Assembly (NCBI GenBank): GCA_046482545.1
Contig: JAWOEX010000011.1
Coordinates: 1 to 43,142 of the forward strand
DNA from: Candidatus Thorarchaeota archaeon
GTDB taxonomy: Archaea; Asgardarchaeota; Thorarchaeia; Thorarchaeales; Thorarchaeaceae
Length of the DNA stretch: 43,142 nt
Direction of reading: 5' to 3'
The translations under genes were made by a program, and so were the position numbers. Of the stretch, positions 1 through 43,142 are shown in pieces. The notes under the pieces were generated by a model that saw only the letters and a program-made list of their open reading frames with translations, was not told the origin of the DNA and searched no databases. How positions within the stretch are numbered: the first letter of the stretch is position 1; each line of letters begins with the position of its first letter.

Positions 1-1305
1 CGCACTATTCGAATCGACCCTGTAACAAGGCTTGAAGGCCACGGGTCACTGACAATTAAACTTGGCCCGAACAATGAAGTCAAGGATGTTCAGTTCAACG
101 TAAGTAGCACCCGTTTCTTTGAGAAGTTCCTTGAAGGACGTCCCATGGAAGAGGCTGTTCGGATTGCACCTCGCATATGCGGCATTTGTCCGATTCCACA
201 CCATCTTGCGTCTGTGAAGGCTGTAGAGGCAGCCTGGGATGTCGATCCCCCATCCGCTGCAATCAAGCTTAGAAGACTTCTCATCGAAGCCAAGCAATTG
301 TCGTCACATGCCATCCACTTCTATGCGCTTGCCGCACCTGACTTTGTCTTCGGACCTTTTGCGGATCCATCTGTTCGAAATGTTGCAGCGGTACTGAAGC
401 ACTTGCCCGGTGTCGCAACACAGGCTATCAAGTTGATGGAATTCGGTCAAGAACTGTGTAAGACCGTAGGCGCCAAGGCGATTCATCCGACAACTGCAAT
501 TCCTGGTGGCATGATGAGTCCCATTACGGAGGAGCAGAGGGATGAATGGCTTTCAAAAACTGATGAAATGTTTGAGAACATCCAGAAGACTGTTGATCTT
601 GCTAAGACGGTTGTGGACGACTACCTAGATGTGATAACGAAGGTAGCTGTTACTCCAACCTATTACTTGGGTCTGACCAACAATGGCGAACTCGATATCT
701 ACGATGGCTTAATTCGAGTCATGAGTCCTGAAGGAGAAATCGTAGAGGACTTCGAGCCAAGAAACTATGCCGATTATTATGGAGAACATGTGCCTGAACA
801 TTCCTATGCTACCCATATTTACTACAAGCCTGTGGGCTATCCTGAGGGCATATGGCGAGCGAACTCTCTTGCCCGATGCAACGTTGCTGACAAAATGGCG
901 ACACCTATGGCTCAGGAAGCATTGGAGGAAATGCGAGAGCTTGTTGGTCGACCATCGCATCATACCTTTGCTTATCACTATGCACGTGTAGTAGAAATGG
1001 TGCAAGCTGCTGAGTGGATAAAGAAGCTTCTTGAAGACCCTGAAATTGTGAGTGAGGACGTCAAGCTGGCGGATGTTGAAGCAAAAGCTGGAGAGGGCGT
1101 TGGGGTTGTTGAGGCTCCACGAGGAACGCTTCTCCACAACTACGTCTGCGACGAAGAAGGAATTATTGAGAAGGCCAACCTGATAGTTGCTACGAACAAC
1201 AACATTGCGGGTATAGAGAAATCGCTGATGGACGCAGCGAAACTCATCTTTGAGGAAGAAGGTCATAAGGATCTCAAATTGCCTGACCCAATGGTTGAGA
1301 CATAA
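1..1305 (+). CDS. [NiFe]-hydrogenase large subunit, group 3 (MvhA/VhuA-like); 5'-partial; lacks the C-terminal DPCxxCxxH motif
   Basis: Frame is open from base 1 (RTIRIDPVTRLEGHG...). Contains L1 motif RICGICP, EAPRGTLLHNY and ANLIVATNNN, then ends ...PDPMVET* with no second CxxC. Confidence 0.92.
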   Translation, partial: RTIRIDPVTRLEGHGSLTIKLGPNNEVKDVQFNVSSTRFFEKFLEGRPMEEAVRIAPRICGICPIPHHLASVKAVEAAWDVDPPSAAIKLRRLLIEAKQLSSHAIHFYALAAPDFVFGPFADPSVRNVAAVLKHLPGVATQAIKLMEFGQELCKTVGAKAIHPTTAIPGGMMSPITEEQRDEWLSKTDEMFENIQKTVDLAKTVVDDYLDVITKVAVTPTYYLGLTNNGELDIYDGLIRVMSPEGEIVEDFEPRNYADYYGEHVPEHSYATHIYYKPVGYPEGIWRANSLARCNVADKMATPMAQEALEEMRELVGRPSHHTFAYHYARVVEMVQAAEWIKKLLEDPEIVSEDVKLADVEAKAGEGVGVVEAPRGTLLHNYVCDEEGIIEKANLIVATNNNIAGIEKSLMDAAKLIFEEEGHKDLKLPDPMVET

Positions 1306-1307
1306 GA

Positions 1308-1340
1308 GATGATTGAAGAAGCGTGTTCTTCTTCTTCATC
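1308..1340. terminator. Hairpin between convergent genes (putative terminator)
   Basis: GAAGAAG-cgtgtt-CTTCTTC stem extended by GATGA/TCATC, between the stop at 1305 and the stop at 1345. Confidence 0.4.
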
Positions 1341-1344
1341 ATTT

Positions 1345-3966
1345 CTAATTCACATATAATCGTGGGATAAGGTTGATTCTTTTCTCAATCAAGTCTTCTT
1401 CGGTATCTGCTGTTCGGAATGCCTGAGAATTCGAATAGAAGTAAATCTCTTGGTAGAGATAATGGTGAGATTCTTCATCGAAAGTGTACCACAGTTGAAA
1501 GAGGTCATCGAAGTGTTCGCTGAATGGGTTCCCACTTTGCCCACCAGGAATAACATTTCGTGAATTTTGAGGATTTTCCAAATCAATGACGTGGCGGAGT
1601 ACGGGTCCTGAACTCATCTCCCAGCCATATGCCGGAAACAGGGTATGCTGCCCGCGTATTGGTCCCCCCTCAATGGTTATCAAACCAGCAAGATGCTCAA
1701 CGTTAACGGTATGATGAATCCCGTAAGTCCAGTTCGAAGTATCCGATCCGTATAGCGAATACATTTCATCCACTGCCAGCCGTAAAGATCTGACGAGTAT
1801 GTGGTTCCGTGTTTCAGTGAGACTTGGTGTTCTGGTATCGTCAAAGTATGCCGAAGCGTTCTCCAAAATCAGCTCCTCGAGAATAGGCGCTCTTGGATAA
1901 ACACTCGATGGAAGTGCAACAGATTTCTTCGTCGAACCGACGAGCTGCTCATTGAGGAAGTGCAGTTCGTCAAAAGTCTCTGTCCTGAGAGCGTCATAGA
2001 GATGCATCCAAATGGTGGGCGCTTCTAGTTCTGTATCCATTTCATAATTCCAATCTTCGAACCAATCTATGACCATCTCGATGGTCGCATTGTCACCCCC
2101 TAGATTCTCCCAGGCGGAGAGGACTTCTGGTACCATGCTACGAGCACGAATCTCAATAGCATCGGCTTGGAATCGCATTAAGTCTTCCATGGTGACTTCA
2201 TCATCATCAGCCAAGAGTTCATTGATTCTTCTACCGCGATAACCGTCGACGTAAGGTCCGATTAGAGTGTAGCCATATTCATTTGGATTGATTGAACGTT
2301 GATTTGCTGATGAAATGTACCCTCTAGAAGGATTAACTTCTCGAGGCAGGAAGGCGTAGGGCACATTGCTTACCATACCAACAGAATCGTTTAGAGCAGT
2401 CACCGGGAACATTCCGCTGTACCCGTTCCGGATTGGTATGCGACCAGCAACCGTCATGGCGATATTTCCGGCAGCGTCTGCATAGGCGAAATTGAAGACA
2501 GGATTGTCCCACCAATAAATGGCATCATAGTAATCCTCTATATTCTGAGCTTTGTTCAGTTTTGTAGCAGCAATGATCAGGTGGCTGATTCCGTTGCCTG
2601 TCCAGTTCATTGCCAGACATGCCGGACTATCACCATCTTCGCTAACCACACTATCAATGAGCGGACCGTGAACAGACGCTTTCACCTCGAAGGGGATGTC
2701 GGCTCCATCACTCCTATGGATGGTTTCTTCGATTATCTCAAACGGTCGATACTCGCCATCGTAATAGTACTCGCTGGAGTTCTCAGGGTTCACCTGCTCC
2801 ACAAAGATATCTAGCACATCCATGCCACCGTTTGTGAAACCCCAAGCGATATGGTCATTGAAGCCAGCCTCTACTGAAGGCATGCCCGGGAGCGTAACTC
2901 CCATTACATTCATGACACCCGGGACAGACAGATGCGTTTCGTAGACGAGGTTCGGCGCAACAATCGGCATGTGGGCATCATTGCACAGCATCGGACTAGC
3001 ACTTGCTGTTCTATTGCCGGAAACGGCCCAATTGTTACTGCCGAAACTGTCTTTCATTCCTAATGGATCCACAACAGGAAGAAGCTGTCCCAGCAAGTTC
3101 TCAAGCTTATTCATCTCGATTTCAGGACCATCTTCATTTTCAGCTTGAGACTTGATAGAATGATTCACAGGATACCCTCCCGGAGCATCAGGATAATCTG
3201 AGAGACTCAGATTGGTCTGTTCCTTGACGATGTAGCTTTGATACGGCATGACATCAGGATATAGCTCTTCGTACATTGTATTGTTGTTGATATTTTCTTT
3301 AAGCCAGAGTCGTTCCAGGTCATGGAAGTCGCCCGTCAGGCTCCAGGTTATGAACGATGCCCCTAGGAACATGTCGACTTTGCTCCATGGCTCAGGTGTG
3401 ATGCCAAGAAGATGGAATTCCACGGGTTTGGTCGCGCTTGTCATCGATTTCATGAAAGCGTTTATTCCTTTGACCTGAGCATCCATAACCCGCAGTGCAT
3501 AGTCAACATCGGGATTTCTATCAGCATTTTCAAGAAACCAGTTCAACGTTTTCCGAGCTGTACGTTCGAGGCCAATAGTTCGGTAGATTTTGTCGGAGTT
3601 GCTGCCTGCCGCCCCTACTAGCTCACTGAGCCTTCCTGCAGCCAGATACTTTTGCATAACCATTTGGAAGAGCCTGTCTTTTGCGTGCATATAGCCAAGC
3701 GCGAAATATGCGTCCTCACTTGATTGTGCGTAGATGTGTGGGACCCCATATTGATCAATTAGAATCGTCACTTCGTTTCTGATTCCGTCTATTCTGATTG
3801 TCTCTTCCGAGGCTTCGTTTAGACCAAGCCCAACATCGAATATGCCTCCTATTGGCTGCAGGATTCCAAGGCCTCCTGCAAGTGGACCGATTGGCATTGT
3901 CAGTAGAATAATCATCGCGACAGGCCCGATTAGAGAGAGAACTAGATGCATCCCTTTATTCTTCAT
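1345..3966 (-). CDS. Penicillin acylase family Ntn-hydrolase (peptidase S45), membrane-anchored or secreted
   Basis: N-terminal hydrophobic segment, DQYGVPHIYA, GYMHAKDRLFQM, catalytic cleavage site G|SNNW, NDAH, PGGQSGNPFSEHFDD. Confidence 0.93.
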   Translation of the reverse strand: MKNKGMHLVLSLIGPVAMIILLTMPIGPLAGGLGILQPIGGIFDVGLGLNEASEETIRIDGIRNEVTILIDQYGVPHIYAQSSEDAYFALGYMHAKDRLFQMVMQKYLAAGRLSELVGAAGSNSDKIYRTIGLERTARKTLNWFLENADRNPDVDYALRVMDAQVKGINAFMKSMTSATKPVEFHLLGITPEPWSKVDMFLGASFITWSLTGDFHDLERLWLKENINNNTMYEELYPDVMPYQSYIVKEQTNLSLSDYPDAPGGYPVNHSIKSQAENEDGPEIEMNKLENLLGQLLPVVDPLGMKDSFGSNNWAVSGNRTASASPMLCNDAHMPIVAPNLVYETHLSVPGVMNVMGVTLPGMPSVEAGFNDHIAWGFTNGGMDVLDIFVEQVNPENSSEYYYDGEYRPFEIIEETIHRSDGADIPFEVKASVHGPLIDSVVSEDGDSPACLAMNWTGNGISHLIIAATKLNKAQNIEDYYDAIYWWDNPVFNFAYADAAGNIAMTVAGRIPIRNGYSGMFPVTALNDSVGMVSNVPYAFLPREVNPSRGYISSANQRSINPNEYGYTLIGPYVDGYRGRRINELLADDDEVTMEDLMRFQADAIEIRARSMVPEVLSAWENLGGDNATIEMVIDWFEDWNYEMDTELEAPTIWMHLYDALRTETFDELHFLNEQLVGSTKKSVALPSSVYPRAPILEELILENASAYFDDTRTPSLTETRNHILVRSLRLAVDEMYSLYGSDTSNWTYGIHHTVNVEHLAGLITIEGGPIRGQHTLFPAYGWEMSSGPVLRHVIDLENPQNSRNVIPGGQSGNPFSEHFDDLFQLWYTFDEESHHYLYQEIYFYSNSQAFRTADTEEDLIEKRINLIPRLYVN

Positions 3967-4090
3967 GACTGAAACCTTCGTGAACTAACTACATATACAA
4001 TGTAGTATCACACTTAAGCATTAAGAGAACAATTTTCTGTTTATAAGCAACTCTCTCTAGGAAAGTTGTGAGAATTTGGACTAGCATTAT

Positions 4091-4705
4091 CTATTTTTCT
4101 TTCTTCATGCTGCTTCGCAAGTATTCTTCGTACGTGGATTCGAACTCTTTTTCCTCTGCGGGTTTGATGTCTGGTTTTCTGACAGAACCTAAATCAACGG
4201 CATAACCTCCTAGTACATACACGCCTCCCCCAAGAACCACTAAGAAAAGCAGTGTGCTCCAGTTGAAGAGTTCATCCAGGTGATCAGCACTCAGTTGTTG
4301 TGACAGTTCGTACAACAGGGGGTCTTCTCCCGTTGGGCTCCCATCTTGATAGTGCATCGATGTCAAATTGACTTGATACAAGCCACCAGTAACCTGAAAG
4401 ATGCCAATTTCATTCATGCTCCCTGTTTCAACATGCTCCGGCTGGATGACGAATTCTCTGTGTACTACCTGTCCACTTTCATTGAAGAACCTAACATGAA
4501 CTGACACCGATTCGTCGGTGAGGAGCATGCCTCTTGCGAAAAAGATGATGTCATTCGTATAGCCTGCTCCCGAGTATACTGAGAAGTGATATGTTCGATC
4601 CATTCCTGTGTCTACTTGAATCACATTAGGGCCATGATGCTGTGCAAGACGGCCCAAATAGCCAAACAGAATTTGCATCTGTATCGCTTTGTGCTTTTCC
4701 CACAA
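4091..4705 (-). CDS. Hypothetical protein with a C-terminal TM helix (start uncertain, possibly 5'-truncated)
   Basis: 204-aa ORF with a beta-rich central region, TM LLFLVVLGGGVYVLGGY and a charged tail. No clear signal peptide. Confidence 0.5.
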   Translation of the reverse strand: MWEKHKAIQMQILFGYLGRLAQHHGPNVIQVDTGMDRTYHFSVYSGAGYTNDIIFFARGMLLTDESVSVHVRFFNESGQVVHREFVIQPEHVETGSMNEIGIFQVTGGLYQVNLTSMHYQDGSPTGEDPLLYELSQQLSADHLDELFNWSTLLFLVVLGGGVYVLGGYAVDLGSVRKPDIKPAEEKEFESTYEEYLRSSMKKEK

Positions 4706-4760
4706 TAGTGTTCGGCTTATTTCAATAGACTGTTTTCCTTAAGTACAAATTTAACCCCTA

Positions 4761-4802
4761 AAATATATAAGAAGGAAAAACAAAATTTACCCGAGGGAGG
4801 TG
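4761..4802 (+). promoter_or_regulatory. TATA-like box and Shine-Dalgarno upstream of the 4808 gene
   Basis: AAATATATAA at 4761-4770; GGAGGTG at 4796-4802, 5 nt before TTG 4808. Confidence 0.55.
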
Positions 4803-4807
4803 TCCTA

Positions 4808-5749
4808 TTGAGACAACAAATGCTGAAATTGGGAGCTGCATTGCTAACCATAATGATCCTATCAACTACAATGTTTGGGATTCTAATGATAAGCAATAGC
4901 GGCTTAGTGAGGTTGAACAATAGTCATGATGTAGTTTCATCGAGTACCAAACGGACATCTGAATACAAGAAAGAGTCCGGTGTTGTACTTGAAATCGGAG
5001 AAATAACGCTGACTGTATGCGTCGTAGAACTTGGTCGTCATGTGCTTATGATATTTGAAGATGATAAGCAGAAATCAGTCCTTGAGTACATAGTCGCGAA
5101 AGAGGACAAAGGATATGACACCAGCATCTTTCTGAATGGAAGGTTGCTTCATCAACGCACTTTCGATAATAATATACTTGAACCCGTGTCAATTGCTGAT
5201 TCAGATGGGGTAAAACAAACCGCTTCAGAAGAAGGTAGCTCGCGTCTCTCGCCCAAATATACTTACAAGTGGTGGGACGGCGTAAAACAGGTGACCGGTC
5301 CAGATTGGCAAATCAAGTATCACCATCCCGCTCGGGATTACTATCAGATTGCTCCGTGGAATGATTGGTCGAAAGAGGGGTGGAATATAATCCACATCCA
5401 AGTAAATCACGACCAATCTGACTTTCTGGCTACAGCTGGATGGGCTGCAATATTCGCAGCAGCTGCCGCAGCTGTTACTGGTGGATACGGCGCCATTGGC
5501 GCAGCATTTCTTGGGTCTTTACTGTCGGACTATTTCGGAGCACTTACGGGATTATTGCTAAAGGATGAAGAGGGATGTATCTGGTTTTGGTGGAGTATTG
5601 AATTTGTCGAGTGGTTTAATGCAAATGCGTGGTGGTTAGTCACCAATCCCCTTGGATGGGGTGCGACAATAGGAGCTCTCTTTGCAATTGGTTATTTGCG
5701 AATATCAAGTAGAACACTTGTCGATGCATACGGTTTCGGAAGTCCGTGA
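4808..5749 (+). CDS. Secreted pre-pro-protein with a Trp-rich C-terminal domain containing a Gly/Ala hydrophobic hairpin (candidate archaeocin/membrane-active toxin precursor)
   Basis: Signal/anchor (MRQQMLKLGAALLTIMILSTTMFGIL), polar beta-rich pro-region, linker ending SSRLSPK, then about 163 aa with 14 Trp and FLATAGWAAIFAAAAAAVTGGYGAIGAAFLGSLL. The CDS is well supported (SD present); the function is inferred. Confidence 0.6.
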   Translation: MRQQMLKLGAALLTIMILSTTMFGILMISNSGLVRLNNSHDVVSSSTKRTSEYKKESGVVLEIGEITLTVCVVELGRHVLMIFEDDKQKSVLEYIVAKEDKGYDTSIFLNGRLLHQRTFDNNILEPVSIADSDGVKQTASEEGSSRLSPKYTYKWWDGVKQVTGPDWQIKYHHPARDYYQIAPWNDWSKEGWNIIHIQVNHDQSDFLATAGWAAIFAAAAAAVTGGYGAIGAAFLGSLLSDYFGALTGLLLKDEEGCIWFWWSIEFVEWFNANAWWLVTNPLGWGATIGALFAIGYLRISSRTLVDAYGFGSP

Positions 5750-5801
5750 AATATGTGTGATATGCGTCTTTGAGAGAGTGTCAAATGGAGTGTAGATACT
5801 A

Positions 5802-6194
5802 ATGCATGCTTCAAGGAAGACATACAATATTGCTGGCATCATTCTGACATTAATCGGTTTGGCGATTCAGATATGGGCAATCATGCTGAAAACCTACCCT
5901 AGTGTACGTGTTTCGGATTTGGCAGTCATTGGTTTCATCCTCATTACTGGGGGAACAGCTTACCTCATCGACGCGAATGTTGACCAGCTCTTCTCCATTC
6001 ATAGCAGGATTAACTATGTAATCTCACTGATTGGGCTTGCAGGTCTAATCATATCGTGGAGATTCTATGGACCAATTAATGACCTAGTGTACCCACATAC
6101 AATTGCTGTAGCCGTCTTGATGATTAATTGTTTCTGGATTTTCCTGCTTGGACCAGTGGCTGGGGTCCGCCACACGAAATTAGGCAAAGAATGA
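5802..6194 (+). CDS. Small 4-TM membrane protein (candidate immunity protein)
   Basis: 130 aa, four hydrophobic helices, basic termini, 52 bp downstream of and co-oriented with the 4808 gene. Confidence 0.6.
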   Translation: MHASRKTYNIAGIILTLIGLAIQIWAIMLKTYPSVRVSDLAVIGFILITGGTAYLIDANVDQLFSIHSRINYVISLIGLAGLIISWRFYGPINDLVYPHTIAVAVLMINCFWIFLLGPVAGVRHTKLGKE

Positions 6195-6322
6195 TGTGAG
6201 ACTCAGTGTCATATGGTGTGATATGCCGGAATGGTCGCCATAATGGTCATCATAGGCGGCTAATACATCAAGGGTAGCATGTTATAGTACAAAAGTTGGA
6301 AGAACTCTGGGCTTCTTGAAGC

Positions 6323-7495
6323 CTAGAGTTCTGTTTCCAGATATTCTTCTATCTGTCGTCTACTGTGCTCCTCGCTCAGCTCGGTCTCTTTACTTTGAAT
6401 GACTTGCCTTTCAAGTCGGTTGAGGGCTAGGCTGAATGCTTCTTCAGGGCTCCATCCTTCAGCTGTGCCGTAGTATGGTCCGCGTGAAGTTCTGAATTGA
6501 AGCCGGCAGTGGATGAGCTGATCGCCTTTAGATATGGCACCGTATTTTTTCATGTATACAAAGAGATTGCCTAGGCCCAGAGCTTCTTGGTATCTACGTA
6601 CAAATGAATCAAACTGGTTCCTCATTGCCGCTTGTTCCTCCTCAGTCATGCGTATGCCTGGTTTGACTGAGAACTGAATCTGCATTGGGGGTCGTTTCTC
6701 GCCTGCTTGAGAAATTGGTTCAAGGAAGTCTTTCTTTGTCACCATTCCTGTGACTTTTTCATCTTCGATGACGACAAGACTTGAGATATCGTGGTCTCGC
6801 ATCTTCTGAGCCGCTTCCTGAAGCGGCTCATCAGGCCTAGCTGCGTAAACAGGTACTGACATCACGGATCTGATTTCCATATTTCGCAGGGGTTGCTTGT
6901 CACCTGCTCTGTCTCCGCGAGTTGACCGGTCGTCAGCGTGGTAAACAATGTCCATGATATCCTGAATGCTCACGACTCCCTCGAGATTTCCTCTTTCTAC
7001 AACCGGGGCATGAGAAAAGCCCTGCATTCTGAAAAGGCTGAGCACTTGCGATATTGTTTCATCCGGAGAAACGGTGAATGGGTCAGCGGTCATAACCGTC
7101 TGGACTTCTCTTTGTCCCCATTCGCTTCCAGCAGCAGCATCAATCACGTCTTCATAAGAAATCACGCCAACGATTCTCTCGCCAGCATAGACTGGAAGCT
7201 GGAGGACTTGATTCTCAAGCATCAGCCTTGCAGCTTCGCTTACAGAGTCATGAATTCGTAAGTATGGGGCAGGTTGCTTCAGTTTCTTGATTTTGGTCGA
7301 TGTGGGGTCCAGCTTTGATCTTCTGATTCGCCTTCTGGTCAACACACCACTTATTTCGCCATCATCGTTCTCAACAATCACGACAGGCGGTTCACTATTC
7401 TCTAAGATCGGTAATGCTTTGGAAATGGGCTCATTTTCATTCATTGACTCGAATCCTTTCGAGTATACATCCTTAACCTTCGCTTCGACCATCAC
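6323..7495 (-). CDS. 4xCBS-domain protein with a C-terminal HPF/RaiA-like domain (candidate Hib-type ribosome hibernation factor)
   Basis: Four CBS repeats (GEISGVLTRRR, RIVGVISYED, NLEGVVSIQD, KVTGMVTKKD), then a beta-alpha-beta-beta-beta-alpha-like segment ending YYGTAEGWSPEEAFSLALNRLERQV. Confidence 0.8.
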   Translation of the reverse strand: MMVEAKVKDVYSKGFESMNENEPISKALPILENSEPPVVIVENDDGEISGVLTRRRIRRSKLDPTSTKIKKLKQPAPYLRIHDSVSEAARLMLENQVLQLPVYAGERIVGVISYEDVIDAAAGSEWGQREVQTVMTADPFTVSPDETISQVLSLFRMQGFSHAPVVERGNLEGVVSIQDIMDIVYHADDRSTRGDRAGDKQPLRNMEIRSVMSVPVYAARPDEPLQEAAQKMRDHDISSLVVIEDEKVTGMVTKKDFLEPISQAGEKRPPMQIQFSVKPGIRMTEEEQAAMRNQFDSFVRRYQEALGLGNLFVYMKKYGAISKGDQLIHCRLQFRTSRGPYYGTAEGWSPEEAFSLALNRLERQVIQSKETELSEEHSRRQIEEYLETEL

Positions 7496-7581
7496 TCAAT
7501 CTTCCTACGTAACAATAGAAAAGTCGAACTTATGAAATCTGTCCTATGCAACACTCCCACAATCAATCGTCTCATTGATGA

Positions 7582-8064
7582 TTACCAGATTCCGGGTTCC
7601 AAATCCCTTCTCCGCAAACGCTCCTCTCGGCGCTGTTTGGCGGCCTGATATCTGGCTTTCTCTTCCTCGGTTGTCAGCTTAAGGCTGGGTACTTCTTTGG
7701 GTTCACCATCTTTGTCCATGGCAACATACGTGAGAAACGCCCTGCATGTCTTGCTTTTCTTGCCTGAAATTGGATTCTCACTGGTTACACGAACCTCAAT
7801 TTCCATGGAGCTGCGACCCACATAATTGATCCACCCCTCAAGAATCACAATATCCCGTTGCTTTATAGGATTGAGAAAGCTGAGGGAGTCAATAGATGCA
7901 GTCACAACAGCGCTACGACTGTGTCTTTTAGCGACTATTCCCGCAATGCTGTCAATCCAATCAAGTAAGACGCCGCCATAGAGTGTTCCGTTATTGTTGA
8001 CATTGTTTGGAAAAACAGTCTGTGTCATCATAGTGCGTGATTCATCTACAGTTTTCTTACTCAA
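7582..8064 (-). CDS. Acyl-CoA thioesterase (HotDog fold, YciA-like)
   Basis: VFPNNVNNNGTLYGGVLLDWID, VVTASIDSLSF, VGRSSMEIEVRV. Likely TTG start at 8064 (ORF extends to 8118). Confidence 0.9.
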   Translation of the reverse strand: MSKKTVDESRTMMTQTVFPNNVNNNGTLYGGVLLDWIDSIAGIVAKRHSRSAVVTASIDSLSFLNPIKQRDIVILEGWINYVGRSSMEIEVRVTSENPISGKKSKTCRAFLTYVAMDKDGEPKEVPSLKLTTEEEKARYQAAKQRREERLRRRDLEPGIW

Positions 8065-8176
8065 TGCTCGCACCCAGTTTGGTACCCGTTTTCCATTGCT
8101 ATAACGATTTTGCAGCAATTTTTGATTGCCTAACTTCAGTAAGGGCTTATTAAAGGCGAAAAATATCCGGAATGCT

Positions 8177-8782
8177 ATGGATGTCCTAAGTGAAATTCAA
8201 CAACGGTACAGCCCAAACACTATGGCGGAGACAGATGTGGCCGAAGAGGAATTGCTTCCCCTTATCGAGGCTGCAAGGCTAGCTCCCTCATGTTACAACA
8301 ATCAAGGATGGCATTATGTCTTCGTTCATAGAAGCGACAGGAATCGCTCAGAGTTGGAGGAAGCTCTTAGCCTTGGGAATGGCTGGGCTAAGAAGGCGCC
8401 CTATCTGGTGGCTGTAGGAGCAAATCCTGAGAGTGACTGCAAAACAAATGACGTCCCTTACTATGCGTTTGATGCGGGGCTTAGTGTGATGAGCCTAATC
8501 ATTCAGGCCGAACATCAGGGTTTGCGGGTTCACGCGATGGCGGGGTATGATGAGGATAGGGTGAGAAGGAGTCTTGGATTCAAGTCAGATCAGAGAATTG
8601 TTGTGCTACTTGCTCTTGGACATGAGGCAGAAGCTTCTACCATCAAAGAGAAGGTCGTTAGCAAAGGGAAGGATCTTCTAACTAAAAGCAGACAGCGGAA
8701 ACCTATTTCTGAGAACTTCTTCCGGGGGGAATATGGTTCGCCTGTGCGACAGGAGGAACAGCTCCGCCATACTGGAGATTAA
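8177..8782 (+). CDS. Nitroreductase family protein
   Basis: IQQRYS, EAARLAPSCYNNQGWHY, FDAG, HAMAGYD. Likely ATG start at 8177. Confidence 0.9.
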   Translation: MDVLSEIQQRYSPNTMAETDVAEEELLPLIEAARLAPSCYNNQGWHYVFVHRSDRNRSELEEALSLGNGWAKKAPYLVAVGANPESDCKTNDVPYYAFDAGLSVMSLIIQAEHQGLRVHAMAGYDEDRVRRSLGFKSDQRIVVLLALGHEAEASTIKEKVVSKGKDLLTKSRQRKPISENFFRGEYGSPVRQEEQLRHTGD

Positions 8783-8809
8783 TCTGCTAGTTCTTGAATC
8801 TGTTTCCTC

Positions 8810-9196
8810 TCAAGATGATTGTAACCGGCCTTTTCTCATTTCTTCGAGGCTAGGGAGGTCGTGCCTATGTTTGTAATCGTCCCACTCCTTCCAGTAGTTC
8901 CGAAGGTATTCTCCGATTTCAAGTGGGTCTCCAAAAAGCACTTTGTAGTTCTTAAGAACGCCTGCTTTTATCACCGTTGGCAGTGCTTCTAATATCGAAA
9001 GGTCATAGCCTTCGGGTACAGCGAATAATAACTTGATTTTCAGATTCTTTATCTCTTCTCTGTTTTCAGCATGAGCAAGGACTGAAATATCGATGTCTGA
9101 CCCTTCGCGCAATTCCCCTGTTACATAAGATTCAAACAGAAGAGCTTCTCTGTTGGAAAGACCTTCCAAGTCAGATCGGATATCATCAAGATTCAT
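8810..9196 (-). CDS. Minimal nucleotidyltransferase (MNT/MntA-type antitoxin) with a degenerate GS motif
   Basis: LLFESYVTGELREGSDIDI against consensus FGSx...SDIDL; G>E is one base change (GGA>GAA). Confidence 0.75.
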   Translation of the reverse strand: MNLDDIRSDLEGLSNREALLFESYVTGELREGSDIDISVLAHAENREEIKNLKIKLLFAVPEGYDLSILEALPTVIKAGVLKNYKVLFGDPLEIGEYLRNYWKEWDDYKHRHDLPSLEEMRKGRLQSS

Positions 9197-9290
9197 TGAT
9201 GCTTTCTCCTACAACATTTACCACTTCGTTCAAAGTGTTTCGTGCATCACTGAAGGATTCTATGACAATATCCCAATCAATGCCATTAGA
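9186..9290 (-). pseudogene. 3' remnant of a HEPN (DUF86/HepT) toxin gene
   Basis: Minus frame reads SNGIDWDIVIESFSDARNTLNEVVNVVGESINES*, resembling the HepT segment after RxxxxHxY. Its stop overlaps the MNT start. No start codon or RxxxxH upstream. Confidence 0.55.
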
Positions 9291-9502
9291 TTGAAATGAT
9301 GAATGTGGCTGTTACACCTAGAAGCACCTCAATCAAATAGGGATTTGCCCCAAACACTCTAATCGATTCGATATTTGCTGCAAACAACAGAGGGATAGCA
9401 CCGAACCAAATCGGAAAGAAGGGATCTTACCATACTTGGCGATGGTTGGTCGTATCCTAATCCCTTCAATCCGTGGCGATGCTATTGAAACGCTAAAATA
9501 TC

Positions 9503-10960
9503 TCATTCGAGGCCTTCTGATTCTTCCGGCACTTCAGTGGGCTTGGGCGCTCGCTCTACGGTACCCGCTTTTTGTTCATGTAGACCGTCACGCTCCTCCT
9601 TCATCTTCTTGAGTCGTTCTCCAACGAGAGGATAACGAGAGAAACCGATGATACCCAAGACAAGTGCAATGCATGGAAACACTGACATGAGCAGCCTGAG
9701 TCCCAAGAGAACATCAGGGGTTGCCTGCTCGGGTGTGAAAACCTTCCAGCCTACGCTGTTGAAGACCAAGTTGATACTGAGAAAGACCATGATGACCGAC
9801 AATCGCATAATCAGTGCGTTCATCCCGAAGTAAGCCCCTTCACGCCTGACACCAGTTTTCAACTCGTCTTCATCAATGATATCTGAAATGACGAGATCCT
9901 TTAGGTAAAGGCTTCCTGACAAACCAAATCCGTTCAGTACGAAACAGATCAGGGCCACTATCACATTATTCACGAGTATGAATGGTATGAGCGCTGCAAT
10001 CCAGAGTGCCATACTTGCTATCCAAGCTTTCCTTAGGTTCTCCCAACGGTTGACGACGTATTTCCAGAGGCTGACACACACGCCTCCCGATATGAATGCA
10101 GCAGCCAGTAGAATTCCCAGGAATACTGATTGGCCTCCCCCAATTCCCAGAACAAATTGCCCATAAAGCGGAATAATTGTTGGAATGAGACCGAAGACAT
10201 ACCAATTGGCGGTTATTGCTACAAGGAAACATTGGAAGCTTCTATTACCAAGTGTGTGCTTGAAAGCATCTCCCCAGTTTGGAACGGAAAGGAAATCCTT
10301 CGAAAACTCTTGACGTTCAGAAATGCCCCATTTCATGGTTATGAGCGCTCCCACGAGGACGATGAGTGCGATTATGATACCCGAGAATCGGTATTCCGCC
10401 AAAACTATCTCGGTAGCAGTATCTTTTGCTGATAGATCTGATATCAGCAATGTGGGAACGATGAATGCTACAATGAGCCCGACAATAGTGAATATCTGCC
10501 TGATGTTGTTTGCTGATGCTCGCTCTTCTTTGTTCAAATACATTTCAGGGAACAAAGCGGTCAAATTGAGAGCATAAACAGTATAGATGCCATCGAAAAG
10601 GCAAATGGCTATGAGGAAGTATGCAAAGGACCAGACAGTAGAACCGACTGGTGGTGTCCACATAAAATACATGAGCAGACTTAGAGGAATCGCACCGGCT
10701 ACGATGAAAGGTACCCTTCTTCCCCATCTTGTGTTTGTACGATCTGATATGAGCCCAGATAGTGGATCGTTAATTGCATTCCATACGCTCCACACGACAA
10801 AGCCTAGTGTAACTAGATTGATGTCGATTCCTACCACAGCGTAGTAGAAGGTGAAAACCAAGAAAGTAAACACCTGATAGGCCACTGTATCCGCGAACGC
10901 CCCAAAACCATACGCGATTTTGTTCCCTGGTTCGTACTCATCTTCCTCTGTCATGTCCAA
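9503..10960 (-). CDS. MFS transporter, glycoside-pentoside-hexuronide (MelB-like) family
   Basis: WNAINDPLSGLISDRTNTRWGRRVPF, DIIDEDELKTGVRREGAYFG, about 12 TMs. Confidence 0.92.
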   Translation of the reverse strand: MDMTEEDEYEPGNKIAYGFGAFADTVAYQVFTFLVFTFYYAVVGIDINLVTLGFVVWSVWNAINDPLSGLISDRTNTRWGRRVPFIVAGAIPLSLLMYFMWTPPVGSTVWSFAYFLIAICLFDGIYTVYALNLTALFPEMYLNKEERASANNIRQIFTIVGLIVAFIVPTLLISDLSAKDTATEIVLAEYRFSGIIIALIVLVGALITMKWGISERQEFSKDFLSVPNWGDAFKHTLGNRSFQCFLVAITANWYVFGLIPTIIPLYGQFVLGIGGGQSVFLGILLAAAFISGGVCVSLWKYVVNRWENLRKAWIASMALWIAALIPFILVNNVIVALICFVLNGFGLSGSLYLKDLVISDIIDEDELKTGVRREGAYFGMNALIMRLSVIMVFLSINLVFNSVGWKVFTPEQATPDVLLGLRLLMSVFPCIALVLGIIGFSRYPLVGERLKKMKEERDGLHEQKAGTVERAPKPTEVPEESEGLE

Positions 10961-11097
10961 TGCTTTCCTCAGTTGATTAAAAATGTCATACGGTGAATGG
11001 ACGATAAAATCTCTTCGGTGGTATGATTGTGATTACTGTAATCCCAATGGTAGGTGTACATATCGCTGAGCCTACTAATAGAAGAGGGCTTTCTGAA

Positions 11098-11385
11098 ATG
11101 GCAAACAAAGTCTGCATAACCGGCAAAGCTGGAATAACAAAGAACGACCTCAAACGGATTATTCAACCAGAGCTCGAGGTGGCAAGGGCCGTAATCAAAT
11201 CTATGAGATATCTTGTTCTTGTTGAGGATCCAGGCGAAAAGGGGATGCAGGATCCTAGGAATTGTGACATTGAAATTATCTCGTGGGAAGATTTCATTGA
11301 GTTCGCTCATCTTGAAAACGAGCTCGCTGATGCCAGACACAGGCCGAAAAAGGAACTAGAAGAAGGGAGAAGACCACAGAAATAA
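11098..11385 (+). CDS. Stand-alone BRCT-like domain protein (ligase/RFC-type BRCT), divergent
   Basis: VCITGK...TKNDL...V...V.KSMRYLV...PGEK...IEIISWEDF follows the BRCT pattern. ATG at 11098. Confidence 0.55.
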   Translation: MANKVCITGKAGITKNDLKRIIQPELEVARAVIKSMRYLVLVEDPGEKGMQDPRNCDIEIISWEDFIEFAHLENELADARHRPKKELEEGRRPQK

Positions 11386-11698
11386 GATGGTGCGGGAAGG
11401 AAGCGAAAAAAGGAACGCGGTTAAAGCTGAACTGATGACTTGAGATTTTCCGTGCCTAGAAAATTGAAGCACACTTTCAGTTAATTCCAGTGAATGATTC
11501 CTGTGATCTGAAACCAGGTTCCTCAAGATACTGGGGTAATGACCGACTAAGCCACTGCTTTTCAGGGCTCATTCGATTCATTGAATTGTTCTTTTGCTTC
11601 GTATTCCGGGACCTCTTTTGCAAATTCCTGACATTAGTCGTTTGTCACAAGTACCCTAATATAACGTGATACAATCGTCCGGTGCAAGGTGCTATTCA

Positions 11699-12091
11699 GT
11701 GGCTGCCCTAGATCATATCACAGGCTTGCTTGACCAAATTGGTATCAAGTATACTCAGGAAAACGAAAGAATCCTGACAAGATGGGAAACAGATAGTTAT
11801 GATGATTTGAAGGTGAGTATCTTTACCAATCGGGATGAATCTTGGCTTTACTTTCTTGCACCATTCTCCAATTTCAGGGATTTGAGCACGGAGCAGCAAA
11901 ACCAGTTGGCTGTTGAGATGCTTAGAGCATCATGGCAAATCGATGGCGTGCAGTTTGCCATCGATGATGATGAAGATATCATGGTAATGGCAGAAACAAA
12001 CAACATGGATTTGTCACCTGAACAAGCTGCTACCCTTCTGAAACATGTGGTTGGGGGTTGCAATCTTTTGCATGAAATACATCCCACATGA
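11699..12091 (+). CDS. YbjN / T3SS-chaperone-like fold protein
   Basis: Acidic protein of about 130 aa with EMLRASWQIDGVQFAIDDDEDI, typical of the YbjN/CesT-like fold. GTG at 11699. Confidence 0.65.
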   Translation: MAALDHITGLLDQIGIKYTQENERILTRWETDSYDDLKVSIFTNRDESWLYFLAPFSNFRDLSTEQQNQLAVEMLRASWQIDGVQFAIDDDEDIMVMAETNNMDLSPEQAATLLKHVVGGCNLLHEIHPT

Positions 12092-12231
12092 GAAATGGTT
12101 TTCTTTTCGTTTGTCTCAATTTCATCGCTTCTAACCGATATGGAGAGGGCAGCAAAGACTCTCAGGATGGATATTCGCTGATTGGAAAAAGTCTTGAACC
12201 CTTCTTTCTTCTGAGACGCATCTTGGTGTCT

Positions 12232-12960
12232 TCAGCGGCGGGCCGAATTACCCTCTGTCACGGATGAAGTTTTCTCTTTCTTGGATCCCAATGCTGATGC
12301 TACTACCTGCTTTAGTCTATCTATCGTCATTGGTTTTTCAAGCCATCCAGTAAAATTCAATTCGTCAAGATTTACTGGCGCGTTCTCCCGAAGATAGCCG
12401 GTCATTATCACGAACTTCACGTTTGGATTATGTTCATAGATCTTCTCTGCAAGCTCAATTCCCCCCATTCTAGGCATTTTCAGGTCAGAGATTACTAGTT
12501 TGATTTGTGGGAAGTTGTCGAAATACAAATCAAGAGCCTCTAAGCCATCTCTGGCTTGTAGAGTTTTATGGCCGAGCTCTCTCAGCATTCTAGTTACGAC
12601 GTTTAATACGAAATGGTCATCTTCTACTAGGAGAATAGCCGGCTCTTGTTTACCCTCCTTCTGGCCTTCTTCAACTTCTTTTCTTTCGGGCTTCTGATAT
12701 ATCTTCTCAGGTTCCACATATGTTCGCTTCGAATCCTTGATGCCTTGAATCAAATCACGTGTTTCTTTGGCTAACCCCTGGATTCCTTGAACTGCCATTA
12801 TCCCCTCCTCAGACAATGGTTCGTCCATTTCGATGATTTCAGCTAGTCCCATGATGCCCTGAAGGAGGTTATTGAATTCGTGGAGCAAATCTACAGTAAG
12901 ATGGCCAACAACGGTTTCATCGTGCTCATGAGTTGGCAAATGCGATTCATCGAAAGACAT
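12232..12960 (-). CDS. HisKA (DHp)-receiver fusion lacking the HATPase domain
   Basis: H-box LHEFNNLLQGIMG; REC ILLVEDD, ISDLKMPRMGG, IMTGY, LEKP. Only a charged linker of about 30 aa lies between them. Confidence 0.85.
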   Translation of the reverse strand: MSFDESHLPTHEHDETVVGHLTVDLLHEFNNLLQGIMGLAEIIEMDEPLSEEGIMAVQGIQGLAKETRDLIQGIKDSKRTYVEPEKIYQKPERKEVEEGQKEGKQEPAILLVEDDHFVLNVVTRMLRELGHKTLQARDGLEALDLYFDNFPQIKLVISDLKMPRMGGIELAEKIYEHNPNVKFVIMTGYLRENAPVNLDELNFTGWLEKPMTIDRLKQVVASALGSKKEKTSSVTEGNSARR

Positions 12961-13197
12961 AGTAACATCCTCATTCGAGTTAATTTACAGTGGAACCTCG
13001 TCATTGTCTTCACGCGCTTTTCTTATAGTTTTGGTGTAGGAATACTCTGTCCTATTGTCTCATCATATTGCACTGTACTTATTGCTAATAGTAGGATAGT
13101 TCATGAGATTGTCGGTACCGAGACCAATATATCTCTGAACCCATCGTGTGGAGTGTACATCTCCATCTGAATAGAAAACCAAAGAAGTGGTATTAAT

Positions 13198-14163
13198 ATG
13201 ACGGTTCGAAATAAGGTGATGTCTGCGGATGCTGCGGTATCTAAATTCGTTCAGAGGGGGCAACACCTCTCCTTGGGTGGATTCACAATCAACAGAAATC
13301 CTATGGCCCTAACACACGAGTTGATTAGACAGGAAATAAGCAATCTGCACATTTCGATGCATTCGGGGAGTCAAGCGATGGATCTTCTCATCGGGGCTGG
13401 ATTAGTTGATATAGTAGAGATTGCATACGGGGCTAACGGACGCCTTGCTTCCACATGCATCAGGTTCCGAAAGGCTGTGGAAAATGATAGCATCGAAATC
13501 GAAGACTACTCCAATTATCAGATGACTCTGAGATTCATGGCAGGAGCAATGGGCGTGCCATTCCTCCCCACCTATTCAGGTCTATCAACTGACATAGTCA
13601 AGAGATGGGGGCTTGACGAAAACCAACGACGTTCCAATCCCTCTTTGCCTTTGAAGAAATGTGTGTCTGCTGAAAACCCATTTTCAGTCGATCAAGAAGA
13701 AGTCCTCTTAATTCCAGCCGCGGAGTTAGATGTTTCCCTGATTCACGTACATACCGCCTCTAGAGATGGTACAGCCAGAATCGAAGGACTTTCATTTGCT
13801 GATATTGAACAGGCGAGGGCTGCGAAAAGAGTGATACTGAGCTGCGAAGAACTAGTCCCTCCAAGAGTCTTGAGAAATGAACCTTGTCGTAATTTCATAC
13901 CACATGTTCTAGTTGACGCTGTAATTGTGCAACCGTTCGGCGCTTATCCAACTGCGTGCTATCGTTCGTACGATTACGATATGAACTACCTAGCGAAGTA
14001 TGCCAAACTCGCCCAAAATGACACCACATTCGAAGAATATCTCCAATCATCGATTCTATCTGCTATTGATTTCGATGATTATCTGGACAACGTTGGCGAG
14101 AAGACCTTGGAACGATTACGAGCAGACTCCAAACTTGGATATCCTCGCAGGAGGCATGATTAG
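13198..14163 (+). CDS. CoA-transferase family I subunit A (glutaconate/3-oxoadipate CoA-transferase-like)
   Basis: GGFTINRNPMAL, IEDYSNY, RFMAGAMGVPFLP, VDAVIVQPFGAYPTAC. Confidence 0.9.
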   Translation: MTVRNKVMSADAAVSKFVQRGQHLSLGGFTINRNPMALTHELIRQEISNLHISMHSGSQAMDLLIGAGLVDIVEIAYGANGRLASTCIRFRKAVENDSIEIEDYSNYQMTLRFMAGAMGVPFLPTYSGLSTDIVKRWGLDENQRRSNPSLPLKKCVSAENPFSVDQEEVLLIPAAELDVSLIHVHTASRDGTARIEGLSFADIEQARAAKRVILSCEELVPPRVLRNEPCRNFIPHVLVDAVIVQPFGAYPTACYRSYDYDMNYLAKYAKLAQNDTTFEEYLQSSILSAIDFDDYLDNVGEKTLERLRADSKLGYPRRRHD

Positions 14164-14931
14164 ATGAGTGATTCCTATTCGCGAATAGCTATGATGGCAA
14201 TCGCAGCTGCCCGTCGCATTACGGATGCAGACACTGTGTTCTGTGGAACGGGTTTGCCACTCTTGGCGGCCATGACCGCAAAGAAGACAAATGCTCCGAG
14301 CTGTGTAGTCTTCTTCGAAACCGGTTCGTTGGACCCAGAACTATTAGAAATCCCTCTTAGTGTTGCTGACCCTCGAGTTATGTATCGGTCGGCATGCAAT
14401 GGTGGACTCGCTGATGCTTTTGCCTTTATGCAGAATGCACGATCAGGCCCGGATGTCGTAGGTATCCTATCAGGCGCTCAAATCGATCCTTATGGCAACC
14501 TGAACAGCACCTGCATCGGAGATTACGACCATCCTGATGTTCGTCTTCCTGGCAGTGGCGGCGCTTGCGATGTTGCCAGTCTGGTGGGCCGAACTATTAT
14601 TTTCATGAAACATGAGCGCAGAAGATTCGTAAAAAAGCTCGATTACATGACGAGCCCGGGTTGGCTTGACAGTGAAGACAGCCGTGAAAAAGCAGGTTAT
14701 GTTCGTGGTGGACCTGAACATGTCGTTACAAGCCTCGGAGTCTTTGCCTTCGATGAATCAACGAAGCGGATGTATCTGGAGGCAAGATATCATGGGGTTA
14801 AGCTTGCTGAAATCAAGAAAAAAACCGGCTTTGATATCGCTCTAGACAGTACCGAATTGGAACCATTGCCAACAGAACAGGAAATTGACGTGCTCTACAG
14901 AGAAGTAGATCCGAACGGACTCTATCTGTGA
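14164..14931 (+). CDS. CoA-transferase family I subunit B
   Basis: GTGLP, putative catalytic Glu in FFETG, GAQIDPYGNLNST, RLPGSGGACD. Abuts subunit A. Confidence 0.9.
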   Translation: MSDSYSRIAMMAIAAARRITDADTVFCGTGLPLLAAMTAKKTNAPSCVVFFETGSLDPELLEIPLSVADPRVMYRSACNGGLADAFAFMQNARSGPDVVGILSGAQIDPYGNLNSTCIGDYDHPDVRLPGSGGACDVASLVGRTIIFMKHERRRFVKKLDYMTSPGWLDSEDSREKAGYVRGGPEHVVTSLGVFAFDESTKRMYLEARYHGVKLAEIKKKTGFDIALDSTELEPLPTEQEIDVLYREVDPNGLYL

Positions 14932-15072
14932 ATCGGTTACAGGACTTCCATTGCTGAGTAGACGTTGTATTCACATACATGATACCTTTTGGATAGTTGG
15001 ATGTCAGCTAGCCTATCCCGCAAAGCTCAAGAGCACTGTAAGTAAAATCAAACATACCTAGAGAGATTATAG

Positions 15073-15519
15073 ATGAGCATAATGATGAGAGCAATTGGTG
15101 AAATCGTCAAGGATGAGTCAAGAGTATGCATCTGGGTCTATGATTCCTTTTGGGATGCAACACTCAATGTGGACAAGTTTTCTCACCTTATCGTATTATG
15201 GTGGATATCAGGCAAAGATAATCCTGAGAGCAGGGGTACCCTTCGCGTTGTCCCCCGTAAAGCTGAAGGAACCGTGCAAGAATCGGGGGTCTTCGCTTGC
15301 AGAGCTCCTACAAGACCAAACCCAATAGGCCATAGTGTTGTTGCACTCAGAGAAATCGACTCGGATAATAAACGACTGGTTATCGACCAGATAGACGCCT
15401 TTCACGGAACCCCAGTGTTGGATATCAAGCCTTACATGCCTACTTCTGATAGAGTCGACGGTGCAGAAGTCCCTGTTTGGTTCAAGACCTTGCAGCCAAG
15501 ATACACGAACTCTGTTTGA
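15073..15519 (+). CDS. trmO: TrmO/TsaA-like SAM-dependent tRNA (m6t6A37) methyltransferase
   Basis: FSHLIVLWW, GVFACRAPTRPNPIG, DAFHGTPVLDIKPY. Confidence 0.85.
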   Translation: MSIMMRAIGEIVKDESRVCIWVYDSFWDATLNVDKFSHLIVLWWISGKDNPESRGTLRVVPRKAEGTVQESGVFACRAPTRPNPIGHSVVALREIDSDNKRLVIDQIDAFHGTPVLDIKPYMPTSDRVDGAEVPVWFKTLQPRYTNSV

Positions 15520-15549
15520 CGAAATACTTTTCACTATCTGAGCACTAGA

Positions 15550-16470
15550 TTGTACACGGGCGATTCAGAATTGCAGGAGATTACCTTTTGGAATGATTTT
15601 GTGACACTTGTTTCTGGGTTATTACCTGACTTCCTTAAACCACTCTCATCTATCATTGCAGCCATACCTTTCTTCATCCTTTTGTACTTCTTGTATCTGA
15701 TAATCATCAGAACAGTCAGGACATCACTTGGCAAAGTCGGCGTGCCGCGTGAGGCAACCTCCTCAACTGTTTTCATCATCAGGTTGGTATTCTTTGGTAT
15801 CGTTGTAGGCATTATCCTGTCCATTACGAACGCCATTGGTATAGAAGGAGTGCTTGCGGCATCTACTCTTATTGGTACTGCTGTTGGTTTGGCATTTTCT
15901 AGATCTCTATCAAATCTCGTTAGCGGGTTGTATGTAATAGCCACTCGACCATTCAGAGTGGGAGACTACGTGAAGATTGGAGGCATCGAGGGGCTCGTCC
16001 AAGAAATCACATTGAACTATACACGATTGCTTACTCCGGATTTCACTAGGCTGGGGGTTCCGAATAGCAATATTGTTGATACGGATGTAACCAATTATCG
16101 TGTGCGGGTTGATGATTTATCTGAGCTTATTGGAATGGATTACAGAGAAGAGGACGTATCAAGTTCTCGACTGGATTCTGTTCGACAGAAATTCAAGTAT
16201 TTGACCACGGGTGAGGAGGTCTATCGATACACGTTCGATGTTTATCAGCATATGTCGTATCCCACTATGAAGGTGAAATCTGCATTCAAGAATCTATGCA
16301 AGGAATGGGCTGACAAGTTTCTGATGGAACCTGAGTTCTTCTACTGGAGCAATCAGAACTTCGGCATGATCTACCGCTTCGCGATTGTCGTGAAAGAACC
16401 AATGAGCATCTTATTTGAGGGAGGAGATTTCATGGCAGAAGCCGCTGAAACTTTACATCAGATTCAATAG
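15550..16470 (+). CDS. Small-conductance mechanosensitive channel (MscS family)
   Basis: Three N-terminal TMs, GTAVGLAFSRSLSNLVSG, RPFRVGDYVKIGGIEGLVQEI, VPNS. Confidence 0.88.
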   Translation: MYTGDSELQEITFWNDFVTLVSGLLPDFLKPLSSIIAAIPFFILLYFLYLIIIRTVRTSLGKVGVPREATSSTVFIIRLVFFGIVVGIILSITNAIGIEGVLAASTLIGTAVGLAFSRSLSNLVSGLYVIATRPFRVGDYVKIGGIEGLVQEITLNYTRLLTPDFTRLGVPNSNIVDTDVTNYRVRVDDLSELIGMDYREEDVSSSRLDSVRQKFKYLTTGEEVYRYTFDVYQHMSYPTMKVKSAFKNLCKEWADKFLMEPEFFYWSNQNFGMIYRFAIVVKEPMSILFEGGDFMAEAAETLHQIQ

Positions 16471-16506
16471 TATGAAGTATCACTAGAAACAACGAGGGGA
16501 CGGATA

Positions 16507-17775
16507 TTGTATGCCGAAGATGATTCCGAATCAGATTGGCCCAAACCGAGACAGTCATCCTATGATCCACTGCTGGATTCTTATTCAGAAGGGCTAAGGA
16601 GCGTAGTCCTACAGAAGTATACGAATCTCCGTCCGATAGCTAAAACGATGGTCAAATACCTTCTCGTATTAGCCTTCCCTCTTGCACTTCAATTGGATTT
16701 CCCACGATTCGAAGTCGCTTTCATCTTTGGAACGGTATCGTTTCGCAGTTTTATGTCGTTCTGGGAAACGACAGTCAATTTGTATCCTCTTGTGTATGGA
16801 TGGTTATTTGTAGTTTCGTTGCCCAGCCTGTGGATATCGTACCTCAGAGACCGGAATCCAGAACGGCAGATTTCGCTAAAACGCGCAGGTATGGCTTTGT
16901 TGCTAACAGTCTTGTTGAGCGACATTTTGCCTATCATTGCCACGCTCCTGATGCCCTCATCTTTTCTTACCATTCTATTGCCTTACCCCGCAATTCACGT
17001 CATGCAAAGAGGCTTCTCATCCGTTCCGGTACTTCTGTTGGTTGTGCTCCCCCAGATTATTCAATGGACCGAGCATAAGCACTCTGAAAGTATTTCAATT
17101 GGGGAATACGATCATGAATCCCTAGATTTCAGGCGGCTTAGCTACTTCGTATTCATACTGCTATTCTTTGCACCCTTTCAGGCAATTCTCTACCAATACT
17201 ACGCTGATCCCTACCATCTCTACCCTGTTGGTTTCTCTACTTTTGGTTTTCTATCTTTTTGCTTGGTCATGTACATGAGTTTTGGAATGAGCCTGCAACT
17301 CATCATACCGCCTCTCTACAGCATGGGATGGCAATTGCTAATCGGTTTCCCTCGGTTGTTTTTCGCCTATAGGTTGATTAAGTACCTGACCGGCACAGAG
17401 ACGAGGAAGCGTACACTGAGACTGGGAATCCTAAGCATTGCGTGGTCTCTTCTTATCTTTAGCCTGATTTCGCATGGTTTGAGCTTTTTTTCCCATATAG
17501 CATATGTTTACTATACTCCCATTCCAGTACCAATCTTATTCATTCTCGGACTAGTTGCTCTGTATCGCCCCCATAAACTGGGTTTTCTTTTTACAGAACA
17601 GACGCAAAAAGAACGAAAGATTGAGTCCAGAAGAGAGCCTAGGAGGCCTGTTGAAAGCCGTCCTGAGGAGCTTACCGTTCCTTTGACGTATCTTATCAGA
17701 TCGAAAATAGCTACAAGCAGGTTGAATGTCTGGTGTAATCAAACGGGCCTGAAAGAAGATTCGAAGCACGTATAA
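16507..17775 (+). CDS. Polytopic membrane protein, apparently two tandem copies of a roughly 4-TM module
   Basis: Multiple TMs; paired motifs LVLAFPL/LLFFAPF, LPSLWISY/FPRLFFAY, LLPYP/PIPVP. Confidence 0.65.
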   Translation: MYAEDDSESDWPKPRQSSYDPLLDSYSEGLRSVVLQKYTNLRPIAKTMVKYLLVLAFPLALQLDFPRFEVAFIFGTVSFRSFMSFWETTVNLYPLVYGWLFVVSLPSLWISYLRDRNPERQISLKRAGMALLLTVLLSDILPIIATLLMPSSFLTILLPYPAIHVMQRGFSSVPVLLLVVLPQIIQWTEHKHSESISIGEYDHESLDFRRLSYFVFILLFFAPFQAILYQYYADPYHLYPVGFSTFGFLSFCLVMYMSFGMSLQLIIPPLYSMGWQLLIGFPRLFFAYRLIKYLTGTETRKRTLRLGILSIAWSLLIFSLISHGLSFFSHIAYVYYTPIPVPILFILGLVALYRPHKLGFLFTEQTQKERKIESRREPRRPVESRPEELTVPLTYLIRSKIATSRLNVWCNQTGLKEDSKHV

Positions 17776-17812
17776 ACCCAGATTTGTTCTGGAATCTCTC
17801 GCTACTGGTTTC

Positions 17813-18688
17813 TCATTGCAGTCGTCTTTCCATGAGTGCTACTTCTCTGAATCTTTCAGTCTCTTCTAGCCAAGGCAGTTCTGCAACGAGGTCCTTGAAC
17901 TCCTTATTCAAAATGGATACAATTACGTCTAAGCCACTACTCATTGCTATCCTGACATGATGCACCAGATGTGCTCGGGCCATCTGCACATTGTCTGAAT
18001 AAACAGTACAGCTCCATGCATCATCCCTTTCCTCGTATCTACGTCCACCAAACGAGAGTGCAAAGCCGTTCTCGTCTTCGCTTGTCCAGAACGTGCGATG
18101 CTTGGCAACTTCTCTAATTCCTTCTGGTGTCAAATCCCGGGCTTTCCAATCATAGATGATTATCGGCCTAGGCATAATCTCTGGATAATCTTCCAATGAT
18201 TCCAGGAGTGTGTCAGTAGAAATCGGTTGTAGATTGACATTTTTGACTTCACTTATCTCTTCAGGGACATCTGCCCAGAAAACAATCATTCTGAATAGCT
18301 CCTCCAGTCCCGCTCTTTCTGCGAGCGCCATGGAGGCCTTATTCTCGACTACAGTGGTATATCTTAGCCGTGGGATTCCGATGGAAATTGCATGCTCTAC
18401 CAAACCATCAGTCAACAGGTTAGCATATCCCTGCCCTCTAAAATCAGGATGAACTCTTAGACCCTCCATCCAGCCCGTTTTGCCATTCTCAATTACTCGA
18501 AGATTACTGATTCCCACTACCTTGTTATCAACTTCGACGCAAATCGTGAAAGAATCCTCGTCCTTTAGCCAGTCCCTGACTACGCCTGGAATGTAGTCAT
18601 GACCGTTCCAGACTTGTTTGGATATCTCCAGGACATCTTCTATGTCTTTTTGGCGGAGTGGCCTGACTTGAGCTTTCATAGCCTTCAT
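17813..18688 (-). CDS. GNAT family N-acetyltransferase
   Basis: WNGHDYIP, WMEGLRVHPDFRGQGYA, NKAS. ATG 18688 preceded by GGGAGGGAG. Confidence 0.88.
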   Translation of the reverse strand: MKAMKAQVRPLRQKDIEDVLEISKQVWNGHDYIPGVVRDWLKDEDSFTICVEVDNKVVGISNLRVIENGKTGWMEGLRVHPDFRGQGYANLLTDGLVEHAISIGIPRLRYTTVVENKASMALAERAGLEELFRMIVFWADVPEEISEVKNVNLQPISTDTLLESLEDYPEIMPRPIIIYDWKARDLTPEGIREVAKHRTFWTSEDENGFALSFGGRRYEERDDAWSCTVYSDNVQMARAHLVHHVRIAMSSGLDVIVSILNKEFKDLVAELPWLEETERFREVALMERRLQ

Positions 18689-18755
18689 TTCTCCCTCCCC
18701 GCGTATTAGAGTTTTCATTTATTACCTTCGTGCATCGTAGATTCTCAACAGACAC

Positions 18756-20207
18756 TCATGCAAAGACGAGTGTCTTGATGATGACTGGTACGACCGCATT
18801 CTCAATGACCGGTTCTCCAATGTCTATGAAATCCCCTTCCCGAACAGAAATCTCATCTATCGACAAAATCTTGTTTTCTATGCCTGTTTCTCTCTTCATC
18901 ACATTTCCCACTGAATTCCCCACGTCGTTATCGAAAATCATGAGAATCGGTTCTCCCTTTTTGACTGTATTCTCAAGAGCTGACACAACGCCTTTGGAGA
19001 ATGTTGTAAGCATGTCATATGATGGTTTTACCGTTCCATTGAAGGCAAGAGCTACCTTTTGTTCTCCTTCAGTTATGTCAAATCGCTGTAGCGAATCGTT
19101 GATTGCGGCCGCGATTTCGTGTTGTGTTGGATAGTCCGATGGGATGTTCGGCACTACAATCGGAAGGTTCCGAAGTGGATATTCGATATTAGCGGACAGG
19201 AATGTACTGGAACCAGAGACCTCCAAGCTGCATTGTCCTGCGCCTATGACTGTCGCCCTGATAGTTTGGGTTGGCCTCGTGAATGTACCTTCAAGAGTTA
19301 AGGCTCTCTTTCGAATTGCATGTCCGAGATAGATACCCAAATCTTGGTATGTTTTGTCATGGGTCTCGTAGATGTATTCAGCAACTCCACCAGAGAATGT
19401 CACTTCGTCAATCCCGGTGGTGATAGTAAGCGGGTCGGTCATCAGAAGCTCTTGTGTAAGTGGATTTTCCAGCTTTCCGTTCAGGCAGTCAAAAAGAGCG
19501 TCGGCAAGCGCATTAGCAAGTAGTAACTTCTGATTTTCATTGAGGTGGTCAAAAAGAACAAGGTGAAGCCCAACATGCTTGCCAACTTGTGTGCCAGTAT
19601 CCTCTAGGCGAATAATGACGCCTTCAGAATCGGTCGCTACCAAACGGCTACCAACATTGATGGCTGCAGTGTCGATTACTCGACCATTGCTATACACAGC
19701 GATATTGGATGAACCGCCACCAACATCGACGTTCATCACGGTGCCTTCGATTTGTTCGCTTCTTGTGACAGCTCCTGAACCGTGTGCAGCCAAAACCGAT
19801 TCGAAGTTGGGTCCGGCTGTGGCTGCCACAAAAGCACCGGCTTCTCCGGCTATTCTTTCGACGATTTCTTCAGCGTTTTGCTTCTTCGCGGTCTCCCCAG
19901 TTATGATCACAGCCCCTGTATCGATGTCTCCGGTATCGATATCTGCTTGTTCATAATCAGCTGCAAGCATGGACGTGAGTTTGTCCAAATCCACGGTTTC
20001 GGCATCTAAGAAGGGAGTTAGGTGAATCGGACCAGAATGAATAACTTCCCGTTTTGATACTTTGAATTTCTCAGTTCTGCTGCTGGAATCTTTTTCCAAT
20101 AGTAACCTACTGAACACAAGATGCGAGGTGCTAGAGCCAATATCGATTCCCACGCTTGTTAGCCATTTCTGACTGGTTTCGACAAACACTCGGGTCACAT
20201 CCACCAT
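18756..20207 (-). CDS. eutA: EutA-like ethanolamine ammonia-lyase reactivating ATPase (ASKHA fold)
   Basis: SVGIDIGSSTSHLVFSRL, TGAVIITGETAKKQNA, FVAATAGPNFESVLAAHGSGA, NVDVGGGSSN, FSGGVAEY, IRATVIGAG, VPVIIKTLVF. Confidence 0.88.
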   Translation of the reverse strand: MVDVTRVFVETSQKWLTSVGIDIGSSTSHLVFSRLLLEKDSSSRTEKFKVSKREVIHSGPIHLTPFLDAETVDLDKLTSMLAADYEQADIDTGDIDTGAVIITGETAKKQNAEEIVERIAGEAGAFVAATAGPNFESVLAAHGSGAVTRSEQIEGTVMNVDVGGGSSNIAVYSNGRVIDTAAINVGSRLVATDSEGVIIRLEDTGTQVGKHVGLHLVLFDHLNENQKLLLANALADALFDCLNGKLENPLTQELLMTDPLTITTGIDEVTFSGGVAEYIYETHDKTYQDLGIYLGHAIRKRALTLEGTFTRPTQTIRATVIGAGQCSLEVSGSSTFLSANIEYPLRNLPIVVPNIPSDYPTQHEIAAAINDSLQRFDITEGEQKVALAFNGTVKPSYDMLTTFSKGVVSALENTVKKGEPILMIFDNDVGNSVGNVMKRETGIENKILSIDEISVREGDFIDIGEPVIENAVVPVIIKTLVFA

Positions 20208-20300
20208 TGCTTCGCCGAACTTATGCGCTTAGGCTTTGAGCTTTTTGGCATAGCAGTGATTTCATTAATGACCGATTACCAATAATAACCGGGATTAGGA

Positions 20301-20807
20301 ATGGATACACTGGAAGCTATACGTCATAGAAGAAGCATCCGTAGCTACAAATCAGATGAGGTTGAGGAAGAGAAAATTAAGAAGGTGCTTGAAGCAGGGC
20401 GCTGGGCCCCATCGGCATCTAATAAGCAGCCTTGGCACTTCATCGTCGTAAAGGATGAGAACACTCGGAAGAAACTGGCCGATGTTCATAACTACGGTGG
20501 ATTTATGGCTGAGTCCCCAGTTGTTATCGTTGCACTCGGAGATCCTGATAGGCATCCAAGGTACCATTTATGCGACCCCCATAACGCGGTGATGAACATG
20601 TTGCTGGCTGCTTATGACCAGGGCCTCGGAACGTGCTGGATGGGTGTGAGAGATACACCTTACGAAGACAAGTTCAAGGACATTCTGGATATTCCAGATG
20701 GTCTTCGTGTTGTATGTTCAGTCTCTATGGGCTATCCTGATGAGGAGAAAACCAGCAGAAGACGTTCTCTAGATGACATAGTATCATGGGACAAGTACGG
20801 AAACTAG
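20301..20807 (+). CDS. Nitroreductase family protein
   Basis: RRSIRSY, WAPSASNKQPWHF, GLGTCWMG, GYP. Confidence 0.92.
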   Translation: MDTLEAIRHRRSIRSYKSDEVEEEKIKKVLEAGRWAPSASNKQPWHFIVVKDENTRKKLADVHNYGGFMAESPVVIVALGDPDRHPRYHLCDPHNAVMNMLLAAYDQGLGTCWMGVRDTPYEDKFKDILDIPDGLRVVCSVSMGYPDEEKTSRRRSLDDIVSWDKYGN

Positions 20808-20824
20808 ATCTGTTAAAAGTCAAT

Positions 20825-20852
20825 AGCCCGGTTATAGCCGGGCTCTCTTTTC
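20825..20852 (+). terminator. Hairpin plus pyrimidine tract between convergent genes
   Basis: AGCCCGG-ttatag-CCGGGCT followed by CTCTTTTT. Confidence 0.55.
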
Positions 20853-20856
20853 CCTC

Positions 20857-21351
20857 TCACGTCGAAATGATGACTTCGTCAGCCAGTTTTCCGGATAGAT
20901 ACTCAATATCAATTCTACCGATTGTAACATTACTAATGGATTCAGGGGAAAGTTGCTCTGACATCACCTTTTCTGGCTTATCGTCTAGGTGACGAATCAT
21001 CACCTTCAGGGCTTCTTCTTTTTCAACTACATTTTCAAGAAACTGTACTCTTCCTCGAAATTGTGCAGTGGCGTACAGATGGTCGCATGCCCCTTGGACA
21101 TATCCTTTGTCAATCAGCGCTTGCCCCCAAACTAATGGATTTTCTTGAAGATAGTCTATTTTCTTTCCTTCTGAAGCACAGTGGAAGTAAATGCAGTTGT
21201 TGCTCTGATCATAACCATGACTGAGTGTGACCAGGTAAGGTGTGTTGTCTTTGCACATGGCTATCGTTACATAATTGGCTTTGAGGAGTATTTCCTGTAT
21301 TCTCTGTTTATCCTCTATTCGCTTATCGTCTCGTCTCATTTTCCTCGTCAT
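20857..21351 (-). CDS. Pyridoxamine 5'-phosphate oxidase-like / NimA flavin-binding protein
   Basis: MRRDDKRI, PYLVTLSHGY, IYFHCASEGKK, IEYLSGK. Confidence 0.88.
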   Translation of the reverse strand: MTRKMRRDDKRIEDKQRIQEILLKANYVTIAMCKDNTPYLVTLSHGYDQSNNCIYFHCASEGKKIDYLQENPLVWGQALIDKGYVQGACDHLYATAQFRGRVQFLENVVEKEEALKVMIRHLDDKPEKVMSEQLSPESISNVTIGRIDIEYLSGKLADEVIIST

Positions 21352-21552
21352 TCAGTGCATCTCCTCTTGGAGGAGCATAACATTCACTTTTAGAATCTCA
21401 CCTCAAACTGTTGATAACATTATCTAAAGCATGGTTGAGAATAGAATTTCGATTTAATCCCCCTTTTTCTGCGCATTTGTTGACAGAAGATAAGACTAAA
21501 ATTGCCCTTGTCATCTTTCAAATCTGTGTTTGCAGCAGCATGATGGTGGTTT

Positions 21553-23739
21553 ATGTTGGCGATAAAACGATTCGAATATGACATTCCTGAAATTGAGAAG
21601 GGCTACTCTAATCAGACGCTCTATATCAACTTGGATGACAACACGATTGAAACAAGGCCTGTAGACGAGAAGATGAAGGAGACCTTCACAGGTGGCAAAG
21701 GTTTCGATTTGTGGCTCATGTGGAATAGTCTCCCTGATGACCGTGTGGTGAAATGGGATGACCCAGAGAACGATCTCTGTATAGCATGTGGTCCCCTTGG
21801 AGGTGTTCCAATCTATCCCGGGGCCGGTAAATCAATAGTAACCGCGATTAGTCCGGAGACGGGGATTCCCATCGATAGCAACGTTGGTGGATATTTCGGT
21901 CCGTATCTAAAATTTGCAGGATTCGACGCGATGGAGATACAAGGCAAAGCGGAGAGTGATGTCTACATATTCATTGATGGCGATCAGGGCATCATCGAGA
22001 TACGTGATGCAGAGGGCTTACCCAATTTGGCCCATGAAATTACTGCCATTCTTACAGAGAGACATAGTGAAGATGAAGGTCGCGACATCTCTGTCGTTGC
22101 AACCGGGCCTGCTGCAGAACATGCCTACATGGGATGCCTAAACTTCTCTTGGTACGATCGACGGAGAGACGAAACAAGGTACAAGCAAGCTGGCCGTGGT
22201 GGAACTGGTACAGTATTTAGAGATAAGAGAATCAGAGCCATTGCAGCCAAGAAACAAAGAGTCTCACTGAGATCCAATAATCCTCATGATTTGGATGAGC
22301 TTAGAGAGGTTGGAAGGGAGCACACAAAAGAAATCATTGAACAAGATCCAAAGCAGAACAGGATGCGGACAGTTGGTACGGGTCATCTTCCCGAAATCAT
22401 GAACGAATTCGACCTTCTTCCTACTCGTAATTTCAGGACGGGAAGTGATCCAGAAGCACATGTGTACGATGATGAGGAGTGGGAGAAGAAATTCACCAAC
22501 ACCGGGAAGGGCTGGGATGGATGTTGGACAGCCTGTGCCATCAATTGCTCTCATTGCATTGAAGACTTCACTCTGAAGACTGGTCCCTACGCAGGTGAGA
22601 AGGCTCTGGTTGATGGACCCGAGTACGAAACCATAGCTGGCTGTGGGTCGAATATTGGTGTCTTTGATACTGACTGGGTTGCGGAGCTTAACTTCTACTG
22701 CGACACGTACGGCATTGACACAATAAGTTTCGGTACCTGCATGGCATTTGTCATGGAGCTATTCGAGGAAGGCCATATAGATGAACAAGCAACCGGTGGT
22801 CACACACTGAATTGGGGCGCAGCCGAAGAAGCTCTTGCAGTTCTGCATGAAATGGCAGAAGGTGAGGGATTCGGAGGCAGGCATTTCGGAAAAGGCATAG
22901 CATACCTCAAGGAGTACTTTGCAGATGAATTCGGTGTGGATGAGCGGTTCATGCATGACATCGGTATGGAACACAAGGGCCTCGAATTCAGCGAGTATGT
23001 TACAAAAGAAAGCTTGGCCCAGCAGGGGGGTTACGGACTTACACTGAAAGGACCCCAGCATGACGAAGCTTGGTTGATATTCCTAGACATGGTTCACAAC
23101 TATCTGCCGACATTCGAAGATAAAGCAGAAGCACTACATTGGTTCCCCATGTGGAGAACTTGGTTCAGCCTTAACGGCCTGTGTAAGTTGCCCTGGAATG
23201 ATGTCGTTCCTCCTGACAACGACGAGACTGATGAACCGGCAAAGGTTCCCAAGCATCTGGAAATGTATGCGACCTTCTTCTATTCTGTTACTGGAAAAGA
23301 AATCACTCCGGATGGTCTCATCAAGCAATCTGAGAGGGTATACAATTTCCAGAGACTGTTCAACATAAGACAAGGAAAAGGACTCAGGCTTCATGATTCT
23401 CATATGCCCTATAGAAGTATGGGTCCAGTTACGGATTGGGAATATGAGAGTCGCGAAGAGAGATATGATGAACAACTTGAGGAGCTCGGATACGACATCG
23501 CTGAGATGACAACTACTGAGAAAAAGGACAAGCTTCGGCAGCACAGAGAAGAAGATTACCGGCTGTTGACCGATGCAGTCTACAAGAGACGCGGCTGGAC
23601 AAGGAACGGCGTTCCCACCGTAGAGAAGCTCAAGAGTCTCGGTGTTGACTACCCATCTGTCCTAGATCTTGCGAAGGAGTATGGGACTACAGAGCCACCG
23701 GAAGACACTTTGCCAAGCAGCGACAAAGCTTGGAAATGA
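21553..23739 (+). CDS. Aldehyde:ferredoxin oxidoreductase family (tungstopterin/[4Fe-4S])
   Basis: FTGGKG, DSNVGG, LKFAGFDA, QAGRGGTGTV, CWTACAINC, GPEYET, CDTYGIDTIS, LCK, Y..RGW..NGVPT. Confidence 0.93.
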   Translation: MLAIKRFEYDIPEIEKGYSNQTLYINLDDNTIETRPVDEKMKETFTGGKGFDLWLMWNSLPDDRVVKWDDPENDLCIACGPLGGVPIYPGAGKSIVTAISPETGIPIDSNVGGYFGPYLKFAGFDAMEIQGKAESDVYIFIDGDQGIIEIRDAEGLPNLAHEITAILTERHSEDEGRDISVVATGPAAEHAYMGCLNFSWYDRRRDETRYKQAGRGGTGTVFRDKRIRAIAAKKQRVSLRSNNPHDLDELREVGREHTKEIIEQDPKQNRMRTVGTGHLPEIMNEFDLLPTRNFRTGSDPEAHVYDDEEWEKKFTNTGKGWDGCWTACAINCSHCIEDFTLKTGPYAGEKALVDGPEYETIAGCGSNIGVFDTDWVAELNFYCDTYGIDTISFGTCMAFVMELFEEGHIDEQATGGHTLNWGAAEEALAVLHEMAEGEGFGGRHFGKGIAYLKEYFADEFGVDERFMHDIGMEHKGLEFSEYVTKESLAQQGGYGLTLKGPQHDEAWLIFLDMVHNYLPTFEDKAEALHWFPMWRTWFSLNGLCKLPWNDVVPPDNDETDEPAKVPKHLEMYATFFYSVTGKEITPDGLIKQSERVYNFQRLFNIRQGKGLRLHDSHMPYRSMGPVTDWEYESREERYDEQLEELGYDIAEMTTTEKKDKLRQHREEDYRLLTDAVYKRRGWTRNGVPTVEKLKSLGVDYPSVLDLAKEYGTTEPPEDTLPSSDKAWK

Positions 23740-23754
23740 ATGAAACTAAACTAT

Positions 23755-23797
23755 GGGAGCTGTTCAGAACAGTCCAGCTCCCTATCTTGTTTTCTTT
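23755..23797 (+). terminator. Hairpin plus T-rich tract after the AOR gene
   Basis: GGGAGCTG (23755-62) / CAGCTCCC (23775-82) followed by TATCTTGTTTTCTTT, between convergent genes. Confidence 0.55.
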
Positions 23798-23803
23798 AGT
23801 GGA

Positions 23804-24265
23804 CTAGTCTTTTTCTGCAGCTACGAAAAAGCCTCTGAGTTCTTCTGGCATCACATTCTTGATATCTTCGAACTCACCCGTTCCGGTTTTTTCTCGATAT
23901 ACCTTCAAGACAGCAATTATTGGGTCTCTCGGATTCAAAGGATCCCTGCCGAAATTATCTCTGACCAATTCATAGAATTCTTCTCGCTCTCGAATCTTCA
24001 GTGGCTTTCCTCCAGTATCGTACGAATCGTAGTATATGCCCTTGAGAAGCATGGGTAACTGCGCTGCAAATTCAACGGCTTCTCCTATTGGCAAGCGATC
24101 TCTGAGAGCATTGAGAACCGCTTTTGTAGCCGAGTACACCCTTTCTTCATCGGGCCAACCGAGCTCTTCTCCTATTTCTTTTAACCATTCCATACTAAGC
24201 TGAATAGACCTGTCAAGAGAACTAATACTGGTGCTCATTTTCTTTTCTATAGTTAATGAACTCAT
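23804..24265 (-). CDS. DUF2267 family protein
   Basis: WLKEIGEELGW, AVLNALRDRLP, FAAQLPMLLKGIYY; start may be at 24238. Confidence 0.85.
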   Translation of the reverse strand: MSSLTIEKKMSTSISSLDRSIQLSMEWLKEIGEELGWPDEERVYSATKAVLNALRDRLPIGEAVEFAAQLPMLLKGIYYDSYDTGGKPLKIREREEFYELVRDNFGRDPLNPRDPIIAVLKVYREKTGTGEFEDIKNVMPEELRGFFVAAEKD

Positions 24266-24318
24266 GGATTCTTATTATATTTGGGTTCTCTGATTGCTCG
24301 AATCCCTAACACATGCAC

Positions 24319-26694
24319 TTAGAGCCTATTCGGAGATTCAAACGGTCCTATTTCATCATCCTCCCGAAGAGGCTTCTCTCCCTTCTCCTTCTTGTTGGAA
24401 CGATAATCAGCCACTTCCCTTCTTACGATGAAAACCACAATACTGACTGCTGCAACCACTGTAAACAGTCTAAATATCGATGCCGCATCCCGCAGAAATG
24501 TATACGGACCAGGTGAGAACCCTTCAGGATACATATCAATTGACCCTGCTGAACCAGGAATTTGATAGTAGCCTTCTCCGTCGTAGTCTCCCCACAAATT
24601 TCCAATCCCTTCAGGGCTGTACCAATAATTTTCTGTACCGTTATCTTCGGCATTTTGGCCATTGAATCGAATAGCGTTGTCAAAAATCTCATTGTTGCTC
24701 GATCCTGGCCAAATCTGTATTCCAATTCGATTATTGTTCTCTATGATATTTCCTTCCAAGGTGCAGGAAGTACAGTCATAGAGGTTGAACCCATTGAGAT
24801 AATTGTTAGATGCAGTGTTGTTACTAAACAAAGACCATATGGTTGATGATAGCCCAAATCCATGTCCCGAATTATTGACTGATGTAATATTCCTGGCCTC
24901 AAAGGAAGTCGAAGTTACAAATTGGACTCCGTTGCGTCCATTACCAGATGCGAGGTTATGAGATAAGGAGCACTTGGTTGATGAGGATACGTCAAATCCA
25001 GCATACGAATTTCCTCTTGCCTTGCTGTTTGTAAAGTTACTTCCTACGCTGTTGCGAATATAATATCCTGACCACCCATTTTCATCTGCTAGACCATTTC
25101 TGAATTGGGTTCCTGTATTATCCCGTAGGTAGTATCCTTGGTAATGATTGGAATAGGATTCAGTACCATAGAAGGTACAATTATTCGAATGCTCAACGAA
25201 GAAACCGTGGTGTGAATTGTTGTATGCCTTTGTCTGCACAATGTTACATAAAGAAGAGAAGCTGATGGTGCAACCGTGAGAAGTGTTTCTGAATTTGCCG
25301 TTCGTAACGGTGATGCGAGTGCAATTTGCTAATATGAGCTGGCCATATGGTTCTGCATCAATTGTGGTGTTCTCAGTACTTGCTATGTATCCGAGTTGCT
25401 TGCCGTTTACTGTGTTGTTGTTGATTTGATGCAAACTCTCAGAAAGCTCGTTTGCTGTTATTCTCAAACCAGCTCCAAGTATGGCATTGTTGGATGCTTC
25501 CGCCAGCTGTGATCTATACAGGCCAATTCCATTAACAACGAAATGGCTTCCGATTACAGAGCAATGTGTAGACCTATCGATGTATACTCCGCCCCGCAAG
25601 TTGCTCTCCAAATAGCTATGGTCAAGAATACAATTGACTGAATCGTAAAAATAAATGCCGGTGTATTCATTCAATACAAGAGAGCTATTAACCACCCTGC
25701 AATTGTCGCAGAACTCAATCATCATCCCCTCGCCCTGATTCTCGGACGCTTGCGTATTGTTGACCAGACAGTCGCTTGATCCGAGCATAGATAAGCCGTT
25801 TCCTCGGTTGCTCGTGAGTGTCGATTCGGATAGTGTAAATCCGGAGGACTCTATTACAGAGAATCCTGCGTATGTGTTGGAACTTGCTTTGCAGTTTGTG
25901 AAGGTAAGATTGTGACACTGTGAAAGCACAAGGCCTTGTTTCCAGTTACTCGAAACTGTTTCATTGTCAAAAGTAGAGTTGGAGAATTCGTGGAGAATGT
26001 ACCCTGCTTCTCCATTGCGATACGCTGCATTTCCTGAAAATATGAATCCATTAGATGCAGTAACCGAGATCCCATCATATTTGTTCTTGGATACATCGTT
26101 GCCAAGAAGCGTACACTCACTCGAATTCTCGAAACGCATACCCACTTGATTCGCACTGGTTACTCCGTTTTCGGCTATGTAACAGGATATGCAGTTGCTG
26201 AGGTAGATTCCCGATTGATTTGTTAGACGAACTGTATTTGCCTCAATGGTGCAACTTGCAGAATTCTGAACCTCAACTCCTCTGTTCTTTAAGCTTACTG
26301 TGCAATCGTTGATTGTCCCATGAGATACATTCTGTAGGTGTACTCCGTAACCAGCTTTCTCTTCTATTCCAGACAAATAACAGGAGTTGATAATGAAGTA
26401 AACATTCGCATCCCTTATTCTGATACAATCACCGTTCACAGTTATGTTGAGGTTCTCGATACGATACGGATTCATTTCATTTCCTTCGCCAGGCCAACCC
26501 TGGTCCTCAAAACCTGATGATGAGTTTATGGTTATTGGTTCATGTTGAGAATATGCTGGACTATGATTCTTCGTCTCTGATTCGTTGGATTCTATCCTTA
26601 ATCCAGTTGGGACTGCTGTCAACACCCCCAACAGAGCTACAGGTAAGACAATCAATGCAATTACTGTCATTGTTTGCCACCTAACTAACTGCAT
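24319..26694 (-). CDS. Cell-surface right-handed parallel beta-helix (NosD/CASH-like) protein with a signal peptide and a C-terminal TM anchor
   Basis: N-terminal signal, GWPGEG..NPYRIENL, many NxxxG PbH1-type repeats and N-x-S/T sequons, GNLWGDY...YYQIPG...DMYP, C-terminal TM. Confidence 0.9.
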   Translation of the reverse strand: MQLVRWQTMTVIALIVLPVALLGVLTAVPTGLRIESNESETKNHSPAYSQHEPITINSSSGFEDQGWPGEGNEMNPYRIENLNITVNGDCIRIRDANVYFIINSCYLSGIEEKAGYGVHLQNVSHGTINDCTVSLKNRGVEVQNSASCTIEANTVRLTNQSGIYLSNCISCYIAENGVTSANQVGMRFENSSECTLLGNDVSKNKYDGISVTASNGFIFSGNAAYRNGEAGYILHEFSNSTFDNETVSSNWKQGLVLSQCHNLTFTNCKASSNTYAGFSVIESSGFTLSESTLTSNRGNGLSMLGSSDCLVNNTQASENQGEGMMIEFCDNCRVVNSSLVLNEYTGIYFYDSVNCILDHSYLESNLRGGVYIDRSTHCSVIGSHFVVNGIGLYRSQLAEASNNAILGAGLRITANELSESLHQINNNTVNGKQLGYIASTENTTIDAEPYGQLILANCTRITVTNGKFRNTSHGCTISFSSLCNIVQTKAYNNSHHGFFVEHSNNCTFYGTESYSNHYQGYYLRDNTGTQFRNGLADENGWSGYYIRNSVGSNFTNSKARGNSYAGFDVSSSTKCSLSHNLASGNGRNGVQFVTSTSFEARNITSVNNSGHGFGLSSTIWSLFSNNTASNNYLNGFNLYDCTSCTLEGNIIENNNRIGIQIWPGSSNNEIFDNAIRFNGQNAEDNGTENYWYSPEGIGNLWGDYDGEGYYQIPGSAGSIDMYPEGFSPGPYTFLRDAASIFRLFTVVAAVSIVVFIVRREVADYRSNKKEKGEKPLREDDEIGPFESPNRL

Positions 26695-26794
26695 ATAGCC
26701 AGCCTCCAGCCTTCCAAGGGGGAAATCTCACTTAAACATGTCACTGAATGGCCTGAAAAACCAGTTTTGCGGCAATCAAAAAGGAATGGTGTAG

Positions 26795-27230
26795 TCACCA
26801 AGGTTCTTCCTCGCGCTCAAAAACGAACAGCCTTCCAAAAATAAGTGCAAGAATTGAGACTATCGGTAACGGAACATATAGGGTAAATGTAGATTCCTAA
26901 GGTTCTGAGCCTGTTGGGGTCAGTGATCCCCATACAACCTGAACTACCGCAATAGCAGTAGCAATTAGAACTCTAAACAGAAAGCTGCTCCAGTTGTCTA
27001 ATTCTCCCCTTGCTAACCTCTTGAATTCATATCCTACATACATATGGCAGCCAGAGATAGAATGCAATCAATGCAAAGAAAGTAGGTCCACCGACCATAA
27101 AACCCCTCTCCATGTCAAAGGCCCAAAGTGGGGCCATGAGACTACCCTCAGACTTAGGTCCACTCTTTTGTACAATGAACATGAATGGACACAAGAAGGA
27201 GAGCGCCAACATGCTATTCTGAGTAACCAT
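26795..27230 (-). pseudogene. Frameshifted/nonsense-disrupted 4-TM membrane protein gene
   Basis: GGAGG upstream of ATG 27230; MVTQNSMLALSFLCPFM...WLPY; after a frameshift near 27040 it continues VGYEFKRLARGE...GSEP*ESTFTLYVPLPIVSILALIFGRLFVFEREEEPW*. Confidence 0.7.
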
Positions 27231-27370
27231 CTGTCGAAAACCTCCTTCCACGAAAATCACGAACAAATTTGGTACAAAAGGACCAATATAAATTCTGGCG
27301 AGTCTCCGCTTCTCTTGGCACCAAGAACTTATTAGATTCTAGAACACAAAACAATGTGAATGAGGTTACC

Positions 27371-27601
27371 ATGATTGGCATCATAATCGTTGCATTTTTC
27401 ATTGGTCTAGTGGTATTTTCCTTATTCTATACGCTACGGGGATCAACTTCTTCCGCCAAGGAGGGCAGGAGAGAGATTGGTACAGATACCTCTTCCGAGC
27501 GCCTTCGCTATTCCAAGGCGGATGATAATGCATTCTACGACGGGGCTTCGGAAGACTATGTAGATGCATTAACCAAATTGAGGCGCCGTCTAGGTCCTTA
27601 G
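27371..27601 (+). CDS. Small single-pass membrane protein
   Basis: GAGGT SD before ATG 27371; N-terminal TM followed by a charged tail (76 aa). Confidence 0.6.
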   Translation: MIGIIIVAFFIGLVVFSLFYTLRGSTSSAKEGRREIGTDTSSERLRYSKADDNAFYDGASEDYVDALTKLRRRLGP

Positions 27602-27842
27602 GGCTTTTGCGAAAGGAATTCGAATGTCATAGTCATACTGAAGATTCCAATTCTTACAATCTCGAAAACAACAACATAACAAAAGGAATTCTTGTTATAG
27701 CGAAGCACAATGCTCTTATTTGGTAATTCTAGGAAACGAAACGAATCATGTGTGAACAATTCGGATACTGTACCCAACCTTCTTCATGAGCTTCTCAATC
27801 ATGTACAGTATCTCAAGAAAACTGAAGACTCTGAATCGTGAT

Positions 27843-28031
27843 CTACATATCAGCTTCCTGAAGTCTAGGATTCAAGACGAGGCTACCTTCCTGAATTCCA
27901 ACAATCCACAAGGGTGCGTACAGCAACCAAAAGAAGAGAGATTCACTTGCCGACATACCCACCATGAACGGACACACGAAAGACAGAATCAACATGTTAT
28001 TCGAAGCAATGCTTTCTTGTGGGTATTCCAT
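27843..28031 (-). pseudogene. Truncated paralog of the 26795-27230 membrane protein (N-terminal half only)
   Basis: NNMLILSFVCPFM...YAPLW compared with NSMLALSFLCPFM...MAPLW; similarity is lost after about 50 aa. Confidence 0.6.
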
Positions 28032-28788
28032 TGACGATTTTCTCCTAAGGCAGTTATTCCAAGAGAAAGATAAGAATTACGAGAGATAGGAGTTTGTGGA
28101 GCTTTGCGGATGTTCTTGGTTTCAAATCCAAGACATGCCGGAGCATTGATGATGTTCACAGAACAGTATCTTGATACGACCTGTTTGTTGCGGGTGGGTG
28201 AACTCAACCTGTGCTTGAAGATTCTGCGTTACATCCAAAGGGGGGAAAAAACGAACTGTCTTGGATGTTTTTCTCCTTGCATATGAGATTGTACACTTCA
28301 ATATCGTGATTCTGTAAGATTTCTATCCTTCTAGAATTAACGTGAAGTAAAATGTTGATGTCTTCCTTGCTTCTAGCTAGGGTAGACGAGCATTTCGGGC
28401 TTGAAATAGGCTCTTCATTGTATGTACCGCGAATATCTGGTTTAGAACTCCTTCTCCTCTATCGTACTCCTCCTGCAGCTTCTGTTACCCACATGTAGCT
28501 CTTTCCATTCTGTCCATTTGTTTAGATTTCTTCATTTTTTTCTTCCGGTTTCTCCATTCCCTTCCCCTCCAAAAAATGCTCTTCCTTCACTCAGTATCAT
28601 TCGATTATTCGAAAGGTTTTTCTCCAAGGCTGTATTTTCACTAATATACATCTTATCTTTTGACTGTTTTTCTATGTACTCTATATGTCATATCTTATAC
28701 CAAACGGAGGCATAACATACAGATATACATTATATAAATGCAGAAGCGATTCAATATATCTACGTTCTAAGAATCTATTGAAAAGATG

Positions 28789-28975
28789 AAACCCTACTTT
28801 CCTGTAGGTTTTGCTTTGGCAGTACACATTCGGTTCATATACTTAGAAAGTGTAGTATAGTGTTGATGCACCAAAAGGCAGACGAAATACCCCCGGGTAT
28901 TTGCATGAAAAGGTAGGGATACACACTTTTTGAGTATAGCTAACGGTGGTTGTTACGTTTGTAAGCAGCAACCGT
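28789..28975 (+). other. Cluster of nested inverted repeats in an AT-rich intergenic region (candidate structured RNA or operator array)
   Basis: AAATACCC-cc-GGGTATTT 28885-28902; CCCTAC 28792-97 complementary to both 28804-08 and 28913-18; TGCTTTGG/CCAAAAGGCA; hairpin 28943-28975; TTATATAAA at 28730-38 upstream. Confidence 0.3.
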
Positions 28976-29365
28976 ATTCATTAAATAAATACGCTAAGGT
29001 CGATGTTTTTGTTCAGTCAAGAGAAACTGATCTATTTGTATTGCGCTTGTTTGTAAGGTGGGAGTATGAAAGATGAATTGGAGTAACAACCGATGCTTTT
29101 TTGATTGCCTCTGTTTTTGGGGGGTGGTATAGGAACAAAGGCAGCACAACATCGATACGATAGTTATTTGATGAAACAATGAGCAGAGAGAAAGACCTTT
29201 CGAAAAATAGACGGATTGTAAGGGAATTGGGGGTCAAGGTAGGAATTGAGAGTTCGTAAGTAGACGGAGGGAGTAGAAGAAGGGCCAAGCACATATTATT
29301 TATATCACAGGGAGGGTTGATAGGTAAGTACTACAGTGCTAAAGTAGCAAAGCGAGGCACCATCC

Positions 29366-29728
29366 GTGGCTAAGATTTTCATTGTCGATGACGAGGAAAT
29401 ACTTCATAGACTCTACAAGGACGTTTTTGCTATCAAAGGCCATAAGGTCGTTGCGGATGCTTACGATGGAGAAGAAGCTGTACATATCTTCAAAGAGATG
29501 GACCCAAAGCCAGAAGTAATCATCTTGGACCATAGAATGCCTAACAAGGATGGTATTCAGGCCATGCAGGAAATGCTCGACATCGATCCCGAGGCCAAGG
29601 TCGTTTTCATTAGTGCCGATGCTAACGTTCGCAATCAGGCAATGAATCATGGTGCAGTGAGTTTTGGGCTTAAACCGGTCACTATTCGTCATATGCTTGA
29701 TTTGGTCGATAGCGCACTCGAACTCTAG
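29366..29728 (+). CDS. Single-domain response regulator receiver (CheY-like)
   Basis: IFIVDDE, ILDHRMPNKDG, ISAD, LKP. Confidence 0.93.
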   Translation: MAKIFIVDDEEILHRLYKDVFAIKGHKVVADAYDGEEAVHIFKEMDPKPEVIILDHRMPNKDGIQAMQEMLDIDPEAKVVFISADANVRNQAMNHGAVSFGLKPVTIRHMLDLVDSALEL

Positions 29729-29788
29729 GATAGATTCGCTGACCGGGATACAGTCATCCCGGAATGCAAGACAAAGGAGGCACATTGA

Positions 29789-30157
29789 ATGGAAACAACG
29801 GTGATAATTGCTGGTGATATATCCTTTCTTCGTGTACTTCTGAAGATGGAACTCGAAAACGCAGGAATGAACGTTATCGCTCAGGCATCTGACAAGACAA
29901 CCCTGCTTGACTATTGTCTGAAAATGGAACCCGACGTTGTTATCATTGATTTTCAAATACCCGAGCTGGAAAACCTGAGGCTAATACAGGACCTTCTAGA
30001 TATAGATCCCCTGATGTCTGTTGTCACGATATCTGAGGCTATTGGTGGTCATTCGGACAAGGTTCTCGCAGCTGGCGCCCGAGCACTCTTACGGAAACCA
30101 TTCAGTGTATATGACCTCCTCGACACAGTAAGAAAGGTCACACCCGTCTTTCGTTAG
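29789..30157 (+). CDS. Single-domain receiver with an atypical acidic pocket
   Basis: IIAGD (first acidic residue replaced by Gly), IIDFQIP, ISE, RKPF. Confidence 0.85.
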   Translation: METTVIIAGDISFLRVLLKMELENAGMNVIAQASDKTTLLDYCLKMEPDVVIIDFQIPELENLRLIQDLLDIDPLMSVVTISEAIGGHSDKVLAAGARALLRKPFSVYDLLDTVRKVTPVFR

Positions 30158-30902
30158 TAGGATGAGTACTACTCAGCAAGCCTTTCTTAAGGGAAGGCAA
30201 CGATAAACCAATCTATTGGAATTCTACAAGCGTTGGCCTCACGTACATTCTTGTTGATTAGCGGTGCGAGTCTTGGTACCGTTAGGGGTATTTTTCGGAG
30301 GAATGGCCCTTTGAATCTAATGAGGCATTCATAGTGCCCATCGGTAGCTACAATGTCGAGCTTCCTGCTGAGTATGATACTCTTCGGGCATCTACTGCTC
30401 TCTTTGCCCCTTCTCCAACCTCAGCCATTTCATTTCTGATAGGGCAGGGGATTCATCAAGAGGGAGGGGTGTACCTCACTCCCCTGTTGTTAGCTATTCC
30501 ATCGAATAAAAACCGACATGATAGAATTGCCTTTCTCTTTTAAGAACCACTAGCTATAAGCATCATCCGATTGGCAATAATCGCCCGAACGTAGTATCTA
30601 GTCCTGATACTAGATGACATACTGTCGCCCAGCCATGTGGTATGTTCACTTTTCCGGTGTGATTCTACCCGTCTTATCCTTTGTTTGGTCACATGGTAAG
30701 GGAATAGACCCACGAAAGTATCTTATATAGACCTCTGATGATTAATATTAGCGCTTCAGAGGTTGCAGATGTCAAGCGGATGTGTGCACAATGTTTTGTT
30801 CACACTAAACGCGGAGAAACAAACTAGAATCCTTATGACTATGCAAGAGCAGACGCGTTAGGAAATAAACGGTCGCTTGTCGACTAAAGTAATGGTGTAT
30901 GT

Positions 30903-32495
30903 GTGACTTTGCAGGAAGGCTCTATCATCCCGGAATTCAAGATGTATGCAGATAGATTAGAGCCAATTGAAAGAGAAGAGATAGAGCAGAGATTCCTTGT
31001 CGAAATGAAAGGGGGAAAAGACAGATTCCGCTCCTTTACTGATGTGCTTACGGAATATGTTGGAAGTGGCGAATTCAGTCATAGAAGTCCTGGCTTTGTC
31101 GCGATGTGTGCAAAAGCATGTTTTCTCAGAGGCAAATATGGCTTCAATCAGCTTCTAGCAAAACAAACTGATAGTCTGACTGCAAAAGGATATGCAGCGT
31201 CAGCATATTGTAGGCAAAGTCTAGATCCTCGTTGGTTGAACAACCTTCGTCACTATGTAAATCAGCTTTGGCAAGAAAAGGACTACACAGCGTACGCCGA
31301 ACTATCAGGAGAACTTGCATCGGTACTCGTTGATTTGGGATACTACGGTCGAGCGAGAGAAATAGCGAGCGAGAGTATGGAGAAAGTAACTAAAGCAACG
31401 TCGGATAATCGCGATATTCGAGCAAGCGTGCAAGCCGCTTTACTGCGGCCGAGAATACTACTTGCATCACTTCTAATCCAATCGAAATCCAGAGAAGAAG
31501 GTTTGATACGGCTAGATTCTGCGAAGACTACAGCCAAGCTTTTGGACCATCAGCTCGCCATAACTGATATACGCTATTATCGAGCAATGGCTCTTGAATA
31601 TTCAAATGAATATGACCGGGCGCTGAGTCTGGTCAATTCAGTTTTGAGAGACTATGAGCGGATGGGTAATATCCAAGGTCTTGCAAACGCTAGAAACCTA
31701 AAAGGTATAATCTTTGTAAATCGTGGGCGGCTCCAAGATGCCCGTGACAATTTCGAGGAACTACTCCTTCTCCAACAACGCCTCAATGACCAGATTGGTC
31801 TTACAAAGACCCTGATTAACGTAGGAGAAATTGATAGGGCATTAGGACAAATCGATCAAATGGAAACGTACAATCAGCGAGCCCTAGAAATCAGTGAGGA
31901 AGCCGAGTACTTGAGGGGAATTGCAACGGCAACCATCAATCTGGGCGATGTGGCACTAAGAAAAGGAAAAATCGAACAAGCGATACAAAGATACGAAGAA
32001 GGAATCGAAATTGCAGAAAAATCTCAGATGAAGCAGATTATGGGATTGGGCCTTTTCTTGGCTGCTGATGCTCACTTCATGGCGCAAGATTTTGACACCG
32101 CCATAGAACTGTATCGTAAGGCCGAGAAGGTATCCTCGGAAACGGATCATCCGTTGTTTGTATTCAATGCAAAGGTAAGTCAAATCATTACAGAGTGGGA
32201 GCGTGGCAGGCCGGGGGATGAAGACGTGTTAGAGGAAATCTATGAAGTCCTAGGGCCGGCTCAATCTTGGATTCAATCTGATGATTCCTCTCTAATGGGT
32301 GATGCTCGTAGAACCATCTATCAAGATCCATCCGTTGAGAGTGAGACCTGTATCTTTTATGATGGGGAGAAGAGTTTCGAGTGCAGAGTAGAGCGCACAT
32401 CTCTGGGTAAGGAATGCTTTGGAAACCTCTTTTGGATGAGGCAGTTGTGTCCGTATTTCAAGAATTTCATCTCAGAACTTGATGAAGCCTTATAA
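30903..32495 (+). CDS. Tetratricopeptide-repeat protein (about 40-aa repeats) with a C-terminal 4-Cys motif
   Basis: Repeats such as LANARNLKGIIF, LTKTLINVGEID, IATATINLGDVA; tail CIFYDGEKSFECRVERTSLGKECFGNLFWMRQLCPYF. Confidence 0.85.
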   Translation: MTLQEGSIIPEFKMYADRLEPIEREEIEQRFLVEMKGGKDRFRSFTDVLTEYVGSGEFSHRSPGFVAMCAKACFLRGKYGFNQLLAKQTDSLTAKGYAASAYCRQSLDPRWLNNLRHYVNQLWQEKDYTAYAELSGELASVLVDLGYYGRAREIASESMEKVTKATSDNRDIRASVQAALLRPRILLASLLIQSKSREEGLIRLDSAKTTAKLLDHQLAITDIRYYRAMALEYSNEYDRALSLVNSVLRDYERMGNIQGLANARNLKGIIFVNRGRLQDARDNFEELLLLQQRLNDQIGLTKTLINVGEIDRALGQIDQMETYNQRALEISEEAEYLRGIATATINLGDVALRKGKIEQAIQRYEEGIEIAEKSQMKQIMGLGLFLAADAHFMAQDFDTAIELYRKAEKVSSETDHPLFVFNAKVSQIITEWERGRPGDEDVLEEIYEVLGPAQSWIQSDDSSLMGDARRTIYQDPSVESETCIFYDGEKSFECRVERTSLGKECFGNLFWMRQLCPYFKNFISELDEAL

Positions 32496-32973
32496 TTTGG
32501 TTTGTTATTGTCGTATATTCTTAACGAAAGTAATGCTAGTCTTTGCTGTGTTAGACGTATCTATATGTACTATATCTCAAAAAAACATGCCAGGGGCACC
32601 CAACTCATGAGTAGCGATGGGGCGATGGCTTCCAGTTTCACGAAATTTCTAAACATCCGTCTAGGCTACATTGTGGCCATATTGGGAATACCTAGAACCG
32701 AGGAGAACATGTTGGCCTTGGAACTGCTCAGGTCTAGAAGCCAAGCATGTCTGCCGATAACACGAGGGAGAATATTGAATACACCAAGAACTCTCTTTCG
32801 GTTGCAGTGATTCTTAGGAAAATCGGTTTACCCAGATGCCCCCTACCGATGCCTATGATACCAGTATAGCTTGCACGGGAAAAACCCCCACAGCAATTAC
32901 TTAGCTGTAAAGCCCATTAGAACCACGGGCTTTATGGACTACAGTTTTATACCTATAGAATGAAAAGAAAAGG

Positions 32974-33360
32974 ATGACTATTATGCGCAGCACAATATTG
33001 GTTGTTGACGATGAACAGGTTACCGCGCAACTGACAAAAACATTCTTGGGACGACATGGATTCATTGTGAAATGTGCCTATGATGGTGAAGAGGCATTGG
33101 AGATGGCAGACCGCACCAACCCCAATCTTATACTTCTGGACATAATGCTACCAAAGATGGATGGATATGAGGTCTGCAACCTTCTCAAATCCAAAGAGAA
33201 ACTCAAAGATGTACCCATTCTGTTTTTCACTGCAAAAGGTTGTAAGTGTGATATAAAAAGAGGGCAAGAGGTTGGGGGAGATGACTACATCATCAAACCT
33301 TTCTCCGGAAGGAAACTTGTTGAAAGGATTAGAGAACACCTAGGAATACAAGAAAACTGA
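32974..33360 (+). CDS. Single-domain response regulator receiver
   Basis: ILVVDDE, LLDIMLPKMDG, FTAK, IKPF. Confidence 0.93.
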   Translation: MTIMRSTILVVDDEQVTAQLTKTFLGRHGFIVKCAYDGEEALEMADRTNPNLILLDIMLPKMDGYEVCNLLKSKEKLKDVPILFFTAKGCKCDIKRGQEVGGDDYIIKPFSGRKLVERIREHLGIQEN

Positions 33361-33733
33361 GTTGGTCTGAAATATGCCGAATTCCACGAGGGCCACAGAG
33401 TACGGCGGAAGGATAATTGAAGACCATCTGGTCAAACCCCTCGGGGATACTTTTTCTGGTCAGTGCGGCCCAAGATAACCACTATGACCTATTCATGCTA
33501 ATGATTCTGAAGGCGATTGAGCTCGGTATGAACACCCTCGAAGTGGTCACGGAGGCAAGGTATCGGAATTTAATGGAAGAGCTCTCCTTGATGCAGAGTG
33601 ACCTATTCAGTGTTCTTGAAACCTCTTATGGACGGGATTCATTGGGTAGACATAGCTACTAACCGCATCTCCATATGGCTTGCTAGCTTACCCAAATAAC
33701 AGGACGGGTGAACTTTCACTTCGTTGAGATTTT

Positions 33734-34384
33734 CTACTCTTGTGGAAATATGTTGCGGAACAGATTCATAGCTTCTTCAAAGATTTCGGACCAAGATTGA
33801 GCCGCTCTCGTGCGACCGTGCCCTCTAGCGATAACAGGGTCTATGAGGCTTCTAAGGTGTCTGCACTCCTCTTGGCTTAGCCTGCATTGCTCCACAATGT
33901 CATCAATTTCTCGTATGATTTTTCCCCTCTGTTTAACGAGTTCCATTTTTTTCTTTTCTATATTATCTAGCTGACGGTTGATAGCTCCTAATTCGGATAG
34001 GAGCTTTTCGATTTCTTCCATGTCTGCCTTTCTAGCTTCTTCCTCTTTTTCCTCTTTGAGAGGATGAATTTCTTTGTTCGACCTTTTCAAGTCAATCAGA
34101 AATGAGTCGGGGAGAACCATAGTAGAAAGGCCAAATCCCATCTTAAGATGGTAGTATATCCTATCCGGCCCCAAGTCGCTTTCACCTGGCTCCTGTTCGA
34201 CAAGACCTGCTCTTTCAAGTGATTCTAGATGCTTCAGGACAACACGGCGATTTACGTTAAGTAGCTTGCTCAATTCGTACGGATAACGGGGACCCCGAGC
34301 AAGGAGGCGTAGTATTCTCCGTCGTGTAATGTGGCCTAATGCCTTGAACAGCGTGTCGAGTTCGCCTGCATCCTTTCTTGGCAT
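33734..34384 (-). CDS. ArsR-type wHTH regulator with a C-terminal coiled coil (Phr/HSR1 heat-shock regulator-like)
   Basis: FKALGHITRRRILRLL..GPRY..ELS...VLKHLESLERAGLV...GPDRIYY, followed by a heptad-rich helical tail. SD AGGTGA. Confidence 0.8.
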   Translation of the reverse strand: MPRKDAGELDTLFKALGHITRRRILRLLARGPRYPYELSKLLNVNRRVVLKHLESLERAGLVEQEPGESDLGPDRIYYHLKMGFGLSTMVLPDSFLIDLKRSNKEIHPLKEEKEEEARKADMEEIEKLLSELGAINRQLDNIEKKKMELVKQRGKIIREIDDIVEQCRLSQEECRHLRSLIDPVIARGHGRTRAAQSWSEIFEEAMNLFRNIFPQE

Positions 34385-34647
34385 CAGTATTCACCTGCTT
34401 TCTCGCGTTTATTGAACGACGATAAATTAACTTCGCGGACCTGTTTCCATCCTGACCTAAGCTACGCTGCAATGCTTGGTTTCTACATGTGTAACAAGTA
34501 GGATTGCTGTCAGAACGGAAGAGGATTCACACTCATCAATTCTTCTGCCTTTGTTCGTCCCGTCTATAATTTACCGATTTTACTTATAAAGGTTGCGACC
34601 AAATGGTCCCTAGTGAACGGGACTCGGGGCCAACTCTAATTTCTATG

Positions 34648-34962
34648 TTATGCTTCTGAATCTGGTTTGCCTTGCTGTGACTCCACCGCATCCTCAAACT
34701 GTTCAGAATGAGTGCTGTAAGGCCGTAGTAATTCCCTTTTCTTATCGTATAGTGGACCGTCCCCTGTTAGGGATTTTGAGCTCACTCCTTCCTTGGAGGA
34801 GATGACCGGTCGAGACGACGACATTAGGAGATATCTGAAGAATTCCAGATCTGTTACCTTTCTGCCCATCCTCTTTTGATACCGCATCTTCTCCTCTTCC
34901 CATGTGAGCACGTCATGTTCGGTCAGACCTTTGATGAGCTTGTTTTTGTTCCCTTTCCTCAT
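34648..34962 (-). CDS. Hypothetical basic protein (possible ribbon-helix-helix-like N-terminus)
   Basis: ORF with ATG at 34962: KLIKGLTEHDVLTWEEEKMRYQKRMGRKVTDLEFFRYLL. Start uncertain. Confidence 0.4.
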   Translation of the reverse strand: MRKGNKNKLIKGLTEHDVLTWEEEKMRYQKRMGRKVTDLEFFRYLLMSSSRPVISSKEGVSSKSLTGDGPLYDKKRELLRPYSTHSEQFEDAVESQQGKPDSEA

Positions 34963-35222
34963 TTGATATCTCGTCCTCTGGACTCTCTTTAACTTGTTAA
35001 CCTTCTTTACCCGTAGCAAGCTTTTAGAATGTCGTGATATCTGGGCAATACCGTAGTAATCGTGGAAGGTTTCTGCCCTTTCTGAGTGAGCGACAAGAGA
35101 ACCTCAATACTTCACTTCGTTTACCAGTACCTTTAGGAACTTGAATTGATGAGAGTTGAGCTGTATGTGCTACCAGTCACTTCTCTAATCCACCACTTGA
35201 TTGATGTTGAAAGAGAAAGGTT

Positions 35223-35936
35223 CTATGCCTGCTGAAGGAATCCAGAGAAAACCATGATGATACCCACGAATACGAGCATTGGATTGAAGAATTCATCGAA
35301 CATAGAGTATACATATGGGAATTCTCCGGGTGACAAGGTGAGAAGTAGCCCTGCAGTTATGATCATCCCGCCTATGAATATCATGAATCCACCGAAATAG
35401 ACCCGTAAAGCCTCAACCTTTCTTCGTGATTCGAGTATCTCAAGTTTTGTTGAAACATCTCTGTCTATTCTGTCGAATTGTTTAATCCTCTCTTCCAGCG
35501 TTCTATCCATGTTTGCTGCTTTCTCAATTTTCTTCTGGAGCAATGAAATCTTCTGTTCTTCAGTCTTAGGTTCAGCCTCTACATCTTCCTCGGCCTTCTC
35601 TTCTTCGAGCTCGTCCTCTTCTTTCGTAGTCTCTTCCATATCTTCTTCTCCATTATTCATTTCGGTCACAGTCGTCACAAGCTCTTTCCTAAGATTTTCT
35701 GCTCGGTCTCTGATTTGCTTTCCTGTAGACGGAGCATTCCGCAAATCACAGAGATGCAGCTTCAAGCAAGCTTCTTCCTCACCCATCTCTCTAAGTTGCT
35801 CGGCAATTCTTTCCTTTGTTTCTCTTTCCACCTGGGAGGTGTTTTCATCTAGCTCGCGTTCCAATTTCTTGGCTTTGTTCTCCCATTGCTCAATTTCTTC
35901 TTTGTTGTTTTCATGATTAGTGTGGCTCACGGTCAC
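35223..35936 (-). CDS. Coiled-coil protein with an acidic linker and two C-terminal TM helices
   Basis: N-terminal helical bundle, E-rich linker, second coiled coil ending SRRK, two TMs. SD AGGTGA; follows the APC gene by 14 bp. Confidence 0.75.
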   Translation of the reverse strand: MTVSHTNHENNKEEIEQWENKAKKLERELDENTSQVERETKERIAEQLREMGEEEACLKLHLCDLRNAPSTGKQIRDRAENLRKELVTTVTEMNNGEEDMEETTKEEDELEEEKAEEDVEAEPKTEEQKISLLQKKIEKAANMDRTLEERIKQFDRIDRDVSTKLEILESRRKVEALRVYFGGFMIFIGGMIITAGLLLTLSPGEFPYVYSMFDEFFNPMLVFVGIIMVFSGFLQQA

Positions 35937-35950
35937 CTACTCCTGTCATA

Positions 35951-37699
35951 TTAAACCGCTTTGGCATATTTTCTATTCCAGAGGAATAAACCGGCAACAA
36001 TTGCACTTATTGCGTAACCCAATAGCCCCAATAGCAATAGAAACCTGTATCCTCCTGCGGTATCAGTCAAATTTGGAAATGTCAAACCACCATGAAACAC
36101 AGTATAGAAGACAACCAAGGCAAAGACCCCACATACAATAGTTATCACTGCTACAATATTTTCGAGAATCTTCAATCGTTCGATATGTGGAAATGTTGGC
36201 TCAATTGATTCACCGCGCTCTACTAGGCTACTTAAAGGATAGGCACACAGAACGCTAGAAATCAATAGAGTGATGGCACCGAGAATAAGAGGAGGTGCTA
36301 GGTCTATTGCAGACGAACCAGGCGTCCATACTAAGCTGCCATTGCCAATCCAGATGACTGCCAAAAGTGAATATCCTGCAGCGCCTGTGATACCACCTAT
36401 GGTAAGTGATCTATGGTATCGCGGTGCAATCTTCATCAGATAAACGATGACTCCAATGAAGACTATTGCCACACCTGTCGCTATGGCAGCATTGTCAAGA
36501 AAGAGCATGAAGACTATGAGCGAAACTGCTGATAAGGGTGCTACAATTTTCGGGGTCTCAAAGGCTCTCTCCAGAGTAGCTCGTTTCCTTCTTAAGAGAA
36601 GGAGACTAACAGTAACTAGGAATACACCTAAGAAGAGGTTGAAGTCGGCAACATGCGCAATGTATTCCACTACTCCGGTAGAAATGAAGATGCCCATGAT
36701 AATTGTCGCGGTCGCTATGGCTTTTAGGGGAACGCCCTTATCATTCGTCTCTGCTATTTCCTCGGGGAAAAAGCCATCTCTCGCTAGAGCGAAAAGTATC
36801 ATCGAGGAAGCTATGATAGATGCATTCAGACTAGTAAGTGTGGCGACAGTCCCAATAACCCCTGCCATGGCAAGACCCCCCACACCCAATGCATTTTCTC
36901 CTACGAGCATTATTGGTGAAACAGCCTCGGACAGAGTACCAGATCCAACCACCCCAATTGCAACCCATGCTACTGGGACAAAAACCAACGTGCAGATAAG
37001 AGTCGAAATTAGTGTTGCCTTTGTAAGATCCTTGGCCGGTTCAGTAGCTTCTCCACTCACATTTGCTATCGTTTCGAAACCGAAATAGGATATGAATGTG
37101 AAAGAAGTGGCTTGAATAATACCGGGCCAGCCGGAAGGCATGAATGGTTCCAAATTCGAACTTGACATGAAGAAAGCACTGGCAGCAGTGAATATGGCAA
37201 ACCCACCAAGAAGAAAAACTACAAGAATAATCTCAGCTCGGCCAGATTCTTCAATCCCACGAAAATTCAGTAGTGTGAAGAAAAGCAAAAAGAAAAGGGC
37301 TATCGGTATCTGCATAATATACGGGATTCCAGTGACATGAGCGATGATTTGGGCGCATCCAAGGGAGGCGATAGCTCCGAATATTATGTTGGCGAAGGCC
37401 AGTAACCAGCCTGTTAGAAACGCCACCATGCCTCCGTAGGCTTTCTTGGCGAAGGTATACCCTCCACCGGATGCTGGAAAGGTGGACGCAAGCTCCGAAA
37501 AGCTCAAGCCGGCTAGTATGGTTAGGACACCACCTATAACAAACGAAATAATTATCGAGGGACCAGCTATACCTGCAGCATGTCCTAGTATAGTAAATAT
37601 GGCGGCCCCAAGAACGTCTCCTACACCAATGGCTATGAGCGTGTATAGCCCGACACCCTTACCGGCATCTTCTTCTTGAACTGGCTGCTCTGTCATCAT
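35951..37699 (-). CDS. APC family amino-acid permease with extra C-terminal TMs
   Basis: GDVLGAAIF, AGP, SELASTFPASGGGY, YFGFETIANVSGE, ALARDG, RAFETP. Confidence 0.9.
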   Translation of the reverse strand: MMTEQPVQEEDAGKGVGLYTLIAIGVGDVLGAAIFTILGHAAGIAGPSIIISFVIGGVLTILAGLSFSELASTFPASGGGYTFAKKAYGGMVAFLTGWLLAFANIIFGAIASLGCAQIIAHVTGIPYIMQIPIALFFLLFFTLLNFRGIEESGRAEIILVVFLLGGFAIFTAASAFFMSSSNLEPFMPSGWPGIIQATSFTFISYFGFETIANVSGEATEPAKDLTKATLISTLICTLVFVPVAWVAIGVVGSGTLSEAVSPIMLVGENALGVGGLAMAGVIGTVATLTSLNASIIASSMILFALARDGFFPEEIAETNDKGVPLKAIATATIIMGIFISTGVVEYIAHVADFNLFLGVFLVTVSLLLLRRKRATLERAFETPKIVAPLSAVSLIVFMLFLDNAAIATGVAIVFIGVIVYLMKIAPRYHRSLTIGGITGAAGYSLLAVIWIGNGSLVWTPGSSAIDLAPPLILGAITLLISSVLCAYPLSSLVERGESIEPTFPHIERLKILENIVAVITIVCGVFALVVFYTVFHGGLTFPNLTDTAGGYRFLLLLGLLGYAISAIVAGLFLWNRKYAKAV

Positions 37700-37803
37700 G
37701 TTTTACCTCGATAACCCGTACGTCCAGTTTTACCGGGTGCGAACATGGCCACTTAAAGCATTTTTCCATTGGCAAAAAAAGCACAAATTCAATTTCTGAG
37801 AGG

Positions 37804-38895
37804 CTATTCTGCTTCACTCTCGTCCTTTGTAGCTCTAATTTCTTGCCCATCTTCGGTCTTTACCTTTTCGACTCCTTCTGTTTCTTGGTCTGCATGATAG
37901 AGACTGCTTTGTTCGACCTCCTTGAATGCAGTTACCGACCTCCAAGTCTCAGACCTATTGGAGATTCTTGTTAGTTTCTTTATTCGAAAGGTTATGATAG
38001 CAGCTACATCTATAATCAGAATGTTTATGCCCAAAAGAAATAGCCCCCCTAAACCTATCTGAAGAGCAGCAGTTGATGTCCCAAACAGCCCAAGTGCGAG
38101 CATCATTCCAACATTCACAGCTGGAGGCATTAGCGCAGCCGATATCGCCACACCAACCAGACTTGACATTTCACCCCTTGTTACTGATATAGCAACTGCC
38201 GCTCCCGACACAGCTGCTATGCTGACATCAATCCAACTAAAACCTCCCCTTCTCGTAATTTCCGTGACAGTACCATCTAGCCAGTTGGATTCTACCGTGG
38301 TGACCAGTTCAGGCATAAGATACAACATCACAGAACCCATCAAAATGCCGACTCCGAATGATACTGCAAGGGCAACGAGTTCGTTTCGCGTTCCCCTCAT
38401 GAACAGGGCTTTGTCTCCCACGACATATCCAAGAGCAACTCCCAGCATTGGTCCCATGAGAGGTGCAAGCACCATTGATGCAACAATAACAGTGATGTTA
38501 TTCTGAGCCAATCCAATGCCTGCCATTATTGCAGACAGAATAACGAAAGTGATGAAATCGAATGTCATCGATGCGCTCTCATTGACATCTTCGAAAATCT
38601 TCTCAACGATAAGTGATGTTTCACGTTGCATTTTTTGTTCAGGTTCATCTTCCATTTCCCGTGGAAGCGAGCCCTCCAGTTCCAGTATGTCGATAAAACC
38701 GTACTCTACCCCTACACCATGCTTCTTGAGACTGAGAATTGCTTCATTAAGTGAATTCTCTAGAATTCTGAACTGAATGATCATTGCATTATCTGTTGTC
38801 ATCCGGATCGGATTCCGGACTTGAGGGAGTTCGACCAGACTATTGTATATCTCCTCGGTCTTGTCAAACGGAATGACTACCTGGACCTGCTTCAC
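37804..38895 (-). CDS. TIGR00341/DUF389 family membrane protein
   Basis: LSAIMAGIGL..NN..VIVASMVLAPLMGP, LVGVAISAALMPPAVNVG. GTG 38895 after GAGGTG. Confidence 0.88.
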   Translation of the reverse strand: MKQVQVVIPFDKTEEIYNSLVELPQVRNPIRMTTDNAMIIQFRILENSLNEAILSLKKHGVGVEYGFIDILELEGSLPREMEDEPEQKMQRETSLIVEKIFEDVNESASMTFDFITFVILSAIMAGIGLAQNNITVIVASMVLAPLMGPMLGVALGYVVGDKALFMRGTRNELVALAVSFGVGILMGSVMLYLMPELVTTVESNWLDGTVTEITRRGGFSWIDVSIAAVSGAAVAISVTRGEMSSLVGVAISAALMPPAVNVGMMLALGLFGTSTAALQIGLGGLFLLGINILIIDVAAIITFRIKKLTRISNRSETWRSVTAFKEVEQSSLYHADQETEGVEKVKTEDGQEIRATKDESEAE

Positions 38896-39026
38896 GCCTA
38901 AACACCTCAAGGAAAAAGAAACTCCTAGTTGGTCTATTAAGAGTTATTTTCTGGAATTTTGTATTGCACGTAATACAACAATTCTAAGGAATATATCGTC
39001 ACACCTTTCTACCCGTAGGTAGACAT

Positions 39027-39707
39027 ATGGAAAGAGTGGTCTTTGTGAGCATATTGCAAATCCTGTTGGCTTGGTTCCTATTATCGCTTACAGGAGCTTT
39101 AGCCCCGGGACCATTATCTGCAGCAGTCGTTATGCAAGCAAGCAAGAAGGGAAAGCTTTACGGTATATTGCCTATGGTGGGCCATGCTCTGGTCGAACTG
39201 GGTATTGTGTTTGCAATAGCAATTAGTGTTGAGATGATTGCCCTTACACCATTCGCTATCGACATGCTTCTCTTCTTTGGTGGTATCGTCATCGTTGCAT
39301 ATGGAGGAATGGCGCTAAAGGCCCTCAAAGCGAAGGTCCGGGAACCTAAGGAAGAAAAAACAGGTAGTGAATCCCCCGTTACTGCCGTCGAAGCGACCGC
39401 ACAGGGTGTAGTAGTCAGTATTTTCTCACCGTACTTCCTTCTTTGGTGGTTCGCTGTAGGGGTGGCAAATGTATCAATGCTTATTTCTGAACTGAGCGTT
39501 GGACTCGGAACTGTTTTGATTGCTGGCACATTGATTTACCTCACACACATTTCGACAGATTTCATTTTTGGTGGGGTCTTGGCTGTGACGACCGATGCAG
39601 CCGCCCAAAAAGCAAGATTCAAGGGAATCAATCTCATAAATCTCATAATTGGGTTATTCCAAATCGCTTTGGGTTTGTGGTTCGTAGTCCGAGCAATTGT
39701 CTTCTGA
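39027..39707 (+). CDS. LysE family translocator
   Basis: LTGALAPGPL, GHALVE, SPYFLLWW, about 6 TMs. Confidence 0.85.
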   Translation: MERVVFVSILQILLAWFLLSLTGALAPGPLSAAVVMQASKKGKLYGILPMVGHALVELGIVFAIAISVEMIALTPFAIDMLLFFGGIVIVAYGGMALKALKAKVREPKEEKTGSESPVTAVEATAQGVVVSIFSPYFLLWWFAVGVANVSMLISELSVGLGTVLIAGTLIYLTHISTDFIFGGVLAVTTDAAAQKARFKGINLINLIIGLFQIALGLWFVVRAIVF

Positions 39708-39769
39708 GCCAGATGAAGCCACCTAAAGGGAGAAACCGTTTAAATGCGTAAACGATTCTATGAATTGTT

Positions 39770-40387
39770 ATGCCTCCTGACTCACCAATTGCCTTGATTA
39801 CCGGGTACGAGCCATTTGATGGATATTCAATGAATCCTTCCAGTAAGATTGCCAAAGAGCTTGACGGGGGAAGAATTGGCCGTTACATCGTCAAAGGCGT
39901 GGAATTACCTCTGGATTACGACTTCGTGCCAGACAGAATCAGGTCCCTTGTGACTTCGGCAAAACCTGAGCTGATTCTGTGTATGGGACAGGCAAACAGA
40001 GCGGCAATATCACTTGAGAGGCTTGCGAAAAATGTCGTGAATACTAAAAGAGAAGATAACTACGGCAACAAGCCTACATCAGATGTTATCGATCCTGATG
40101 CGCCTGGGGCCTATTTTTCGAATCTTCCTTTGAACAGACTGGTTTCACTACTCAGAGAACATGGTATACCTGCTTACATAAGCTACGACGCGGGAGCCTA
40201 TGGCTGTAACCTTGTGCTATTCCACGTGCTACAGATGTTTCACAACGGGCTGCATGAAAGCAAAGCGGGCTTCATTCATATTCCATGCACGCCTAGACAG
40301 GCAATCGAGAAGGATAAGATGAGCTTGCCTACAATGCCCTTTGACATGTCGCTTCGAGCGGTTAAGCTTGTTTTGGAACATGTCTAG
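39770..40387 (+). CDS. pcp: Pyroglutamyl-peptidase I
   Basis: LITGYEPF..NPS, ISLERLAKN, SYDAGAYGCN, GFIHIP (E/C/H triad). Confidence 0.92.
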   Translation: MPPDSPIALITGYEPFDGYSMNPSSKIAKELDGGRIGRYIVKGVELPLDYDFVPDRIRSLVTSAKPELILCMGQANRAAISLERLAKNVVNTKREDNYGNKPTSDVIDPDAPGAYFSNLPLNRLVSLLREHGIPAYISYDAGAYGCNLVLFHVLQMFHNGLHESKAGFIHIPCTPRQAIEKDKMSLPTMPFDMSLRAVKLVLEHV

Positions 40388-40487
40388 ACGGGAAGTCTGT
40401 CTATTCAATTAATCAGCAAATTCTGCGTAAATGTGGCGGTAATGTAGCTTGAATAACTGAGAATCTACCAACCTCAGCTCTCCCAAG

Positions 40488-40631
40488 GGAGCCTGTGTGA
40501 AAAGTCATACCAACATATCGGAATGATTCATATTATTGTTCCTGATTGTCAGGATTCATGCATTTGAATAGCAAATTGACAGCTCATTTGAATTTCTCAC
40601 AACAATTCCGCCTACTTTTTCCACAGAGCCC
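40488..40631. mobile_element. Degenerate MITE-like element (144 bp) with IS5-like ends, flanked by a TCCCAAG direct repeat
   Basis: Left end GGAGCCTGTGTGAAAAGT vs reverse complement of right end GGGCTCTGTGGAAAAAGT (13/18). TCCCAAG at 40481-87 and 40632-38. Confidence 0.6.
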
Positions 40632-40638
40632 TCCCAAG

Positions 40639-41626
40639 GGGCTCTGTAAAATAATACAATGATTAAGAGGCGAGTCGGTCACGGCATATGATTTATGGCT
40701 TACGACAGGTCATACAACGCGGCCAAAGCTTGCCGTTTTCGCTATCTCCTTCAAGAGCTTATGAGCCTTTGTAATACCCTTCCGGATGTCCGGTCTCGCC
40801 GCGGTCGACCGGTGGAATTCCCCCTCCCGGTGCTGTTCGTCCTCCTCGGGCTCAAATTCGATGCAGGGCTGGGGTACCGTGATTTCGTAGCCTGGCTTGC
40901 CCTCCAACCAGACCTGCTTGACCAACTGGGAATTCAACGCCCACCCAGCCACACCCTCCTCAACAGAGCCCTCAAGCGACTGGACACCCGGCTCCTCCAC
41001 CGGCTGTACGAGATCGTTGCCAGGAGGCAACCTCCACCCAGACGGGTCGCGGTGGACGCCTCCGGCTTCTCTCATGCAACCGGTGGCAAGTGGGCGTCTG
41101 TACGGTTCAAGAAGACGCGGAGACGACGGTTCCATGCCCTTCACGCGGCCGTGGACACCAATACTCTGCTGGTTCATGCGGCCCGGATACGAGCTCGACC
41201 CGGTGGAGATGCCACACACCTGGTTTCCCTGTTGCGACGGGTGCCAGACAATGAGCTTGTAACGGTCTACGGTGACAAGGCCTACATCTCCAAGAAGAAC
41301 GCTCAGTTCGTAACAGAGCTGGGTGCCTACCCGGCTATCGAGCCAAAACGGAATCTGCGAGCTCGATCCCGGGGCCACAGAGGATACGGGCGGTTTCTGC
41401 GGGAGTACAGAGCTAACCCGGATAAGTGGAAACAGACACATCAGTACGGCCAGCGAAGTCTTGCGGAAACAGTGTTCAGCATGCTGAAGGTACGGTTCGG
41501 TGGAAGTTTGAGCTCGCGGGGCTACAAAGAGCGGCGACGAGAGCTGCTGATCAAAGTCCTTCTGCACAACATCCAACAGGTGAACTTCCTGGAGTGTGCT
41601 GCAAGGTGACTTATTTTACAGAGCTC
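40639..41626 (+). mobile_element. IS5-family insertion sequence (988 bp)
   Basis: 16-bp TIRs GGGCTCTGTAAAATAA (40639-54) / TTATTTTACAGAGCTC (41611-26), one mismatch. Single transposase; visibly GC-richer than the flanks. Confidence 0.88.
40695..41609 (+). CDS. IS5-family DDE transposase
   Basis: VAVDASGF, LHAAVD, YGDKAY, Y.QRSLAETVFSMLK (YREK-like motif). Confidence 0.93.
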   Translation: MAYDRSYNAAKACRFRYLLQELMSLCNTLPDVRSRRGRPVEFPLPVLFVLLGLKFDAGLGYRDFVAWLALQPDLLDQLGIQRPPSHTLLNRALKRLDTRLLHRLYEIVARRQPPPRRVAVDASGFSHATGGKWASVRFKKTRRRRFHALHAAVDTNTLLVHAARIRARPGGDATHLVSLLRRVPDNELVTVYGDKAYISKKNAQFVTELGAYPAIEPKRNLRARSRGHRGYGRFLREYRANPDKWKQTHQYGQRSLAETVFSMLKVRFGGSLSSRGYKERRRELLIKVLLHNIQQVNFLECAAR

Positions 41627-41700
41627 TATTCACCAGACCATTGCTCTCTCCTTGTTATATCTGCATGTAATAAAAACAACCGAATAATCTTGCGCGTCAT

Positions 41701-42687
41701 TCATGAAATTTCGTAGAGTTCTTGAGCGTTTTCTATGCACCTTTCCAATGCTTCCTCCAATTTTACAGTTGGATTCCAGTCTAGTTCCTGTTCGGCTTTT
41801 TCGGTACTAGGAATTCTTTGTTCTATATCATCGTCATATATCGGAACATGTTCAAATTCCAATTCTTCGCCGTCAATCAGGCCTTTTTCCTTTCCTTTTT
41901 CAAAAATCCTCTGAGCAAGCTCTTTCATGGTAACAGGTTCGGGATTAGCTAAATTGTAAGACTCATTAGCCGTCACTTCACTAAAACTCCATTCTGCTAT
42001 GGTTCTTGCGATATCGTCTATCCAAGTAAAACATCGGATTTGTTTACCACTTCCGAATATTCGCATAGGGTTTTGCTTCTCGAACAAAAGCTTCCGTATG
42101 AAATCTGCAAACACATGAGATAATCCTTCTTCCTCTTCGCCCTTTTCATAGGGAGTAATAATATTGAAGGGTCTCCATATTGTATAATCAATCCCATACT
42201 GCTTTTTGAAGGCCATACACATCCTTTCACCCACAACTTTTGAGAGACCATAATCAGTTGAAGGTATTTTCAAATCAAAAACCTCACTTTCTCTATGGGG
42301 TGGATCATCTCTTTCATATACGATAGAAGAAGATATGTAGACTAGTTTCCTGATATCTTTATCTTTAGCAAATTTACAAATATTACTGTGTAATTGTATA
42401 TCATTTGAGAGTATGTCGGCTGGATTCTCATGGAAAACCTTCACACCATAAATCTTAGCTGCTCCCTGGATTATTCCATTCACTTCCCCCACTTTCTTCA
42501 GAACGTCGTAATTTGTTAAATCACCCTTTATATATTCATAATCTTCGGCTATTTTCATTTTTCTATATGTTTCTTCATCGTATCTGAATTGATTGTCAAT
42601 GCCAATTACATCGTGTTTCTCCATAATCAGGTTTTTTATGGTCCACTGCATTAAGGACCCTTCACTGCCAGTCACAAGAATTCTCAT
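41701..42687 (-). CDS. NAD-dependent nucleotide-sugar epimerase/dehydratase (extended SDR)
   Basis: MRILVTGSEGSL, YISSS, YGLSK, RPFN, GKQIRCFTWIDD. ATGA overlap with the upstream gene. Confidence 0.92.
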   Translation of the reverse strand: MRILVTGSEGSLMQWTIKNLIMEKHDVIGIDNQFRYDEETYRKMKIAEDYEYIKGDLTNYDVLKKVGEVNGIIQGAAKIYGVKVFHENPADILSNDIQLHSNICKFAKDKDIRKLVYISSSIVYERDDPPHRESEVFDLKIPSTDYGLSKVVGERMCMAFKKQYGIDYTIWRPFNIITPYEKGEEEEGLSHVFADFIRKLLFEKQNPMRIFGSGKQIRCFTWIDDIARTIAEWSFSEVTANESYNLANPEPVTMKELAQRIFEKGKEKGLIDGEELEFEHVPIYDDDIEQRIPSTEKAEQELDWNPTVKLEEALERCIENAQELYEIS

Positions 42688-43142
42688 TTCGATACTCCCT
42701 TTCCGAAAAATAGACCGTTTTTTGACTTGTACCTTTGTTCCTTCCAATAACCCCAGATATCACAATACAAACAAGCATCATTGCTCGCTAAAGAAACTAC
42801 TTCTGACAGATTGCTAAATTGTTCATGAGGAGTTACCAAAATTACCCAATCGCTTCCCCTAATATCCTCTAAGTTGTGGAATCCTTCTACATGAGGTTCT
42901 ACTTCAACGATTTCGCAATGTGGAAATCTGAGTCTTAGCCTTTTTCTAAATCTGAAGGCTACCGAGTCTCGGATATCATCAGACCCCCTTTTGAAGGTCA
43001 TGCCTAGGAGCGAGACTTTTTCTGGTTTAGGAGAATCTTCCTTCAACCGATCTAAGATGCTGTTCACTATACCTTCGTTGATTCTAAAGGCTGAAGAAAT
43101 CATCTCATCATAGGGAATCTTATCTACCAAAAACCACCCGTC
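42684..43142 (-). CDS. UDP-glucose/GDP-mannose dehydrogenase family protein, 3' part (5'-partial)
   Basis: Frame open to the window end (DGWFL...); LLGMTFKRGSDDIRDS, EPHV, VTPHEQF, CDIWG. Confidence 0.88.
   Translation of the reverse strand, partial: DGWFLVDKIPYDEMISSAFRINEGIVNSILDRLKEDSPKPEKVSLLGMTFKRGSDDIRDSVAFRFRKRLRLRFPHCEIVEVEPHVEGFHNLEDIRGSDWVILVTPHEQFSNLSEVVSLASNDACLYCDIWGYWKEQRYKSKNGLFFGKGVSK

Follow-up and report, generated by a model that had tools for sequence, protein, structure and literature searches.

The 43,142-nucleotide contig of a Candidatus Thorarchaeota archaeon analyzed here, which we call the window, carries between positions 4,761 and 6,194 a pair of adjacent genes, and the question raised by this locus is what such a pair does for its host. 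A first-pass annotation made from the sequence had proposed an archaeocin system, with a pre-pro membrane-active toxin encoded next to a 4-TM immunity protein, in what it took to be a probable Asgard archaeon; the latter point agrees with the GTDB family, which is shared with a Thorarchaeota MAG. To our knowledge, antagonism and recognition among Asgard, Bathyarchaeia and methanogen lineages are almost uncharted, and the archaeal protein toxins that we know of are essentially the halocins and the sulfolobicins.

Organization of the two-gene cassette

Gene 1 is located on the forward strand at 4808–5749 and encodes a 313-residue protein from a TTG start; TTG-AGA starts were seen again in its homologues. 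Gene 2 (5802–6194, forward strand) begins with an ATG 52 nt past gene 1 and encodes 130 residues. Both ORFs of the proposed cassette are thereby accounted for in the ORF calls. They occur together, as a conserved pair, at each of the Thor-type loci inspected, which goes beyond coincidence. The TATA box and Shine-Dalgarno sequence attributed to the cassette can also be read in the DNA, as resemblances to consensus: the TATA-like AAATATATAA (4763–4772, forward strand) is found approximately 36 nt 5′ of the gene 1 start, and the Shine-Dalgarno-like GGAGGTG (4797–4803, forward strand) 4 nt ahead of the TTG. The sigma-70 and terminator scan is of bacterial type and is not applicable to the promoter of an archaeon. 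A search of the window for direct and inverted repeats identified an 11-nt direct repeat, GTGTGATATGC, right past the gene 1 stop (5755–5765, forward strand), with a 100% identical copy past the gene 2 stop (6216–6226), as well as a 15-nt inverted repeat (hairpin, 6301–6332) between gene 2 and the CBS-domain gene that converges on it.

The gene 1 protein consists, in order, of a signal peptide or anchor, a beta-rich N-domain, a linker and a Trp-rich module with a glycine zipper. Residues 1–30 (4808–4897, forward strand) combine a basic n-region with a hydrophobic helix, predicted as a Sec signal peptide or signal anchor, within which the hydropathy segment spans residues 10–28; in gene 1 homologues the signal peptides are clear and have AxA-type sites. 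The N-domain that follows (residues 58–125; 4979–5182, forward strand) had been described as a polar pro-region. We find a conserved domain instead, with six predicted strands (pLDDT about 60–73 in a shallow model) and a mean pairwise identity within the clade of 45%, versus 23% for the polar spacer at residues 31–57. Many distant homologues align starting at about residue 56–60. The domain is common to distant homologues and yet missing from many others, and it therefore does not behave as a variable pro-peptide. Thus, of the expectation that a conserved C-domain would be joined to a variable pro-domain, the first half stands, with 148 representatives, and the second does not.

The motifs quoted for the remainder of the protein (...SSRLSPK, the Gly/Ala hydrophobic stretch and DEEGCIWFWW) are all present in the sequence, as are the 14 Trp residues, every one of which falls within residues 151–313, with none in residues 1–150. 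Homologues that consist of the module only start, past their signal peptide, at the point that matches ...SSRLSPK.

A mobile C-terminal module in archaea

A word-indexed search recovered eight full-length relatives of gene 1, at 40–53% identity, and an exhaustive search of representatives recovered 148 homologues. Most of these align only to residues about 150–313, and this C-terminal part is therefore a mobile module. The family was found in Thorarchaeota, Bathyarchaeia, Methanomicrobia and Thermoproteota, the named loci being those of Thorarchaeota, Bathyarchaeia, Methanoculleus and other Methanomicrobiales, and Thermoproteota MAGs; IMG/VR viral contigs and PLSDB plasmids contained no relatives of the cassette. 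Pfam, NCBIfam, PHROGs and PADLOC hold no family that fits gene 1 or gene 2, as the first-pass annotation had presumed when it recognized no named family. Judged by these searches, the module of approximately 165 residues appears to constitute an undescribed archaeal family.

Three arrangements of the module recur. In many homologues it directly follows the signal peptide; in others it is preceded by a beta-rich N-domain of the window type; and in a third group it comes after an N-terminal 4-TM domain and a fifth helix that resembles a signal peptide. On its C-terminal side, beyond the terminal G-x-G-x-P, homologues carry poly-G or poly-P linkers that lead to dockerin, PKD, InlB-B-repeat, CARDB or F5/8-C-like (CBM-like) domains. 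The linker of one homologue (P0135) leads to a Hint domain with a Cys at its start, and another (P0059) has a separate C-terminal TM anchor past the module. Where a dockerin or a TM anchor is already present the module is not needed for attachment, which suggests that it is not an anchor and is probably the functional cargo, or payload, displayed or released outside the cell.

An alignment of 86 module sequences, in conjunction with an AF2 model, delimits the module in the window protein to residues 151–313 (5258–5746, forward strand). It comprises beta-hairpins, a long hydrophobic glycine-zipper helix region, the DEEGC-IWxWW strand, short helices and a C-terminal hairpin that ends in G-x-G-x-P. 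Within this alignment W156, Y171 and D253 (86/86) are invariant, and D157, H173, Y179, G191, H196, Q198, E254 (82/86), W259, W261, Y296 and P313 are conserved in at least 90% of the modules. A catalytic cysteine at DEEGC is unlikely, since Cys257 is conserved in just 74 of 86.

The Gly/Ala-rich zipper region occupies residues 206–252 (5423–5563, forward strand). Searching hydrophobic helices for (G/A/S)xxxGxxxG or GxxxGxxx(G/S/T), a definition taken from PMC12744356, we found the motif in 79 of the 86 modules, with a median of 3 overlapping motifs; across the 86 family members the stretch has a median of 1 charged residue per about 50 residues. The zipper of the window protein itself is degenerate, with one canonical motif, a small-xxx-small pattern and an Ala-rich first half. 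Identity within the clade is 69% for the beta region and 66% for the DEEGC segment, and the zipper, at 44%, is where the module varies most.

Predicted fold of the module

Modeling the full-length protein with AF2 from a 9-sequence alignment gave a pLDDT of 46, which is unusable, and the fold analysis rests on the module model obtained from the 86-sequence alignment (pLDDT 90.7, pTM 0.84). This model shows two beta-hairpins, a helical zipper region of roughly 40 residues, the CIWFWW strand, three short helices and a terminal hairpin; secondary structure is likewise predicted as mixed alpha/beta, and the zipper helix would be buried inside the module. The first-pass annotation had proposed a fold comparison with pore-formers, and Foldseek, VIA-align and ESM Atlas matched none. 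Foldseek against the PDB gave no credible match (best E 1.6), the exhaustive VIA-align comparison reached a best Z of 2.9, which is under noise, given that unmatched models typically reach 7–8, and the ESM Atlas shape search returned TM values of at most 0.36, with no credible fold match. At the top of the VIA-align list, with weak scores, stand thioesterases and dehydratases of the hot-dog fold, whose long helix is enclosed by a sheet; we take them as a hint at topology and nothing more. No colicin was present among the Foldseek or VIA-align rows, lists from which absence does not exclude, and Pfam gave no colicin match. The module thus appears to have a confidently predicted fold that is unmatched in the libraries searched.

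Sequence searches at permissive thresholds led to the same picture. For gene 1, hmmscan of Pfam at E up to 1 returned a sole row, Phage_holin_2_4 (PF16082), and membership was rejected at 17.7 bits (E 0.0034, residues 217–251 only) against a gathering cut-off of 30 bits. The Pfam glycine-zipper families PF13441, PF13488 and PF05433 were not matched by the window protein; the best homologue (P0020) reached 23.1 bits where the cut-off is 28.9, and was not accepted. The halocin C8 models of Pfam (Hac8_like_N / halocin C8) gave no gene 1 match at E up to 1, and neither Pfam nor NCBIfam revealed LXG, Rhs or PAAR delivery domains or homology to toxin domains. A sequence-profile search of the PDB yielded only SlyB at E 0.59 and similar rows, together with an Rhs1 TM segment at E 5.1, and no enzyme family emerged from Pfam, NCBIfam or this profile search. 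An ESM Atlas feature search gave leads below 0.9, among them Bacteriocin_BacA on 13% of one cluster (0.83), which we regarded as too weak.

Four-TM partners of the module

The gene 2 product was described earlier as a four-helix membrane protein, and four hydrophobic helices are indeed present, of which a stringent hydropathy threshold retains three in the window copy and all four in most gene 2 homologues. The loops contain two motifs conserved in the alignment, Q-T-H-P-S-V and Y-P-R/H-T, and the basic termini suggest an N-in/C-in topology. An HMM of gene 2 matches the gene immediately downstream in every Thor-type gene 1 locus.

The expectation that a small multi-TM gene would consistently accompany the module was borne out beyond this clade as well: such a 4-TM gene is linked to the module in all loci with enough flank, whether downstream, upstream or fused. 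Several pairs overlap by 4 nt (ATGA). In Methanomicrobiales (L027) a different 4-TM gene, of 129–144 residues, is found downstream and overlaps the gene 1 stop, and Bathyarchaeia-type loci (L024, L029) have one or two upstream 4-TM genes of 114–126 residues, related by homology (E 3e-12 to 5e-8) to the 4-TM domain at the N-terminus of the fused proteins. The partner is doubled in tandem in three loci (L012, L019, L029) and occurs as a fused duplicate in a fourth (L001). In the fused forms a basic loop, a hydrophobic helix and an AxA-like site separate the partner domain from the module, and signal peptidase could thus split these proteins into their two domains.

Aligned to the fused N-terminal 4-TM domains, gene 2 reached an hhalign probability of 32%, and its HMM gave E 0.015 or worse against the Bathyarchaeia- and Methanomicrobia-type partners; homology among the three partner classes is therefore not established. 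The predicted complex of the module with the gene 2 protein scored 0.00, a value that carries no weight either way.

Insertion, spread and decay of the cassette

Of 301 genomes surveyed in the phylum, 15 contain the module. It occurs in 9 of 76 genomes of the host's own family and in neither of the 2 congeners, an accessory distribution that bears out the patchiness foreseen for it. Genomes often carry two diverged pairs. That of the window has a second one (C26:257888–259080, 39% identical) with a similar layout of TATA, Shine-Dalgarno and start; in this second copy a T10 run marks the point at which the signal peptide falls out of frame.

The cassette is missing from both congeners, which do have the 4xCBS gene, a penicillin amidase gene and a gene for a 252-aa membrane protein in one or two copies. 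At the left edge of the cassette the window contains a 5′-truncated gene (4091–4705, reverse strand) whose product aligns at 52% identity to residues 68–252 of the 252-aa congener protein; the first 67 residues, which include two N-terminal TM helices, are absent exactly at the cassette edge. DNA homology to the congeners by blastn ends at 4285 and is back at 6322. The cassette-free congeners, this gap in homology and the truncated homologue together show that, compared with the two congeners, the window has gained the cassette by insertion. Transposase or TnpB genes lie beside homologues in three loci (L001, L003, L027); no further mobile-element genes were found in the 1.6-kb insert of the window.

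Gene 1 is a pseudogene or frameshifted at four loci (G006, G013:C45, L025, L028). Among 81 family genomes, 17 encode gene 2, and in about 10 of these, where gene 2 is intact, a filter-free six-frame HMM search detected no module within 3 kb. At four independent loci (G021, G031, G032, G034) gene 2 directly adjoins a short piece left over from the 3′ end of gene 1. The orphan gene 2 of genus g6 is situated within a conserved aldolase-FBPase-ADH neighborhood.

Relation to known systems

The glycine-zipper toxins of bacteria depolarize membranes and are neutralized by polytopic membrane proteins 'in almost all cases', and their immunity genes are also found as orphans (PMC12744356). With EsxX-ExiCD, TelE, TspA-TsaI and Tse4 (PMC12744356) the cassette shares an extended GxxxG zipper in a hydrophobic stretch of a putatively exported protein, an adjoining gene for a multi-spanning membrane protein, and immunity-type genes that are duplicated and orphaned. 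The differences are equally clear: there is no relation of sequence or fold, the hosts here are archaea, a Sec-type signal peptide takes the place of an LXG, Rhs or T6/T7 delivery domain, and the zipper is embedded in a Trp-rich alpha+beta domain of roughly 165 residues. Short motifs and weak profile matches on the hydrophobic region also recall the glycine-zipper 2TM lipoproteins (Rick_17kDa_Anti / SlyB, Gly-zipper_YMGG, Gly-zipper_Omp), but the matches fall under the curated cut-offs and are confined to about 30–35 residues, and these lipoproteins are proteins of the bacterial outer membrane that lack a Trp-rich domain.

Among archaeal antagonists, halocins C8 and H4 are likewise secreted from signal-bearing precursors. 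ProC8 unites the HalI immunity protein and the HalC8 toxin in one precursor (bioRxiv 10.64898/2026.07.27.741052), an arrangement of immunity and toxin in one polypeptide that is comparable to the fused 4TM-module homologues, except that the putative immunity protein here is a 4-TM protein and not a soluble N-terminal fragment. Halocin H4 is a protein halocin in which killing needs a transmembrane-like hydrophobic segment. Pore-forming colicins similarly hide a hydrophobic helical element in a water-soluble domain and are encoded adjacent to a small immunity protein with 3–4 TM helices; their pore domain, however, is an all-alpha bundle of ten helices, whereas the module is predicted to be alpha+beta.

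Polymorphic toxins have a conserved N-terminal trafficking region, a hypervariable C-terminal toxin, downstream immunity and displaced orphan cassettes (Zhang et al. 2012, PMC3482391). In the present family a downstream immunity-like gene and units made of a 3′ remnant and gene 2 are seen, but it is the module that is conserved, with variable regions on its N- or C-terminal side; where a module stands N-terminal to variable extensions, the order is the reverse of the classic one.

Possible functions of the pair

Several properties of the cassette are established: the pair is conserved, it is spread patchily and in multiple copies, it was inserted relative to the congeners, gene 1 decays with gene 2 kept, a zipper is present, homologues put the module outside the cell as payload, and none of the known families or folds fits. 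As far as sequences can tell, the overall pattern looks like that of conflict genes, with an exported zipper cargo, a cognate polytopic partner, tight gene coupling, a patchy distribution of insertion type, and loss of the cargo with retention and duplication of the partner. Since bacterial glycine-zipper toxins with polytopic immunity provide a precedent for this pattern, we give about even chances to the reading in which the cassette, gained by insertion, encodes a secreted membrane-active toxin and a polytopic immunity protein for interference competition. The gene 1 product would be exported via its N-terminal signal sequence, and its C-terminal module would be a compact alpha+beta domain wrapped around the very hydrophobic glycine-zipper helix region. 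Insertion of the zipper into a target membrane and its oligomerization there would dissipate ion gradients, as with the bacterial glycine-zipper toxins. In the membrane of the producer the gene 2 protein, with its conserved loops facing outward, would block insertion or assembly and so confer immunity. Toxicity, membrane insertion, the immunity role and a range of targets are thus all putative attributes of the pair.

A number of observations weigh against a toxin. There is no homology or fold match to a known toxin, the zipper of the window protein is degenerate, the order of module and variable extensions runs opposite to that of classic polymorphic toxins, homology between the three classes of 4-TM partner is not demonstrable by sequence comparison, and the stable core-gene setting of orphan gene 2 in genus g6 would equally fit an independent housekeeping role. 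A simple pore-former, moreover, does not readily account for D253, E254, H173, H196, Q198 and Y171, which resemble a binding or active site. These residues, with W156, W259 and W261, are what would speak for an enzymatic toxin with its immunity protein, in which the module attacks lipids or glycans of the envelope from an active site formed by the invariant Asp-Glu pair and His, Tyr and Trp residues, and the hydrophobic helix is a membrane tether only. The beta region (69%) and the DEEGC segment (66%) being best conserved and the zipper (44%) most variable would agree with this, as would the hot-dog-fold thioesterases and dehydratases at the top of the structural comparison; but those scores (Z at most 2.9) are under the tool's noise, Pfam, NCBIfam and the PDB profile search gave no enzyme family, and Cys257, at 74/86, is not invariant. 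We consider such an enzyme improbable. More improbable by far is a membrane function of an integrated mobile element, for instance lysis by a holin-like protein that its partner inhibits, or superinfection exclusion by the two together. It draws on the Phage_holin_2_4 match to the hydrophobic stretch (E 0.003, 17.7 bits) and on the transposase neighbors at some loci, yet the holin score is far under the 30-bit cut-off, there are no PHROG matches and no IMG/VR or plasmid relatives, the 1.6-kb insert holds no other element genes, and a signal peptide joined to a large extracellular domain is unlike holins.

The pair could alternatively be a non-toxic one of the cell surface, in which an extracellular ligand or display module docks on its cognate 4-TM protein in adhesion, kin recognition, signaling or contact, and the C-terminal dockerin, PKD and CBM-like domains provide attachment. 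The strict 1:1 ratio and translational coupling of the partners, the existence of fused single-chain forms, the adhesion-type domains joined to the module, the conserved external loops of gene 2 and the stable core context of the g6 orphans would all be natural for such a pair. However, a dockerin or C-terminal TM anchor would make a second anchor redundant, and suggests that the module is cargo; the recurrent loss of gene 1 with gene 2 kept and insertion beside transposases fit conflict genes better; and the near-chargeless glycine-zipper stretch of roughly 45 residues is left unexplained. On balance a surface pair seems unlikely, although it deserves more credit than an enzyme, and the remaining probability falls to something else. 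If the toxin–immunity reading is extended to the whole family, we would be dealing with secreted membrane-inserting toxins throughout archaea, in which a new alpha+beta fold would form a sheath around the zipper, and with at least three classes of 4-TM immunity unrelated in sequence, including single-chain precursors split by an internal signal peptide; for Asgard archaea, no antagonism system based on protein toxins would have been defined before it. This wider proposal we hold at somewhat below even chances.

Taken together, the comparisons indicate that the two-gene family is real and undescribed; in its working it would be closest to a glycine-zipper toxin with polytopic immunity, outside the known families. 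The family is a concrete candidate, in that it offers a compact module with a confident, unmatched predicted fold and a cognate membrane partner, and natural controls exist in a genome with two diverged pairs, in partners that occur as orphans and in the fused proteins. If the module is toxic, the logic of glycine-zipper toxin and polytopic immunity would be extended from bacteria to archaea, and the family would provide a new membrane-insertion fold together with markers by which antagonism could be mapped across sediment communities. Should the module prove non-toxic, the cassette would still represent a new surface ligand–receptor pair, from the prokaryotes most closely related to eukaryotes.

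Edges of the insertion and the repeated motif

The right edge of the insertion is marked by a convergent gene downstream of the cassette (6323-7495, - strand), whose product carries four CBS domains (Pfam E-value 1.4e-46) and a C-terminal region with no Pfam match, and which displays 89-90% identity to the congener copies. On the other side, comparison with the congeners identified a 204-aa gene (4091-4705, - strand) as a 5'-truncated copy of one encoding a 252-aa protein with a two-plus-one TM arrangement. Congener G002 has one copy of the full-length gene, whereas congener G001 has a tandem arrangement of it, and the protein family had no Pfam match.

Within the window, an 11-nt direct repeat, GTGTGATATGC, occurs as two identical copies (5755-5765 and 6216-6226), each located a few bases past a stop codon, one for gene 1 and the other for gene 2, and surrounded by similar GTGTCA(A/T)ATGG contexts. 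The repeat could be a terminator, a processing signal or the trace of a cassette duplication.

Related cassettes and their neighbors

The same genome carries a paralogous cassette on contig 26, in which gene 2 displays an ATGA overlap with the stop codon of gene 1. A good signal peptide for the gene 1 paralogue (MKCNQLKK...) is also found here, in a different frame (L006:1290-1400). The T10 homopolymer lying between this signal peptide and the body of the paralogue is either a sequencing error, the mark of a pseudogene or a slippery/phase-variable tract.

In two related loci (L001:8141-9612 and L019:6311-7782), the cassette is followed on its 3' side by a 174-aa Peptidase_C39_2-like protein and by one of 313 aa that weakly matches an Sso10a-like winged helix; the two may or may not be part of the system, for example in processing, and the window carries neither. 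An orphan copy of gene 2 in genome G021 (positions 1946-2756 of L039, G021:C1:760600-766000) retains, in frame, a remnant of the C-terminus of gene 1. Judging by eye from the ORF sequences, this gene 2 seems to adjoin a PIN-domain/ribbon-helix-helix toxin-antitoxin-like pair, in what would be a variable region.

Extensions C-terminal to the module

Several module homologues continue beyond the conserved C-terminal region of gene 1. In many homologues, of the P0035/P0061/P0103 type, GGGG-C-P-(T/I)-L-(F/S)-V-W-N-G opens an unassigned domain of ~150 aa; two members have DUF6861 Pfam matches, which were not placed on that domain. In homologues where the module is fused to a 4-TM domain (P0020, P0034, P0043, P0051, P0056 and P0057), a Pro-rich linker precedes conserved C-terminal motifs, either GGSRTC(M/L/I)(A/P)(R/L) or GGGGxxKYGPF(L/V)(L/V), which look like a sorting or modification signal. 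In P0135 (residues about 96-285), poly-Gly comes after the module and leads into a bona fide Hint domain whose first residue is Cys, an arrangement that suggests Hedgehog-like autoprocessing, which would free the module.
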